Shown: positions 1 to 64,000, counted from the first letter of the stretch. The stretch: DNA of 64,000 bases from an uncultured delta proteobacterium (GCA_963727445.1 CAVSGI010000020.1:192001-256000), one strand, 5' to 3'. The notes: generated by a model not told the origin, from the letters alone. Numbers and translations are program-made.

Positions 1-268
1 CCCGGACGATGTCGCAGCCGCCCACGAACTGCCCCTTCACGTAGAGTTGGGGGATGGTCGGCCAGTTGGCGAACTCCTTGATGCCCTGACGGATCGCCGG
101 GTCCTCGAGAACGTTCACGTGATGGAAGTCGGCGTCCATCCGCTTCATCACTTCGACCACCGTGGCGGAGAAGCCGCACTGCGGGAAGTTCTTGGTGCCC
201 TTCATGAAGAGCACGATCGGATGCTCGTCGATGATGCCCTGGATGCGTGACTTGAGCGCGTCGTCCAT
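1..268 (-). CDS. grxD: Monothiol (CGFS) glutaredoxin, Grx4 family; 3' end runs off window
   Basis: Manual translation [34 protein letters not shown]...[18 protein letters not shown] has the CGFS, WPTIPQL and GGCD motifs; next to bolA. Confidence 0.95.
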
Positions 269-322
269 CTCGTTCCTTTCAGACTCGATGCCGTTCAGTT
301 GCGTCGGCGTGACTGAGCGGCA

Positions 323-586
323 TCACAGGAGGCTCTTGCCTCGCTTGCTCCACGCGTCCGGCGTGAAAGTGGAGAGCGCGAGGGCGTGTACGGGCCCGGC
401 CATGAGATCGCCGAGCGCCCGGTAGACCATCTGATGCTGTTGAACCCGCGTCTTGCCTTCGAAGGCGGAGGCGACGACCACGGCCTGATAGTGATCCTTG
501 CCGCCCGTGAGATCCTCGAGCGAGAAATGCTCGACTCCGGGGATGTGCTCCTTGACCAGGGCTTCGATGACGTTGGGCTCGACCAT
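323..586 (-). CDS. bolA: BolA/IbaG family protein
   Basis: DHYQAVVVASAFEGKTRVQQHQMVYRALG...VHALALST BolA signature; upstream of grxD. Confidence 0.93.
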   Translation of the reverse strand: MVEPNVIEALVKEHIPGVEHFSLEDLTGGKDHYQAVVVASAFEGKTRVQQHQMVYRALGDLMAGPVHALALSTFTPDAWSKRGKSLL

Positions 587-618
587 GAGGGGCGTTCTTA
601 GCAGTCTCTGACAGGCGT

Positions 619-1560
619 CTAAAGCCGGCGTTCGTCCGTGTCAACGGCGAGGGGCAGAGCGCGGGCCTGAGCCTCGACCCTTCGCCGCCCCGCCTCCCGG
701 CGAAGTGCGACGTTGCCGAGCTGACCGCAGGCCGCCATGGTCCCGCGGCCCTTGGTGATCCGGCGCCGCACCCGGAGCCCTTCGTCGCGGAGCCAGCCCA
801 CGAAGCGGACGACCTCCGATTCCTCGGGTGCGCGGGTGAGGGGCGCACCCCCAGGGTTGTAGGGGATGACGCTCACGAGCACTCGGCCGAGGGGCGCACA
901 GAAGCGCGCGACGTCCCGGGCGTCCCCTCGCGAATCGTTGAGCTCCGGCATCAGGCAGTAGTTCACGCCGAGCTGGAAGTTGTCACGCTGGCGATAGTCG
1001 GCGAGCGCCGCTTGGAGCTCGGCCAGGGGCGTCTTGCGATTGACCGGCATCAGCTGGCTCCGGAGCGCGTCGTTCGCGGCGTTCAGGCTCACCGACAGGT
1101 TCAGGCGCTTCATGCCGAGGGAGCGCAGATGGCGAATGCCGTCGACCACGCCCACCGTGCACACCGTGATGTGATCGTGGCGCATGGCGAGCCCGCCGGG
1201 ATCCGTCAGCGTGCGCAGCGCCTCGGCCGTGATCTCGGGTCGGTCGAGGGGCTCGCCCATCCCCATGAAGACGATGCGCTCGAAGGCGAGGCCCAGCGTG
1301 CGGCGCGCGACGTCGAGCTGCGAGAGGATCTCCTCGCTGCTCATCGGCCGGAGCAGGCCGAGGCGTGCGGTCTCGCAGAACGCACAACCCATCTTGCACC
1401 CCACCTGACACGAGATGCAGAGCGTGTGGCGCCCGCGGCCCATGGGGATGTGCACCAGCTCGGCTTCGAGCCCGTCCGCGAGACGGAAGGACGCCTTCGT
1501 GGTGATCCCAGTCGCTCCCACCTCGCGGGCAACCCGAACGACCCCCGGCAAAGCTCCCAT
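619..1560 (-). CDS. rlmN: RlmN-like radical SAM RNA methyltransferase with a short N-terminus (start uncertain, lies at a repeat cluster)
   Basis: TLCISCQVGCKMGCAFC (CxxxCxxC), MGMGEP and C-terminal AACGQL. Confidence 0.85.
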   Translation of the reverse strand: MGALPGVVRVAREVGATGITTKASFRLADGLEAELVHIPMGRGRHTLCISCQVGCKMGCAFCETARLGLLRPMSSEEILSQLDVARRTLGLAFERIVFMGMGEPLDRPEITAEALRTLTDPGGLAMRHDHITVCTVGVVDGIRHLRSLGMKRLNLSVSLNAANDALRSQLMPVNRKTPLAELQAALADYRQRDNFQLGVNYCLMPELNDSRGDARDVARFCAPLGRVLVSVIPYNPGGAPLTRAPEESEVVRFVGWLRDEGLRVRRRITKGRGTMAACGQLGNVALRREAGRRRVEAQARALPLAVDTDERRL

Positions 1561-1724
1561 CGGGGACGGTCTACACTTTTCAACTTTCGTCGCTCCCATC
1601 GGGGACGGTCTACACTTTTCAACTTTCGTCGAGATGCAAGCAGAACGGGGACGGAAAGTTGAAAAGTGTAGACCGTCCCCGAATCGGCTGGGGAAAGTTG
1701 AAAAGTGTAGACCGTCCCCGAATC
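1553..1724. repeat. REP/REPIN-like cluster: four copies of a 29-bp core, two forward and two inverted, 39-bp period
   Basis: TCGGGGACGGTCTACACTTTTCAACTTTC within 1553-1591 and 1592-1630; exact reverse complement within 1653-1685 and 1692-1724. Confidence 0.95.
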
Positions 1725-2985
1725 AGCTCATGCGGATCGCTTTGAGGCGGCGATTGACGTCGCGGGCGAGGACGAGCTCCTGGTCGCGGGGTAGGGCGGT
1801 GGTGGCGCTGAAGAGCGCGAAGGCGACGAGCTCGTGAAGGGCTTGGTGCAGGGCCTCGAGGGGGTGCTCGGCCTGGATGTTGTCGAGGGCGTTGACCACC
1901 AGCTCGACCTCGATCGCCCCATCCTCGGCGACCTCCGAGCCGAAATAGGGCGCGTAGCCGCTGCCCTGGATCCACGCCGAGAGCGTCTTGCGCGTGCGGT
2001 CGATGCCGCCGTAGGTGGCCACCGCCATGAAGATGTCGCGGAGCACCGAGTTGAAGGCGCGCACCAGCGCACGCACGTCGTCGGGATCCACCGTCGCGCC
2101 CTGGTGCAGCTCGATCTGCTTCGCTTGAATCAGGTGGTAGATCGACTTCGTCGTCAGGAACTCGCCGAGGGCCGTCTCGCGCGCGATGTCCTCGATGGTC
2201 CGCGCACCGTCGCAGAACTCGAGGACCTTCTTCGCGTTGTCGTCGAGGTCGCGCTCCGGCCGATCCGATTTCAGCTTCGGCGCCATCTTCGAGTTCGGCA
2301 CGCGCTCGCGGAAGAGCGCCATTTCGTCGATGCGCTGGACTCCCTCCATGAGCAGTCCCTGCACCGGGATGTGCACCGTCAGCGACGCTGGCTGCGCGGA
2401 CTCGTCCACCGTGCAGAACGAGTAGATCCCGTCGTCGACCAGAAGCATCCCGTAGACGATCTGCTCGACCTGTTTCTGCAGGACGCTGAAGAGCTGCTCC
2501 TGATCGAGGATCTCCCGCTCGACCACCAGCTCTCCCAGCCGCTTGTCGAAGCTCATCTCCGACAGGAGCTCGTCGAGGGTCTCCCGGCTCACGATCCCCT
2601 GCACGTAGAGCACCTCGCCCAGCAAGTCGTCCTGATGATCGCTGGTGGCGTGCTTGATGATCCCCGACTCGAGAAGCATCGACCGCGTGGTCCCATCGGC
2701 GGCCTCGACCTTGAGGTCGCCCACCCAACCGGCGCTCGCGATGACGTTGATCACCTCGAGCATGGTCATCTTGTTGAGGATCTCGCCGACCATCCGCATG
2801 CGCGGCGTCCCCGCCGGCATCGTCTCGTCCTCGCCGAGCACTCGACGAAAGACCAGCGCGCCCGCGGTGTCGACCACCAGCTGGTAGGTCCCCGCTCGCG
2901 AGCGAAGGGTCCGCTCGACCCCCCGCGTGGTCGGACGCACCAATCCGTCCGGGCGGATTACGATGCGGTCGGAGACGTCACCCAC
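1723..2985 (-). CDS. DUF4388 domain-containing protein (start approximate)
   Basis: LEVINVIASAGWVGDLKV...LLGEVL...KRLGELVV...GIYSF pattern, then VQGLLMEGVQRID; long ORF with GC-rich third positions. Confidence 0.75.
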   Translation of the reverse strand: MGDVSDRIVIRPDGLVRPTTRGVERTLRSRAGTYQLVVDTAGALVFRRVLGEDETMPAGTPRMRMVGEILNKMTMLEVINVIASAGWVGDLKVEAADGTTRSMLLESGIIKHATSDHQDDLLGEVLYVQGIVSRETLDELLSEMSFDKRLGELVVEREILDQEQLFSVLQKQVEQIVYGMLLVDDGIYSFCTVDESAQPASLTVHIPVQGLLMEGVQRIDEMALFRERVPNSKMAPKLKSDRPERDLDDNAKKVLEFCDGARTIEDIARETALGEFLTTKSIYHLIQAKQIELHQGATVDPDDVRALVRAFNSVLRDIFMAVATYGGIDRTRKTLSAWIQGSGYAPYFGSEVAEDGAIEVELVVNALDNIQAEHPLEALHQALHELVAFALFSATTALPRDQELVLARDVNRRLKAIRMS

Positions 2986-3031
2986 GGCCGCGATCCTAAT
3001 GCAGAGCGCCTCCGCATGGTACAAAGCGGCG

Positions 3032-3670
3032 GTGTCGACGCAGATCAGCAGGTCCGAGCAGGGGTCAGAGCCCGCCCAGAAGCCGGGTCCCGAGCAGCTG
3101 CAGCCAAATGGAGAGCGCTGGGACATGCGCGCCATCTACCGGGCCACCAACGCCCAGCGCCGACAGATCATGCAAAACGGGGTCATGCCGGACCTCGAGG
3201 GGCTGACCGGCTGGGAATTCGCGGGGACCAACACCGGCCCCTGGGCCGCCCTCATCTTCAACCGGAAGTTCAAGAAGGGCTTCTTCCAGGGCCGAGACCG
3301 CCATCCGGGCGGCCCGAGCCCGTTCATCCAGGGCTACAACATCCCCGTGAAGCAGAACGGGGTGGGCAAGCCACATGTGGCCAAGCCCACAGACGAGGCG
3401 CCCAAGCGCTTCGGCTTCTACCGGGTCCACCCCACCGTCTCGGGCGCGAAGGATTCGCTCTACGAAAACGCTGCCCTCCTCGACTACAGCCTCGGCGGCA
3501 ACCCCTGGTACGACCCGAGCCGGCTCTTGCGTGACTACCTGGTCCAGGTATACCCCGACGACCCCGATCTGCTGCTGGGCCACGCCATGGGCGCCGTGCT
3601 GGGCCTCAGGATCACGGTCAGCTTCTTCATCCTCGAGCGGATGAACCGACACGACTTCACAGGAGAGTGA
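3032..3670 (+). CDS. Hypothetical protein, probably co-transcribed with fabD (start 3032 or 3125)
   Basis: Aromatic-rich globular ORF with coding-like bias; stop 1 nt before the fabD ATG. Confidence 0.75.
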   Translation: MSTQISRSEQGSEPAQKPGPEQLQPNGERWDMRAIYRATNAQRRQIMQNGVMPDLEGLTGWEFAGTNTGPWAALIFNRKFKKGFFQGRDRHPGGPSPFIQGYNIPVKQNGVGKPHVAKPTDEAPKRFGFYRVHPTVSGAKDSLYENAALLDYSLGGNPWYDPSRLLRDYLVQVYPDDPDLLLGHAMGAVLGLRITVSFFILERMNRHDFTGE

Positions 3671-3671
3671 G

Positions 3672-4598
3672 ATGAAGGTCGCCTTCGTTTTCCCTGGCCA
3701 GGGCTCGCAGCAGGTCGGGATGGGCAAAGCCGCTTGCGATGCGTCGCCCGACGCCAAGGCGGTCTTCGACGCCGCCGACGAAGCCCTGGGCGAGTCGCTC
3801 TCGAGCCTCTGCTGGGAGGGCCCCGAGGAGCAGCTCAAGCTCACGGCGAACACCCAACCCGCCATCCTGACGGCGTCGGTCGCTCTCCTCCGCGCCCTCG
3901 GCGAGACCCCCGACGTGACCGCCGGCCACAGCCTGGGCGAGTACAGCGCCAACGTCTGCGCCGGCACCGTCGACTTTCCGGATGCCGTGCGGCTGGTCCG
4001 GGTGCGCGGCCAGTACATGCAGGACGCGGTGCCGGTGGGCGTCGGGGCGATGGCCGCGGCGCTGCGCATCGACGCCGAGGTCGTCGAGAAGATCTGCCAG
4101 CAGACCGACGGTGTCGTGGAGGCGGTGAACTACAACTCGCCGGGCCAGGTCGTGATCGCCGGCGAAAAGGCTGCCGTGGATCGCGCGGTGGAGGCCATCA
4201 AAGCCGCCAAGGGTCGGGCGATGCCGCTGCCGGTCAGCGCCCCTTTCCACTCGAGCCTCATGAAGCCCGCGGAGGAGCGTCTCGCGCCGCACCTGTCGGA
4301 GATTGCCTTCCGCGATCCTTCCATCCCGGTCTACGTCAACGTCGACGCCGCCCCGGTCACCACCGGCAATGCTGCTCGCGGCGCCCTCTTGCGCCAGGTG
4401 GCGCGCCCGGTCCGCTGGCAACAGAGCATCGAGAAGATGATCGCAGACGGCGTGACCCTCTTCGTCGAGATCGGCCCCGGCCGCGTCCTGACCGGTCTGA
4501 TCGGTCGAATTTCGAAGGAAGTCGGCAAGATCAGTGTGCAAGGACCGGACGATATCGACGCTGCCAAGAGCGCGATCGCCGAAGCCCGCAGCGCCTGA
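3672..4598 (+). CDS. fabD: ACP S-malonyltransferase
   Basis: [45 protein letters not shown]. Confidence 0.97.
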
Positions 4599-4630
4599 AG
4601 CAGATAACAGGCCGTTTACAGACTTGGCGG

Positions 4631-4658
4631 TTGACGGAAGGCGTCAATCGGCTAGAAA
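4631..4658 (+). promoter_or_regulatory. Putative sigma-70 promoter of hppA with a palindrome over the -35
   Basis: TTGACG-16nt-TAGAAA; palindrome TTGACG-gaagg-CGTCAA at 4631-4647. Confidence 0.45.
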
Positions 4659-4708
4659 GCGCGCGCCCTCGCGCGGGTTTGCCGACGCGAGGCGGAGGAC
4701 CGATTTCG

Positions 4709-6862
<2,154 letters not shown>

Positions 6863-6872
6863 AGAGCGCCCG

Positions 6873-7532
6873 GTGAGCCACGGGGTCGAGATCATCGACA
6901 TCTCGGCGCTGCCCTGGCAGCCGAGCCCGACCCCGACTGTTCATCGAAAGCGCCTCTACCACGCCGGCCCACCCGAGGCCGGCGTGGTCACTTCCATCGT
7001 CAGGTACGACGCGGGGTCGACGTTCCCCCGGCACGACCATCCCGGGGGCGAGGAGATCTTCGTCCTCGATGGCGTCTTCGAAGACGAGCATGGGCGTTAC
7101 CCTCCCGGCACCTACCTCTTCAACCCGGAAGGCTTCTCCCACGCGCCCTTCAGTCGCGAAGGGTGCGAGATCTTCGTGCGCCTTCGCCAGTCTCCCGGTC
7201 CGCGGCAGAAGGTGATGATCGACACCCAGATGATGACCTGGGACATCGGATCGAAGCTGGGCGTCGAGGTGCTGCCGCTCTATCGCGAATCAGGCTACCC
7301 GGAGGAGGTTCACCTGACGCGCTTGAGGCCCGGCGTCGAGGTCGGCCCGGTGACGTTTCCGAACGGCGAGGAGATCTTCGTCGTCGAGGGGACCCTCGTC
7401 GACGAGTATGGCACGCACGACGAGGACACCTTCCTCCGCTTCCCGCCCGGCAGCACCCACACGCCGACCAGCCCTCACGGCGCGGTGCTCTTCGTCAAGA
7501 AGGGTCACCTCCCCCTGCCGACCGCGGGCTGA
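6873..7532 (+). CDS. ChrR-like tandem cupin protein
   Basis: Two cupin repeats: [24 protein letters not shown] and [16 protein letters not shown]...STHTP. Confidence 0.88.
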
Positions 7533-7582
7533 GCCTGCTGCGCGCTTCCCGCTCCAGATTGCCGCGTGTACGATAAAGCGCG

Positions 7583-9103
7583 TTGTCCCGCGCTCGGCTG
7601 ATCCTTCACGTCTTTGTTTCGTCGTTCGTCGTGGCCGCTGCCGCGTGCACTGCGGATCCGGTCGAGCTATTCGTCGACGTCCGTACGGCGCTGACCCCCG
7701 GCACCGATTTCGATCAGGTTCTCACCGAGCTTCTCGAGGACGAAGCGCGACCGCCCGTACGCAGCACGCGAACCTCGGTGAGCGCGGTCGACGACTTCGC
7801 CTCCGGCCACCGGGTGGCGGAGCTCTCCGAGGTCGCGCAGGGCGCCTACGTCATCCGGGTGACGGCGCTCCTCGGCGACGCGCCCGTCGTCAGTCGGCGA
7901 CTCTTCGTTCAGCTCGATTCGGCGCGCGCGGTGACCGTCGACCTCGACGAGACGACACCCACGCCGGACGGCGGCGTCGACGCCGCACCCGACGGTGCGC
8001 CCGACGGCTCGCCCGACGCCGCTGGCGCTCTGAGGCTCGAGCCCGTTGCAGCGATGAACGTCAACTCGCACACGACTCTGCGCGCGTCGGGAGGCGTTCC
8101 GCCCTACGCCTTCAGCATCGTCTCCGACGGCGGCCGGGTCAATCCCGACACCGGCGACCTGACGACGATGAACTACGGCGGCGAGATGACCGTCCGCGTG
8201 ACCGACACCGAGGCAACCACCGCCGACCAGACCATCACCGTGGGCGGCACGAGCCTCTTCGCCATCGGCGGGTGGGGAGGCGAGACCAACGACCACGTCT
8301 CACAGACGGTCGACGGAAGCGCATGGACCCGAAACGCACTGCCCGCGCCTCGCGGGGAGATCGTGACCATCGTCTTCGACGACGCCATCTACGTCGTGGG
8401 CGGCTGGATGAGCGGCATGGGAAACGTCGACTCCGTCTTGCGGAGCGAGTCCGGTCTGACGGGGAGCTGGAGCGTCTCCGGCTACCTCCCTTCGCCGCGC
8501 GGCTGGGGAAGTGCGGTCGTTTTCGAAGACCGGATCATCTACGCCGGCGGGCGCAGCCCCTCGGCCACCCAGAACAACGACGTCTTCGCCAGCCCGGACG
8601 GAAACACCTGGACGAAGATCGGCGAGCTCCCCGAGGCGAGCACCTGGGGCGGGCTCGCGGTCTTTCGCGGAGAGCTCTTCTACCTGGGCGGAAACCGTTC
8701 GGGGGGTCCGAGCGACGAGATCTTCTCCAGCCCGGACGGCGCGACCTGGAGCACCGAGACTGGGCATCTGCCGCTAGCGCTCGCCGGCGGCGCCATCGTC
8801 GTCTTCGACGACCAGCTCTGGTACCTCGGCGGCGAAAAGGGCGAGGGGGGACTCAACGACCACATCCTGAGGAGCGACAACGGCGTCGATTGGTCCGATA
8901 CCGGCGCCTTTGTCCCGAGCCCCTTCGAGAACGCCGCGGTCGCGGTTCACGAGGGTGAGATCTGGCTCGTCGGCGGCAACGACGGCGGGTATCGACCCGA
9001 CACCTATCACAGCCCCGACGGACTGACGTGGACGCGTGCAGCGGACCTGCCGGTCAGCGTCGACCGCCTCGGCGCGGTGTCTTTCACCGCGCGCACGCCC
9101 TGA
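7583..9103 (+). CDS. Predicted lipoprotein with a C-terminal six-bladed Kelch-like beta-propeller
   Basis: Signal ending AAAC; six repeats of hydrophobic-GG...SxDGxxW. Confidence 0.8.
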   Translation: MSRARLILHVFVSSFVVAAAACTADPVELFVDVRTALTPGTDFDQVLTELLEDEARPPVRSTRTSVSAVDDFASGHRVAELSEVAQGAYVIRVTALLGDAPVVSRRLFVQLDSARAVTVDLDETTPTPDGGVDAAPDGAPDGSPDAAGALRLEPVAAMNVNSHTTLRASGGVPPYAFSIVSDGGRVNPDTGDLTTMNYGGEMTVRVTDTEATTADQTITVGGTSLFAIGGWGGETNDHVSQTVDGSAWTRNALPAPRGEIVTIVFDDAIYVVGGWMSGMGNVDSVLRSESGLTGSWSVSGYLPSPRGWGSAVVFEDRIIYAGGRSPSATQNNDVFASPDGNTWTKIGELPEASTWGGLAVFRGELFYLGGNRSGGPSDEIFSSPDGATWSTETGHLPLALAGGAIVVFDDQLWYLGGEKGEGGLNDHILRSDNGVDWSDTGAFVPSPFENAAVAVHEGEIWLVGGNDGGYRPDTYHSPDGLTWTRAADLPVSVDRLGAVSFTARTP

Positions 9104-9128
9104 ACCTCGTGCGAGACGCGGCGTCGCC

Positions 9129-11195
9129 TCAGAGCGCGCCCTCGATGATCCCCGGCACCGGGAGCGAGGTGGTCTCGAGGTTCGTGGTGTTGTCGCGGAA
9201 GACGACGCGATTGCTGAGGCGCTCGAGGTCGTAGGAGTCGAGGTTCACGCAGGCGCCGATCTCGGCGTTCTGGATCACGCCAGTGCTCAGGTCCACCTCG
9301 GGCGGCGTGGTCGACGCATTGGCGTAGCTGAGGAGCACACCGCAGAGCTGGACGTCGTCCACCTCGAAGCGGTTGACGTTCAGACCCGAAGACACGACGA
9401 GCAGGCCGTGTGCATAGCGGGAGTCTGGACAATCGGTGTCGATGCAGGGTGGGTACGCGACGTTCGATACGGCCACGTCCGACACGGTGACGCTCGCGCC
9501 ATCGGCGGCGACGACCCCCAGCTCGAAGACACGCTCGATGCGGAGGCGCTCGGCGTCGAGACTCGCCCCCCGCTGCACCTGGACGCCTCGGCCCTTGGTG
9601 TTGTCGGTCGGTCGCGCTTGGATGTCGCGAACGAGGCAATCGCTCAGCGCCGCGGAGGTCCCTTCGAAGTCCACGAGTATCCCGACCTCGACCGCCCGCT
9701 CGACCACCAGGCGGGCGGCGGTGAGGCTCGCCCCGTCTCGCACGACGAGCCCGACCCCCTTGGTGTCGTCGCTCGGCCGCGCAGCCACGTCGCGGATCAG
9801 GAAGTCCGTCAAGTCGGCGGTGGAGCTTCCGAGCGCGTAGAGGCCGATCTCGTGCACCCGATCGATCATCACCTGGGTGGCCGTGAGCGCCACGCCCCCC
9901 TGTAGCTCGATCCCGCGGCCCAAGAGTCCCGTGCTGGCGGTGGGCTCCATGTCGCGGAGCACGACCTGTCCGAGCGTCACGGCGCCGCCCTCGGCGTAGA
10001 TGGCGTCGTCGGTCCCGTTGGCGACCAGCATTCGGGTCGCCGTCAGCTGAACGCCCCCCTTGAGGAGAATGCCGCCGCCGCCCGTGCCTCCACGCTCGGC
10101 CGGCTGGGTGTCGGCGATCACTACGTCCTCCAGGGTGAGCGTCGTCGCCGCGTCGTGTGCGTCGATGCTCAGCTCGCGGTTGCCGCTCATGTACAGCCCG
10201 GAAGCGGAGACCTGCGCGCCCTGCTGCAGGATCATCCCGCGACCCACGAGGCGCGCGGCGTTGGGTTCGGTGTCGAGGATCGCCACGTCCTCGAGCTCGG
10301 CCGCCGCGTCGATGGCGAGGACCATCCCTGCCTCCATCCCTCGCTGGACGACGACCCGCTCCGCGCTGAGGTGCCCGTCGGTCACGCTGATCGGGTAGCC
10401 GCCGCCCGCGTCTCCGGCGACTGTGTCGCTGATCGCGACGTCCGAGAGCGTCATCTCTCCGCCCGAGTACGACACGACGCCGAAGGGAGTCGTCCCATGT
10501 ACGACGACACCCTCGACGGCAATGGCATGCGCCCCGTCCGTCGACACGCCGGCCTGGCGCGGCGCGTCAATCGTCACGTTGCGGAGGGTGCCGGGCTCAC
10601 CGGTGCTCGCTGCGAGGACCACCGCGGGCACCGGGGCGTCCACGCCGGTCAGGATCGTGTCGCGCGCGCAGGCGCCAATCACGGTCACGCCGCCCCGGAG
10701 CGGGATCGTTCCCTCGTGGCTTCCCTTCGAGAGGGCCACCACGTCGCCGGAGGACAGGGACGTCCATCTCACGGAGGAGAGCGAAGAAAAGGGCGCGCCC
10801 ATGGATCCATCCCCACCGGCGGCGGCGGTGGGGTCGACGAAGATCGTCGCGGCCCCCGAAGGCAGCGTGTCGGCGAAGCGCCCGGTGGGACACGCATCGC
10901 CCACGGGCCGACAGTCCGGCTCCCCAGGGAAGTGCGCCTCTCCCTCCGCGCAGTCGCGGGGTCCGCCCTCGGGATACGCATCGCACTCGACGTGACCGTC
11001 GATCGTGACCTCGCGCCATCCGGAACGGCACGGGGTCAGGTCGACCGGTTCCCCGTCGAGCCACGGGATCTCGAGGGATGCCACCGAGTCTCCTCCCCCA
11101 TCCGCCCCCGCATCCGTTCCCGAGTCCGCGCCGGCCCCGCCGAGGTCACAGGCCGCGGCGTGAAGGAGGAGCACAACGATGAGCGTGGGACGCAC
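9129..11195 (-). CDS. Predicted lipoprotein with a Cys-rich N-terminus and parallel beta-helix repeats
   Basis: LLLHAAAC lipobox; GGDGSMGAPF motif; repeated L.DV.I.DT...GRG units; paralog of 47054-49093. Confidence 0.8.
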   Translation of the reverse strand: MRPTLIVVLLLHAAACDLGGAGADSGTDAGADGGGDSVASLEIPWLDGEPVDLTPCRSGWREVTIDGHVECDAYPEGGPRDCAEGEAHFPGEPDCRPVGDACPTGRFADTLPSGAATIFVDPTAAAGGDGSMGAPFSSLSSVRWTSLSSGDVVALSKGSHEGTIPLRGGVTVIGACARDTILTGVDAPVPAVVLAASTGEPGTLRNVTIDAPRQAGVSTDGAHAIAVEGVVVHGTTPFGVVSYSGGEMTLSDVAISDTVAGDAGGGYPISVTDGHLSAERVVVQRGMEAGMVLAIDAAAELEDVAILDTEPNAARLVGRGMILQQGAQVSASGLYMSGNRELSIDAHDAATTLTLEDVVIADTQPAERGGTGGGGILLKGGVQLTATRMLVANGTDDAIYAEGGAVTLGQVVLRDMEPTASTGLLGRGIELQGGVALTATQVMIDRVHEIGLYALGSSTADLTDFLIRDVAARPSDDTKGVGLVVRDGASLTAARLVVERAVEVGILVDFEGTSAALSDCLVRDIQARPTDNTKGRGVQVQRGASLDAERLRIERVFELGVVAADGASVTVSDVAVSNVAYPPCIDTDCPDSRYAHGLLVVSSGLNVNRFEVDDVQLCGVLLSYANASTTPPEVDLSTGVIQNAEIGACVNLDSYDLERLSNRVVFRDNTTNLETTSLPVPGIIEGAL

Positions 11196-11341
11196 TCCGT
11201 ACGAGTGTATCAGTCCTCCTCCATGGGCGAGAAACGGCCGAACCGGGCGCCCCCCAAATGCATTCGGCGAGGAGGCTCTTGCCTCGTTAATGATGCTGTT
11301 AATGCGCACAGAGCGCCCGGTCGACACACCCTAACCCGGGC

Positions 11342-12160
11342 ATGAACAAGATCCCGAAGCTCGCGCTCGCGTTCTGGGTCATGAAGATCTGCGCGACGAC
11401 GCTCGGGGAGACGGCTGGCGATCTGCTGTCGATGACGATGAACGTCGGCTACGCGCTGAGCTCCGTGATCCTCGTGGGCTTCTTCGTGGTGACGCTCGTC
11501 CTGCAGATGGCGTCCCGACGCTACCACCCGGTGCTCTACTGGGGAGTGATCCTCACCACCAGCACCGCCGGGACGACCATCTCGGACTTCATGGACCGCA
11601 GCCTCGGGCTCGGTTACGCGCTCGGGTCGCTCATCCTCGTGACGCTCCTGGCCGGTGTGCTCTTCGTCTGGCACAGCACCGAGAAGACCCTCGCCGTCGA
11701 GCGGGTGACGACTCGGCGGGCGGAAGCGTTCTACTGGTCTGCGATCCTGGTCTCGAACACGCTCGGGACGGCGCTGGGCGACTACCTCGCGGATAGCTCG
11801 GGGCTCGGGTTCATGGGCGGCGCGCTCCTCATCGGCGCGCTGATCGCCGTCCTCGTGGCGGCGGTGTTCTGGACGAAGATCTCTCGCGTCTTCCTCTTCT
11901 GGGCGGCGTTCGTCCTGACGCGCCCCTTCGGCGCGACGATGGGCGACACGCTCACCAAGCCGCTCAGCGAAGGCGGCCTCGGCTTCGGGACCCTCGGCTC
12001 CTCCGCCGTGCTCCTGACGCTGCTGGTGGGCTTCGTCGTCCGCGCACAGTGGGTCGAGCGGCAGAGAACGAAGCACAGCGTCGAGACCTCGGTGCCCGAG
12101 CCTTCCTCGGCGGCGGTCCCCGTGGCGGTTCGCGCCCAGTCCTCCGAAACGGAACGCTGA
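11342..12160 (+). CDS. DUF347 / COG4705 membrane protein
   Basis: KIPKLALAFWVMKICATTLGETAGD, FYWSAILVSNTLGTALGD, FWAAFVLTRPFGATMGD. Confidence 0.9.
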   Translation: MNKIPKLALAFWVMKICATTLGETAGDLLSMTMNVGYALSSVILVGFFVVTLVLQMASRRYHPVLYWGVILTTSTAGTTISDFMDRSLGLGYALGSLILVTLLAGVLFVWHSTEKTLAVERVTTRRAEAFYWSAILVSNTLGTALGDYLADSSGLGFMGGALLIGALIAVLVAAVFWTKISRVFLFWAAFVLTRPFGATMGDTLTKPLSEGGLGFGTLGSSAVLLTLLVGFVVRAQWVERQRTKHSVETSVPEPSSAAVPVAVRAQSSETER

Positions 12161-12165
12161 GCGCC

Positions 12166-12818
12166 TCAAGGGGCGCCGACGCGTACGTAGCTGAACGATT
12201 CGTCGATGCGGAAGCGCGTCGTCACCTCGCCCGACTCCCCACGCGCATCGGCCTCTTCCGCGTCCATGCCCCCGAGGCGCTGCATGAGCAGGACGTCGTG
12301 ATAGAGCAGGCCCCGGAGCTCCCGACCTTCGGCCGCGAGCTCCAGGTCTCCCTCGTCGCCATCCCACACGGCGGCGACCTGGTCATCGTCGCATCCGACG
12401 AGCAGGCGCTCGTAGCACTGGCCGACGTCGTTGCACGAGGTCGCGTACTCGAAGCTCTCTTCGTCGAGCACTTCGACGAGGGTCTCGACGTAGTCGGGGA
12501 TCGGATCGCCGTTGACGTCGACCTCGCGTAGGAGCGAGTAGACCGACTCGTTGGAATCGCCCCTCGCTCGGGCACGAGCTCCGTGAGCTCACCCTCCTCG
12601 GCTCCGATGCCGTACACCATCACCGAGGCGGGCACGTCCTCACAGCGCAGCGGGCGCGGAGCCGTCGACGCCGGCTCCGCATCGCCCGCGCTCGGCGCCG
12701 TCGAGGTGACGGGTGACGCGGGTGGTGTCTGCACCGCGGGGTCCGGAGGCGGCGAGGCCCCGCATGCAGACGCGGCGATCGCCGCGCCGAAGAGGAGCCA
12801 GGTGCTGGTTGGACGCAT
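12166..12818 (-). CDS. Hypothetical lipoprotein with one +1 frameshift near 12562
   Basis: Lipobox IAASAC; removing one G joins ...ELVPER to GDSNESVYSLLREVDVNGDPIPDY... and the 12166-12471 ORF. Confidence 0.65.
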
Positions 12819-12864
12819 GGCCGACGCGAGAAACGGGCGGAAACGTGCCGCTCCGCTCCCGTCC

Positions 12865-15081
12865 TCAGTTCGACGCGCCCGGGGTCGGCGTCCGCTGGAC
12901 GTAGGCTTCGGTGCCGAAGGGGCCGCCGAGGCCGTCGTACTGACGCTGGTTCGACTCGGGGGACCCCGAGGCTCCCTCGTTGACCTGGGGGTGGCCGGGC
13001 GTGAGCCCGTTGATCAGGTCGGTGTCGTCGCTGTCGTTGCTGTCATACACCAGGGCGTCGAGGAGCACCGCGCCAGAGGGCAGGGGGCTGACGGCGCCGC
13101 CGTCGGAGAAGTCGCCGTAGCTCGCCATGAGGAGCGCGACGGCGTCGGCCCCGTTCTGCAGAAGCCCGTTGGAGAAGGAGGCGCAGTCCACGCCGACCGT
13201 GCAACCCGACGCCGTGAGGACCGACGAGTTGCCGAAGAGGAAGAACCCCGACGAGTTCGTCTGATACCCGTACAAGTCGAAGGCGTAGTACGCCATATCG
13301 TCGGAGCCGTTGAAGAACACGAGGATCATCCCGTCGAGGGAGACGTTCCCGCGGCCGCCATCGTAGATCTCGACGAACTCTGCCATGTCGGTGCCCGGAT
13401 TGTCGGCGTCGACCTCGTTGATCACGAAGTCCGGGCCCACCGCGTCCCAGCACATCGCCATCGCGCAGCCGAAGCAGCTGGGCGCCGTACCCGGACAATC
13501 ACTGCACGACGTCAGATCGGGCTCCGCCACATCCGCAGGACAGGTGGCCGAAGCGCCATCACACGTCTCCTCGGCGTCGCAGTCCATGGTGCTCGCGCGG
13601 CAGACCGTGCCCGAAGGCGAGAGCGCATCGGCCGGGCAGAGGCCGCTCGAGCCGGTGCAGGTCTCCTCGGGATCGCACAGCCCCCCGGAGACGCGACAAA
13701 CCGTCGAGCTGGGCAGCACCACGTCGGGCGGACAGGCCGGCCCGGTCCCGAGGCAGGTCTCGGCGACGTCACAGGTGCCCACGGCGGGCCTGCAGGTGAC
13801 GCTCGAGGAGGCGTAGCTGTCGGGCGGGCACGTGACCGACGAGCCGTCGCAGACCTCCGCGGGATCGCAGGCCCCCGTCGAGCGGCGACACTCGAACCCT
13901 TCCGTCTGGAGCGCGTCCGGCGGACACAGCGCGCCGATCCCATCACAGGTCTCCGCTGCATCGCACGGGCCGGCGGCGGCACGGCAGACGGTGCTCGCCG
14001 GCGAGACGGCGTCGGCGGGGCAGGCGGCGCCCGATCCGGTGCAGGTCTCTGCCGCATCGCAGGCGCTGACCGACGCGCGACAGACCGTGGTGGCGGGCGC
14101 GAAGGAGTCGCCCGGACAGACGGCGCTCGACCCAGTGCAGGTCTCCGCGACGTCGCAGCCACCAGGGGCCGCCGCGCGGCAGACGGTCACCGAAGAAGCG
14201 AAGGTGTCGGCCGGGCAAGCCGCGCTCGACCCAGAACAGGTCTCGGCGACGTCGCAAGCGCCTGCGGACGCGCGACAGGTCGTGGACGCGGAAGCGAAAC
14301 CGTCGGCGGGACAGGCGGCGCTCGCGCCGCTGCACGTCTCTTCGGCGTCGCACGGCCCGGCCGACGCGCGGCAGACCGTCCCGGAGGGTGAGAGCGCGTC
14401 GGCGGGACAGCTCGCGCTCGATCCGGTGCACGTCTCTTCGCTATCACAGGCGCCGCTCGAGGCGCGGCAGACGGTGGTGGCAGGGGCGAAGGCGTCCGCC
14501 GGGCAGGCGCCGGACGCTCCGTCGCAGACCTCGGCCGGGTCGCATACGCCGGTCGAGGATCGGCACTCCGTTCCCGCGGGGCTCACCACGTCGGCGGGGC
14601 AGGCGGCGCTCGATCCGTCGCAGGTCTCGGGCGCGTCGCAGACGCCGGCTGCGGCGCGGCAGACCGTGGTCGCCGGTTCGAGGGCGTCGGCCGGACAGTC
14701 GGTGGCGGCTCCATCGCAGACCTCTTCCGCATCGCAGAGGTCAGTCGCCGCGCGGCAGACGATGCCCGCGGCGGCTGGGCCGTCGCAGGTCTCGTTGCAG
14801 CAGGGGTCCACGCCGGGATCGCAGGTCTCGGAAGAGTCCACGACGCCGTCTCCGCACGTTCCTCCATCAGGTGTAGCGTCAGGTGTGGCGTCGACGGCGC
14901 CGCTGTCCGGTTCGGCGTCGGGTGTCGCGTCAGGCGCTTCGGCGTCCGGCCGAGCGTCCATGCCGCTGTCATAGGAACCGTCCGGCCCGGTGTCGGCGGT
15001 CGTGGAGTCGTCGTCCGCACAAGCGGCCAGCGCCAACGCCCCGAGGAGCACGATCCCCCACCCGAAAGAGCTTCGTCCCAT
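12865..15081 (-). CDS. Lipoprotein with 13 disintegrin-like Cys repeats and a C-terminal lamin-tail-like domain
   Basis: LALAAC lipobox; CGDGVVDSSETCD; 13 x ~32-aa CR.....CD..E.C.G....CP.D; VINEVDADNPGTDMAEFVEIY. Confidence 0.85.
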   Translation of the reverse strand: MGRSSFGWGIVLLGALALAACADDDSTTADTGPDGSYDSGMDARPDAEAPDATPDAEPDSGAVDATPDATPDGGTCGDGVVDSSETCDPGVDPCCNETCDGPAAAGIVCRAATDLCDAEEVCDGAATDCPADALEPATTVCRAAAGVCDAPETCDGSSAACPADVVSPAGTECRSSTGVCDPAEVCDGASGACPADAFAPATTVCRASSGACDSEETCTGSSASCPADALSPSGTVCRASAGPCDAEETCSGASAACPADGFASASTTCRASAGACDVAETCSGSSAACPADTFASSVTVCRAAAPGGCDVAETCTGSSAVCPGDSFAPATTVCRASVSACDAAETCTGSGAACPADAVSPASTVCRAAAGPCDAAETCDGIGALCPPDALQTEGFECRRSTGACDPAEVCDGSSVTCPPDSYASSSVTCRPAVGTCDVAETCLGTGPACPPDVVLPSSTVCRVSGGLCDPEETCTGSSGLCPADALSPSGTVCRASTMDCDAEETCDGASATCPADVAEPDLTSCSDCPGTAPSCFGCAMAMCWDAVGPDFVINEVDADNPGTDMAEFVEIYDGGRGNVSLDGMILVFFNGSDDMAYYAFDLYGYQTNSSGFFLFGNSSVLTASGCTVGVDCASFSNGLLQNGADAVALLMASYGDFSDGGAVSPLPSGAVLLDALVYDSNDSDDTDLINGLTPGHPQVNEGASGSPESNQRQYDGLGGPFGTEAYVQRTPTPGASN

Positions 15082-15192
15082 CACCGTTCTCCTCGCCCTC
15101 ACGTCAATCAACAAGCCGCGCGATGGAGGGAGCATCCATGTGTGCTCCATGCGCGTCAACGGCCCCCAGCGTGAAGGGGGGATTCGGCAGCG

Positions 15193-15657
15193 CTAGCTCT
15201 GCTCGCGGCAGTCCCGGCAGATGCCGTAGAGCTCGTGGCGATGCCGGGTGAGACGGAAGCCGTGGGTGCGGGCCAGCTCGTCCTGGAGCTTCTCGATGCG
15301 CTCGTCCTCGAACTCCACGATCTTGCCGCACTTGGTGCAGATCAGATGGTCGTGGTGCTCGTCCTCGTGCGCGACCTCGTAGCGCGAGACCCCGTCGCCG
15401 AACTTCCGCTCGTTGGCGAGCCCGCTGTCGGTGAGGAGCTTCAGCGTCCGGTAGATGGTGGCGTAGCCAACCTTCGGGTCTCGCCGCCGCACCTTCGCCC
15501 ACAGGTCCTCGATCGAGAGGTGCCCCTCCGACTTGAAGAAGATGTCCGTCACCAGGCGCCGCTGCGCCGTGGACCGGAGGCCGTTTCTGTCCATGTACTC
15601 GGCCAGTCGGTCGCGCAGAGTCGCCAGGTAGTCTTTCTTCTCCGTGGCCGTGTCCAT
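15193..15657 (-). CDS. fur: Fur family transcriptional regulator
   Basis: LRSTAQRR, HLSIEDL, VGYATIYRTLKLL, EHHDHLICTKCGKIVEF, LYGICRDC. Confidence 0.93.
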   Translation of the reverse strand: MDTATEKKDYLATLRDRLAEYMDRNGLRSTAQRRLVTDIFFKSEGHLSIEDLWAKVRRRDPKVGYATIYRTLKLLTDSGLANERKFGDGVSRYEVAHEDEHHDHLICTKCGKIVEFEDERIEKLQDELARTHGFRLTRHRHELYGICRDCREQS

Positions 15658-15707
15658 CGCGGGAGCCCCCCGAGGACTCAGGGGGTGTGTAGGATAGCCA
15701 AACGCCG

Positions 15708-17210
15708 ATGTCGACCCCCCGCATCACCATGGAGCGAATCGCGCTGGTGGTCGTCCCCGTGGCAACCGCAATCGTATTCATTGTGGTTTTGGCGATGGAA
15801 ACGGTGGAGGTTCGTTACGACCTCCAGTTGATCACCTCCCCTTCGGTGAGGCCCGGAAGCGACGTCGCCGCCCGAGCCTTCTTCTTCGTGCCGGGTGATG
15901 GCGTCGCGCCGGATCGCGCGGAGGCGCGCGACGCGACCCTCGAGCTCCTCGATGCGGACGGCGTGGTCGTCGCCGAAGGCCATCTCATGCCGGCGACACG
16001 AAACGTTCCGAGCGTGACGGAGGCCGGCCGCTACGGCATGGACGGCTTCGTCACGGCACCGGAGGCGGAGGGCGACTACACCATCCGAGCGCGGGTGTGG
16101 GAGGACGAGACGGTGATCGCGCATTGCGAAGCGCCGGTGATCGTGCGGGCGTCGCCGCGCCAGAGCCCGCTCGCCGCGCGACCGATGATGCCGATGCAGC
16201 AGTGGCGCCTCTTGCCCGTCGAGTCGACCGGACAGGCGCCCTCCGGGATGGAGCTGCGCGTCCGCGCGGGTTACTGCATCCCCGAAGAGCCCTGCGAGCT
16301 GCTCGTCTGGGTTGGCGAGCCGGCCGCGGTGGTGACGCTCGAAGGGCACGGCATCGACATCGACGAGCCGCAGTCGGTCGTGGAAGCGACGGCTGGGATC
16401 CTGCGCCGCCAGGGGACGGTGCATGGGCCCGAGGCCAGGGTCACGCTGGTCGCCACACGGGACGGCGAGTCGGTGGCGCACCGTGACGTGCAGATCCCCA
16501 TCGTGCAGAGCGGCGTGTGGGTGCCAGAAGGCTCTGCCATCTGCCCTCCGCCTTGCGAGCGACACCTGCAGAACACGAGCGTCGAGCCGGTGCTCGTCGA
16601 CTTCTTTCGGGACGGCGTCTGGTCGGTCGCCGCGACCCTCCCCGATGACGGAAGGCCCTTCTTCGAAATCCCTCTCGCTCCGGGCGTCTGGCGCGCACAG
16701 CTCCGCACCGATCCCTTCGGCGTGGAGAGCGCAGCCTCGCACGTGATCTACGTCGGGCCGGAGGAAGGGGCGGTGGCCGCGATGAAGGCGAACCTGGTGA
16801 TGCAGGGCGCCGAGGACGCCTTCACCGTCGCGATGCCGCTCGACGACGTCGCCGCCGAGGATCAGGTCGCCTTCGCGGCGACGCTCCTCGAGATGGACAT
16901 CGTACCCCTGCCCCAAGCGCGCAGCGGTCGCGTGCAGGAGGACCTCGGTCTGGGCGAAGACCGTTCGGTCGCGCGATGGATCGCGGCCCTCTTCGTGCTC
17001 GCGATCGGGCTCTTCGTCGCCGGGTGGGTCATGCGTCGCGGGCTCGTCGCCTCGGCAGAGGCGCGTGCGCTCATGGCGGAGGCGGGGGACACCGCGGCCG
17101 AGAGTCGGAGGAACGTCTGGTCCATGACGCTGTTCGTCGCCGGGATCGTCTTCGCGACGATCCTCGCCTTCGCGGCGGCGGCGCTCCTTCTGTTGACCCG
17201 CGGCGTTTGA
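15708..17210 (+). CDS. Hypothetical membrane-anchored protein
   Basis: 500-aa ORF with an N-terminal and two C-terminal hydrophobic helices. Confidence 0.75.
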   Translation: MSTPRITMERIALVVVPVATAIVFIVVLAMETVEVRYDLQLITSPSVRPGSDVAARAFFFVPGDGVAPDRAEARDATLELLDADGVVVAEGHLMPATRNVPSVTEAGRYGMDGFVTAPEAEGDYTIRARVWEDETVIAHCEAPVIVRASPRQSPLAARPMMPMQQWRLLPVESTGQAPSGMELRVRAGYCIPEEPCELLVWVGEPAAVVTLEGHGIDIDEPQSVVEATAGILRRQGTVHGPEARVTLVATRDGESVAHRDVQIPIVQSGVWVPEGSAICPPPCERHLQNTSVEPVLVDFFRDGVWSVAATLPDDGRPFFEIPLAPGVWRAQLRTDPFGVESAASHVIYVGPEEGAVAAMKANLVMQGAEDAFTVAMPLDDVAAEDQVAFAATLLEMDIVPLPQARSGRVQEDLGLGEDRSVARWIAALFVLAIGLFVAGWVMRRGLVASAEARALMAEAGDTAAESRRNVWSMTLFVAGIVFATILAFAAAALLLLTRGV

Positions 17211-17211
17211 C

Positions 17212-19332
17212 TCAAGGGGCGGGCGCCGGCTCGTCCTCCGCCGGCTCCTCGGGCGCGGCGTCGCCCTCCGCGGGCCCGGCCGGCGTGACGCTCTCCGCTT
17301 CGGCGATCACGGTGGGGGCGGTCTCCGCCGACGCCGCGGCGCGGGTCGAAGCCTCCGTCTCGCGCTCGGGGTCGTAGCCGATCCGATCGAGGCGACGGCG
17401 CACGCGCGCGCTCGGCCGCAGCGCATACGCGGCCTCCCACGCGCTCCGCGCGGCGTCGACGTTTCGGAGCGCCAACTGGATGTCGCCCAGGAGGATCTTG
17501 TATCCGGTGCGATTGGGCGCGAGCCGCACCGCGTTCTCCGCCGCCTCGAGACCGTCTTGGGGATGACCGGTGGCGAGGTGCACGCGCGCGAGGCCCGCCA
17601 TCGCCCCCGCGTTGATCGCGTCCACTTCGAGCGCTCGTTCATAGAGAGCGAGCGCCTGCGCCGCGTTCTCGGGCACCGGCAGCGCATCGGCCTCATCGAC
17701 CATCGCGCGCGCCCGCTCCCGCGGGTTCGACGCGGCAGAAGCCGTCTCCGTCTCCGTCTCCGTCCCCGTTCCGGTTCCCGCTCCCGTTCCCGCTCCCGTT
17801 CCCGTTCCCGCTCCCGTTCCCGTTTCCGCTCCCGCTTCCGTTCCCGTTCCCGCTCCCGTTCCCGTCCCCGTTCCCGCTCCCGTTCCCGTTCCCGCTTCCG
17901 TCTCCGTTCCCCTCTCGGCCGCTGTGTTCGCCACGGGCTCGTCGATCACCGACGCGACCATCTCGTTGTCTCCGTCGTCCTGACTCATCCAGACGACGGC
18001 GGCCGTGATGACGAAGGCGCCGAATCCGAGGACAATCGTGGCGACGGCGCCCAGGGCGAGTCCGCTCCGATTCTCGGGCGTGCTCGGGCGAACCGAAGGC
18101 GCCGGCCGCGGGGGCGGCGAGGAGGGGGCGGGCGCGGGGGGACGCGAAGAAGGGGGCGGCGGCGGATTGGAGGATGCGGCGCCGGACTTGGTCTCCGAGG
18201 CGGAGATGGTGTCAGAGACGGCCTCGGTGTCGGCGACGGCCTCGGCGTCGGCGACGGGCGCGGGTTCGGAGGCGGACTCGGGCGCGGACGCGGCGGCGGG
18301 TCCCGAGGGGGCAGCGGACGCGGACTTCGGCATCGGCGGCGCCCCAACACCCAGGAGCGTCTTCTTCCCGACCCCTTCCATCAGCTCCGCCGCGCTGCGC
18401 GGGGAGAGCGCCGGCTCGGGGGGCGCGGGAGGGTCGCTCTGGGTGACCTCGTCCATGTCGTCGTCCACGAGCTCGGGGAGCGGGAAGACGTCGGCGGGCA
18501 GGGGCGCGGTGGGATGATCGGACTCCACCAGCGTCTTTTCCCCGGCGAGCTCCTGCGCGTCACCGAGCAGCTCGTCCCGACGGAAGGGACGGGTGTCGAG
18601 GTCCTCGTCGAGCTCGCGCGAGACGTCGAGGAGCACGCCCTCGGGGCTGGCGCGGCGCGTGGCCTCGCTGTGGAGCGGCGCGGAGGACATGCGCGTGATC
18701 TCGATGATCCCGCTGCGCATCGTCTTGAAGCCCTCGACGGCGTCAGCGCCGCGCAGCGCCGGCCCACTCACGTGCAGCTCTCGATAGGTCGCCGAGACCA
18801 GCACGCCGTGATCGACGGATAGCTCGGCCCGCGCGTCGGGGCTCTGCGCCGCGATCGCATGTGAACCGTCGCTCGCCTCCAGCATCCGGAGCACGCGGCC
18901 CGGGCCGATGTGATCGAGATCGGCGGTCAGCTCGTCCTCGGACGCGATCCGATCCCGAAGGGTGCGCGCGGATTCCACCAGTGGCGAGAGCAGCGAGGCG
19001 AGCGCACGCAGATCCACCGGCTCGTCCTCGCGCCAGAACTTCTTCAGCTCGCAGCGCAGGATCGGGGCCCAGCGCAGTTGCTCGTCCGCACTCACCGCTC
19101 GCGTCAGCGCGAAGGCGGCGCCTCCGAGCCCGGTCGGGTCGAGCAGAACGACCTCCGGTTCGATTCCGCGCGCCTCCGCCAGGTCCGGCTTGGCCCTCCC
19201 CTCGAGCACCACCGCGCTCACTTCCACCGACGCGAGCTCCTCGGCGAGCTCCCGGGCTCGCTTCGGATCGCGAGAGACGATCACGAGGCGCAAGCCGAGG
19301 AGAACCCGCGCGGTGCTCGGGTCCAGGGTCAC
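17212..19332 (-). CDS. Modular membrane protein: degenerate receiver-like/DUF4388-like N-terminus, Pro-rich linker, TM helix, Gly/Thr repeat, TPR (start uncertain)
   Basis: PEVVLLDP receiver-like strand; PPPPPSS linker; LGAVATIVLGFGAFVITAAVVW TM; ALALYERALEVDAINAGAMAGLAR TPR. Confidence 0.65.
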   Translation of the reverse strand: MTLDPSTARVLLGLRLVIVSRDPKRARELAEELASVEVSAVVLEGRAKPDLAEARGIEPEVVLLDPTGLGGAAFALTRAVSADEQLRWAPILRCELKKFWREDEPVDLRALASLLSPLVESARTLRDRIASEDELTADLDHIGPGRVLRMLEASDGSHAIAAQSPDARAELSVDHGVLVSATYRELHVSGPALRGADAVEGFKTMRSGIIEITRMSSAPLHSEATRRASPEGVLLDVSRELDEDLDTRPFRRDELLGDAQELAGEKTLVESDHPTAPLPADVFPLPELVDDDMDEVTQSDPPAPPEPALSPRSAAELMEGVGKKTLLGVGAPPMPKSASAAPSGPAAASAPESASEPAPVADAEAVADTEAVSDTISASETKSGAASSNPPPPPSSRPPAPAPSSPPPRPAPSVRPSTPENRSGLALGAVATIVLGFGAFVITAAVVWMSQDDGDNEMVASVIDEPVANTAAERGTETEAGTGTGAGTGTGTGAGTGTEAGAETGTGAGTGTGAGTGAGTGTGTETETETASAASNPRERARAMVDEADALPVPENAAQALALYERALEVDAINAGAMAGLARVHLATGHPQDGLEAAENAVRLAPNRTGYKILLGDIQLALRNVDAARSAWEAAYALRPSARVRRRLDRIGYDPERETEASTRAAASAETAPTVIAEAESVTPAGPAEGDAAPEEPAEDEPAPAP
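17743..17910. repeat. Intragenic 6-bp microsatellite (CCGTTC/CCGCTC) encoding a GT/GA/ET linker
   Basis: Tandem hexamer variants visible directly. Confidence 0.9.
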
Positions 19333-19441
19333 CTCGGTCTTGTCGCGATTCTCTTCGATTTCTCCCCCAGGATAGCGCCCGTCACGGCTCTGACGGGCGC
19401 GTTGCGAATCCCCCGTCCCGGCATTAGATTCTCGCCCCTCC

Positions 19442-22754
<3,313 letters not shown>

Positions 22755-22797
22755 CGCGACTCGATCGGGTGGCGGCCGATGATCGCGCCGAGCCGGC

Positions 22798-22902
22798 TGA
22801 AACGTTCTGCAACGCCGGCGACCCCCGTTGAAACGCTGGGCGGAGAGCCCGAGCACAAAACGCCACCGGATCAGGCGCCTTCGAGCTAGCACGATTGTTG
22901 AA
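22798..22902 (+). promoter_or_regulatory. Degenerate sigma-54-like promoter with upstream TG(A/C)AACG boxes, before usp
   Basis: TAGCACGATTGTTGAA at 22887-22902 (both GG and GC altered); TGCAACG at 22808 and TGAAACG at 22829. Confidence 0.4.
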
Positions 22903-22917
22903 GCTGATCCGGACTCC

Positions 22918-23703
22918 ATGGTCCGCATCGCGCATGCCGCCGCCCTGACGGATGAAGACGTCGTGCCTTTCGCGCACGGGGTGGCGCTCGCGCGCGCCAG
23001 TGGGGGCAAGCTCTTTTCGATCCACGCTCGGCAGCGTGGCGAGGGAAGCGCCACCTTGCCGGACGCTTCCGTGGTGTTGGCCAGCTGGGGCGACGCTGCC
23101 AGCGAGGTCGACGTTCAGGCTGCGGCGCACGATTGCTGCGACGATCCGGTCGACACCTTTCTCGACGCGCTCGCGAAGGTGCGTCCCGACCTGGTGATCA
23201 CCGCCACGCATCAGCGCGAAGGGATCGCTCGCGCGCTGTTCGGAAGCCGCGCCGAGGCGATCGCCCACAACGTGGCGGTGCCAACGCTCTTTCTCCCGGT
23301 CGGGGTCGACGGTTTCGTCTCGCGCGTGGACGGTCGCATCGACTTGAGCCGCATTCTGGTGCCGCTCGGCGACCCGACGGAGGCCCAGGCAGCGGTGAGC
23401 GCAGCCGTATCTCTGGCCCGAATGGCGGGCGCCACCTCGGTCGAGCTGACCCTCCTTCACGTCGGATCGCCCCAGAGCGCGCCGCCAGTGGAAGTTCCCA
23501 TCGCCGACGACTGGGTCGTGCGCCGTATCGACGTGGAGAAGGGGAAGCTCGAGGACGCCATTTTGAGTCACGCCCGAGACGCGCGGCTCGTCGTCATGGC
23601 GACGCGCGGTCACGACTCTCTTGGGGACGTGCTGCGCGGCAGCCACACCGACCGCGTCCTGCACCGAGCCAGGTGCCCGGTCCTCTCGGTCCCCGTCATC
23701 TAG
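22918..23703 (+). CDS. Tandem universal stress protein
   Basis: Two USP domains: DLVITATHQREGIARALFGSRAEAI and LVVMATRGHDSLGDVLRGSHTDRVLHRARCPVLSV. Confidence 0.9.
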   Translation: MVRIAHAAALTDEDVVPFAHGVALARASGGKLFSIHARQRGEGSATLPDASVVLASWGDAASEVDVQAAAHDCCDDPVDTFLDALAKVRPDLVITATHQREGIARALFGSRAEAIAHNVAVPTLFLPVGVDGFVSRVDGRIDLSRILVPLGDPTEAQAAVSAAVSLARMAGATSVELTLLHVGSPQSAPPVEVPIADDWVVRRIDVEKGKLEDAILSHARDARLVVMATRGHDSLGDVLRGSHTDRVLHRARCPVLSVPVI

Positions 23704-23726
23704 GCCCGGCTGGCGCGCATCGAAGC

Positions 23727-24158
23727 ATGGAACACTTCACCCCCATCGCATCGACCCTCGGTGGGATCCTGATCGGGATCAGCTCCGTGATGCTGCTCGT
23801 CTTCAACGGGCGCATCGCAGGCGTCAGCGGCGTGGCCGGCAAGATCATCGGCGGAACCAGGGGCGACATCGCCTGGCGTGTCGCCTTCGTCGTAGGGCTG
23901 GTGATCGCCGGCATCGGCGCCTCTCTGGTCGCGCCGAATCTCATGGATGTCGGCCTGGAGCGGTCGCCCGTCGCCATCGCGCTCGCCGGGCTCCTGGTCG
24001 GTTTCGGGACGAGGCTCGGCTCGGGCTGTACGAGCGGACACGGCGTCTGTGGTCTCGGGCGCCTCTCGGTGCGTTCTCTCGCTGCGGTGCTGACCTTCAT
24101 GGCATCCGGCGCCGCCGTCGTGTTCCTGGTTCGCACCATCTTCGGGGGCTCGGTATGA
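23727..24158 (+). CDS. Small YeeE/YedE sulfur-transport membrane protein (PmpA-like)
   Basis: NGRIAGVSG; GLLVGFGTRLGSGCTSGHGVCG; four TM segments. Confidence 0.92.
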   Translation: MEHFTPIASTLGGILIGISSVMLLVFNGRIAGVSGVAGKIIGGTRGDIAWRVAFVVGLVIAGIGASLVAPNLMDVGLERSPVAIALAGLLVGFGTRLGSGCTSGHGVCGLGRLSVRSLAAVLTFMASGAAVVFLVRTIFGGSV

Positions 24159-24610
24159 AACGGATCGTCTTCGCGCTCGCCTCCGGGCTTCTCTTCGGCA
24201 TCGGTCTGGTCGTCGCCGGGATGACCCAACCCGCCAAGGTCGTGGGCTTCCTCGACTTCGGCGGCGACTGGGATCCGAGCCTGGCCTTCGTGATGGGAAG
24301 TGCGTTTCTCGTCTATGCCGCCGGATACCGGTGGGTTGCGCGTCGAGGGCGACCCCTCTTCGACGACATGCTCCACCTCCCCAATCGGCGCGACATCGAC
24401 CTCCCCCTCCTCGCCGGGGCCGTGCTCTTCGGAGCCGGTTGGGGCCTGGCGGGCTACTGCCCGGGACCGGCCATCGTCGCCATGGGGACCGGCGGCTTTC
24501 GGGGCCTGCTCTTCGGGGCCGCCATGGTAATCGGCATGTCCCTGCATCAGGCGACGATCGCCCGGGGTGCACCGGGTCCCGACGTTCGAAAGCACGGCGA
24601 GACCGCGTGA
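24155..24610 (+). CDS. Small YeeE/YedE-like membrane protein (PmpB/DUF6691-like)
   Basis: GMTQPAKVVGFLDFGGDWDPSLAFVM; GWGLAGYCPGPA; ATGA overlap with the previous gene. Confidence 0.9.
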   Translation: MKRIVFALASGLLFGIGLVVAGMTQPAKVVGFLDFGGDWDPSLAFVMGSAFLVYAAGYRWVARRGRPLFDDMLHLPNRRDIDLPLLAGAVLFGAGWGLAGYCPGPAIVAMGTGGFRGLLFGAAMVIGMSLHQATIARGAPGPDVRKHGETA

Positions 24611-24643
24611 GCCCACCACGGATTCGTGCTTACCTCGCATGCG

Positions 24644-25928
24644 ATGAGCGCAAGCGATGACACCGTGCTTCTGGCGTTGGAAGAATTGGGGGGGCCTGCG
24701 ATGGTCCTCGACGACTCTCTCCGCGTCATCCTGGCCACGAAGGGCGCCCACGCGCTGGTAGGCACACCGATCGAAAAGGGCACCCTCGCGCCCGCGATCC
24801 TCTGCGGCGAGGGGCCCGAGCGACCCGTCGCCGAGGCGCTGGCGGCGGGCAGGTCGGTCAACGCCTACGTCCACCGTCCGGCGGCAGACGGCGAGCGCAT
24901 CATCCGGGTGCGCGCGACGCCACTCGAGACCGGCTACCTGCTCCTGTTGGACGAAGAGGGCGAATCGGGTGAGGACGAGGTCGCGAAGAAGTGGGGCGTC
25001 ATCACGCGCGACCCCGCCATGCGCCAGCTCCTCCGCGACGTCGAAAAGGTCGGCCGGAGCGAGAGCTCGGTCCTGGTGCGCGGGGAGACGGGCACCGGCA
25101 AGGAGCTGGTCGCCCGGGCGCTGCACGAATCGTCTCCGCGCGCCGAAGGCCCGTTCCGCGCCATCAACTGCGCGGCGCTTCCCGCGAGCCTCCTCGAGAG
25201 TGTGCTCTTCGGGCACGTGCGCGGGGCCTTCACCGGCGCCGTGCGTGACGAGCCGGGGCAGGTGCGCCTCGCGGACGGCGGCACCCTCTTCCTCGACGAG
25301 GTGGCGGAGCTGCCGCTCGATCTTCAGGCCAAGCTACTGCGTGTCCTGCAGGAGCAGTCGGTCATCCCCGTGGGCGGACAATCCAGTCGCGGTCGACGTG
25401 CGTTTCGTGAGCGCGACGCACCAGTCACTTCGGGCCGCCGTGGCCGATGGCCGCTTCCGCGAAGACCTGATGTACCGGCTGCGCGTCATCCCGCTCTATC
25501 TCCCGCCGCTGCGCGAGCGGCGCGGCGACATCGCCTTGCTGGTCGATCGCTTCATTCAGGAGCTCAACGGACGATTCGAACGCAGCGTGGAGCGCGTCAC
25601 GCCGGGCGCCATCTCCGCGCTCGAGGACTACGACTGGCCCGGCAACGTCCGTGAGCTTCACAACGCCATCGAGTACGCCTTCGTGATGGGCGAGGGGACG
25701 ATGCTCACAGAGGCCGAGCTGCCACCGGAGCTGCGCGACGGAGAAATCCGTGGCGCGGTCCCGATGGTCAACGCGCCGGTGGTGGACCCATCCCTGCCTC
25801 CCGAAGCGCGACGCATCGCCACCGCGCTCGAGCGTGCTGGTGGACATCACGCCCGCGCCGCGGCCGCGCTCGGGATGAGCCGCACTACCCTCTGGCGGCG
25901 CATGAAAAAGTACGGCCTCGAGAGTTGA
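24644..25928 (+). CDS. Sigma-54 enhancer-binding protein with a PAS-like N-terminus; frameshift near 25376
   Basis: [20 protein letters not shown]; second frame continues [17 protein letters not shown] and Fis [15 protein letters not shown]. Confidence 0.9.
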
Positions 25929-26090
25929 GCCGCACGACGGAGGCGACGGAGCGCTGGCGTCGTCACATCGACAAGTTGCTGGATGTGGGCTAGAGGAGGC
26001 GACGACTGCGCGTGGGTCCCGGCGTGCGTGCGGTCAAAGGGGCCCCGATTGGACTCGATAGACAGACAACGCTCGGTCGTCAGCGACTCC

Positions 26091-27080
26091 GTGCGACCAC
26101 CGCTTTCGCGGCTGACCACGCGGTCCGGAAAGGAGTTGCCTCCTCTCGTTCTGGGGACCGCTGCGCTCGGTAGCATCGACCCGACCGGCCTCTGGGGCCG
26201 TGGCGAGCGGCGCCGCGCCTTCGAGCTCCTGGACAGCGTCTTCGAAGAAGGCTGCAGGGCGTTCGACCTCGCGCGTTCGTACAAGGTCGGCGGAACAGAG
26301 CGTGTCTTCGGTGAGTGGCTGCGCCGCTCCGGTGTTCGCGAAGAGATCTTCATCCTGTCGAAGGCAGGCCATCCCTTCCCGGTGATCGCGCCGAATCGCC
26401 TGGGAACGCCTGCGCTCGAGCAGGACCTCTTCACGACCCTGCGGCTCCTGGGCGTCGAATATGTCGACTCGTGGATGCTGCACCGGGACCACGAAGAGGT
26501 GGCGCTCTCCCGCCTCGCCGCCGACCTCGCGCGTTTCGCCGCGGAGGGATTCACGCGTTTCACTGGTGTCTCCAACTGGACCTTCGAGCGCATCACCAGT
26601 CTGGAGGACGCGTCTGCGCACTCGGTGGTGCACGCGTCGAGCCCTCAGTTCTCGCTGGCTGCCTGGAAGGCCTCTCCGTGGCAGGGGTGCTGGAGCATTT
26701 CGGGGCGCAAGCATCGTTACGAACGGCGGCAGTACGCGAGGGCTTCGATGCCCGTCTTCGCCTATTGCGCGCTCGGTCAGGGCTTCCTTACGAGCAAGCG
26801 TGGCCGCGCGCAGCGCGGTCCGTTTCATCAGCGCGCCAGTGTCGAACAGCGTCAGCGTTGTGCCGACCTGGCGAGTCGCCGCGGAACGACGACGGCACAA
26901 GTGGCGCTCGCGTACCTGCTGAACCAACCATTTCCCGTGTTTCCGATCGTCGGTGTGAGTCGTCGGGGACGCATGCGGGAGAATCTGGAGGCCGTGGCGA
27001 TCGAGCTGAGCAGCGAGGAGCTGGCCTGGCTGGAGGATGCGGCGCGGCCGCTGGAGCACGTGCACGAGGTTCGAACGTGA
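26091..27080 (+). CDS. Aldo/keto reductase (start approximate)
   Basis: LVLGT, FDLARSY, ILSKAGHP, YVDSWMLHRD, GVSNW, AQVALAYLLNQPFPVFPIVG. Confidence 0.88.
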   Translation: MRPPLSRLTTRSGKELPPLVLGTAALGSIDPTGLWGRGERRRAFELLDSVFEEGCRAFDLARSYKVGGTERVFGEWLRRSGVREEIFILSKAGHPFPVIAPNRLGTPALEQDLFTTLRLLGVEYVDSWMLHRDHEEVALSRLAADLARFAAEGFTRFTGVSNWTFERITSLEDASAHSVVHASSPQFSLAAWKASPWQGCWSISGRKHRYERRQYARASMPVFAYCALGQGFLTSKRGRAQRGPFHQRASVEQRQRCADLASRRGTTTAQVALAYLLNQPFPVFPIVGVSRRGRMRENLEAVAIELSSEELAWLEDAARPLEHVHEVRT

Positions 27081-28732
27081 AGGCTTCCGCCCGAGGGTCC
27101 AACCGCGAGTGGGATGCGATCGTCGTCGGCTCGGGCGCGACCGGAGGCGTGGCCGCCAAGGCGCTCGCGGAGCGCGGCCTGAGCGTGCTGGTGTTGGAAG
27201 CGGGCAAGCCGGTGGACGCCGCAAAGGGCTACGGGAATGGCGTGAAGAACACGGCGCGGCAGCTGCTTCGCCGCGTCGTGACGAAGCGCCAGACCGTCCA
27301 ATCGCGTCACGCCACTTACTGGACGACCAATCCCGACTTCTTCGTCGATGATGTCGACAACCCCTACAGCGCCCCACCGGACAGGCCTTTCTACTGGGTC
27401 CGTGGTCGTGTTCAGGGCGGGCGCACGCTCACCTGGGACGGCGTGACCCCCCGGCTCTCCGACTACGAGTTTCACGCAGCCTCCCGGGACGGCGTCGGTA
27501 TCGACTGGCCCATCGGGCACGCGGACCTCGCACCCTACTACGAGCGCCTCGAGCGCTACTTCGGGATCCACGGACACCGGGATGGCCTGGCGGCGATCCC
27601 GGACGGTGCGTTCGTCGGAGAGAAAGCGCTCACCGAAGCCGAGCGGGTGTTTCAACGGCGGGTCGCCGAGGAGATGCCCGAACGCCACGTCGTCGTCTCA
27701 CGAGGGATCGCCGCGGGGCGCCGGCCACCGAAGCGGCGCCAGCACTCGGGCTTGTCGAACCTCTCCACCACGTTGCGCGATGCGGCGAAGACCGGGCGCG
27801 CCGAGCTCCTCACCGGGGCCATCGCCAGCCGGATCCTGCTCTCCTCCGACGGGAACCGGGCTGCCGGTGTGGAGTGGGTCGATGCGGATTCCCGCACGGT
27901 TCACGCCTCACATGCCTCGCTCGTCTTTCTCTGCGCTTCCACCATCGAATCCGTTCGATTGCTCCTCAACTCGCATACCAACCAGCACCCGAACGGGATC
28001 GGCGGATCCTCCGGCCATCTGGGCCGGTACTTGATGGATCATGTGGCCTGCAACCTCTACTTCCAACTTCCGGACGTGGCTGCCAGCGGAAGAGCGCATC
28101 CACTGCAAGGGAGCGACGCCTTTCTGGTGCCCCGTTTTCAGAATCTGGGCGATCAGGACAGCGACCATCTCCGAGGCTACGGAATGTGGGGCGGGATCGA
28201 GCGCATCTTCATGCCTCAGTTCGTGCGCAGGCTGCCCGGAGAGGCGTTCGGTTTCATCGTGGCGCGCGGAGAGGTGCTGCCGCATCCCGACAATCGAATC
28301 GAGATCGATGCCGAGCTCGAAGACGCGTGGGGCATCCCCGCGGTGCGCATCGACTGCGAGTGGAAGGAAAACGATCGCCGCGTGGCGGCGGCCGCACGTC
28401 GAACCGCGATCGAGATGATCGAAGCCGCAGGGGGAGAGGTCGCCAACATCGGCGAGTGGGTTCACCCGACGGTGGGGAACGTCTTGTCGCGCGTGCTCCA
28501 CGAGTGGCGCGTGTCCACGCCGGGTCTCTTCGCACACGAGTTGGGCGGTGCCCGAATGGGAAGCTCGAGGGAGGACTCGGTGGTCGACCGCAATTGCGCC
28601 GTCTGGGACGTGCCGAATCTCTTCGTCACCGATGGCGCCTGTTGGCCGTCCTCGGGGTGGCAGAATCCGACGCTGACCGAGATGGCCGTCACCGCCCGGG
28701 CGGTCGACCTGGCGGCGGCCGCGCGTCCCTGA
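27077..28732 (+). CDS. GMC family FAD oxidoreductase
   Basis: DAIVVGSGATGG, GGRTLTW, LGRYLMDH, HELGGARMG, NLFVTDGA, QNPTLTEMA; GTGA overlap with the AKR gene. Confidence 0.92.
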   Translation: MKASARGSNREWDAIVVGSGATGGVAAKALAERGLSVLVLEAGKPVDAAKGYGNGVKNTARQLLRRVVTKRQTVQSRHATYWTTNPDFFVDDVDNPYSAPPDRPFYWVRGRVQGGRTLTWDGVTPRLSDYEFHAASRDGVGIDWPIGHADLAPYYERLERYFGIHGHRDGLAAIPDGAFVGEKALTEAERVFQRRVAEEMPERHVVVSRGIAAGRRPPKRRQHSGLSNLSTTLRDAAKTGRAELLTGAIASRILLSSDGNRAAGVEWVDADSRTVHASHASLVFLCASTIESVRLLLNSHTNQHPNGIGGSSGHLGRYLMDHVACNLYFQLPDVAASGRAHPLQGSDAFLVPRFQNLGDQDSDHLRGYGMWGGIERIFMPQFVRRLPGEAFGFIVARGEVLPHPDNRIEIDAELEDAWGIPAVRIDCEWKENDRRVAAAARRTAIEMIEAAGGEVANIGEWVHPTVGNVLSRVLHEWRVSTPGLFAHELGGARMGSSREDSVVDRNCAVWDVPNLFVTDGACWPSSGWQNPTLTEMAVTARAVDLAAAARP

Positions 28733-28737
28733 GCCGC

Positions 28738-29694
28738 TCAGAGGCCGAGCTCGCGCATCTTGCGCCAGAGCGTGGTGCGACTCATGCCGAGGCGTGTGGC
28801 CGCCTCGCCCTTTCGTCCGCCGGTCGCGTCGAGGGCCTCGAGAATGCGTGCGCGCTCGCGAGAGGCAGGAGACTCGCTGCTCGTCCGGCTGTCGGGCGGA
28901 GGTCCTTCGCCGCGGAGCTCCGGCGGTAGATCCGAGATGTCGATCTCCCGGCCCTGTCCAACCGCGAACGCGTAGGACAGCACGTTGCGCAGCTCGCGAA
29001 CGTTGCCCGGCCAGTCGTGTGCCAGGAGCGCGTTCATGGCGCTCGGGGTGAAGCTCTCCATCCGGTGGCTGCTCTCCCGGTTGAGCTCGTCGAGGAAGTG
29101 CCAGGCGAGCGCCTCCACGTCGCCCTCGCGCTCACGCAAGGGCGGCAAGAAGATCGGAACCACGCGGATGCGGTACATGAGGTCGGCGCGGAAGCGGCCG
29201 CGTTCGACCTCGCGCCTCAAGGCGCGATGTGTCGCGCTGACGATGCGAACGTCGACCTCGATCGGGTCGGTCGCGCCCACCGGCACGAAGCGCTTCTCCT
29301 GTAGGACGCGGAGCAGGCGCGCCTGGATATCCGGGTCGATCTCCGCCACCTCGTCGAGAAAGAGCGTCCCCCCATCCGCGCTCTGAAAGAGTCCGACCCG
29401 GTCGCGCACCGCCCCGGTGAACGCGCCGCGCACGTGCCCGAAGAGCTCCGAGGCGAGGAGCTCGGGCGTCAGCGTCGCGCAGTTGACGGCCTTGAAGGGG
29501 GCGCGGCTGCGCGGGGACAGCTCGTGGATGGCGCGGGCGACAAGCTCCTTGCCAGTGCCCGTCTCTCCACGCACCAACACCGCCGCGTCGGATTGAGCGA
29601 CCCGGCCGATGAGCTCGAAGAGCTCCAGCATCGCGGGCGCACGGCTGACCATGCCGTGGAAGAAGGTGAGAGAGGGACGGGGACGTTTCGTCAT
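28738..29694 (-). CDS. Sigma-54 enhancer-binding protein lacking a sensory domain (AAA+ and Fis HTH only)
   Basis: AAA+ begins ~12 aa after the start; [42 protein letters not shown]. Confidence 0.92.
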   Translation of the reverse strand: MTKRPRPSLTFFHGMVSRAPAMLELFELIGRVAQSDAAVLVRGETGTGKELVARAIHELSPRSRAPFKAVNCATLTPELLASELFGHVRGAFTGAVRDRVGLFQSADGGTLFLDEVAEIDPDIQARLLRVLQEKRFVPVGATDPIEVDVRIVSATHRALRREVERGRFRADLMYRIRVVPIFLPPLREREGDVEALAWHFLDELNRESSHRMESFTPSAMNALLAHDWPGNVRELRNVLSYAFAVGQGREIDISDLPPELRGEGPPPDSRTSSESPASRERARILEALDATGGRKGEAATRLGMSRTTLWRKMRELGL

Positions 29695-29696
29695 GT

Positions 29697-29801
29697 TGCA
29701 ACGATGTTGCGACAACATGAAACGGATGGGTGCGTCGGTCAACCTGACGTACTGAAATCATTTTGAAAAATGCTCAACAAGGCGGTGGCCCGGCATGTGC
29801 T
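29697..29801 (+). promoter_or_regulatory. Sigma-54 promoter with upstream activator boxes for the pdo-molybdoenzyme operon
   Basis: TGGCCCGGCATGTGCT (GG-N10-GC) at 29786-29801; TGCAACG 29697, palindrome ATGTTG-N3-CAACAT 29704-29718, TGAAACG 29718; AT-rich tract between. Confidence 0.75.
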
Positions 29802-29842
29802 CACCAGTGACCAGGACCCCTCTCCAGAAAAAGGCCAGGCTC

Positions 29843-30552
29843 ATGATCTTCCGCCAGCTCTTCGACCGCGAAACCAGCACCTACACCTATCTCCTGGGTG
29901 ACGAGGAGACCCGCGCAGCCGCCTTGATCGACCCCGTCCTCGAGCAGGTGGAGCGCGACCTTTCGCTCCTGGACGAGCTGGGCCTCAAGCTGACCTACGT
30001 CCTCGAGACGCACGTTCATGCCGACCACGTGACGGCCGCGAGCATCCTGCGCGAGCGCACCGGGGCACGCACGGTGGTCTCGGCCAACGCCGGCGCCGCA
30101 TGTGCCGACGTCACCGCGCACGACGGCGACGTGGTTCGCCTCGGCGGCGTCTCCATCGAGGTGCGGGAGACGCCGGGGCACACGAATGGCTGTCTGACGT
30201 ACGTCACGGCGGACCATCAGTATGCGTTCACCGGTGACGCGCTCTTCATCCGCGGCTGCGGCCGCACGGACTTCCAGGAAGGCGACAGCCGCACGCTCTA
30301 CCGTTCCGTTCACGACAAGATCTTCACGCTCCCCGACAGCTGCGCCATCTACCCCGGACACGACTACAAGGGGCGCACCCGTAGCAGCGTCGGCGAGGAG
30401 AAGCAGTTCAACCCCCGCCTCGGTGGCGAACGCAGCATCGACGACTTCGTCCAGATCATGGACGAGCTGAAGCTCGACCCTCCGAAGCGCATCGCGGTCA
30501 GCGTTCCCGCGAACCAGAACTGCGGTCGGCTCGAGACCGCGAGCCCCGCCCA

Positions 30553-30556
<4 letters not shown>
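29843..30556 (+). CDS. Persulfide dioxygenase, ETHE1-like MBL fold
   Basis: MIFRQLFDRETSTYTYLL, ETHVHADHVT, TPGHTNGC, FTGDALFIRGCGRTDFQ, YPGHDYKG, C-terminal VPANQNCG. Confidence 0.9.
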
Positions 30557-32232
<1,676 letters not shown>

Positions 32233-32240
32233 GGCCCCCC

Positions 32241-35210
32241 ATGAGCTCCACCGCCTCCACACTCGACTTCTTCGCGCGTCTCTTGCGCTTCTCGCGCACC
32301 GAGGTGCCGGCGGAAAAGACCGCTCCGGCGCCCACGGCCGACGTCATGCCTCAGCCCGAGTATGCCAAGACCGGAAAGAAGCCGGTCCGACTCGAGACCA
32401 TCCGACAGGCGGACGGACGCATCAGTCAGTATCCGCCCCCGTCGTCCTGGGACGAGTGGGTCGAGTGGGATTCGAAGTCCTGGCCCAAGAAGGTCGCGCG
32501 GCGCTACACGCTGGTTCCCACCATCTGCTTCAACTGCGAGAGCGGTTGCGGCCTGCTCGCCTACGTCGACAAAGACACCTACGACATCCGCAAGTTCGAA
32601 GGGAACCCCGCCCACCCGGGCAGCCGCGGGCGCAACTGTGCGAAGGGCCCCGCGACCCACAACCAGACCTACGACCCCGAGCGCATCCTCCACCCGCTGA
32701 AGCGCGTGGGTGAGCGAGGCGAGGGCAAGTGGAAGCGCGTGAGCTGGGACGAGGCGCTGACCGATATCGCCGCCAAGATGCGCGCCAGTCGCGAGAAGCG
32801 TCGCGACGGCATCATGTATCACGTCGGTCGTCCCGGCGAAGATCACTACGCCAACCGCGCGATCCAGAGCTGGGGTGTGGACGGTCACAACAGTCACACC
32901 AACATCTGCTCCGCCTCGGCCCGCGTGGGCTATTACATGTGGAGCGGCGCCGACCGCCCCAGTCCCGACTACGCCAACGCGCGCGCCACCGTGCTGGTGA
33001 GCGCGCACCTCGAGTCGGGCCACTACTTCAACCCGCACGCGCAGCGGATCATGGAAGGCAAGCGCGACGGGGCGAAGCTGATCGTCCTCGACCCGCGCCT
33101 GTCGAACACCGCGGCGCGCGCCGACGTGTGGCTGCCGACCTGGCCCGGGAGCGAAGCCACGGTCCTGCTCTCCATCGCGAGCTACCTCATTCAGAACGAG
33201 CTCTACGATCGAGACTTCGTTCGCAGGTGGGTGAACTGGGAGGACACGCTGAAGGCGGCCGAGTCCTTCGCGGTGGACGACGACGTCGTGGCGATCGCCC
33301 GTGAGGCCCGCGAGCATGCCGAGCAGAGCGGTGAATACCGCTTCGAAGACTTCGAGCGGTTCCTCTCCGCGCTCTACGACGAGTTCACCTTCGAGCGAGC
33401 GGCGGAGGAGTCGCAGGTGCCGGTCGAGCGCCTGCGGGCCGCGGCCGAGGCCATCGCCGAAGCGGGCAACCGCGTCAGTGGCCACACCTGGCGCAGCGCG
33501 ACCATGGGCAACCGCGGCGGCTGGCAGGTGGCGCGCGCGCTCTTCTTCCTCAGCGTGCTCACCGGAAGCGTCAGCACCAAGGGCGGCACCGGCCTGAACA
33601 GCAACAACAAGTTCGTCCCCAAGCCCATCTCCACCCCCGATCAGCTCGATGTGTGGAACGAGCTGCACCTGCCGCACGAGTGGCCGCTCGCGATGTACGA
33701 GATGAGCTTCCTGTTGCCGCACTTCCTGGAGGAGGGGCGCGGCGACGTCGACGTCTACTTCACCCGCGTCTACAACCCGATGTGGATCAACCCCGACGGC
33801 TTCATGTGGATGAAGGCGCTCCGGGACGAATCGAAGATCAAGTGCCACGTCGCGCTCACGCCCACCTGGAACGAGAGCGCGTGGTTCGCCGACTACGTGC
33901 TGCCCATGGGGCACTCCGGCGAGCGGCACGACATCATGAGCCAGGAGACCCACGCCGGGCAGTGGATCGGTTTCCGGCAGCCGGTGCGCCGGGTGGCGAT
34001 GGAGCGCGCCGGCATCCCGGTGAAGCGCACCTACGAAGCCAACCCCGGTGAGGTCTGGGAGGAGTCGGAGCTCTGGATCGATCTGAGCTGGAAGCTCGAC
34101 CCCGACGGGAGCCTCGGCATCCGCCAGCACTTCGAGAGCCGCGAGCGCCCCGGCGAGCCCATCACCATGGACGAGTACTGGGGTCACATCTTCGAGCACA
34201 GCGTGCCGGGTCTGCCCGAGCGCGCGGCCGAGGAAGGTCTCACCCCCCTCGCGTACATGCGGAAGTACGGCGCCTTCGAGGTGAGCCGGGACGTGTACGA
34301 GCCCCACGAATCACGCGCGTCGAGTGACGGCGTCGACATCGACGGGGTCGAGCGCCAGGGTTTCAAGACGCCGAGCAAGAAGCTAGAGCTCTTCAGCCCG
34401 ACCCTCTCCGAGTGGGGCTGGCCCGAGCAGCAGTACGTCATCCCGTGGACGCTCGAGAGCCACGTGGCGCGCTCCAACATCGCCCAGGACGAGGGCGAGA
34501 TGCTGCTCCTTCCCACCTTCCGCCTGCCCACCCTGATCCACACCCGCTCCGCAAACGCGAAGTGGCTCTACGAGATCAGCCACAAGAACCCGGTGTGGAT
34601 GCATCCGAAAGATGCGGAGCGCCTCGGCGTGCAGACCGGCGATCTGATCCGGGTGACCACCGAGATCGGCTACTTCGTCGATCGTGCCTGGGTGACCGAG
34701 GGCATCAAGCCCGGGATCATCGCCATGAGCCATCACCTGGGGCGCTGGCGCCTCAAGGAGGGTGATGGCATCGGCGCCGGGATGAGCAACCTGGTGACAC
34801 TCGAAGAACGCGAGGGCGAGCACGAGCTCCACGTCGTCCACGGCGCCCGCGCGTGGAAGTCGCCCGACCCGGACACCAGCCGCGTGTGGTGGGAGGACGT
34901 CGGCGTCCATCAGAACCTCACTCACGCGGTGCATCCCGATCCGGTGAGCGGTGCCCACTGCTGGCACCAGAAGGCGCTCCGGGTGGAGAAGGCGAAGCCC
35001 AGCGACCGTCACGGTGACGTGTCGGTCGACACCAAGCGCTCGATGGCGGTCTATCGCGAGTGGCTGGCCCTCGCGCGCTCCGCGGTGGATCATTCTCCCG
35101 ACGGGACGCGCCGGCCGTACTGGCTGAAGCGGCCGCTGAAGCCGACCAAGAAGGCGTACGCGCTCCCCGCCCATCCCTGGGGCCGCGAGCCCCGCGCCGA
35201 GAGCGAATAG
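32241..35210 (+). CDS. Mo/W-bisPGD oxidoreductase catalytic subunit (Psr/Phs/Arr-like, Cys ligand), no Tat signal
   Basis: CFNCESGC...NCAKG FS0 motif, SWDEAL, HNSHTNICS, DPRLSNTA, ADYVLP, VWMHPKDAERLGVQTGD. Confidence 0.9.
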   Translation: MSSTASTLDFFARLLRFSRTEVPAEKTAPAPTADVMPQPEYAKTGKKPVRLETIRQADGRISQYPPPSSWDEWVEWDSKSWPKKVARRYTLVPTICFNCESGCGLLAYVDKDTYDIRKFEGNPAHPGSRGRNCAKGPATHNQTYDPERILHPLKRVGERGEGKWKRVSWDEALTDIAAKMRASREKRRDGIMYHVGRPGEDHYANRAIQSWGVDGHNSHTNICSASARVGYYMWSGADRPSPDYANARATVLVSAHLESGHYFNPHAQRIMEGKRDGAKLIVLDPRLSNTAARADVWLPTWPGSEATVLLSIASYLIQNELYDRDFVRRWVNWEDTLKAAESFAVDDDVVAIAREAREHAEQSGEYRFEDFERFLSALYDEFTFERAAEESQVPVERLRAAAEAIAEAGNRVSGHTWRSATMGNRGGWQVARALFFLSVLTGSVSTKGGTGLNSNNKFVPKPISTPDQLDVWNELHLPHEWPLAMYEMSFLLPHFLEEGRGDVDVYFTRVYNPMWINPDGFMWMKALRDESKIKCHVALTPTWNESAWFADYVLPMGHSGERHDIMSQETHAGQWIGFRQPVRRVAMERAGIPVKRTYEANPGEVWEESELWIDLSWKLDPDGSLGIRQHFESRERPGEPITMDEYWGHIFEHSVPGLPERAAEEGLTPLAYMRKYGAFEVSRDVYEPHESRASSDGVDIDGVERQGFKTPSKKLELFSPTLSEWGWPEQQYVIPWTLESHVARSNIAQDEGEMLLLPTFRLPTLIHTRSANAKWLYEISHKNPVWMHPKDAERLGVQTGDLIRVTTEIGYFVDRAWVTEGIKPGIIAMSHHLGRWRLKEGDGIGAGMSNLVTLEEREGEHELHVVHGARAWKSPDPDTSRVWWEDVGVHQNLTHAVHPDPVSGAHCWHQKALRVEKAKPSDRHGDVSVDTKRSMAVYREWLALARSAVDHSPDGTRRPYWLKRPLKPTKKAYALPAHPWGREPRAESE

Positions 35211-36206
35211 ATGCTTTCCGACGCGGAAAAGGCCTGGGGGCGCGGCCGAGCGTACGCGCTGCTCGCCGAGCTGGTGGCGCGCGGTATCACCGAGGCGAAC
35301 GCCGAGGCCGCCCGCGCGAGCGACGGCATCGCGCAGGCGCTGTCGAGCTATCCGAACGCCGACGACGCAGCGGCTGACCATCACTTCGTCTTCGGGCTCT
35401 CGGTCCCGCCGCAGGAGGGCGCGTTCCTCGATGCGCGTGGCGAGGTGGGCGGTTCGCTCACCGACCGCCTCCGGGACGCCTACGCCGAGCTCGGCGTGGC
35501 CCACGACCCGCGGGGGGAGGGCGCCGAGCACCTCGCCACTGAGCTTCGCGCGCTCGGCTTCGCGTCGGCGACCGAAGCCGTGCACCTCGATCAAGAGCGA
35601 AGCGCCGAGGCTGCTGAGATGCGCGCCCGCGCGCGCCGCTTCCTCGACCGGCACCTCTTGCGATGGCTGCCCAGCTTCGCAGCGACGGTCCGAAGCACGG
35701 CGCGCCCCTTCCCAGAGGCCGTCGTGGCCCAGATCGTCGACGTGGTTTACGACCACCGGAGCGAGCTGGGCGCCGCCGACGAGGAGGATCTCGACTTCGC
35801 CCTGGCCGGCGACCCTCTCGACCTCGACGACGATTCGGTCGGCGTTCGAGAGATCGCCGCCGCGCTCTCCGTGCCCGCGCGCGTGGGCCTCTTGGTCAGC
35901 CGAGAGGACGTCGCCGCCGTCGGCCGGCGCCATCGCGTGCCGCGCGGCTTCGGCGAGCGACGCACCTTGATCCACAACCTGCTCCGCTCGTCGGTTTCAC
36001 TCGGTGCCTTCGCGCCCACCATCGACGAGCTGCGCGCACTGCTCGCCTCCCGCAGCCACGCGCTCGAAGACGCGCGCAACGCGCAGGTGCCTGGCCTCGC
36101 GCGCCTCACCGCGCCTTGGATCGCACGCATCCAGAACACCGACGCGGCCCTCGCCCGTCTCGCGAACGAGAGCCTCGCATCGCAGCGGCCATCCACCGCG
36201 CCATGA
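35211..36206 (+). CDS. TorD/DmsD family maturation chaperone with a C-terminal extension
   Basis: VPPQEGAF, AEHLATELRAL (DH-motif variant), RRFLDRHLLRWLPSF; starts directly after the molybdoenzyme stop. Confidence 0.8.
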   Translation: MLSDAEKAWGRGRAYALLAELVARGITEANAEAARASDGIAQALSSYPNADDAAADHHFVFGLSVPPQEGAFLDARGEVGGSLTDRLRDAYAELGVAHDPRGEGAEHLATELRALGFASATEAVHLDQERSAEAAEMRARARRFLDRHLLRWLPSFAATVRSTARPFPEAVVAQIVDVVYDHRSELGAADEEDLDFALAGDPLDLDDDSVGVREIAAALSVPARVGLLVSREDVAAVGRRHRVPRGFGERRTLIHNLLRSSVSLGAFAPTIDELRALLASRSHALEDARNAQVPGLARLTAPWIARIQNTDAALARLANESLASQRPSTAP

Positions 36207-36279
36207 CCTCCGCGGTCGCCGACTCTCACCGAAACGGTCCGGGCTGAAGGTTCACCCGGTGGAAACAGCGCCATCCGGC

Positions 36280-36353
36280 TGAAACGGAGCGCGTCTCAGC
36301 CCGTTTCGAGGTCCGTGGAAATCAGCCCCTTTTCTCCTGGCATGCGGGGTGCA
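36280..36353 (+). promoter_or_regulatory. Sigma-54 promoter of the second MBL/PDO gene
   Basis: TGGCATGCGGGGTGCA (GG-N10-GC) at 36338-36353; TGAAACG at 36280; IHF-like AATCAGCCCCTTT at 36320. Confidence 0.72.
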
Positions 36354-36379
36354 CATGTCAGGGGATGAGGAGACGCCCC

Positions 36380-37252
36380 ATGAACGTCAAAGCATTCTTC
36401 GATGCCCCCACCTGGACGGTCACTTACGTCGTCTGGGATCCCGAAACGAAGGACGCGGTCATCATCGACCCGGTGTTGGGCTACGACACGATCGGGTCGC
36501 AGACCGACCACGCGCAGATCGAGACGCTGGTCTCCTTCGCCCGAGACAACGGCCTCAGGGTACGTTTCGTCCTCGAGACGCACGCGCACGCCGACCATCT
36601 CACCGCTGCCCAACACCTCAAGCGCCGACTCGAGGCAGAGGTGGCCATCGGCGAGCGGATCACCACGGTGCAGAAGACGTTCAAGAAGATCTTCGATCTG
36701 CCGGAGGACTTCCCGACGGATGGAAGCCAGTTCGACCGGCTCCTCGGCGATGGGGAGGTGCTCGAGGCAGGCAGCCTTCGCATCGAGACGATCCATACGC
36801 CGGGGCACACGCCGGCCTGTGTGACCTACAAGATCGACGACGCGATCTTCACGGGTGACGCGCTCTTCATGCATGACTACGGCACCGGGCGTTGCGACTT
36901 CCCGGCTGGAAGCGCCTCCGATCTCTACGACTCGATCCAGAAGCTCTACGCGCTTCCCGACGAGACGCGCGTCTTCGTCGGTCACGACTACGCGCCCGGT
37001 GGCCGCGAGCCCGCATGGGAGACGACCATCAGCCGCGAGAGGGCCGAGAATCCACAGCTGAACGGTACCACGACGAAGGAGCAGTTCGTGCGGATGCGCG
37101 AGGCGCGGGACGCGACCCTCAAGGCGCCCCGCCTCATCTTCCAGAGCGTGCAGGTCAACGTGGACGCCGGGCGCCTCCCCACGCCTGCGGGCAACGGTCG
37201 CCGCTACCTGAAGCTGCCCATCAACCTCTTCGGAGGCCCCGAAGAGGTCTGA
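36380..37252 (+). CDS. Persulfide dioxygenase, Blh/type II-like MBL fold
   Basis: [50 protein letters not shown]...[20 protein letters not shown]. Confidence 0.9.
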
Positions 37253-37291
37253 GACAACCCCGCGTTCACCGGGGCGGGTTATGCTGCGCGG

Positions 37292-38296
37292 GTGAAGTGG
37301 GGGATGGGCTCTGTGGCGCTCGTGCTATTCGCGGCCGTTTCGGCGGCGGCGCAACCCCGGCAGATCACCGCGCGCGGCGACATGCTGATGTGCGAGTCAT
37401 CCGGCTGTACGGCGGCGGGTGCGCCTTGCCCATATGGCGTGGGAGAAGGCACCTGCGACGCGCCGGTCGGCGATGCGTTGCTCTGCATCGGCGCCGGTCA
37501 CACCACGGAGCCGCAGTGCTGCACCACCGATTCCGAATGTCCATCGACATCGCAGTGCTGGCATGTCGATGGCGAAGACTTCGGCGTGTGCCTCGGCCCA
37601 GACAGCCCACCGCTGACCTTCTGCGCCGACCCATCGGCGCTCACCTCGCTCGATCTCGTTCGGTGCCGCGACGGCACATACGCATCGACATACGACTGGG
37701 GACACGGCGATTGTGACGGTGACGGGATGCCGAACACCGACGACCCCATGCCCTGCGAGGGCACACCAATCTGCGCATGTGACGCCGACGTCGTGAAGGA
37801 TCCCTCTTCCCCATATCAGGTGAACCTCACGGACGTGGGGGCGTTCAGCGTGTGCCTTCGCGACCCGACCTCCCCCGACTGCATGGGAACCGACGTCAAC
37901 TGCGACGGCGAGATCGACCTCTGCGATGCGGCCATCGTCGCCCAGGTGATGGCTCGCGGCTACACTCAGCCCGAGCCCTTCCTCTGTGCGCAGATCGAAT
38001 GTGGAGGTTGCGAGACCAGCGATGGGTGCGTGCGAACGAGCCAGGACTACTGCACGCGGAGCCTGATGGGCACCTACCGCCCGCGCTGCCGAGCCCCAGC
38101 CGATGGCGGCACCGACGCGTCCGTCGCGGACTCTGGCGCTGCCGACACGCGTCGTGGTTCCGACGCGGAGCCCGCGACCTTCCGGGGGGCCGGAGGCTGC
38201 GCATGTCGTCTCGGGGCTCGCGACCAGAACCCCGCCGGCCCGGCGCTCTTCCTGGTCCTCCTCCTCGTCGCCCTCCGGTTGCGCAAAACTGCCTGA
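37292..38296 (+). CDS. Secreted Cys-rich protein with Ca-binding-like motifs and a MYXO-CTERM-like tail
   Basis: Signal peptide; DCDGDGMPNTDD, DVNCDGEIDLCD; FRGAGGCAC + hydrophobic helix + RLRK. Confidence 0.75.
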   Translation: MKWGMGSVALVLFAAVSAAAQPRQITARGDMLMCESSGCTAAGAPCPYGVGEGTCDAPVGDALLCIGAGHTTEPQCCTTDSECPSTSQCWHVDGEDFGVCLGPDSPPLTFCADPSALTSLDLVRCRDGTYASTYDWGHGDCDGDGMPNTDDPMPCEGTPICACDADVVKDPSSPYQVNLTDVGAFSVCLRDPTSPDCMGTDVNCDGEIDLCDAAIVAQVMARGYTQPEPFLCAQIECGGCETSDGCVRTSQDYCTRSLMGTYRPRCRAPADGGTDASVADSGAADTRRGSDAEPATFRGAGGCACRLGARDQNPAGPALFLVLLLVALRLRKTA

Positions 38297-38324
38297 GCCG
38301 CGGCGCCTTCATTAGACTGGCGCC

Positions 38325-39317
38325 ATGCGGAGGCTCGAGACGGCTGTCCTCGCGCTGGTGCTCGGCTCGGTGGCGCCGGTCGCCGCTCGCGCTCAGCCGC
38401 TCCCCTGCCGTCTCGACGATTCGTTGAGCCGCGCCGCGGAGAGCCTCCTCGACGACTCCCGCCCGCTCACGCCGACGCGTCTTCTGGTCGCTGCCCGGAG
38501 CGAAGGCGCGACCGCTCCCATCGTCGTCGCCGTCTCCGTCGCTCCTGACGCCGACGCGCGCGTGCGCCGATGGCTCGAGCGACAGAAGCAGGGCGCCGAC
38601 GCCCCGCTCGTTTGCGGCGAGGCGCGCGACAGCCGGCATCGGCTGGTGCTCGCCTCCACCGCGGCAGCGACCATGGAGCTCCGAGGCGACACTCTCGTGG
38701 CCCGCCTCTCCGCGCGCTTTCATTCGCCGCGCGTCATCCTGCGCTCCGCAGACGGTGAGCTCATGCGGGTGATGGCCACCGCGGCCGAGCTCGCCCGCGG
38801 GACCGAGCTGCCCACCGAGGCGCGAGGAGCGACCTTGATCCAGCTCGTGGCCGAAGGGCCGAACGGGCCGCGCCCCGTCGCCGAGCTGGTGACCGGGGGT
38901 CGTCCCGAGGAGATGCTCCTGCGTCCAGGTGGAGGCGACGTGCGCCATCGCATCACCGAGCTCCGCGCTCAGCGCGCCGCTGCACCCCTGCGCGACAACC
39001 GACTCCTCGACCGCGAAGCGAGCCGTCAGGCGGAGGCGGTCTGCGAGAGCGGGCGCATCTCCCATCAGCGCGACGGCGCCGATCCCGAGTCGCGCCTGCG
39101 GACGGAAGGCATCGTCGCGCGCTCGGTGGGCGAGACCGTCGCCCGTGGGGCGAGCCCCGCCACCGCCATGGACGCCTTGGAGCAGAGTCCCTCCCATCTC
39201 GCCACCCTCGCAGACCGTCGTTTCACGGATCTCGGCCTGGGCACGGCGGAAGATGACGCTGGGCGGACCTGCCTGGTCGTTCTGCTCTCATCCTGGCCAC
39301 GCTTCGTCGGGCGCTGA
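38325..39317 (+). CDS. Secreted CAP (SCP-like) domain protein
   Basis: Signal peptide; ISH...SVGETVARG...QSPSHLATL...FTDLGLG. Confidence 0.8.
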   Translation: MRRLETAVLALVLGSVAPVAARAQPLPCRLDDSLSRAAESLLDDSRPLTPTRLLVAARSEGATAPIVVAVSVAPDADARVRRWLERQKQGADAPLVCGEARDSRHRLVLASTAAATMELRGDTLVARLSARFHSPRVILRSADGELMRVMATAAELARGTELPTEARGATLIQLVAEGPNGPRPVAELVTGGRPEEMLLRPGGGDVRHRITELRAQRAAAPLRDNRLLDREASRQAEAVCESGRISHQRDGADPESRLRTEGIVARSVGETVARGASPATAMDALEQSPSHLATLADRRFTDLGLGTAEDDAGRTCLVVLLSSWPRFVGR

Positions 39318-39347
39318 ACGCCGCGCCTTTTGGTATCCTCCAGCGCG

Positions 39348-40674
39348 ATGAAGACTGTCGGCGACCTCCGAGCCCACGCGGACGCGTGTTTGTTCGCGGA
39401 CGATTACCACCACGCGCTACACGCCTACGCGGCGCTGGTGCGCCTGCAGCCCGTCAATCTCGACGCGCGCCTGCGCGTGGCGGACACCCTCCTGGCGCTA
39501 GGCGAGGTGCAGCGAGCTGCCGTGGTGTACACGGCACTGGCGCGCCACGCCTCGCACGCCGGCTATCCGGGACGCGCGCTGGTGGCGCTCAAGAATCCTC
39601 TCCGCGCTCGAGCCCCAGCTGATGAGCCTGCTCTCCAACCTCGCCGACCTCTACGCGGTCGGCTCTGCCAAGCTGGGTCGCGCGGTGCGCATCTCGCCCG
39701 GCGATCCCAACGCCGAGCTGCCGGAAGGGCTCGACCTCTCCTCGCCGCCGCCGATGGAGCAACTGGCGCAGGTCGCGGCCGATCTCGCGGCGGACACTTC
39801 GCAGATCGCGGCCTACCCCGAGCAGCTCCCGCCGATCCCCCTCTTCAGCGAGCTCCCGGCCGACGCTTTCGCGCGCGTGCTCGAAGCGCTCAAGCTCGTG
39901 CGGACGCGGCCGGGCGAGACCATCGTGGAGCAGGGCGCCGTCGGACAATCCTTCTTCGTGCTCGCGCGGGGTACGGTCGCCGTCACGCGCCTCGATGACG
40001 AAGGGAAGTCGCATCGGCTGGCGACGCTTCACGACGGCTCGATCTTCGGAGAGATGGCGCTGGTCAGCGCGCTGCCCCGCTCGGCCACCGTCCAGGCCGA
40101 GACCGATTGCGATCTCTTCGAGTTCGATCGCGCGACCCTGGCGGCGGCTGCGCAGGAAGTGCAGACCATCGCGCACGCGCTCGACAAGTTCACGCGCGAG
40201 CGTCTCCTCAACAACCTCCTCGCCACTGCCGCGCTATTCCGTCCCCTCGACCGCAAGCAGCGGCTCGACCTGATGCGGCGCTTCACGGCCCACGACGTGG
40301 CGCCGGGCACGCAGATCATCGAGGAGGGCCAGCCCGGCCGCGGCCTCTATGTCCTGTTGAATGGTGAGATGGACGTCTCGAAGGTCGACGGCGAGGAGAA
40401 GGTGCTCCTCGCGACGCTCAAGCCGGGCGACGTCTTCGGCGAGATCTCCCTCCTCAACGACCAGCCCACGACGGCCAGCGTGACCTCCGCGACCAACGCC
40501 ACCGTGATGTTCCTCGCCCGCGAGTATTTCCAGCGGCTGATCGCCGCCGTCGGCGAGATCCGCGAATACGTCGACAACCTGAGCGAAGAGCGCCTCATGG
40601 ACACCCGCATCCTCATGGCCTCCGACGAAGAAGAAGGCGAGGAGCTGACGGACGACGACCTGATCATGATCTGA
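39348..40674 (+). CDS. TPR plus tandem cyclic-nucleotide-binding domain protein; +1 frameshift at ~39594
   Basis: Two cNMP domains (FGEMAL...RSATV; FGEISL...TTASV); removing one A joins the N-terminal TPR-like ORF. Confidence 0.85.
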
Positions 40675-40725
40675 GAGGAAGTCCCGGTCCTCGTCTCCGT
40701 CTCGGGGACGCTTCGAGGGTGCCCA

Positions 40726-40784
40726 AAAGTACAAGAGTGTAGACCGTCCCCGTTGGACGGGGACGGTCTACACTTTTGCACTTT
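40726..40784. repeat. Hairpin doublet of the same REP-like family as 1553-1724
   Basis: AAAGTACAAGAGTGTAGACCGTCCCCG-ttgga-CGGGGACGGTCTACACTTTTGCACTTT. Confidence 0.92.
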
Positions 40785-40950
40785 CCAGGCGCGGGCAGCC
40801 GCGGTGCTCGACCGCCTCGGCTTCATCGCCCCTGCCTCCGTCTCGGAATTCCCCTGAAATATCCGCAGCAAATTGCGGGTTTCATCCTCAGTGGTTACCC
40901 AATTGAGGTTGGGTCCGCCGGGTCAGAGTGCTCACGAGAGGTCGATCGCG

Positions 40951-42813
40951 TTGAAGAAGAAGCTGCGCCGTTTTCTCCCCCTGCTCGCCCTCGGCCTCGT
41001 CCTCGGGCTTTTCGCCACCTCCATCGCCGTCCGTGTCGATCCCTCGCCGCCCCCGGCGCCCGAGGCCGTGCTCGCGGTCGATCCGCCCACCGGGGCCATC
41101 CTGGTGGACCTCGACGACGACGTGGGCGACGTGGCGCGGAGCCGCGTCATCGGTCTCCTCGACCGAGCGATCGCCCCCTTCGACTGGCCGACCAATGGGA
41201 GCGCCCTCGGCGAGACGCTCTCGGGTGACGCGGAGCTCTTCCGGCTGACGCCCCCCGCGAGCGAGGTGGACGACGTGCTCCGCGCGCTCTCCCACGACGA
41301 CGCCGTGGAGGCCGTGGAGGTCGAGCGGACCTGGAGCCTGCCCGAAGGCGCGGACGCCGTGTCCTTCGCCGCCGAGGACGCGGCGCCGACGGACGCCGAC
41401 GACAGCCGCGGTCCCTTCCGCCCCAACGATCCCTACTACAAGCATCAGTGGCACCTCGATCAAATCCAGATGCCCGCTGCCTGGACCCGCAGCCGCGGAC
41501 GGGGCGCAGTGGTGGCGATCCTGGACACGGGGGTGCTCTATCGGACCTCCGGTCCCTACCGTCAGGCGCCCGATCTCGCGAACACCCGCTTCGTGGAGGG
41601 CTTCGACGCGATCGGTCGTGATGGCAGCCCCGACGACGAGCACGGTCACGGCACCCACGTCGCAGGCACCGTCGCTCAATCCACCAACAACGGCCTCGGC
41701 GTCGCTGGGGTGGCGCCCGAAGCGGCGCTGATGCCGGTGCGCGTCCTCGACGCCCGGGGCTCCGGGGGCTGGGGCTCGTTGGCGGCCGGCATTCGCTACG
41801 CCGCCGACAACGGCGCCGACGTGATCAACATGTCGCTCGGCGGCGGGATGCCCTCCCAGGTCGTCCGTCGCGCCATCGACTACGCCCACGACAAGGGCGT
41901 GGTGATCGTCGCCGCCGCCGGCAACGCGTCCAAGTCCAAGGTCGAGTACCCGGCGGCCTACGACCACGTGATCGCCGTCGGCGCCGTGCGTTTCGACGAG
42001 CAGCTCTCGTTCTACAGCTCCTACGGTCGCGGCCTCGACGTGGTCGCCCCAGGCGGCGACCTCCGCGTCGACCAGAACGGCGACGGGATGCCCGACGGTG
42101 TCCTTCAGAACACCATGGTGCGCGGCCGTCCCGACCAGCACGACTATCTCGCCTACCAGGGAACCTCCATGGCGACCCCGCACGTCGCGGGGGTCGCTGC
42201 GCTCCTCAAGGCCTCGGGCGTCACCGATCCCGACGCCGTCGAGCGCATCCTGACGAGCACGGCCAAGAAGAAGCGCGACACGCGGCGCTACGCGAACGGT
42301 CTGATCCAGGCCGACGCGGCCCTCGCCCGCGCCCAGGATCAGACCGGCGGGACCCGGGGCGCCCTCGCGCTCCTGATGGGCTTCGGTCTGCTCTTCGGGC
42401 TCGCGCGGCGAAAGAAGCTGAGCGCCCCCCTCGCGCCGACGCTCGCCGTCGCTGCGATCCTCGCGGGCGGCCTTGCGCTTCTGCCCCTGAACCTGCTGCC
42501 TTTCCAGCTCGAGTCCTGGTCTGCAGGCGGGCTTCCGGGCGCCCTCGCGACCCTCGGCGGCGCCTGGCTCGCGCCGCTCGCCCTGAGCGCCCTCGTCCCC
42601 TTCGGCCTCGCGGCGACCCTCCTGGGCCGGCGTGGGGCTGCTCCGATCGTCGTGGGCACCTCCATCGCCTTCGCGGCCTGGCTGACCCTCGAGGCCATCC
42701 TGCCGACCGTCCACATGGCGCTCCTTCCGGCGTGGCTCGTCGGCCCCTGGCTCCTGATCCAGGCCGCCATCGCCGCCGTCCTCGCGCGACTGGCCGCCAC
42801 CCGGCCTCGCTGA
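40951..42813 (+). CDS. S8 subtilisin-like serine protease with C-terminal membrane helices
   Basis: ILDTG, HGTHVAG, AAAGN, GTSMATPHVAG triad motifs; hydrophobic C-terminus; TTG start after GAGAGG. Confidence 0.93.
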   Translation: MKKKLRRFLPLLALGLVLGLFATSIAVRVDPSPPPAPEAVLAVDPPTGAILVDLDDDVGDVARSRVIGLLDRAIAPFDWPTNGSALGETLSGDAELFRLTPPASEVDDVLRALSHDDAVEAVEVERTWSLPEGADAVSFAAEDAAPTDADDSRGPFRPNDPYYKHQWHLDQIQMPAAWTRSRGRGAVVAILDTGVLYRTSGPYRQAPDLANTRFVEGFDAIGRDGSPDDEHGHGTHVAGTVAQSTNNGLGVAGVAPEAALMPVRVLDARGSGGWGSLAAGIRYAADNGADVINMSLGGGMPSQVVRRAIDYAHDKGVVIVAAAGNASKSKVEYPAAYDHVIAVGAVRFDEQLSFYSSYGRGLDVVAPGGDLRVDQNGDGMPDGVLQNTMVRGRPDQHDYLAYQGTSMATPHVAGVAALLKASGVTDPDAVERILTSTAKKKRDTRRYANGLIQADAALARAQDQTGGTRGALALLMGFGLLFGLARRKKLSAPLAPTLAVAAILAGGLALLPLNLLPFQLESWSAGGLPGALATLGGAWLAPLALSALVPFGLAATLLGRRGAAPIVVGTSIAFAAWLTLEAILPTVHMALLPAWLVGPWLLIQAAIAAVLARLAATRPR

Positions 42814-42906
42814 CCCTCACGCACCCAGGCGCCTCCACTCCGCTTCCAATTTTCCAGGCGCTACTTCCTCTCGAGAGTGCGAAACACGGTTCGCGCCGGC
42901 CGCGTT

Positions 42907-42926
42907 CCATGACACGGATGTCATGG
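42907..42926. promoter_or_regulatory. Perfect palindrome, candidate enhancer (UAS)
   Basis: CCATGACA-cgga-TGTCATGG, ~120-140 bp upstream of a sigma-54 motif. Confidence 0.6.
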
Positions 42927-43044
42927 GTGGGCGGGGGATCCGCCAGCACCCCCGCGCGCCCCTCCGCCGGCCGAATTCGACAACCACTCGGAATCCTGGC
43001 GTCTTTCGGCTGACGAGACCGATCCGTCGATCCGGTTGCCAGAT

Positions 43045-43060
43045 TGGCATCGCGGTTGCT
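43045..43060 (+). promoter_or_regulatory. Sigma-54 -24/-12 promoter
   Basis: TGGCATCGCGGTTGCT matches TGGCA-N6-TTGCW. Confidence 0.8.
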
Positions 43061-43070
43061 TCAGAGACGG

Positions 43071-43296
43071 AAACAAGAAGGGCGGTCACCCGCCCCTCAC
43101 ACTTCGAGCTTACTTGGCCCTTTGACTCTCTTCTTCTTTTTCGAGGGCACCCCGTCAGTCGAACTGCTTGCCCGGCATGGATGGCTGACCCGGGGCCCTC
43201 TCTGAACGCTTCGCTTTCAGCTGCTTAGTTTCTTACTTTCTTCTTCTTTCATCTGGCCAACCCGGGGAGCTCGAATGGCCTCTCCGGGTTGCCCTT
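43071..43296 (+). ncRNA. Candidate structured sRNA (or long leader)
   Basis: No credible ORF; hairpins at 43077-43098, 43143-43200 and 43255-43293; two U/C tracts share CTTCTTCTTT; starts right after the sigma-54 motif. Confidence 0.55.
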
Positions 43297-43409
43297 AGAG
43301 AAATAGTCTAAGACTACGATACGCCGAGCGCCATGGTCATGGCCCTCGGCGTCGTCGTTTGCGAACACTGGCTTGGAACGCAGCGGGAGCCTTCGGTATT
43401 CTCCCGGCC

Positions 43410-43850
43410 ATGCGACGCCTCCTCTTTCTGGCCTTCGGCACCCTCCTCGGCCTGGGCCTCAGCGGCTGCGGGACCCTCGTCAACGACCTCCAGGAGGCTG
43501 AAAGCTCCTATGACGAGGCGCGTTACGACGACGCGGAGGTATGGCTCGCGGACATCGGCACCAACGTCGCCAAGCTCGATCAGGAGCATCGGGCCCGCTT
43601 CTATTACGTCCGGGGGATGACGGCCTATCGCCTGGGACATCGCAACGACGCGCTGCACTACCTCGCGCTGGCGCGCGAGGAGAGTGGCGAGTCGGAGGCC
43701 GCCTCCCATCTGCCGACGGAGAAGCGGCACATCATGGACCGAACTCTGGCCGAGCTCACGCCGCACACGGCCACGCACCACGCCAACGCGGCGGGGGCCG
43801 AGGAGTCGGACTCGGAACCGGCGTCGGAAGGCGAGCCGGCGGACGAGTAG
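43410..43850 (+). CDS. Small helical (TPR-like) lipoprotein
   Basis: MRRLLFLAFGTLLGLGLSGC lipobox; YVRGMTAYRLG...ALHYL. Confidence 0.8.
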   Translation: MRRLLFLAFGTLLGLGLSGCGTLVNDLQEAESSYDEARYDDAEVWLADIGTNVAKLDQEHRARFYYVRGMTAYRLGHRNDALHYLALAREESGESEAASHLPTEKRHIMDRTLAELTPHTATHHANAAGAEESDSEPASEGEPADE

Positions 43851-43870
43851 GCGCCGGCTCGCGGCGGGCG

Positions 43871-44068
43871 TCAGCCCGTGGAACGTAGGTGGCTGAGGGC
43901 GTCCTTGGCGGCCAGCTTCTGCTTCTTCAGCTGCTGTCTTTCGACCTGCTCCGACACCGAGAGGTGGAGGCGGGAATCGAGCTCCTGAACACGGGCCTTG
44001 AGCTCCTGGTGCTTGTGCTCCAGGTGTGCTGCCTGTTTCGAGGCGCTGACGGGTCGCGACTTGCGCAT
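43871..44068 (-). CDS. DUF465/YdcH-like small coiled-coil protein
   Basis: LEHKHQELKARV...LKKQKLAAKDAL; RBS AAGGGAG. Confidence 0.82.
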   Translation of the reverse strand: MRKSRPVSASKQAAHLEHKHQELKARVQELDSRLHLSVSEQVERQQLKKQKLAAKDALSHLRSTG

Positions 44069-44314
44069 GGACACTCCCTTGTTTTCTTCGCGAGAGCCCC
44101 TCGCGGAGCGCCCGCTACCGATTACGCCAAGAAGAAAAGAGAGCAGCCGACAGGGCGTCGACCGGAGAATCGACAATAGGGGACGGAAGGCGCTCTTGCA
44201 ACGGACATGTGTCAGCCGTCCATCGAACATTCATGGTCCGCCGAGCGTTGCCAGAAGCGCGCCAACGTGAATACTGCGGTGCCAATTCCGGTCCGAGAGC
44301 CGAGTGGAGCATCG

Positions 44315-45031
44315 ATGACACTTTCACCTTCCAGCCGCGCTGTTCTCTTCGCCGCGATGTCCGCTGTCGTCGCGATCGGCGTCGTCGCCACCTATCCGCG
44401 ATCGGGTAGAGCACAAGAGCACGCGGACGCCCCCACGGTGGCGGGCGCGGTCCAGGCTTTCTACAATCAGACCAAGGGCGTTCAGACGTCGTTCTATCAG
44501 ACGTACTTCAACAAGCTCTACGACCGCTACGATCGTTCGCGCGGCACGGTCACCTTCAGCAAGCCCGGCAAGATGCGCTGGGACTACGCGCGGCCGAACG
44601 GCAAGGTCATCGCCAGCGACGGCAGCGCGCTCACGGTCTTCACCCCCGGCGACGAGGGGGAGCGCGGGCAGTGTTTTCGGCGCGAGATGAACGAGAGCCA
44701 GTTGCCGGCGGCGTTTTCGTTCCTCACGGGGAGCGGGCGCCTCGAAGAGGATTTTCGTTTCCGACTCCTCGATCCGGCGAGGCAGGGCTACGCCGAGGGC
44801 TACGTTCTCGAGCTCACGCCGCGCACGCCGAGCCCGCATTACGAGCGCATCCTCTTCTACGTGATGAAGCGCGATGGGCGTCCCACGGGCGTGGTGCGTC
44901 GCGTGCTGATCGTCGACTCGGCGGGCAACCGCAATCGCTTCGACTTCAGCAACATGCAATGGAACCCGCACACCTCCGCGGGAACCTTCCGCTTCACGCC
45001 TCCGGGCGGCGTGCGCTGCGTTCGCCCCTGA
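44315..45031 (+). CDS. lolA: Outer-membrane lipoprotein carrier LolA family
   Basis: FYQTYF...GTVTFSKPGKMRWDYARPNGKVIASDG...FRFTPPGG. Confidence 0.88.
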   Translation: MTLSPSSRAVLFAAMSAVVAIGVVATYPRSGRAQEHADAPTVAGAVQAFYNQTKGVQTSFYQTYFNKLYDRYDRSRGTVTFSKPGKMRWDYARPNGKVIASDGSALTVFTPGDEGERGQCFRREMNESQLPAAFSFLTGSGRLEEDFRFRLLDPARQGYAEGYVLELTPRTPSPHYERILFYVMKRDGRPTGVVRRVLIVDSAGNRNRFDFSNMQWNPHTSAGTFRFTPPGGVRCVRP

Positions 45032-46220
45032 CCTCCGCGCGAAGAAGCGCCTCGAGGTTCGGCGCGAGCTCCGGCCAGGTGTAGAGCGCGCCGACCTTCG
45101 AAGCGCGACGCCCGAGACGACGGCGCAGCTTGTCGTCCTCCGCCAGACGATCGAGCGCTCGACAGAGCGCGCCTGGGTCACCGGGCGGGACCAGCAGCCC
45201 GCACTCGCCTTCGTCGAGGATCGATGGGATCCCCCCCGTGCGGCTCGCCACAATCGGCAGTCCATGGGTCATCGCCTCGATGAGCGCGGTGGGGACCCCT
45301 TCCTCCCGCCCGCTCTTCGCGGGGCGTGAGGGCAGGACGAAGGCGTCCGCCCCGCGGAGGTAGGCGGTCTTTTCCTCTCCAGTCAGCACCCCGACGAAGC
45401 GGATGTCGGCGCCCGTTTCTTTCGCGAGCCGTTCGAGCGACGCGCGCTCGGGGCCGTCACCGGCGATCACCAGGTCCACGTCCTTCAGCGCGGCCACCGC
45501 GCGGATGGCGTCTCCGATGCCCTTGATGGGCACGAGCCGGCCGAGGCTCAAGACGGTGAAGCGGTCGAAGCCCAGCCGCTTGCGCAGCGCGCCGCGCGCA
45601 ACGTCGAGCTTCGCCGGCGGCGTGACGCCCATCGGGCACACGTGCGCGCGTCCCGCGGCGCCCGAACGAACGAGCGGCGGCAGGAGCGAGAGGAAGCGCT
45701 CTCGGTGCTGGGGTGAGACGAAGAGCATCGAGGTCGCGCCCCGCGCTATCGACCGCGCGAGCGCGCGTCGCATCGGCAGCTGGGAGAGCAGGTGCAGGTC
45801 CGCCGAATGAAAGACGGCGAGGTGCGGCTGGTCCTGCCGGGCCCAGCCCGCGGCGAGGGCCGAGGGGAGCGCCCAGTGACTGACGATCGCGTCCCAGCGC
45901 GGCGCGCGCTCCTTCGCCGCGCGGGCCAGCTGCAGGCTGAAGGGGGCGAGCCCCAGCCACGCGCGCGGGTCGCGGGTGAGGTTGTCGGGCACGCCGCCGC
46001 CGTAGAACGTGCGCTCGAGATGGCGCGGGCGAAGGTAGGGCACCCATTCGACCGACACCCCGCCATGACGGGGAGGCGCCACCGGTTCGGGGGGCTCTGG
46101 TGCGAGGACCTCCACCGTGTGACCGCGGCCCTCGAGCGCGCGCGCGAAGCCGAGCACGAACGCACCGCTCGGGTCGCCCTCGCTGCGCGGGAAGCTGGTG
46201 GTCAACAAGCCGAGCTTCAA
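44994..46220 (-). CDS. Glycosyltransferase family 4
   Basis: LLTTSFPRSEGD, LGRLVPIKG, EGVPTALIEAM; TTGA overlap with the upstream GT2 gene. Confidence 0.9.
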   Translation of the reverse strand: MKLGLLTTSFPRSEGDPSGAFVLGFARALEGRGHTVEVLAPEPPEPVAPPRHGGVSVEWVPYLRPRHLERTFYGGGVPDNLTRDPRAWLGLAPFSLQLARAAKERAPRWDAIVSHWALPSALAAGWARQDQPHLAVFHSADLHLLSQLPMRRALARSIARGATSMLFVSPQHRERFLSLLPPLVRSGAAGRAHVCPMGVTPPAKLDVARGALRKRLGFDRFTVLSLGRLVPIKGIGDAIRAVAALKDVDLVIAGDGPERASLERLAKETGADIRFVGVLTGEEKTAYLRGADAFVLPSRPAKSGREEGVPTALIEAMTHGLPIVASRTGGIPSILDEGECGLLVPPGDPGALCRALDRLAEDDKLRRRLGRRASKVGALYTWPELAPNLEALLRAEVRGERSARRPEA

Positions 46221-46987
46221 GACAGTCTGGCTCTCGCGCCCCGAGGCGCGTGGCCGCCGGGCAGCGGCGGGGCCTTCATGAGCGCCCGTCGGCGCAGCCA
46301 CATTCCGAGCATCACCCGGGGCAGCACGAAGAGCACGTGGCGCAGGCCGAGGCCACTCTTCTCGTCCGCGTACACCGGTCGCACCTGGACGTCCTTCACC
46401 AAGAGGCCGGCTTCTGCCGCGCGTCCGAGCAGATCGTTCGGGTAGCCGTAGCCGCGCCACACCTCGTCGAGGTTCAGGCGGTCGGCGCCACGTCGTGACA
46501 GCGCGGTGTAGCCGCACTGTGAGTCGTGGATCGGCAGACCGGTGATGAGGCGCGTCATCCAGCTGAAGAAGCGTCCGCCGAGAAAGCGAGCGCGCGGGAT
46601 GAGCGCGGGCGCGCCCGGCCAGCTGAAGCGCTCGCCCTTGGCGTAATCGGCGAGTCCCGCGGCGACCGGGCCCACCAGCGAAGGCAGATCCTCGGGATCC
46701 ATCTGGCCGTCGCCCGCCATCACAACCGCCACGTCGGCGTCGTCACCGAAGGCGACCTTGTATCCGGTGACGATCGCTGCACCGACGCCGTGATTGTCGT
46801 CGTGGCTGATGACGAGGCACCGGTGGTCTCCTGCGTGACGCGCGATGGCCGCCGTGCGATCCCTGCTCCCATCGTCGACCACGACGATGCGATCGACCCA
46901 GCCGGGCACGGAGCGGATGGTCCGCTCGATGTGCCGGCCTTCGTCGTATGCGGGGATCACGACCGCTACACGCGCGTTGCCGAACAT
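46217..46987 (-). CDS. Glycosyltransferase family 2 (DPM1-like)
   Basis: VVIPAYDE, VVDDGSRD, MAGDGQMDP, DSQCGY. Confidence 0.92.
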   Translation of the reverse strand: MFGNARVAVVIPAYDEGRHIERTIRSVPGWVDRIVVVDDGSRDRTAAIARHAGDHRCLVISHDDNHGVGAAIVTGYKVAFGDDADVAVVMAGDGQMDPEDLPSLVGPVAAGLADYAKGERFSWPGAPALIPRARFLGGRFFSWMTRLITGLPIHDSQCGYTALSRRGADRLNLDEVWRGYGYPNDLLGRAAEAGLLVKDVQVRPVYADEKSGLGLRHVLFVLPRVMLGMWLRRRALMKAPPLPGGHAPRGARARLS

Positions 46988-47053
46988 GGCGGCCGTTCTC
47001 TAACAGCTGCTCGCCCGTCGGGCAAGCGTCTCTCCGGCAGGCGGAGAGACCGC

Positions 47054-49093
47054 TCACTCCCGGGTGACCATCGGGACCGGCAGTGCGCTGGAGTCGAGAT
47101 TGAAATCGTTGTCGTAGTGCACGTCGGTGGTGATCCGGCTGATGTCGAATCCCTCGGTCTGCACGTTCGCGCCGATCGGATTGTCGGCTACCAGCCCGTC
47201 CCGAGCATCCGCGGTGCCGCCCGACGCCAGCTGCAGGCCGCAGAGCGCACCGCCGGTAATGGCGAAGCGGGAGACGTCGGCGTAGCCGCCTTCGAGCACG
47301 GTGAGGCCGATGCCGGCGCCGAGCTCCGGGCAGGTCGTCTCGGCGCAGAGGCGCTCTCGCGTGTCGGCGATGGTGAGATCCGACAGGGTGGCCTCGGAAG
47401 GCGCGACGCCCACGACCACCCCCGCCGCGCGACAGCGTTCGAAACGGGCCCGAGTGAGCGTGACGCTGGAGCGCAGGGACTGCATCCCGTGACCGAGCGC
47501 CCCCGAGCTCGTCTCTCCCTGCATGTCCCTGACCAGCACGTCGCTCGCGTCCAGCTGGGCGTCGTCGGTGAGGATGCCCACGTCTCCCGCTCCTTCTATG
47601 TGGAGCCTCGCCACCTCCGCTCGCGCGCCCAAACCGACGGTGAGACCGCGGCCGGCGTGCAATGGTGAGTCGGGCTGCTCCACCTGGCTCACGTCCTTTA
47701 CCCACGTGTCCTCGAGTCGAAGGACGGTGGAGCCGCCGGCGGCGAGGATCGCCGAGTCGTGAGAACGGAGCGCGACGAAGCGTCGTACCGTGACGTCGGC
47801 GCCCGAGCCCGCCAGGAGCGCGCGGCCGAAGATACCGCTGGACGGTTCGGGTTCGGTGTCGGTCACCACTACGTCCTCGAGGGTGGCCATCGAGCGCGTG
47901 GCGATCTGCAGGGCGGCGCGATGGTTGTCCGCGAGGTGCGAGCGACGCAGCTCGAGGGCGCCTTCGTTCTGCACGGCGATGCCGCCACCGAGCTCGCCAT
48001 CGGCGGTCGGTCGCGTGCGGGCGACGAGGGAGTCCTCCACCACCAGACGTGCTTCGGCGCCGTCGGCGACGGCGGCGAACTCGGTGCTCTGGTCGACGAC
48101 CACCCGTGAGGCGTGCAAGGTCGCGCCGGCCCCGACGGTGAAGGCGCGCCCCGTGCCGCTCGAGTCCTCCACCGTCCCTCGTATCACCGAGTCCTCGATC
48201 GTCACCTGCAATCCGTCGAGCAGCGCGCTGATCGCCACGCCCCGCACACCGATGATCTCGCTCTGCCGGATCGTCGCGTCGCTGCCGAAGTCGACGTTGA
48301 CGCCCCAGCCATAGGCGCCGTCGCTCGGCTGAGGCCGAACGTCGCGAACCAGGACGTCGGTGGCGTCGAGGTGGCTTCCGTCGGTGACGTTGATGGCGAG
48401 GGTGGTGGCGTCGAGGATGGCGACGCCGCGCAGCGTGAGGCTTCCGCCCATGCTCACGTCGGCCGCCTGGTTCGCGTTCACGATGGTCACGTCCTCGACC
48501 GTCACCGACGCGCGGGCGACGGAGACGCGGGCCTCGAGGACCACGTCGCTCGGGCAGGCGCCGCGGAGCTCGACGTCGCGGATCACGTCGATGGACAGAC
48601 CACCGTAGGTGCCGGCGGCAATGGCCACGATGTCGCCAGCGCCCGCCGCCCGCACGGCAGGCTGCACGTCACCGAAGGGGGCGCCCATCGTCCCGTCGCC
48701 GCCGGTCGCTCCTGCGCGCACGTAGCGCACGGTGCCCGTCGCGTCGCTCACGTCCGGCCACTCCCCGCTGCCGCACGCGTGTCCGACGCTCCGGCAGGCG
48801 CTCTCGCCGATGGCCGCGCGCTCGATGCCTTCGCAGGCCGGCAGCGAGCCACCGCTGGGCTGACAGACGGTCGCGCCCGCCTCGATTTCGCGTGGCTCCC
48901 ATCCCGCCGCGCACGGCGTCAGCGCAGGCGGCGCAGGCGGCATCGGCGCCTCGGGCTGGACGATGGACACAGCGGTGTCCGCCGCGTCCACGTCGGGCCC
49001 GGAATCGACCGTCGTCGTCGTCGAGTCACCGCAGCCCGTCGTCAGGACGAGCCCGACGAGCCCTGCGAGCATCGGCGAGGCGACGCGGGCCAC
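47054..49093 (-). CDS. Predicted lipoprotein with beta-helix repeats; paralog of 9129-11195
   Basis: LTTGC lipobox; LTPCAAGW; GGDGTMGAPF; C-terminal DNDFNLDSSALPVP. Confidence 0.8.
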   Translation of the reverse strand: MARVASPMLAGLVGLVLTTGCGDSTTTTVDSGPDVDAADTAVSIVQPEAPMPPAPPALTPCAAGWEPREIEAGATVCQPSGGSLPACEGIERAAIGESACRSVGHACGSGEWPDVSDATGTVRYVRAGATGGDGTMGAPFGDVQPAVRAAGAGDIVAIAAGTYGGLSIDVIRDVELRGACPSDVVLEARVSVARASVTVEDVTIVNANQAADVSMGGSLTLRGVAILDATTLAINVTDGSHLDATDVLVRDVRPQPSDGAYGWGVNVDFGSDATIRQSEIIGVRGVAISALLDGLQVTIEDSVIRGTVEDSSGTGRAFTVGAGATLHASRVVVDQSTEFAAVADGAEARLVVEDSLVARTRPTADGELGGGIAVQNEGALELRRSHLADNHRAALQIATRSMATLEDVVVTDTEPEPSSGIFGRALLAGSGADVTVRRFVALRSHDSAILAAGGSTVLRLEDTWVKDVSQVEQPDSPLHAGRGLTVGLGARAEVARLHIEGAGDVGILTDDAQLDASDVLVRDMQGETSSGALGHGMQSLRSSVTLTRARFERCRAAGVVVGVAPSEATLSDLTIADTRERLCAETTCPELGAGIGLTVLEGGYADVSRFAITGGALCGLQLASGGTADARDGLVADNPIGANVQTEGFDISRITTDVHYDNDFNLDSSALPVPMVTRE

Positions 49094-49111
49094 CTCCCGA
49101 TGATACCGCGC

Positions 49112-50947
<1,836 letters not shown>

Positions 50948-51084
50948 GCCTTGGGACCTCGCCTGAAAGAAGAGGGACGCGCCCTACGGCACGGAGTGTC
51001 GCACGCCCCGCACGAAGGGCCAGCTTCGGAGGGGCCTCGGCCCCTCTTGTCGCTTCGGTTGGGTGCCTGGGATGCGCTTCGCGT

Positions 51085-52623
51085 TCAGCCGCCGGCGGCG
51101 TCGGTCTCGGCATCGGCCTCGGACTCCTCGCCCTGAGCCGGCAGGCGTCGCACCACCTCGCCGCTGGTGTCGTAGACGGTGACGGGACCGTACGCGGTGA
51201 GCGGCGCGGCGATGTCGGCGGCCTTGCCCACGACCACCACCAGGGCCTCGTCGGGCCGGATGTCCTCGCGTGCGGCGGCGAGCGCCTGGCGTGCGGTGAC
51301 CTCCCGGATCGCCGTCCGGTAGTTGTCCCAGTAGTCGTCCGGCAGGCCATAGACCCGCAGGTCGCCCACCAGGTAGGCGATCTTGCCTGGGGTGTCGATG
51401 GTCAGCGGGAAGCGGTCGCTGAGGTATCGGTGGGCGTTGGCCAGCTCCTCTTCGGAGGCCGGCTCCGAGACGATCCGATCCAGATGCTCGAAGAAGGCCT
51501 GCATCGCCTCCTCGGTGACCTCGTTGCGCACCGAGGCGTAGGCGCTGAAGGGGGCGACCTCGACCGCTTCGCCGACGCTGCTGTAGGCGCCGTAGGTCAG
51601 GCTCCGCTCCTCGCGCAGGTCCATGAAGAGGCGCGACGCCGCCGAGCCACCGAGGACCTGGTTGGCGACCTTGAGGGGGATGTAGCTGGGGTTGTCGCGC
51701 TCGAGGGCGAGGTTGCCGATGCGAATCACCGACTGCACCGACTCGGGGCGGTCGACCACGACGACCTCGCGCGCCTCGCGCACCGGCGGCTCGGGATAGT
51801 CGACCTCGGGCACGTCGCCGCGATGCCAGCGCCCGAAGGCCTCGCCCGCGGCGTTCATCACGTCCTCGTTGCTGACCGCGCCCACCACCACGAGAGCGGC
51901 GTTGTTGGGGACGAAGTGCTGGTGGTGCCAGCGCGCGAGATCGGTGCGGCGAACGCGCTGCACCACCTCGCGGGTGGTGTCGACGCGCGCGTAGGGGTGC
52001 TCACCGTAGAGGTGACGGTAGAAGGCCTGAGTCGCGAGGAAGTTGGGGTCGTTTTGCTGGAGCGTGAGCCGATCGATCTCGCGGCGCTTCAGCTTTGCCA
52101 GCTCGTCGTTGCGGAACGCGGGATTCATGGCGACGTCCGCGAGGATCTCCATCGCCTCGTCGAGCTGGTCGGCCAGCGCGCGCATCCCGATGTAGACGTT
52201 CTCTTCGTCGTCGCTGACCCACAGGTCGGCTCCGAGGAACTCGACCTCCTCGGCCAGGCGTGCGCTCGGACGGGTGCGGGTACCCTCCTTGAGCATCGCA
52301 CCCACGAGGTGCGCCATCCCGGGCCTGTCGGTGGGGTCCGCTTCCCCGCCGCTCTTGATGATCAGGCGGAGGTAGACCACGGGGAGCTGGTCCCACTCCA
52401 CGGTGTCGACCTCGAGGCCGGAGTCGGTGGAGGCGCGCGTGATCGGCGGGAAGGACACGTCCCGGGCCGGACCGGAGGCGGGCGGCTCCTGGCGCGCCGG
52501 CTCGTTCGCAGCCTGCTCGGTCTCGTCGTGGTGTTCGACCTGGTCGGTGTTGGTCTGCGCGCCGCCGCATCCCAGCAGGGAGCCGAGGGCGAGGAGGGTG
52601 GTGATTCGAGTGACGCGCTTCAT
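51085..52623 (-). CDS. M16B peptidase non-catalytic subunit, lipoprotein
   Basis: LLGC lipobox; no HXXEH (AHLVGAML); RLFMDLREERSLTYGAYS R/Y motif. Confidence 0.9.
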   Translation of the reverse strand: MKRVTRITTLLALGSLLGCGGAQTNTDQVEHHDETEQAANEPARQEPPASGPARDVSFPPITRASTDSGLEVDTVEWDQLPVVYLRLIIKSGGEADPTDRPGMAHLVGAMLKEGTRTRPSARLAEEVEFLGADLWVSDDEENVYIGMRALADQLDEAMEILADVAMNPAFRNDELAKLKRREIDRLTLQQNDPNFLATQAFYRHLYGEHPYARVDTTREVVQRVRRTDLARWHHQHFVPNNAALVVVGAVSNEDVMNAAGEAFGRWHRGDVPEVDYPEPPVREAREVVVVDRPESVQSVIRIGNLALERDNPSYIPLKVANQVLGGSAASRLFMDLREERSLTYGAYSSVGEAVEVAPFSAYASVRNEVTEEAMQAFFEHLDRIVSEPASEEELANAHRYLSDRFPLTIDTPGKIAYLVGDLRVYGLPDDYWDNYRTAIREVTARQALAAAREDIRPDEALVVVVGKAADIAAPLTAYGPVTVYDTSGEVVRRLPAQGEESEADAETDAAGG

Positions 52624-54042
52624 CGGGACTCTCCCTCTTCGCTGGCCTCGGCGGCCGGGATGACGTCGAGCACGGTGCGGTTCGTGGCCTCGAAGTACTG
52701 CGCGCGCGACGCGCTGAACGTCGTCGCGGCTCACGGCCAGGTAGCGGTCGACCTCGCTCCGGAGCAGCTCTGCGTCGCCGTAGTACATGCTCGTACTCGG
52801 CGAGGCGCATCGCCCGCGAGAGGTTCGACTGCATGCCGAAGATGAAGGCCGATCGCACGCGGTTCTTCGCCTTCTCCAGCTCACGCTCGGTGATGCCGCG
52901 CTGGGCGATGTTCGCCAGCTCTGTCGTAGATGACGTTGCGGGCCTGGGCCGCGTTGCCGTTGCTGGCGACCACGCCCCAGACCGAGAAGAGGTCCGGCCC
53001 GCGCCGGTCGTCGGTCGACACGGAGATCTCCTGCGAGGATCTCCCGCTCCTTGACGAGCTTCTGGTAGAGCCGCGAGGACTCCCCGTCGCCGAGGACGAG
53101 GGAGAGCAGCTCGAGGGGGTAGTGGTCGTCGGTCGCGGTTGGGCGGGATGTGATAGTCGATGTGGAAGGCGGGCAGCTCCGCGATGCGGATCGATCATCG
53201 AATCGGTCCGTTCGGTGGTCTGCGGCTGGATCTCCGGCGGGTCGTAGGAGGGCACGTCGCGGCGCTCGATGTCGCCGAAGTGCTCGCGGACCAGCGCCAG
53301 CGCCTCGTCCGGATCGAAGTCACCGGCGATGGAGACCACCGCGTTGTTCGGCGCGTAGTAGTGGCGGAAGAACTCTTGAACCGCTTCGAGGGGCGCGTTC
53401 ACCAGGTCCTGCATGTCGCCGATGGTCGAGTGCGCGTAGGGCCAGTAGTCGCCGTAGGCGAGCTCGTTGATGCGCAGCATGCTGAGCATGTAGGGGCGGT
53501 TCTCGTAGCTCTGCCGCCGCTCCTCCATGACGACGTCGCGCTGGTTCTCGAAGTTCGTCCTCGGTGACCGCGAGGGAGCGCATGCGGTCGGCCTCGAGCC
53601 ACAGGCCCAGCTCGAGCTCGTTCGAGGGGAGCGTCTCGAAGTAGTTCGTGCGGTCCGAGTTGGTCGTCCCGTTCATCGAGCCGCCGCGGTTCATCACGAG
53701 CTGGAAATGCTCGCCCTTGGCGACGTTCGCCGAGCCCTGGAACATCATGTGCTCGAAGAGGTGGGCGAAGCCCGAGCGGCCGCGCACCTCGTTGCGCGAG
53801 CCCACGTCGTAGTAGACGGCGACCGCGACCGTGGGGATGGTGCGGTCCGAGCTCATCACCACCCGAAGTCCGTTTTCGAGGGTGGCGGTCACGATGGGGA
53901 GCTCGGCGAGGGGGCCGGACGGCGGCGTTGCGGCCGCAGGCGATTCTGGTTGCGCCTCGGGTTCGGCTTCCTGAGCGGCCGCCAGGCCGGTGAGCGTCAC
54001 CAGCAACAGCGCCGCGATCGCGATGGGGATGCGTCTCGCCAT
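52620..54042 (-). CDS. M16B zinc peptidase catalytic subunit, seven +1 frameshifts (likely artefact)
   Basis: Signal peptide; GFAHLFEHMMFQGS, NGTTNSDRTNYFE, LEADRM; reading can be rebuilt to a TGA overlapping the partner's ATG. Confidence 0.9.
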
Positions 54043-54176
54043 GATTTCTCCGTGTGGGGAAAGGTCGTCACGGGGCGAACACCCGAGCCCCCGCGGCTGT
54101 TTCGCATACCAAAGACCCTCCCCGGGGTCCACGAGCGTGAGGGAAAATCGGGGTGGATTGGGGTATCCTGGACCTC

Positions 54177-55175
54177 GTGGCCAATCGGCCTTTCTTGGCG
54201 ATCGCCCTGTTTTCTTTCGCCCTCGTCCCGGCCGGGCGCGTTTCGGCGCAGGTGGTCCTGGATTTCGACGCGTGGACGAGCGTCTGCCAACCGGGGGATG
54301 GGTGCGCCGGAGGCTATGTCGAAGGGCCAGACGGATCGTTCAGTCTGATGTCCGACCCGCCTTGCCCGATGGGCCAGTGCCTCGCGGTGCAGTGGCCGAG
54401 CGTGGACGAGGGCCTCGCCGCACGACCGGCGCCCTACACACCGCCGCACGCCACGGTTCACGTGCAGATGCGCTTCTATCTCGCCCCGGCTCTCGTGGAG
54501 CGCCTCTCCAATGGAGTGCGGACCGAGGTCCCGCTGCTCCGGATCGAGACCGCCAGCGACAACACCTGGGCGCAGCTCTCGCTTTCCGGGAGCGACGGGG
54601 CGCGCTTCGAGGTGTCGTCGATCGCGGCGGGCGTGCCCTGGGCGTCGACGACGCGGATCGATGGCCTGGATCGGCTGAACGAGTGGTTGGAGGTCGCGCT
54701 CGGCGTCGCCCAGTCCGCGGATGGAAGCCCCACCCTCTATGCCGGCATCGGTGGCGACCTCCAGCAGGTGCCGGCCACGTTGGCGTTGGCCGACCTGCCG
54801 ATGATCACCGGCGCCTACGCGCTCGGCGCCGCCCGCTACGCTGGCGAGCCTCCCATGGTGTTGATCGATGATGTGTGCGTCGCGGACGACCGCGACGCGG
54901 CGAGGGGTTGTCCCGCGCCGCCGCCCCCCCGCCCCGACGCGGGCGTCGATGCGGGACCCGACGCCGGGCTCGCCGACACCGGGCTCGCCGACACCGGAGG
55001 CGCCGGCGCCCAGCCATCGTTTCGAGGCGCCGGCGGATGTGCCTGCGGTGCGGCGCTCGCCGACTCCTCGGAGCACGAGACTCCGCTCGTGCTGGCGCTG
55101 CTCTTCGGGTTCGTCGTTTTCCGAAGGCGGCGTTCAGCGTCGTCGGCGCCGCGCCCAGAACAGGACGAGCGCTAG
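54177..55175 (+). CDS. Secreted protein with a MYXO-CTERM-like tail
   Basis: Signal peptide; DAG-rich linker; FRGAGGCAC + LVLALLFGFVVF + RRRR. Confidence 0.72.
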   Translation: MANRPFLAIALFSFALVPAGRVSAQVVLDFDAWTSVCQPGDGCAGGYVEGPDGSFSLMSDPPCPMGQCLAVQWPSVDEGLAARPAPYTPPHATVHVQMRFYLAPALVERLSNGVRTEVPLLRIETASDNTWAQLSLSGSDGARFEVSSIAAGVPWASTTRIDGLDRLNEWLEVALGVAQSADGSPTLYAGIGGDLQQVPATLALADLPMITGAYALGAARYAGEPPMVLIDDVCVADDRDAARGCPAPPPPRPDAGVDAGPDAGLADTGLADTGGAGAQPSFRGAGGCACGAALADSSEHETPLVLALLFGFVVFRRRRSASSAPRPEQDER

Positions 55176-57749
55176 CGACGCGGCGATCGCGGGATCGAGC
55201 GGTGAGATCCGCGCGGCGTCGCAGGACTCGGACGGCATTTCGAAGGGCGGCGCCGGACGAGTGAAGGGCGCAGGCACTCGCGACGCCGGAAGGACGTCTT
55301 CGTAGGCGAGGAGCGCTTGGGGATCTTCGAGGGCGAGGGCGGTGAGATAGAAGAGCGTGCCCTCCCAGAGGTGCGGGTTGCTCACCCGCTGCTCCCCGTG
55401 ACGCATGCTGCCGGTGCCCACCGCGACGGTGACCTCGCCGAAGTGGCCGCCGGGCGTCGCGTGCTCGGCCGTTCGTTCGAGAAGCGCTTCGACCTGTGCG
55501 CGGATCTCCGGGTCGTCACCGCGCGCGAGAGCGAGGGAGACCAGGTTCTTCATCCAGTAGCTGCCGCCCGCGTTTTCGAGGCGGACGGTCGGGCCGATGT
55601 TTTCGAGATCGTGCCTCAGCTGCGCGTCGACCCTCGGATCGTCCCAGGGCAGGACGTGCATCGGCCACACCAGCCAGGCGGTGGGGCCGCTGGGGCTGCT
55701 CCCCGGGTTCGCGACGTTCACCGCCTCGCTGGTGAAGACTTCGCGGTCGACGTCGTAGAAGTGCACCAGGATCGCGTCGCGTAGCTCGGCAGCACGCTCT
55801 TCCCAGCGCGCGGCTGCTTCTTCCTCGCCGAGCAGCCTCGCCGCCCGCGACGCCATGTCGAGGCCGCCGAAGACCGTCACCGCCCCGTGCAGGGTCTGGG
55901 TGTAGTCGGCGTTGTCGTCCTCCTGCGCGGGAAAGTGCAGCCCGGTCTCGGGGTCGCGCCAGTCGGTGAGGAGATCGGCGGCGAGCACGATCGCGTCCCA
56001 ACGCGCGCGAAGATAGTCGGCGGCGCCGGCGGGCGCGACCCAGCCGACGTGGGAGATCATCGCGAAGAGGCCGAAGCCGACCTCGTCGATCTCGAAGCGC
56101 CAGGTGCCACCGGGGAGACCGTCGGCGTAGTAGTTCATTTCCCAGGCCCCGGCCGGGTAGGCGCCCGAAGGGCCGTCGGGGGAGTCGGGCGGCTGCGGAT
56201 CGATGATCACCGCCGGGGACACGGGCACCTTCCGCTGCCAGGTGTCGTAGAGCTCGGCGCGCCGCGTCACCAGCGCGTTCTGCCCGGAGGCGTCGAGCAT
56301 GACGTTGAAGAACGCGCCGTCGCGTGGCCAGTCGAGCCCATACGGCGCCTGCCGCGAGATCGACGCGACGATGGCGCCGCTGCTGGCGTCCGTCCCGACG
56401 CGCACGTTGATCAGCGCGCGACGCGCGACGCGCTGCACGAGCTCCGAGCCCACGGTGGGAACGCGCACCGACGACATCCAGGCATCGAAGGCGGCGCGTG
56501 AAGCGTCCGCCACCGCGCTCGGATCGTCCGTGCCGTCGACGAGCGCGCCGACCTCGTCCGCGCTGGGCGCGGCGGCCAGCATCAGCGAGACCCTCGCGAC
56601 GCCCCCGGCGTCGAAGGCGAGCGGCGTGCGCAGCGCTTCGTTCACCTCGCCGGCGGCGAGGCCGCTTCCGGAGAGCTCACCGTCCCTCGCGTCCTCGAGG
56701 GCATCGGCAGCTTCGTGGATCCACCCCTCGGCCTCGGGGATGGGCGGCGCCTCGCGATCGCAGCGCAGGCTGTCGAGGACGTCGACGCTCACCGGCAGGT
56801 TGAAGCTCTCCACAGAGCTGGAGAGGCGCAGGATGTTGTCGATCAGACCATCGACGTCGGCGCAGAGGTCCGAGGCATCGAAGCCGACCTGATGTTGATC
56901 CGGCGGCGGTCTCGTCGTGAGCGCGAGGTAGGCGCCCGCGGCGTATTGACCGTCGAGGTCGGCGGCGAGCGAGGCGAGCGCCGAGTCGTCGGGCGTGCCG
57001 GCGCGCATCGCCTCTCCGAGGGTGCCCCAATCCACTGCGCCGCCGCCGAGGATGTCCCCGAGCTGCCGAATCACGCGACGGTCACCGGGGTGGAAGTGAA
57101 CGACGCTGCTTCGGCTCGCATCCCACACCGCCGCGAAGTCGTTGCGGCCGTCGAAGGCCCAGTCCGACAGGGGCAGCTCGGCGAGGCGGGACGTGGGGGG
57201 CACGGGCGAGAGGTTCGCGTAGGTCAAGAGCCACGCGTCCGTCACCGGGCTCGCGTCGCCGAGCGAGACGATCACGTCGCGGACGAAGACGTCGGTGTCG
57301 GGCGAAACGGCGTCCACGACCTCGACGCTCAGTCCGAGGAGGTCGTTTTCGTACGTGGTGCGGATGTTGGACCCGTCCGCTTCGTATCCCTGGCTGCGGG
57401 TCCAATCGTCGTCACGAAACCAACTGACGCGCCGTCCGAGATCGGGGGTGTCCACGACCACGCCGAGGAAGAGCCCCGCGCCCTCGGACGCGCCGAAGCG
57501 CGGCAGGCTGCGCGCCGCGCTTCCATTCGCCGTGACGTAGCCGAGCTGATCGCAGAAGCTCGGGTTGGGCCAGGTGAGGACCGAGAGGTCTCCCGCCTCC
57601 GAGATCCCGACCGCCATCCGTCCGTGGCCGGTCACCCGCTCGATGTTGCTGGCGCCGAAGATCTGCTCGACCAGGTCGATCTGCGCGTCGGCGTGCCGCG
57701 GAGCGAAGAGCACCGAGAGCGATGCGATGAGAGTCGCGAGCGTTCGCAC
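55134..57749 (-). CDS. Secreted GH15-like (glucoamylase-type) glycoside hydrolase with a C-terminal anchor
   Basis: GAIVAS...YGLDWPRDGAF, FEIDE, AQEDD, HFGE; signal peptide; C-terminal Cys + TM + RRRRR. Confidence 0.72.
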   Translation of the reverse strand: MRTLATLIASLSVLFAPRHADAQIDLVEQIFGASNIERVTGHGRMAVGISEAGDLSVLTWPNPSFCDQLGYVTANGSAARSLPRFGASEGAGLFLGVVVDTPDLGRRVSWFRDDDWTRSQGYEADGSNIRTTYENDLLGLSVEVVDAVSPDTDVFVRDVIVSLGDASPVTDAWLLTYANLSPVPPTSRLAELPLSDWAFDGRNDFAAVWDASRSSVVHFHPGDRRVIRQLGDILGGGAVDWGTLGEAMRAGTPDDSALASLAADLDGQYAAGAYLALTTRPPPDQHQVGFDASDLCADVDGLIDNILRLSSSVESFNLPVSVDVLDSLRCDREAPPIPEAEGWIHEAADALEDARDGELSGSGLAAGEVNEALRTPLAFDAGGVARVSLMLAAAPSADEVGALVDGTDDPSAVADASRAAFDAWMSSVRVPTVGSELVQRVARRALINVRVGTDASSGAIVASISRQAPYGLDWPRDGAFFNVMLDASGQNALVTRRAELYDTWQRKVPVSPAVIIDPQPPDSPDGPSGAYPAGAWEMNYYADGLPGGTWRFEIDEVGFGLFAMISHVGWVAPAGAADYLRARWDAIVLAADLLTDWRDPETGLHFPAQEDDNADYTQTLHGAVTVFGGLDMASRAARLLGEEEAAARWEERAAELRDAILVHFYDVDREVFTSEAVNVANPGSSPSGPTAWLVWPMHVLPWDDPRVDAQLRHDLENIGPTVRLENAGGSYWMKNLVSLALARGDDPEIRAQVEALLERTAEHATPGGHFGEVTVAVGTGSMRHGEQRVSNPHLWEGTLFYLTALALEDPQALLAYEDVLPASRVPAPFTRPAPPFEMPSESCDAARISPLDPAIAASLALVLFWARRRRR

Positions 57750-57772
57750 GGCCCAACTATACGAGATGTGCA

Positions 57773-57937
57773 GTAGTGCCTGGTCCAATGATGTGGAAGG
57801 GGAGATCGCGACGGGCGTCGGTCGCGTCGCAAGGAGGGAAACCGAAGGACGTGCAGCGCACATTCGAGGTTTCCCGACGCCGCGAGGCGGCCGACGAACG
57901 AGCGAGAACCCTTCTACGTCATTGGACCAGGCACTAC
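57773..57937. mobile_element. 165-bp MITE-like element with 29-bp terminal inverted repeats
   Basis: GTAGTGCCTGGTCCAATGATGTGGAAGGG vs the right end: 27/29 match; inner arms also pair (GGGAAACC/GGTTTCCC); TA at both ends. Confidence 0.75.
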
Positions 57938-57952
57938 GCTGGCGTCGATGTC

Positions 57953-58178
57953 GTGGGGGCGCCGTGGCTTCGGGCCCTTTCGGGCAGGACCGCTCTCCTG
58001 ATCGCCTGGGCGATCATCGGACCGGTCGCGGCGCTTCACCTCCTCTACTACGCGCCACGCACGGTGGACGACAATGTTCATCTTCCTTCGCTACATCGAG
58101 GCGGTCGGCGACGCCCTCGAGAAGCGGTACGCGTACGTGGAGGCCCGCCCGCGAGGGCTCGCGGGTGGGGGCGGTTGA
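57953..58178 (+). pseudogene. Possible truncated remnant of a GT-C-type membrane glycosyltransferase
   Basis: TM helix followed by YAPRTVDD/MFIFLRY (DD..I..RY motif, across a +1 shift), then an early stop. Confidence 0.4.
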
Positions 58179-58224
58179 CGGCCTCGGGCCCACCGAGCAG
58201 ACTCGCCACCCCCCGAAAGACACC

Positions 58225-59475
<1,251 letters not shown>

Positions 59476-59482
59476 CCAGGGG

Positions 59483-60076
59483 GTGCCTCGCCTCTTCGTC
59501 GCAGTGGAGCCTTCGGAGCAGGCGCGCCGCTGGCTCGGCGAGGTCTCGGCGGCGGTGCGACAGGCGTTCGTGGAGCGGAAGATCGCGGCGCGCTTCGTGC
59601 CGGCGGAGAACATGCACCTGACCCTGCGCTTCATCGGCGAGGTGGCCGAGGAGAGGGTGCCTTCGATCGGCGAGGCGCTGAAGGAGCTGTCGACGGATCG
59701 CTTCGAGATCCGCTTTTCGGGCCTCGGAGCCTTCCCCAACGAAAAAAAATCGAGGGTGCTCTGGGTGGGTTTTTCCGAGGGTGCAGAGGGGCTGAAAACC
59801 CTTGCTGAACAAGTGGATAGGTGTCTTCAAGGCGTTGGAATTGCACCGGAAGAGCGGCCCTACCGCCCACATCTGACCCTTGCGCGAATGAAAAAAGGAC
59901 GCGAGAACACGGCTCGGGTGATCGAATCTGTCAGTCCGCGGGAGGGCGTGTCGTCCCTGGTGCGAGAGGTCGTTCTCTTCCAGAGCGAGCTCGATTCATC
60001 GAGGGGGCTGAGGGGGGCGAGTCCCCCACGACCCAAAGCCAGATACACCCCCCGCGCCCGAATTCCCCTCGGGTGA
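59483..60076 (+). CDS. thpR: RNA 2',3'-cyclic phosphodiesterase (2H family)
   Basis: RLFVAV; two HxT motifs ([15 protein letters not shown]); between cinA and recA. Confidence 0.92.
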
Positions 60077-60123
60077 CGACGAAGCCAGACCACGAACGGA
60101 AGCAGAAAGAGAAGGACGAGACG

Positions 60124-61210
<1,087 letters not shown>

Positions 61211-61344
61211 AGCTCGCGACCGGCTGAAACGCGCGTCGGCTCGCCGGCCCGGTTGGGGCGGGGAGTCGGGGTGCGTCTTGCGTGGCGTGGTGCGGCGGGC
61301 GGTTGACGCGGGGGGCCGTGGCGGATGCGGGCGGCGGACGCGGG

Positions 61345-61460
61345 CGGCGGATGCGGATGCGGGGACGGACGCGGACGCGGTGACGGATGCGGACGCGGTG
61401 ACGGATGCAGACGCGGTGACGGATGCAGACGCGGTGACGGACGCGGATGCGGCGGCGGTG
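61345..61460. repeat. Intergenic 18-bp tandem repeat (four units, 61374-61445) within a degenerate hexamer tract
   Basis: GACGCGGTGACGGA(T/C)GC(G/A) x4. Confidence 0.88.
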
Positions 61461-61611
61461 AGCGACGCGGCTCGGTTGCGGGCGGCGCTTGCGAAACCGC
61501 TTTCCCCGGGGCAAGTGAATGTTTCGAATGTTTCGGGGAGGCGCTTTCCGCGCGGAAAGCTCACCTCGCGTTCGCCCGGTCCGCCACCGGACGGTGCTAG
61601 CCTTCGGCCCC

Positions 61612-61893
61612 ATGCAGGCTCACAAGTGCGGTCATTGCGGCGGGGGGGAGCTCGAGTGGAAGAGCGACTCGGAGGTGGTGTGTACGCACTGCCGAACGCG
61701 CTATCGCAAGGTGCCGAAGGCGAAGCCCAAGGTCGTGATCTCCAAAGGAGCGAACGTGGTGTTCGGGCCCAACGCGAAGGTCACCGTGCGAGGGGGCATG
61801 GAGATCGAGGAAGGCGCGAACGTGCGGGTCGAGGGCGAGCTGGAGTTCGAGCTGGAGATCATCGAGCTCGGGGACGGCGAGCGCGTCGAGTAG
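61612..61893 (+). CDS. Small zinc-ribbon protein with a beta-rich C-terminus
   Basis: CGHC...[20 protein letters not shown]...[10 protein letters not shown]. Confidence 0.75.
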
Positions 61894-61898
61894 CGGCG

Positions 61899-62888
61899 AT
61901 GCGGCGGCTCTCGTGCACGGTGGCGCTGGCGGCCGCGCTTCTCGTCGCGTGCGGCGGGGACGGGGAACGGAGCGCACGTACCGACACGCCGCGGCCCACA
62001 TCGCCCGCGATCGGGCCGCTTCCGTTTCTGATCCCCGAGGGTGCGGAGGTCGTCGTCACGGCGAGGCCGGCCGAGTTGATGGAAGCCCCGGCCACGCGGA
62101 CCGTGGTGGATGCGGTCTTCGACGCCGATCAGCGCGACGCCTTCGCGCGGCGGACCGGCGTCGAGCCGCACGAGGTCGAGGAGCTGGTGGTCGCCGAGTA
62201 CGAAGACGGCTTCGCGATCATCGCCCGTGGGCCCTGGTCGGCGCGCGACGTGGTCCTGGCCACCGAGTCCAGGATGTCCTCGGTGGAGGTTCGGGCCGAC
62301 GCGCCATTCGTGAGGCGGATGGGCTTTCTGGGAGCCGAGAGGCGCGACGTCACCGCGATCGCGGACCACGTCGTGCTCTTCACGAGCGCGTTGCCCGACG
62401 TCACCGCGACGATCCTGAGCCGCGTGCGCAATGGACGCTTCCCCCAGGGGCACGCCGCCCTGGCGACCCCCGACCTCCGCGCGTTGGTGGAGCGGCATGC
62501 GAGCGCGCCTCTCGCCCTCTACGTGCCGGCGCCGCTCGCGCTGCCGCCCGAGCTCGGCATCGGCATGCTCTTGGCGCGGCAGCGGGCCCTGGCGGCCGTG
62601 GCCACGCCTGCGGGCCCTCCCGACGTCGCGATCGGGGTCCAGTTGGTGGGTGAATTCCCCTCCACGGCCCAGGAGAACTTCGAGACCCTCATCACCTCGG
62701 TGGCCGAGCAGGATTTGGGCGCGGCCCTGGGAATGCGGGAGGCGCTGCCGACGTTGACCGTCCGAGTCGGAGAAAACTCGGTCCTGATGGGTCTCGAGCT
62801 TCGCGCCGAGTCCCTCTCTCTCGGGCTTCGCACCCTCTTTGGAGGCGAGATCGCGGAGCTTCTGGAGGCTCCGGTGCGCGCGCTATAA
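61899..62888 (+). CDS. Hypothetical lipoprotein
   Basis: MRRLSCTVALAAALLVAC lipobox; 329 aa. Confidence 0.78.
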   Translation: MRRLSCTVALAAALLVACGGDGERSARTDTPRPTSPAIGPLPFLIPEGAEVVVTARPAELMEAPATRTVVDAVFDADQRDAFARRTGVEPHEVEELVVAEYEDGFAIIARGPWSARDVVLATESRMSSVEVRADAPFVRRMGFLGAERRDVTAIADHVVLFTSALPDVTATILSRVRNGRFPQGHAALATPDLRALVERHASAPLALYVPAPLALPPELGIGMLLARQRALAAVATPAGPPDVAIGVQLVGEFPSTAQENFETLITSVAEQDLGAALGMREALPTLTVRVGENSVLMGLELRAESLSLGLRTLFGGEIAELLEAPVRAL

Positions 62889-62890
62889 AT

Positions 62891-62955
62891 GTTTGTAATC
62901 GTTTGTAAACCACCCCTGCGGCTTCGTTGACCCAGTCGGGCCCCGGTGCTAAATT
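62891..62955 (+). promoter_or_regulatory. Sigma-70/SigA promoter of cdnL with an upstream direct repeat
   Basis: TTGACC (62927)-17nt-TAAATT (62950) with extended -10 TG; GTTTGTAA x2 at 62891 and 62901. Confidence 0.7.
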
Positions 62956-63029
62956 CACCCTTCGTGCGCGGAGGCAGTTTGCCCGCGCTACGTCGGGGAT
63001 CCATACAGGGGCCCACGCGGAGGTGCGCT

Positions 63030-63530
63030 CTGGGCGCTAAGAAAATTGCGGGTTTCAAGGTCGGCGACAAGGCGGTTCATCCCGCCCATGGCGTGGGCGA
63101 GGTCACGGCGATCGAGAACAAAGAGATCGCTGGTAACGCCAAGAGCTTCTACTTCCTGAAGATCCTCGACACCGGCATGAAGGTGATGGTGCCGACAGAC
63201 GCGGCACAGCGCCTCGGACTGCGTCAGGTGATCTCTCGAAAGGACGCCAAGAAGGTCGTCGAGATCCTCAAGGCCGACGAGGTCGCCGTCACCAGCCAGC
63301 CGTGGAATCGCCGTTATCGCGAGTACACGGAGATGCTCAAGAGCGGCTCTCCCTTCGAGGTCGCCAAGGTGCTGCGCGATCTCTATCGCCTCCGCTCCGA
63401 CAAGGAGCTCAGCTTCGGTGAGCGCCAGCTCCTCGACAAGGCGAAGAGCCTGCTCATCACCGAGCTCGCCCTCGCGCGTCGCGTCAAAGAGCAGACCGTG
63501 GAGTCCGAGATCCAGGGCATCCTCGGCTGA
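63030..63530 (+). CDS. cdnL: CarD/CdnL family RNAP-binding transcription factor (probable CTG start)
   Basis: FKVGDKAVHPAHGVGEV, MKVMVP, WNRRYRE, LSFGERQLL; no HMGA tail. Confidence 0.9.
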   Translation: MGAKKIAGFKVGDKAVHPAHGVGEVTAIENKEIAGNAKSFYFLKILDTGMKVMVPTDAAQRLGLRQVISRKDAKKVVEILKADEVAVTSQPWNRRYREYTEMLKSGSPFEVAKVLRDLYRLRSDKELSFGERQLLDKAKSLLITELALARRVKEQTVESEIQGILG

Positions 63531-63825
63531 GGAGGCGCGAGGTCGCGCCATCGGGCGGCTTACGTCCTCGGTCCCTCCCTGCGAGGTACCTTCAGTACCT
63601 CTCGGTCGGCCCCTGCGGGCGCGCTCGCCCGCTGACACAACCTCGCGCCTCCTCCCTGCGAGGTCGCGCCATCGGGCGGCTTACGTCCTCGGTTCCTCCC
63701 TGCGAGGTACCTTCAGTACCTCTCGGTCGGCCCCTGCGGGCGCGCTCGCCCGCTGACGCAACCTCGCGCCTCCTCCCTGCGAGGTCGCGCCATCGGGCGG
63801 CTTACGGTCCCTGCGGGCGCGCTCG
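63529..63825. repeat. 121-bp tandem palindromic repeat (two full copies, one internally deleted) between convergent genes
   Basis: GCGAGGTCGCGCC at 63537, 63658 and 63779; 15-bp inverted repeat 63529-63543 / 63640-63654. Confidence 0.92.
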
Positions 63826-63830
63826 TGGCT

Positions 63831-64000
63831 TCAGGGATCGTGGCGGGAGGCTTTTTCGTCGATCCCCGAGGTGCCGAAGCGGCGGGCGAGCTCGCGCTCG
63901 ACGTCCTCGAGGGTGAGGCCGCGCGCGAGCAGGCCGACCATGACGTGGTAGAGCACGTCGGCGGCCTCGGAGACCACGCGCTCGTCGCTCTCTTCGGTGA
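63831..64000 (-). CDS. hisE: Phosphoribosyl-ATP pyrophosphohydrolase (HisE or HisIE), 3' part
   Basis: Manual translation [47 protein letters not shown]. Confidence 0.92.

Follow-up and report, generated by a model that had tools for sequence, protein, structure and literature searches.

A PSRLC3-type molybdoenzyme encoded with persulfide dioxygenases in an uncultured delta proteobacterium, a probable sulfite:quinone oxidoreductase

Introduction

What does a quinone-linked molybdoenzyme do between two persulfide dioxygenases (PDOs)? This question is raised by positions 22798–37252 of a stretch of 64,000 nucleotides (hereafter the window) from an uncultured delta proteobacterium. An earlier note described this block as a sigma-54-controlled sulfane-sulfur island in which the enzyme takes the position usual for a sulfide:quinone oxidoreductase (SQR) or a rhodanese, with either a SoeABC-like role or a role in polysulfide turnover. 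The primary sources for PSRLC3, the family to which the enzyme is assigned below, are reportedly the papers of Frigaard & Bryant from 2008 and of Gregersen from 2011. PSRLC3 consists of two genes (PMC5473276), is Tat-less, contains a psrBC fusion and was proposed to oxidise sulfite made by Dsr (PMC3906813; PMC9324843). The family was placed with polysulfide and thiosulfate reductases, and its substrate was considered not deducible from sequence (PMC3906813). Hosts of PSRLC3/psrBC-psrA named in the literature are green sulfur bacteria, Marinimicrobia, Chloroflexota and haloarchaea (PMC3906813; PMC9324843; PMC5473276; PMC6338057).

Results

Gene content of the locus

By profile searches and reading of the sequence, all genes named earlier were recovered in 22798–37252, in the order given, and a search of this block yielded no match to SQR or rhodanese; a SulP gene is absent from it as well. 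The core is a tightly packed run on the plus strand, as described before. A PDO gene (29843–30556) overlaps by GTGA with a gene encoding a 4Fe-4S domain fused to an NrfD/PsrC-type membrane anchor (PsrBC type; 30553–32232; PF13247 and PF03916), followed after 8 nt by the gene of a Mo-bisPGD catalytic subunit (32241–35210) and, with a gap of 0 nt, by that of a TorD/DmsD-type maturation chaperone (35211–36206; PF02613).

The molybdoenzyme complex is indeed flanked by two PDOs. The first is a type I (ETHE1-like) enzyme: it matches PDB 5ve3 (E 1e-84), 4ysb (6e-81) and human ETHE1 (4e-78), with type II 4ysk at just 1e-28, is nearer to ETHE1/4ysb than to type II PDOs or glyoxalase II, carries the HxHxDH metal motif and reaches 114 of 201 bits with TIGR03413. 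The second (36380–37252, plus strand) is of type II, being nearer to 4ysk (E 1.5e-86; 4efz, 5.5e-85) than to type I. Its Blh-like dioxygenase domain has no rhodanese domain; the match to NF040641 spans positions 143–423 only (363 bits, under the cut-off of 625), and the name Blh was dropped because the N-terminal sulfur-transferase domain is missing. PDOs of both types around the enzyme were seen at 0 of 81 other loci.

The genes of the block do not form a single conserved island. The gene of a universal stress protein (usp; 22918–23703, plus strand; PF00582) is a peripheral member, found beside the enzyme at 0 of 81 enzyme loci; a homologue (47%) follows a type II PDO gene in a yeeE/sulP cluster of genome G609. 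A split YeeE/YedE sulfur-transport protein is encoded on the plus strand at 23727–24158 (first half; PF04143) and 24155–24610 (second half, DUF6691; PF20398, 150 bits), the halves overlapping by ATGA; we take this pair (23727–24610) to be PmpAB-like. In genome G305, of the same genus, usp and yeeE-yedE lie on other contigs. The aldo-keto reductase (AKR; 25983–27080; PF00248; start uncertain, first ATG given) and the GMC oxidoreductase (27077–28732; PF05199/PF00732), both on the plus strand, are passengers. Both genes of the postulated AKR-GMC unit are present, as two separate genes that lie beside 0 of 81 enzyme loci, and they were rejected as a fusion and as part of the module; the same pair occurs in genomes G718 and G711, where sulfur markers are absent.

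Predicted regulation

Control by sigma-54, claimed for the whole block, is predicted for both PDO units and could not be extended to usp. Predicted −24/−12 promoters were found only at 29786–29801 (pdo1 operon) and 36338–36353 (pdo2, with a TGAAAC motif at 36280), both on the plus strand, and none lies upstream of usp. The pattern was loosened at one position after the sites had been viewed, and two matches at any position in the window also arose in 4 of 100 shuffles; the promoter argument thus rests on position and conservation. A −24/−12-like site precedes the equivalent gene in 12 of 13 relatives examined (the region of L044 did not reach that far). Scanning the window for sigma-70 promoters and terminators gave nothing useful. 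Three TG(A/C)AAC motifs upstream of usp (22798–22834, plus strand) are likely activator-binding sites by prediction; the 64 kb contain 27 such motifs, three of them in the 166-nt gap before usp.

Activator 2 (28738–29694, minus strand, 318 aa) is oriented away from the enzyme operon and lacks a sensor domain; Walker A/B and GAFTGA are intact, and the short form is the same across 20 aligned loci, the window included. Cys residues upstream of it were considered as a sensor and rejected, as they are translated activator sites. Tandem TGTTGC(A/G)AC repeats (29695–29723, plus strand), a predicted upstream activator sequence, are kept in L001, L002, L004, L026, L033 and L062. Activator 2 is the likely driver of the operon and, since its start codon abuts these sites, probably represses itself. 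Activator 1 (24644–25928, plus strand; PAS-like, AAA+, Fis HTH) is split over two frames in the assembly, being 2 nt shorter near 25380 than an intact relative in L001; background frameshifts occurred at 3 of 41 places. Among the sequencing runs listed, two of DNA, with small shares, and none of RNA were found; the DNA reads yielded short pieces only. An activator of its type lies between pdo and sqr in genome G684. Activator 1 may be the source of the sulfur signal, provided that its split reading frame is an assembly error. According to a review, FisR senses via three conserved cysteines (PMC9774590); judged by this description neither activator is a FisR-type sensor, activator 2 being sensorless and the PAS-like domain of activator 1 having one Cys in the window's copy.

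Family and architecture of the molybdoenzyme

By its sequence, the molybdoenzyme is a member of the published two-gene psrBC-psrA/PSRLC3 family, with a fused PsrB-PsrC gene upstream of the A subunit. The Mo subunit is 69% identical to Chloroherpeton thalassium protein P0091 and 55% identical, over about 940 aa, to copies located 8–9 kb upstream of dsrN-dsrC-dsrA-dsrB. It forms one clade with the dsr-linked L115 (L117 in quick trees; support 100/100), for which the host is presumably a green sulfur bacterium and the PSRLC3 identity is set by published descriptions. Residues C96, C99, C103, C133 and C223 are invariant. The Fe-S part of the fusion matches 2vpw_B (E 7e-58), and the anchor has about eight hydrophobic segments with a conserved K/R on the Fe-S side. 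A twin-arginine motif was seen neither in the window's Mo subunit (by eye) nor in any of 120 homologues (motif scan), which bears out the Tat-less reading; together with the fused Fe-S domain and a positive-inside bias, this predicts a cytoplasm-facing, quinone-linked architecture.

The best PDB sequence match of the Mo subunit is PsrA (E 1e-41) and its best fold match is ArrA. Its scores place it outside the groups defined by the PhsA model NF012032 (215 of 694 bits), the ArrA model (116 of 1600 bits) and the TtrA model (106 of 1750 bits). The label formate dehydrogenase, which family members often carry in annotations, was rejected (Fdh model, 168 of 666 bits). In an LG+G4 tree of 18 rows, with the same topology as a quick tree, the family stands apart from SoeA-, PhsA/PsrA-, ArrA- and TtrA-like references. 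Redundant family members were omitted from the trees, as were truncated L162, L159, L138 and L026 (no ORF recovered). The nearest outside relative, in sister position (99/98), is the enzyme of Azoarcus sp. KH32C (L137; 31.6% over 897 aa), which sits in an arsenic island and is not a sulfite oxidase. AU tests rejected a joint clade, excluding the Azoarcus enzyme, with the SoeA-like references (p 0.009; L195/L196, picked by likeness to an xsc-adjacent locus and distinct from the assayed proteins), and likewise with PsrA/PhsA references (p 0.001) and with ArrA-like references (p 0.003), which themselves fall below the model cut-off. As the Azoarcus enzyme is kept outside, what these tests establish is limited to a closer tie of the family with that enzyme than with each of the reference groups.

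Related loci and the rest of the genome

Sampling of 401 genomes from the window's phylum recovered the family in 51. Of 43 related loci that extend for 5 kb or more in each direction, 34 have at least one sulfur marker as a neighbour; in control windows the figures were 0 of 20 and 9 of 459. The marker queries were drawn from the same loci, so the counts favour these loci over the controls. The markers are SulP (28), PDO (22), YeeE (14), SQR (12), rhodanese (8) and TauE (3). A marker was present at 20 of 20 loci of a second set and at 7 of 14 loci from the window's phylum; it was missing at 9 of the 43 loci, at the other 7 of the 14 and at 2 of 4 plasmid loci. TorD adjoins 34 of the 43, and carriers of the rhodanese, TusA and DsrE types often lie nearby. 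The partners of the family vary, including PDO, Dsr and LipS/GcvH-like lipoate genes; PDO and Dsr share sulfite as product. These counts, with the predicted architecture, support a sulfur module with a cytoplasm-facing quinone-linked enzyme. They also make it highly improbable that an arsenic/antimony-type oxyanion or an organic compound is the substrate and that the enzyme merely hitchhikes with sulfur genes. Such a role would fit the Azoarcus relative, beside acr3 and an oxyanion-binding two-component system, the ArrA-like fold and the loci lacking sulfur neighbours; against it stand the marker counts and the low ArrA score, and arsenic genes were noticed in none of the family loci read by eye (no systematic census).

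The proposal that the enzyme fills the position of SQR had to be abandoned. A type III SQR is encoded at another place in the genome (618 bits against a cut-off of 525), and SQR adjoins the enzyme at 12 of 43 related loci; the enzyme therefore more likely acts downstream of PDO. A PDO-rhodanese fusion is also encoded elsewhere in the genome, and MobA gave only a match below cut-off. Searches of this genome, which is 85.6% complete, gave no sulfite-oxidase-family, SoeA-level or aprA match; the aprA search included no control-genome match, and the same model matched 15 genomes in a separate search. Among 47 dsrA genomes, most of them drafts of unstated completeness, 29 had the enzyme only, 12 aprA only, one both and five neither; these genomes are kin, so p=1.3e-6 overstates the exclusion with AprA. 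The enzyme lies within 10 kb of dsrA in 15 of 30 cases, and 15 of the 45 enzyme-bearing genomes of that sample have no dsrA.

Discussion

The enzyme is probably a sulfite:quinone oxidoreductase that faces the cytoplasm and carries out the last step of persulfide oxidation, as judged from gene content and homology. The SoeABC-like branch of the earlier proposal is thus favoured over polysulfide turnover, without membership in the SoeA/bSreA clade. Sulfide would enter via the type III SQR and sulfane sulfur via YeeE/YedE. The core is likely a sigma-54-driven operon, whose PDO would turn cytoplasmic persulfides into sulfite in an O2-dependent step. The two-subunit molybdoenzyme likely oxidises this sulfite to sulfate, presumably by oxygen-atom transfer at a Cys223-ligated Mo, and electrons would pass from FS0 through the Fe-S clusters to the NrfD quinone site and the quinone pool. 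Sulfate could leave through a SulP, if the assumed direction is correct. With such a pathway, energy would be recovered from the PDO route, and sulfite would not drain away into thiosulfate.

Alternatively, a cytoplasm-facing quinol:polysulfide (sulfane-sulfur) reductase could, under low oxygen, reduce the persulfides that PDO oxidises with oxygen. The match to PsrA, a B domain closest to PsrB and the adjoining rhodanese, TusA and DsrE carriers agree with this, as does the published reading of the family as Psr-related (PMC3906813). In bacteria, SreA is a cytoplasmic enzyme that groups with SoeA (PMC10100899), so that a single scaffold can serve both reactions. We nevertheless consider a reductase unlikely: it leaves the near-exclusion with AprA in dsrA genomes and SulP beside 28 of 43 loci unexplained, the enzyme shares its predicted promoter with an O2-dependent PDO, and the PhsA score is far below cut-off. 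It is quite improbable that the enzyme cleaves another sulfur oxyanion of the PDO pathway (thiosulfate, tetrathionate or an S-sulfonate) into sulfite and sulfane sulfur for another round. Such an enzyme could not substitute for AprA, its scores are far under the PhsA and TtrA cut-offs, and quinol-driven thiosulfate reduction is uphill; the Cys-ligated relatives do include PhsA and TtrA. In SQR/PDO pathways sulfite and sulfane sulfur form thiosulfate (PMC9774590; PMC12345210), and YeeE proteins import thiosulfate (PMC9774590), which would suit such a cleavage.

Among known systems, the locus resembles PSRLC3/psrBC-psrA in its two genes, the B-C fusion upstream of A, the lack of a Tat signal and the common clade; it differs in having PDO instead of Dsr as partner, a following TorD gene, sigma-54 activators and a likely Myxococcota heterotroph without an aprA match as host. 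SoeABC of Allochromatium vinosum and Aquifex aeolicus likewise combines a cytoplasm-facing Mo-bisPGD subunit, Fe-S protein and membrane anchor for the same proposed reaction; it is encoded by three genes in the order A-B-C with a DmsC-type anchor, whereas the window has BC-A and NrfD, and over its N-terminal half the window's A subunit is only about 25% identical to a SoeA-like reference. PsrABC/PhsABC share the FS0 motif, PsrB- and PsrC-like partners and a Cys aligned to PsrA C173, which we take to be the Mo ligand, but are Tat-exported, periplasm-facing, encoded by three genes and 23–27% identical. The Azoarcus enzyme, which we assume to be possibly AnrA-like, has the same B-C-A-TorD order as nearest outside relative, but a twin-arginine signal, unfused B and C and a place in an arsenic-resistance island. 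The FisR/sigma-54 pdo-sqr operon of Cupriavidus pinatubonensis also has a sigma-54 activator beside pdo genes (PMC9774590); the window departs from it in its sensorless activator 2, its one-Cys PAS-like activator 1 and an operon partner that is a molybdoenzyme instead of SQR.

Conclusions

Overall, the locus adds one family member with a tidy regulatory layout and no new type of system. The description of the module as little known applies to the PDO link and not to the enzyme complex, which has been published as PSRLC3/psrBC-psrA together with a proposal of sulfite oxidation, an activity for which the literature examined yielded no assay. No publication joining the family to PDO was found among titles and abstract openings; text or supplements of the primary papers may mention PDO, SQR or SulP neighbours. 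It is tempting to speculate, on a view that we hold to be evenly balanced, that PSRLC3-type enzymes are separately evolved cytoplasmic sulfite:quinone oxidoreductases that descend from arsenic/antimony-type oxyanion enzymes and couple to any sulfite source at hand in a cell (Dsr, PDO or lipoate-linked). In myxobacteria they would form a sigma-54 regulon under a sensorless activator, turning persulfide "detoxification" into respiration of sulfide to sulfate. In a sediment survey, PDO was present in 1,818 MAGs, just 12.1% of all MAGs had a recognised route of sulfite oxidation, and the Myxococcota carried mainly PDO (PMC12345210). If the enzyme oxidises sulfite, it would be a missed marker that closes part of this gap, and heterotrophs would gain energy from sulfite. 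The enzyme family is widespread and was already noted in green sulfur bacteria; its link to PDOs is the less familiar part, and the PDO-linked copy on plasmid pRHL3 of Rhodococcus jostii RHA1 brings the old PSRLC3 proposal within reach of a cultured aerobe.

Genes of the locus and their predicted control

All genes that the earlier note had listed for this block were recovered by profile and sequence searches, and it was right that SQR and rhodanese are missing, as no match to either was found there; AKR-GMC, treated as a single item, is in fact two separate genes. The two claimed persulfide dioxygenases (PDOs) are, by PDB and ETHE1 matches, of type I (pdo1, 29843-30556; human ETHE1, E 4e-78; 4ysb, 6e-81) and type II (pdo2, 36380-37252; 4ysk, 1.5e-86), and in the model match the second one has no Blh transferase domain. 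The successive genes pdo1, psrBC (4Fe-4S/NrfD fusion, 30553-32232), psrA (Mo-bisPGD subunit, 32241-35210) and torD (35211-36206) overlap or abut, and activator 2, pdo, psrBC, psrA and torD form the conserved core. The gene at 37292-38296 (+) encodes a Cys-rich protein without a match in Pfam or NCBIfam, whose N-terminus is signal-like and whose C-terminal tail (GC...-hydrophobic-basic) we take to be of the myxobacterial sorting type.

Two predicted -24/-12 sites, at 29786 and 36338, each stand just 5' of a PDO gene, and 12 of 13 relatives examined have a match before the equivalent gene. Tandem TGTTGC(A/G)AC repeats adjoin the start codon of activator 2 (28738-29694, minus strand) in the window and six relatives, and related TG(A/C)AAC motifs are clustered before usp (22918-23703) and pdo2. 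Activator 2 retains its Walker and GAFTGA motifs but lacks a sensor domain in all 20 aligned loci, the window included; rpoN is present in the genome. Taken together, the site, repeat and activator data predict sigma-54 control for the two PDO units, but the proposal of an entire sigma-54-controlled island does not extend to usp, before which no -24/-12 site was found. Another good match is located outside the locus at 43045-43060 (+). Activator 1 (24644-25928, plus strand) has a PAS-like domain and occupies two frames, with 2 nt less than its intact relative in locus L001. Since frameshifts occur at 3 of 41 comparable places in this assembly (activator 1, sulP and a gene identified by eye as metH), an assembly error could plausibly be the cause. 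In genome G684 (L216:8975-15020), pdo2, sulP, pdo1, a PAS-type sigma-54 activator resembling activator 1 (between pdo and sqr) and sqr form one cluster, with no molybdoenzyme match within the 20 kb fetched.

Sulfur genes beside the enzyme and elsewhere in the genome

The proposed neighbourhood survey covered 79 loci, 43 of which were counted after removal of 36 with less than 5 kb on one side. A sulfur marker was found beside the enzyme in 34 of the 43, versus 0 of 20 arbitrary windows from enzyme-bearing genomes and 9 of 459 tiles of the window's own genome, a contrast that is inflated because the marker queries were taken from the same loci and many loci are kin. The markers were SulP (28), PDO of any type (22), YeeE (14), SQR (12, scored by likeness and all below the type III cut-off), rhodanese (8) and TauE (3). 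Further sets gave 20/20 (long-contig picks among 45 carriers of a 301-genome sample), 7/14 (20 of 51 carriers in the window's phylum, minus five duplicates and one short locus) and 2/4 (named plasmids, one of them R. jostii pRHL3, where three MBL-fold proteins occur alongside DsrE and TusA). AKR, GMC and Usp were beside none of the 81 enzyme loci of these sets, nor were both PDO types together, and the AKR-GMC pair occurs at other places without sulfur markers. It directly adjoins secA in G711 (L224:1057-7050) and is 3 kb away from that gene in the window. In G305, of the same genus and 86% complete, the activator genes are next to each other, other contigs hold usp and yeeE-yedE, and a type II PDO was not found. 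The usp and yeeE genes are likely part of the enzyme's regulon, since in genome G609 a separate cluster some 30 kb away from the enzyme comprises yeeE-yedE, sulP, pdo2 and usp.

At L113:15450-19346 and L116:89-6426, family members are near LipS1, LipS2-like, lipoate-ligase-like and GcvH-like genes or Hdr-like, GcvH and DsrE-like genes, which suggests a third kind of sulfur-oxidation partner. On a plasmid of Thermomicrobium roseum, the two-gene enzyme directly follows a 'metal-sensitive transcriptional regulator' (L133:7129-7407) that may be a CstR-type persulfide sensor.

The idea that the enzyme takes the place of SQR did not hold: the suggested genome search revealed a type III SQR outside the block, and the enzyme co-occurs with SQR in the survey. 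After this SQR, which exceeds the NF049943 cut-off, come a protein whose C-terminal domain is of the TusE/DsrC type and a DsrE2-like protein (L080:4549-7339, G000:C4); the three are likely a sulfide entry module. The genome also encodes a third PDO, of type I and fused to a rhodanese domain (L081:6207-7244, G000:C9), and a frameshifted SulP unlinked to the operon (L082:6608-8244, G000:C9), about 60% identical to the SulP 3' of torD in locus L026. Searches of this 85.6% complete genome for aprA, a close SoeA and members of the sulfite-oxidase family found no match.

Identity and proposed role of the molybdoenzyme

The A subunit scored below every NCBIfam cut-off (PhsA 215/694, ArrA 116/1600, TtrA 106/1750, Fdh 168/666). 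Its predicted structure (pLDDT 82) has a DMSO-reductase-family fold, and the nearest structures, ArrA and PsrA, share about 20% identity with it. Neither the FS0 cysteines nor C223 vary among 36 aligned proteins; C223 aligns with C173 of PsrA, which we take to be the ligand. The enzyme is Tat-less as claimed (twin-arginine motif in 0 of 120 homologues), and its Fe-S domain continues into an anchor with some eight helices, in which conserved K/R residues are located on the Fe-S side (56 sequences). These features predict a cytoplasm-facing complex.

Members of the family are widespread, with 8,000 proteins scored; they occur in 51 of 401 genomes sampled from the window's phylum, in Rhodothermales, Anaerolineae and Gemmatimonadales and, at 50-58%, in Thermomicrobium, Rhodococcus and haloarchaea. 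Most of the closest named relatives belong to Myxococcota, which fits the suggested myxobacterium-like host. A Chloroherpeton thalassium protein matches at 69%; 45 of 301 genomes searched in its phylum carry the family, and many of these have the same two genes directly upstream of dsrN-dsrC-dsrA-dsrB, with 55% identity to the A subunit of the window. The two-gene enzyme matches PSRLC3 of the literature, which mentions '2 genes encoding PSRLC3' (PMC5473276) and describes a psrBC fusion upstream of psrA, no Tat signal and a proposed oxidation of Dsr-made sulfite, with the caveat that sequence cannot fix the substrate (PMC3906813). Elsewhere it is treated as an inferred sulfite oxidase (PMC9324843, PMC6338057). 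Other sources give a family table and unnamed Cys-ligand lineages (PMC10100899), cover FisR, YeeE and SoeABC (PMC9774590) or count PDO and sulfite oxidation (PMC12345210); PMC8232776, PMC3362086, PMC3150298 and PMC13284237 have little bearing on the locus.

In the trees, the family is a single clade (support 100/100) apart from SoeA-, PhsA/PsrA-, ArrA- and Ttr-like references, which are stand-ins for assayed proteins; the phylogeny proposed earlier thus places it with none of these, and its sister (99/98) is a Tat-bearing enzyme of an Azoarcus arsenic island. This nearest outside relative, a B-C-A-TorD enzyme on pAZKH of Azoarcus sp. KH32C (L137:5245-10405), is beside acr3 and an oxyanion-binding two-component system. 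A 38% homologue on a Sulfurovum mangrovi plasmid (L138:7001-10157), unannotated, in two pieces and with a twin-arginine N-terminus in another frame, is possibly an exported intermediate branch.

Among 47 dsrA genomes of one 301-genome sample, 29 had only the enzyme, 12 only aprA, one both and five neither, counts that include kin and are not independent; 15 of 30 enzyme copies were within 10 kb of dsrA. Two alternative routes of sulfite oxidation would produce such a split, which polysulfide reduction by the enzyme does not predict. Loci without sulfur neighbours, the sister enzyme in an arsenic island and the lack of dsrA in 15 of 45 carriers count against sulfite oxidation, which we nevertheless consider the probable, though far from certain, reaction from these genomic patterns. 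Of the SoeABC-like role put forward earlier, the function is therefore favoured by the near-exclusion of aprA, but membership in the SoeA-like clade is not found: the enzyme most likely works like SoeABC, yet would do so from outside that family. The locus is real; its enzyme belongs to an already described type, to which the locus adds another member.
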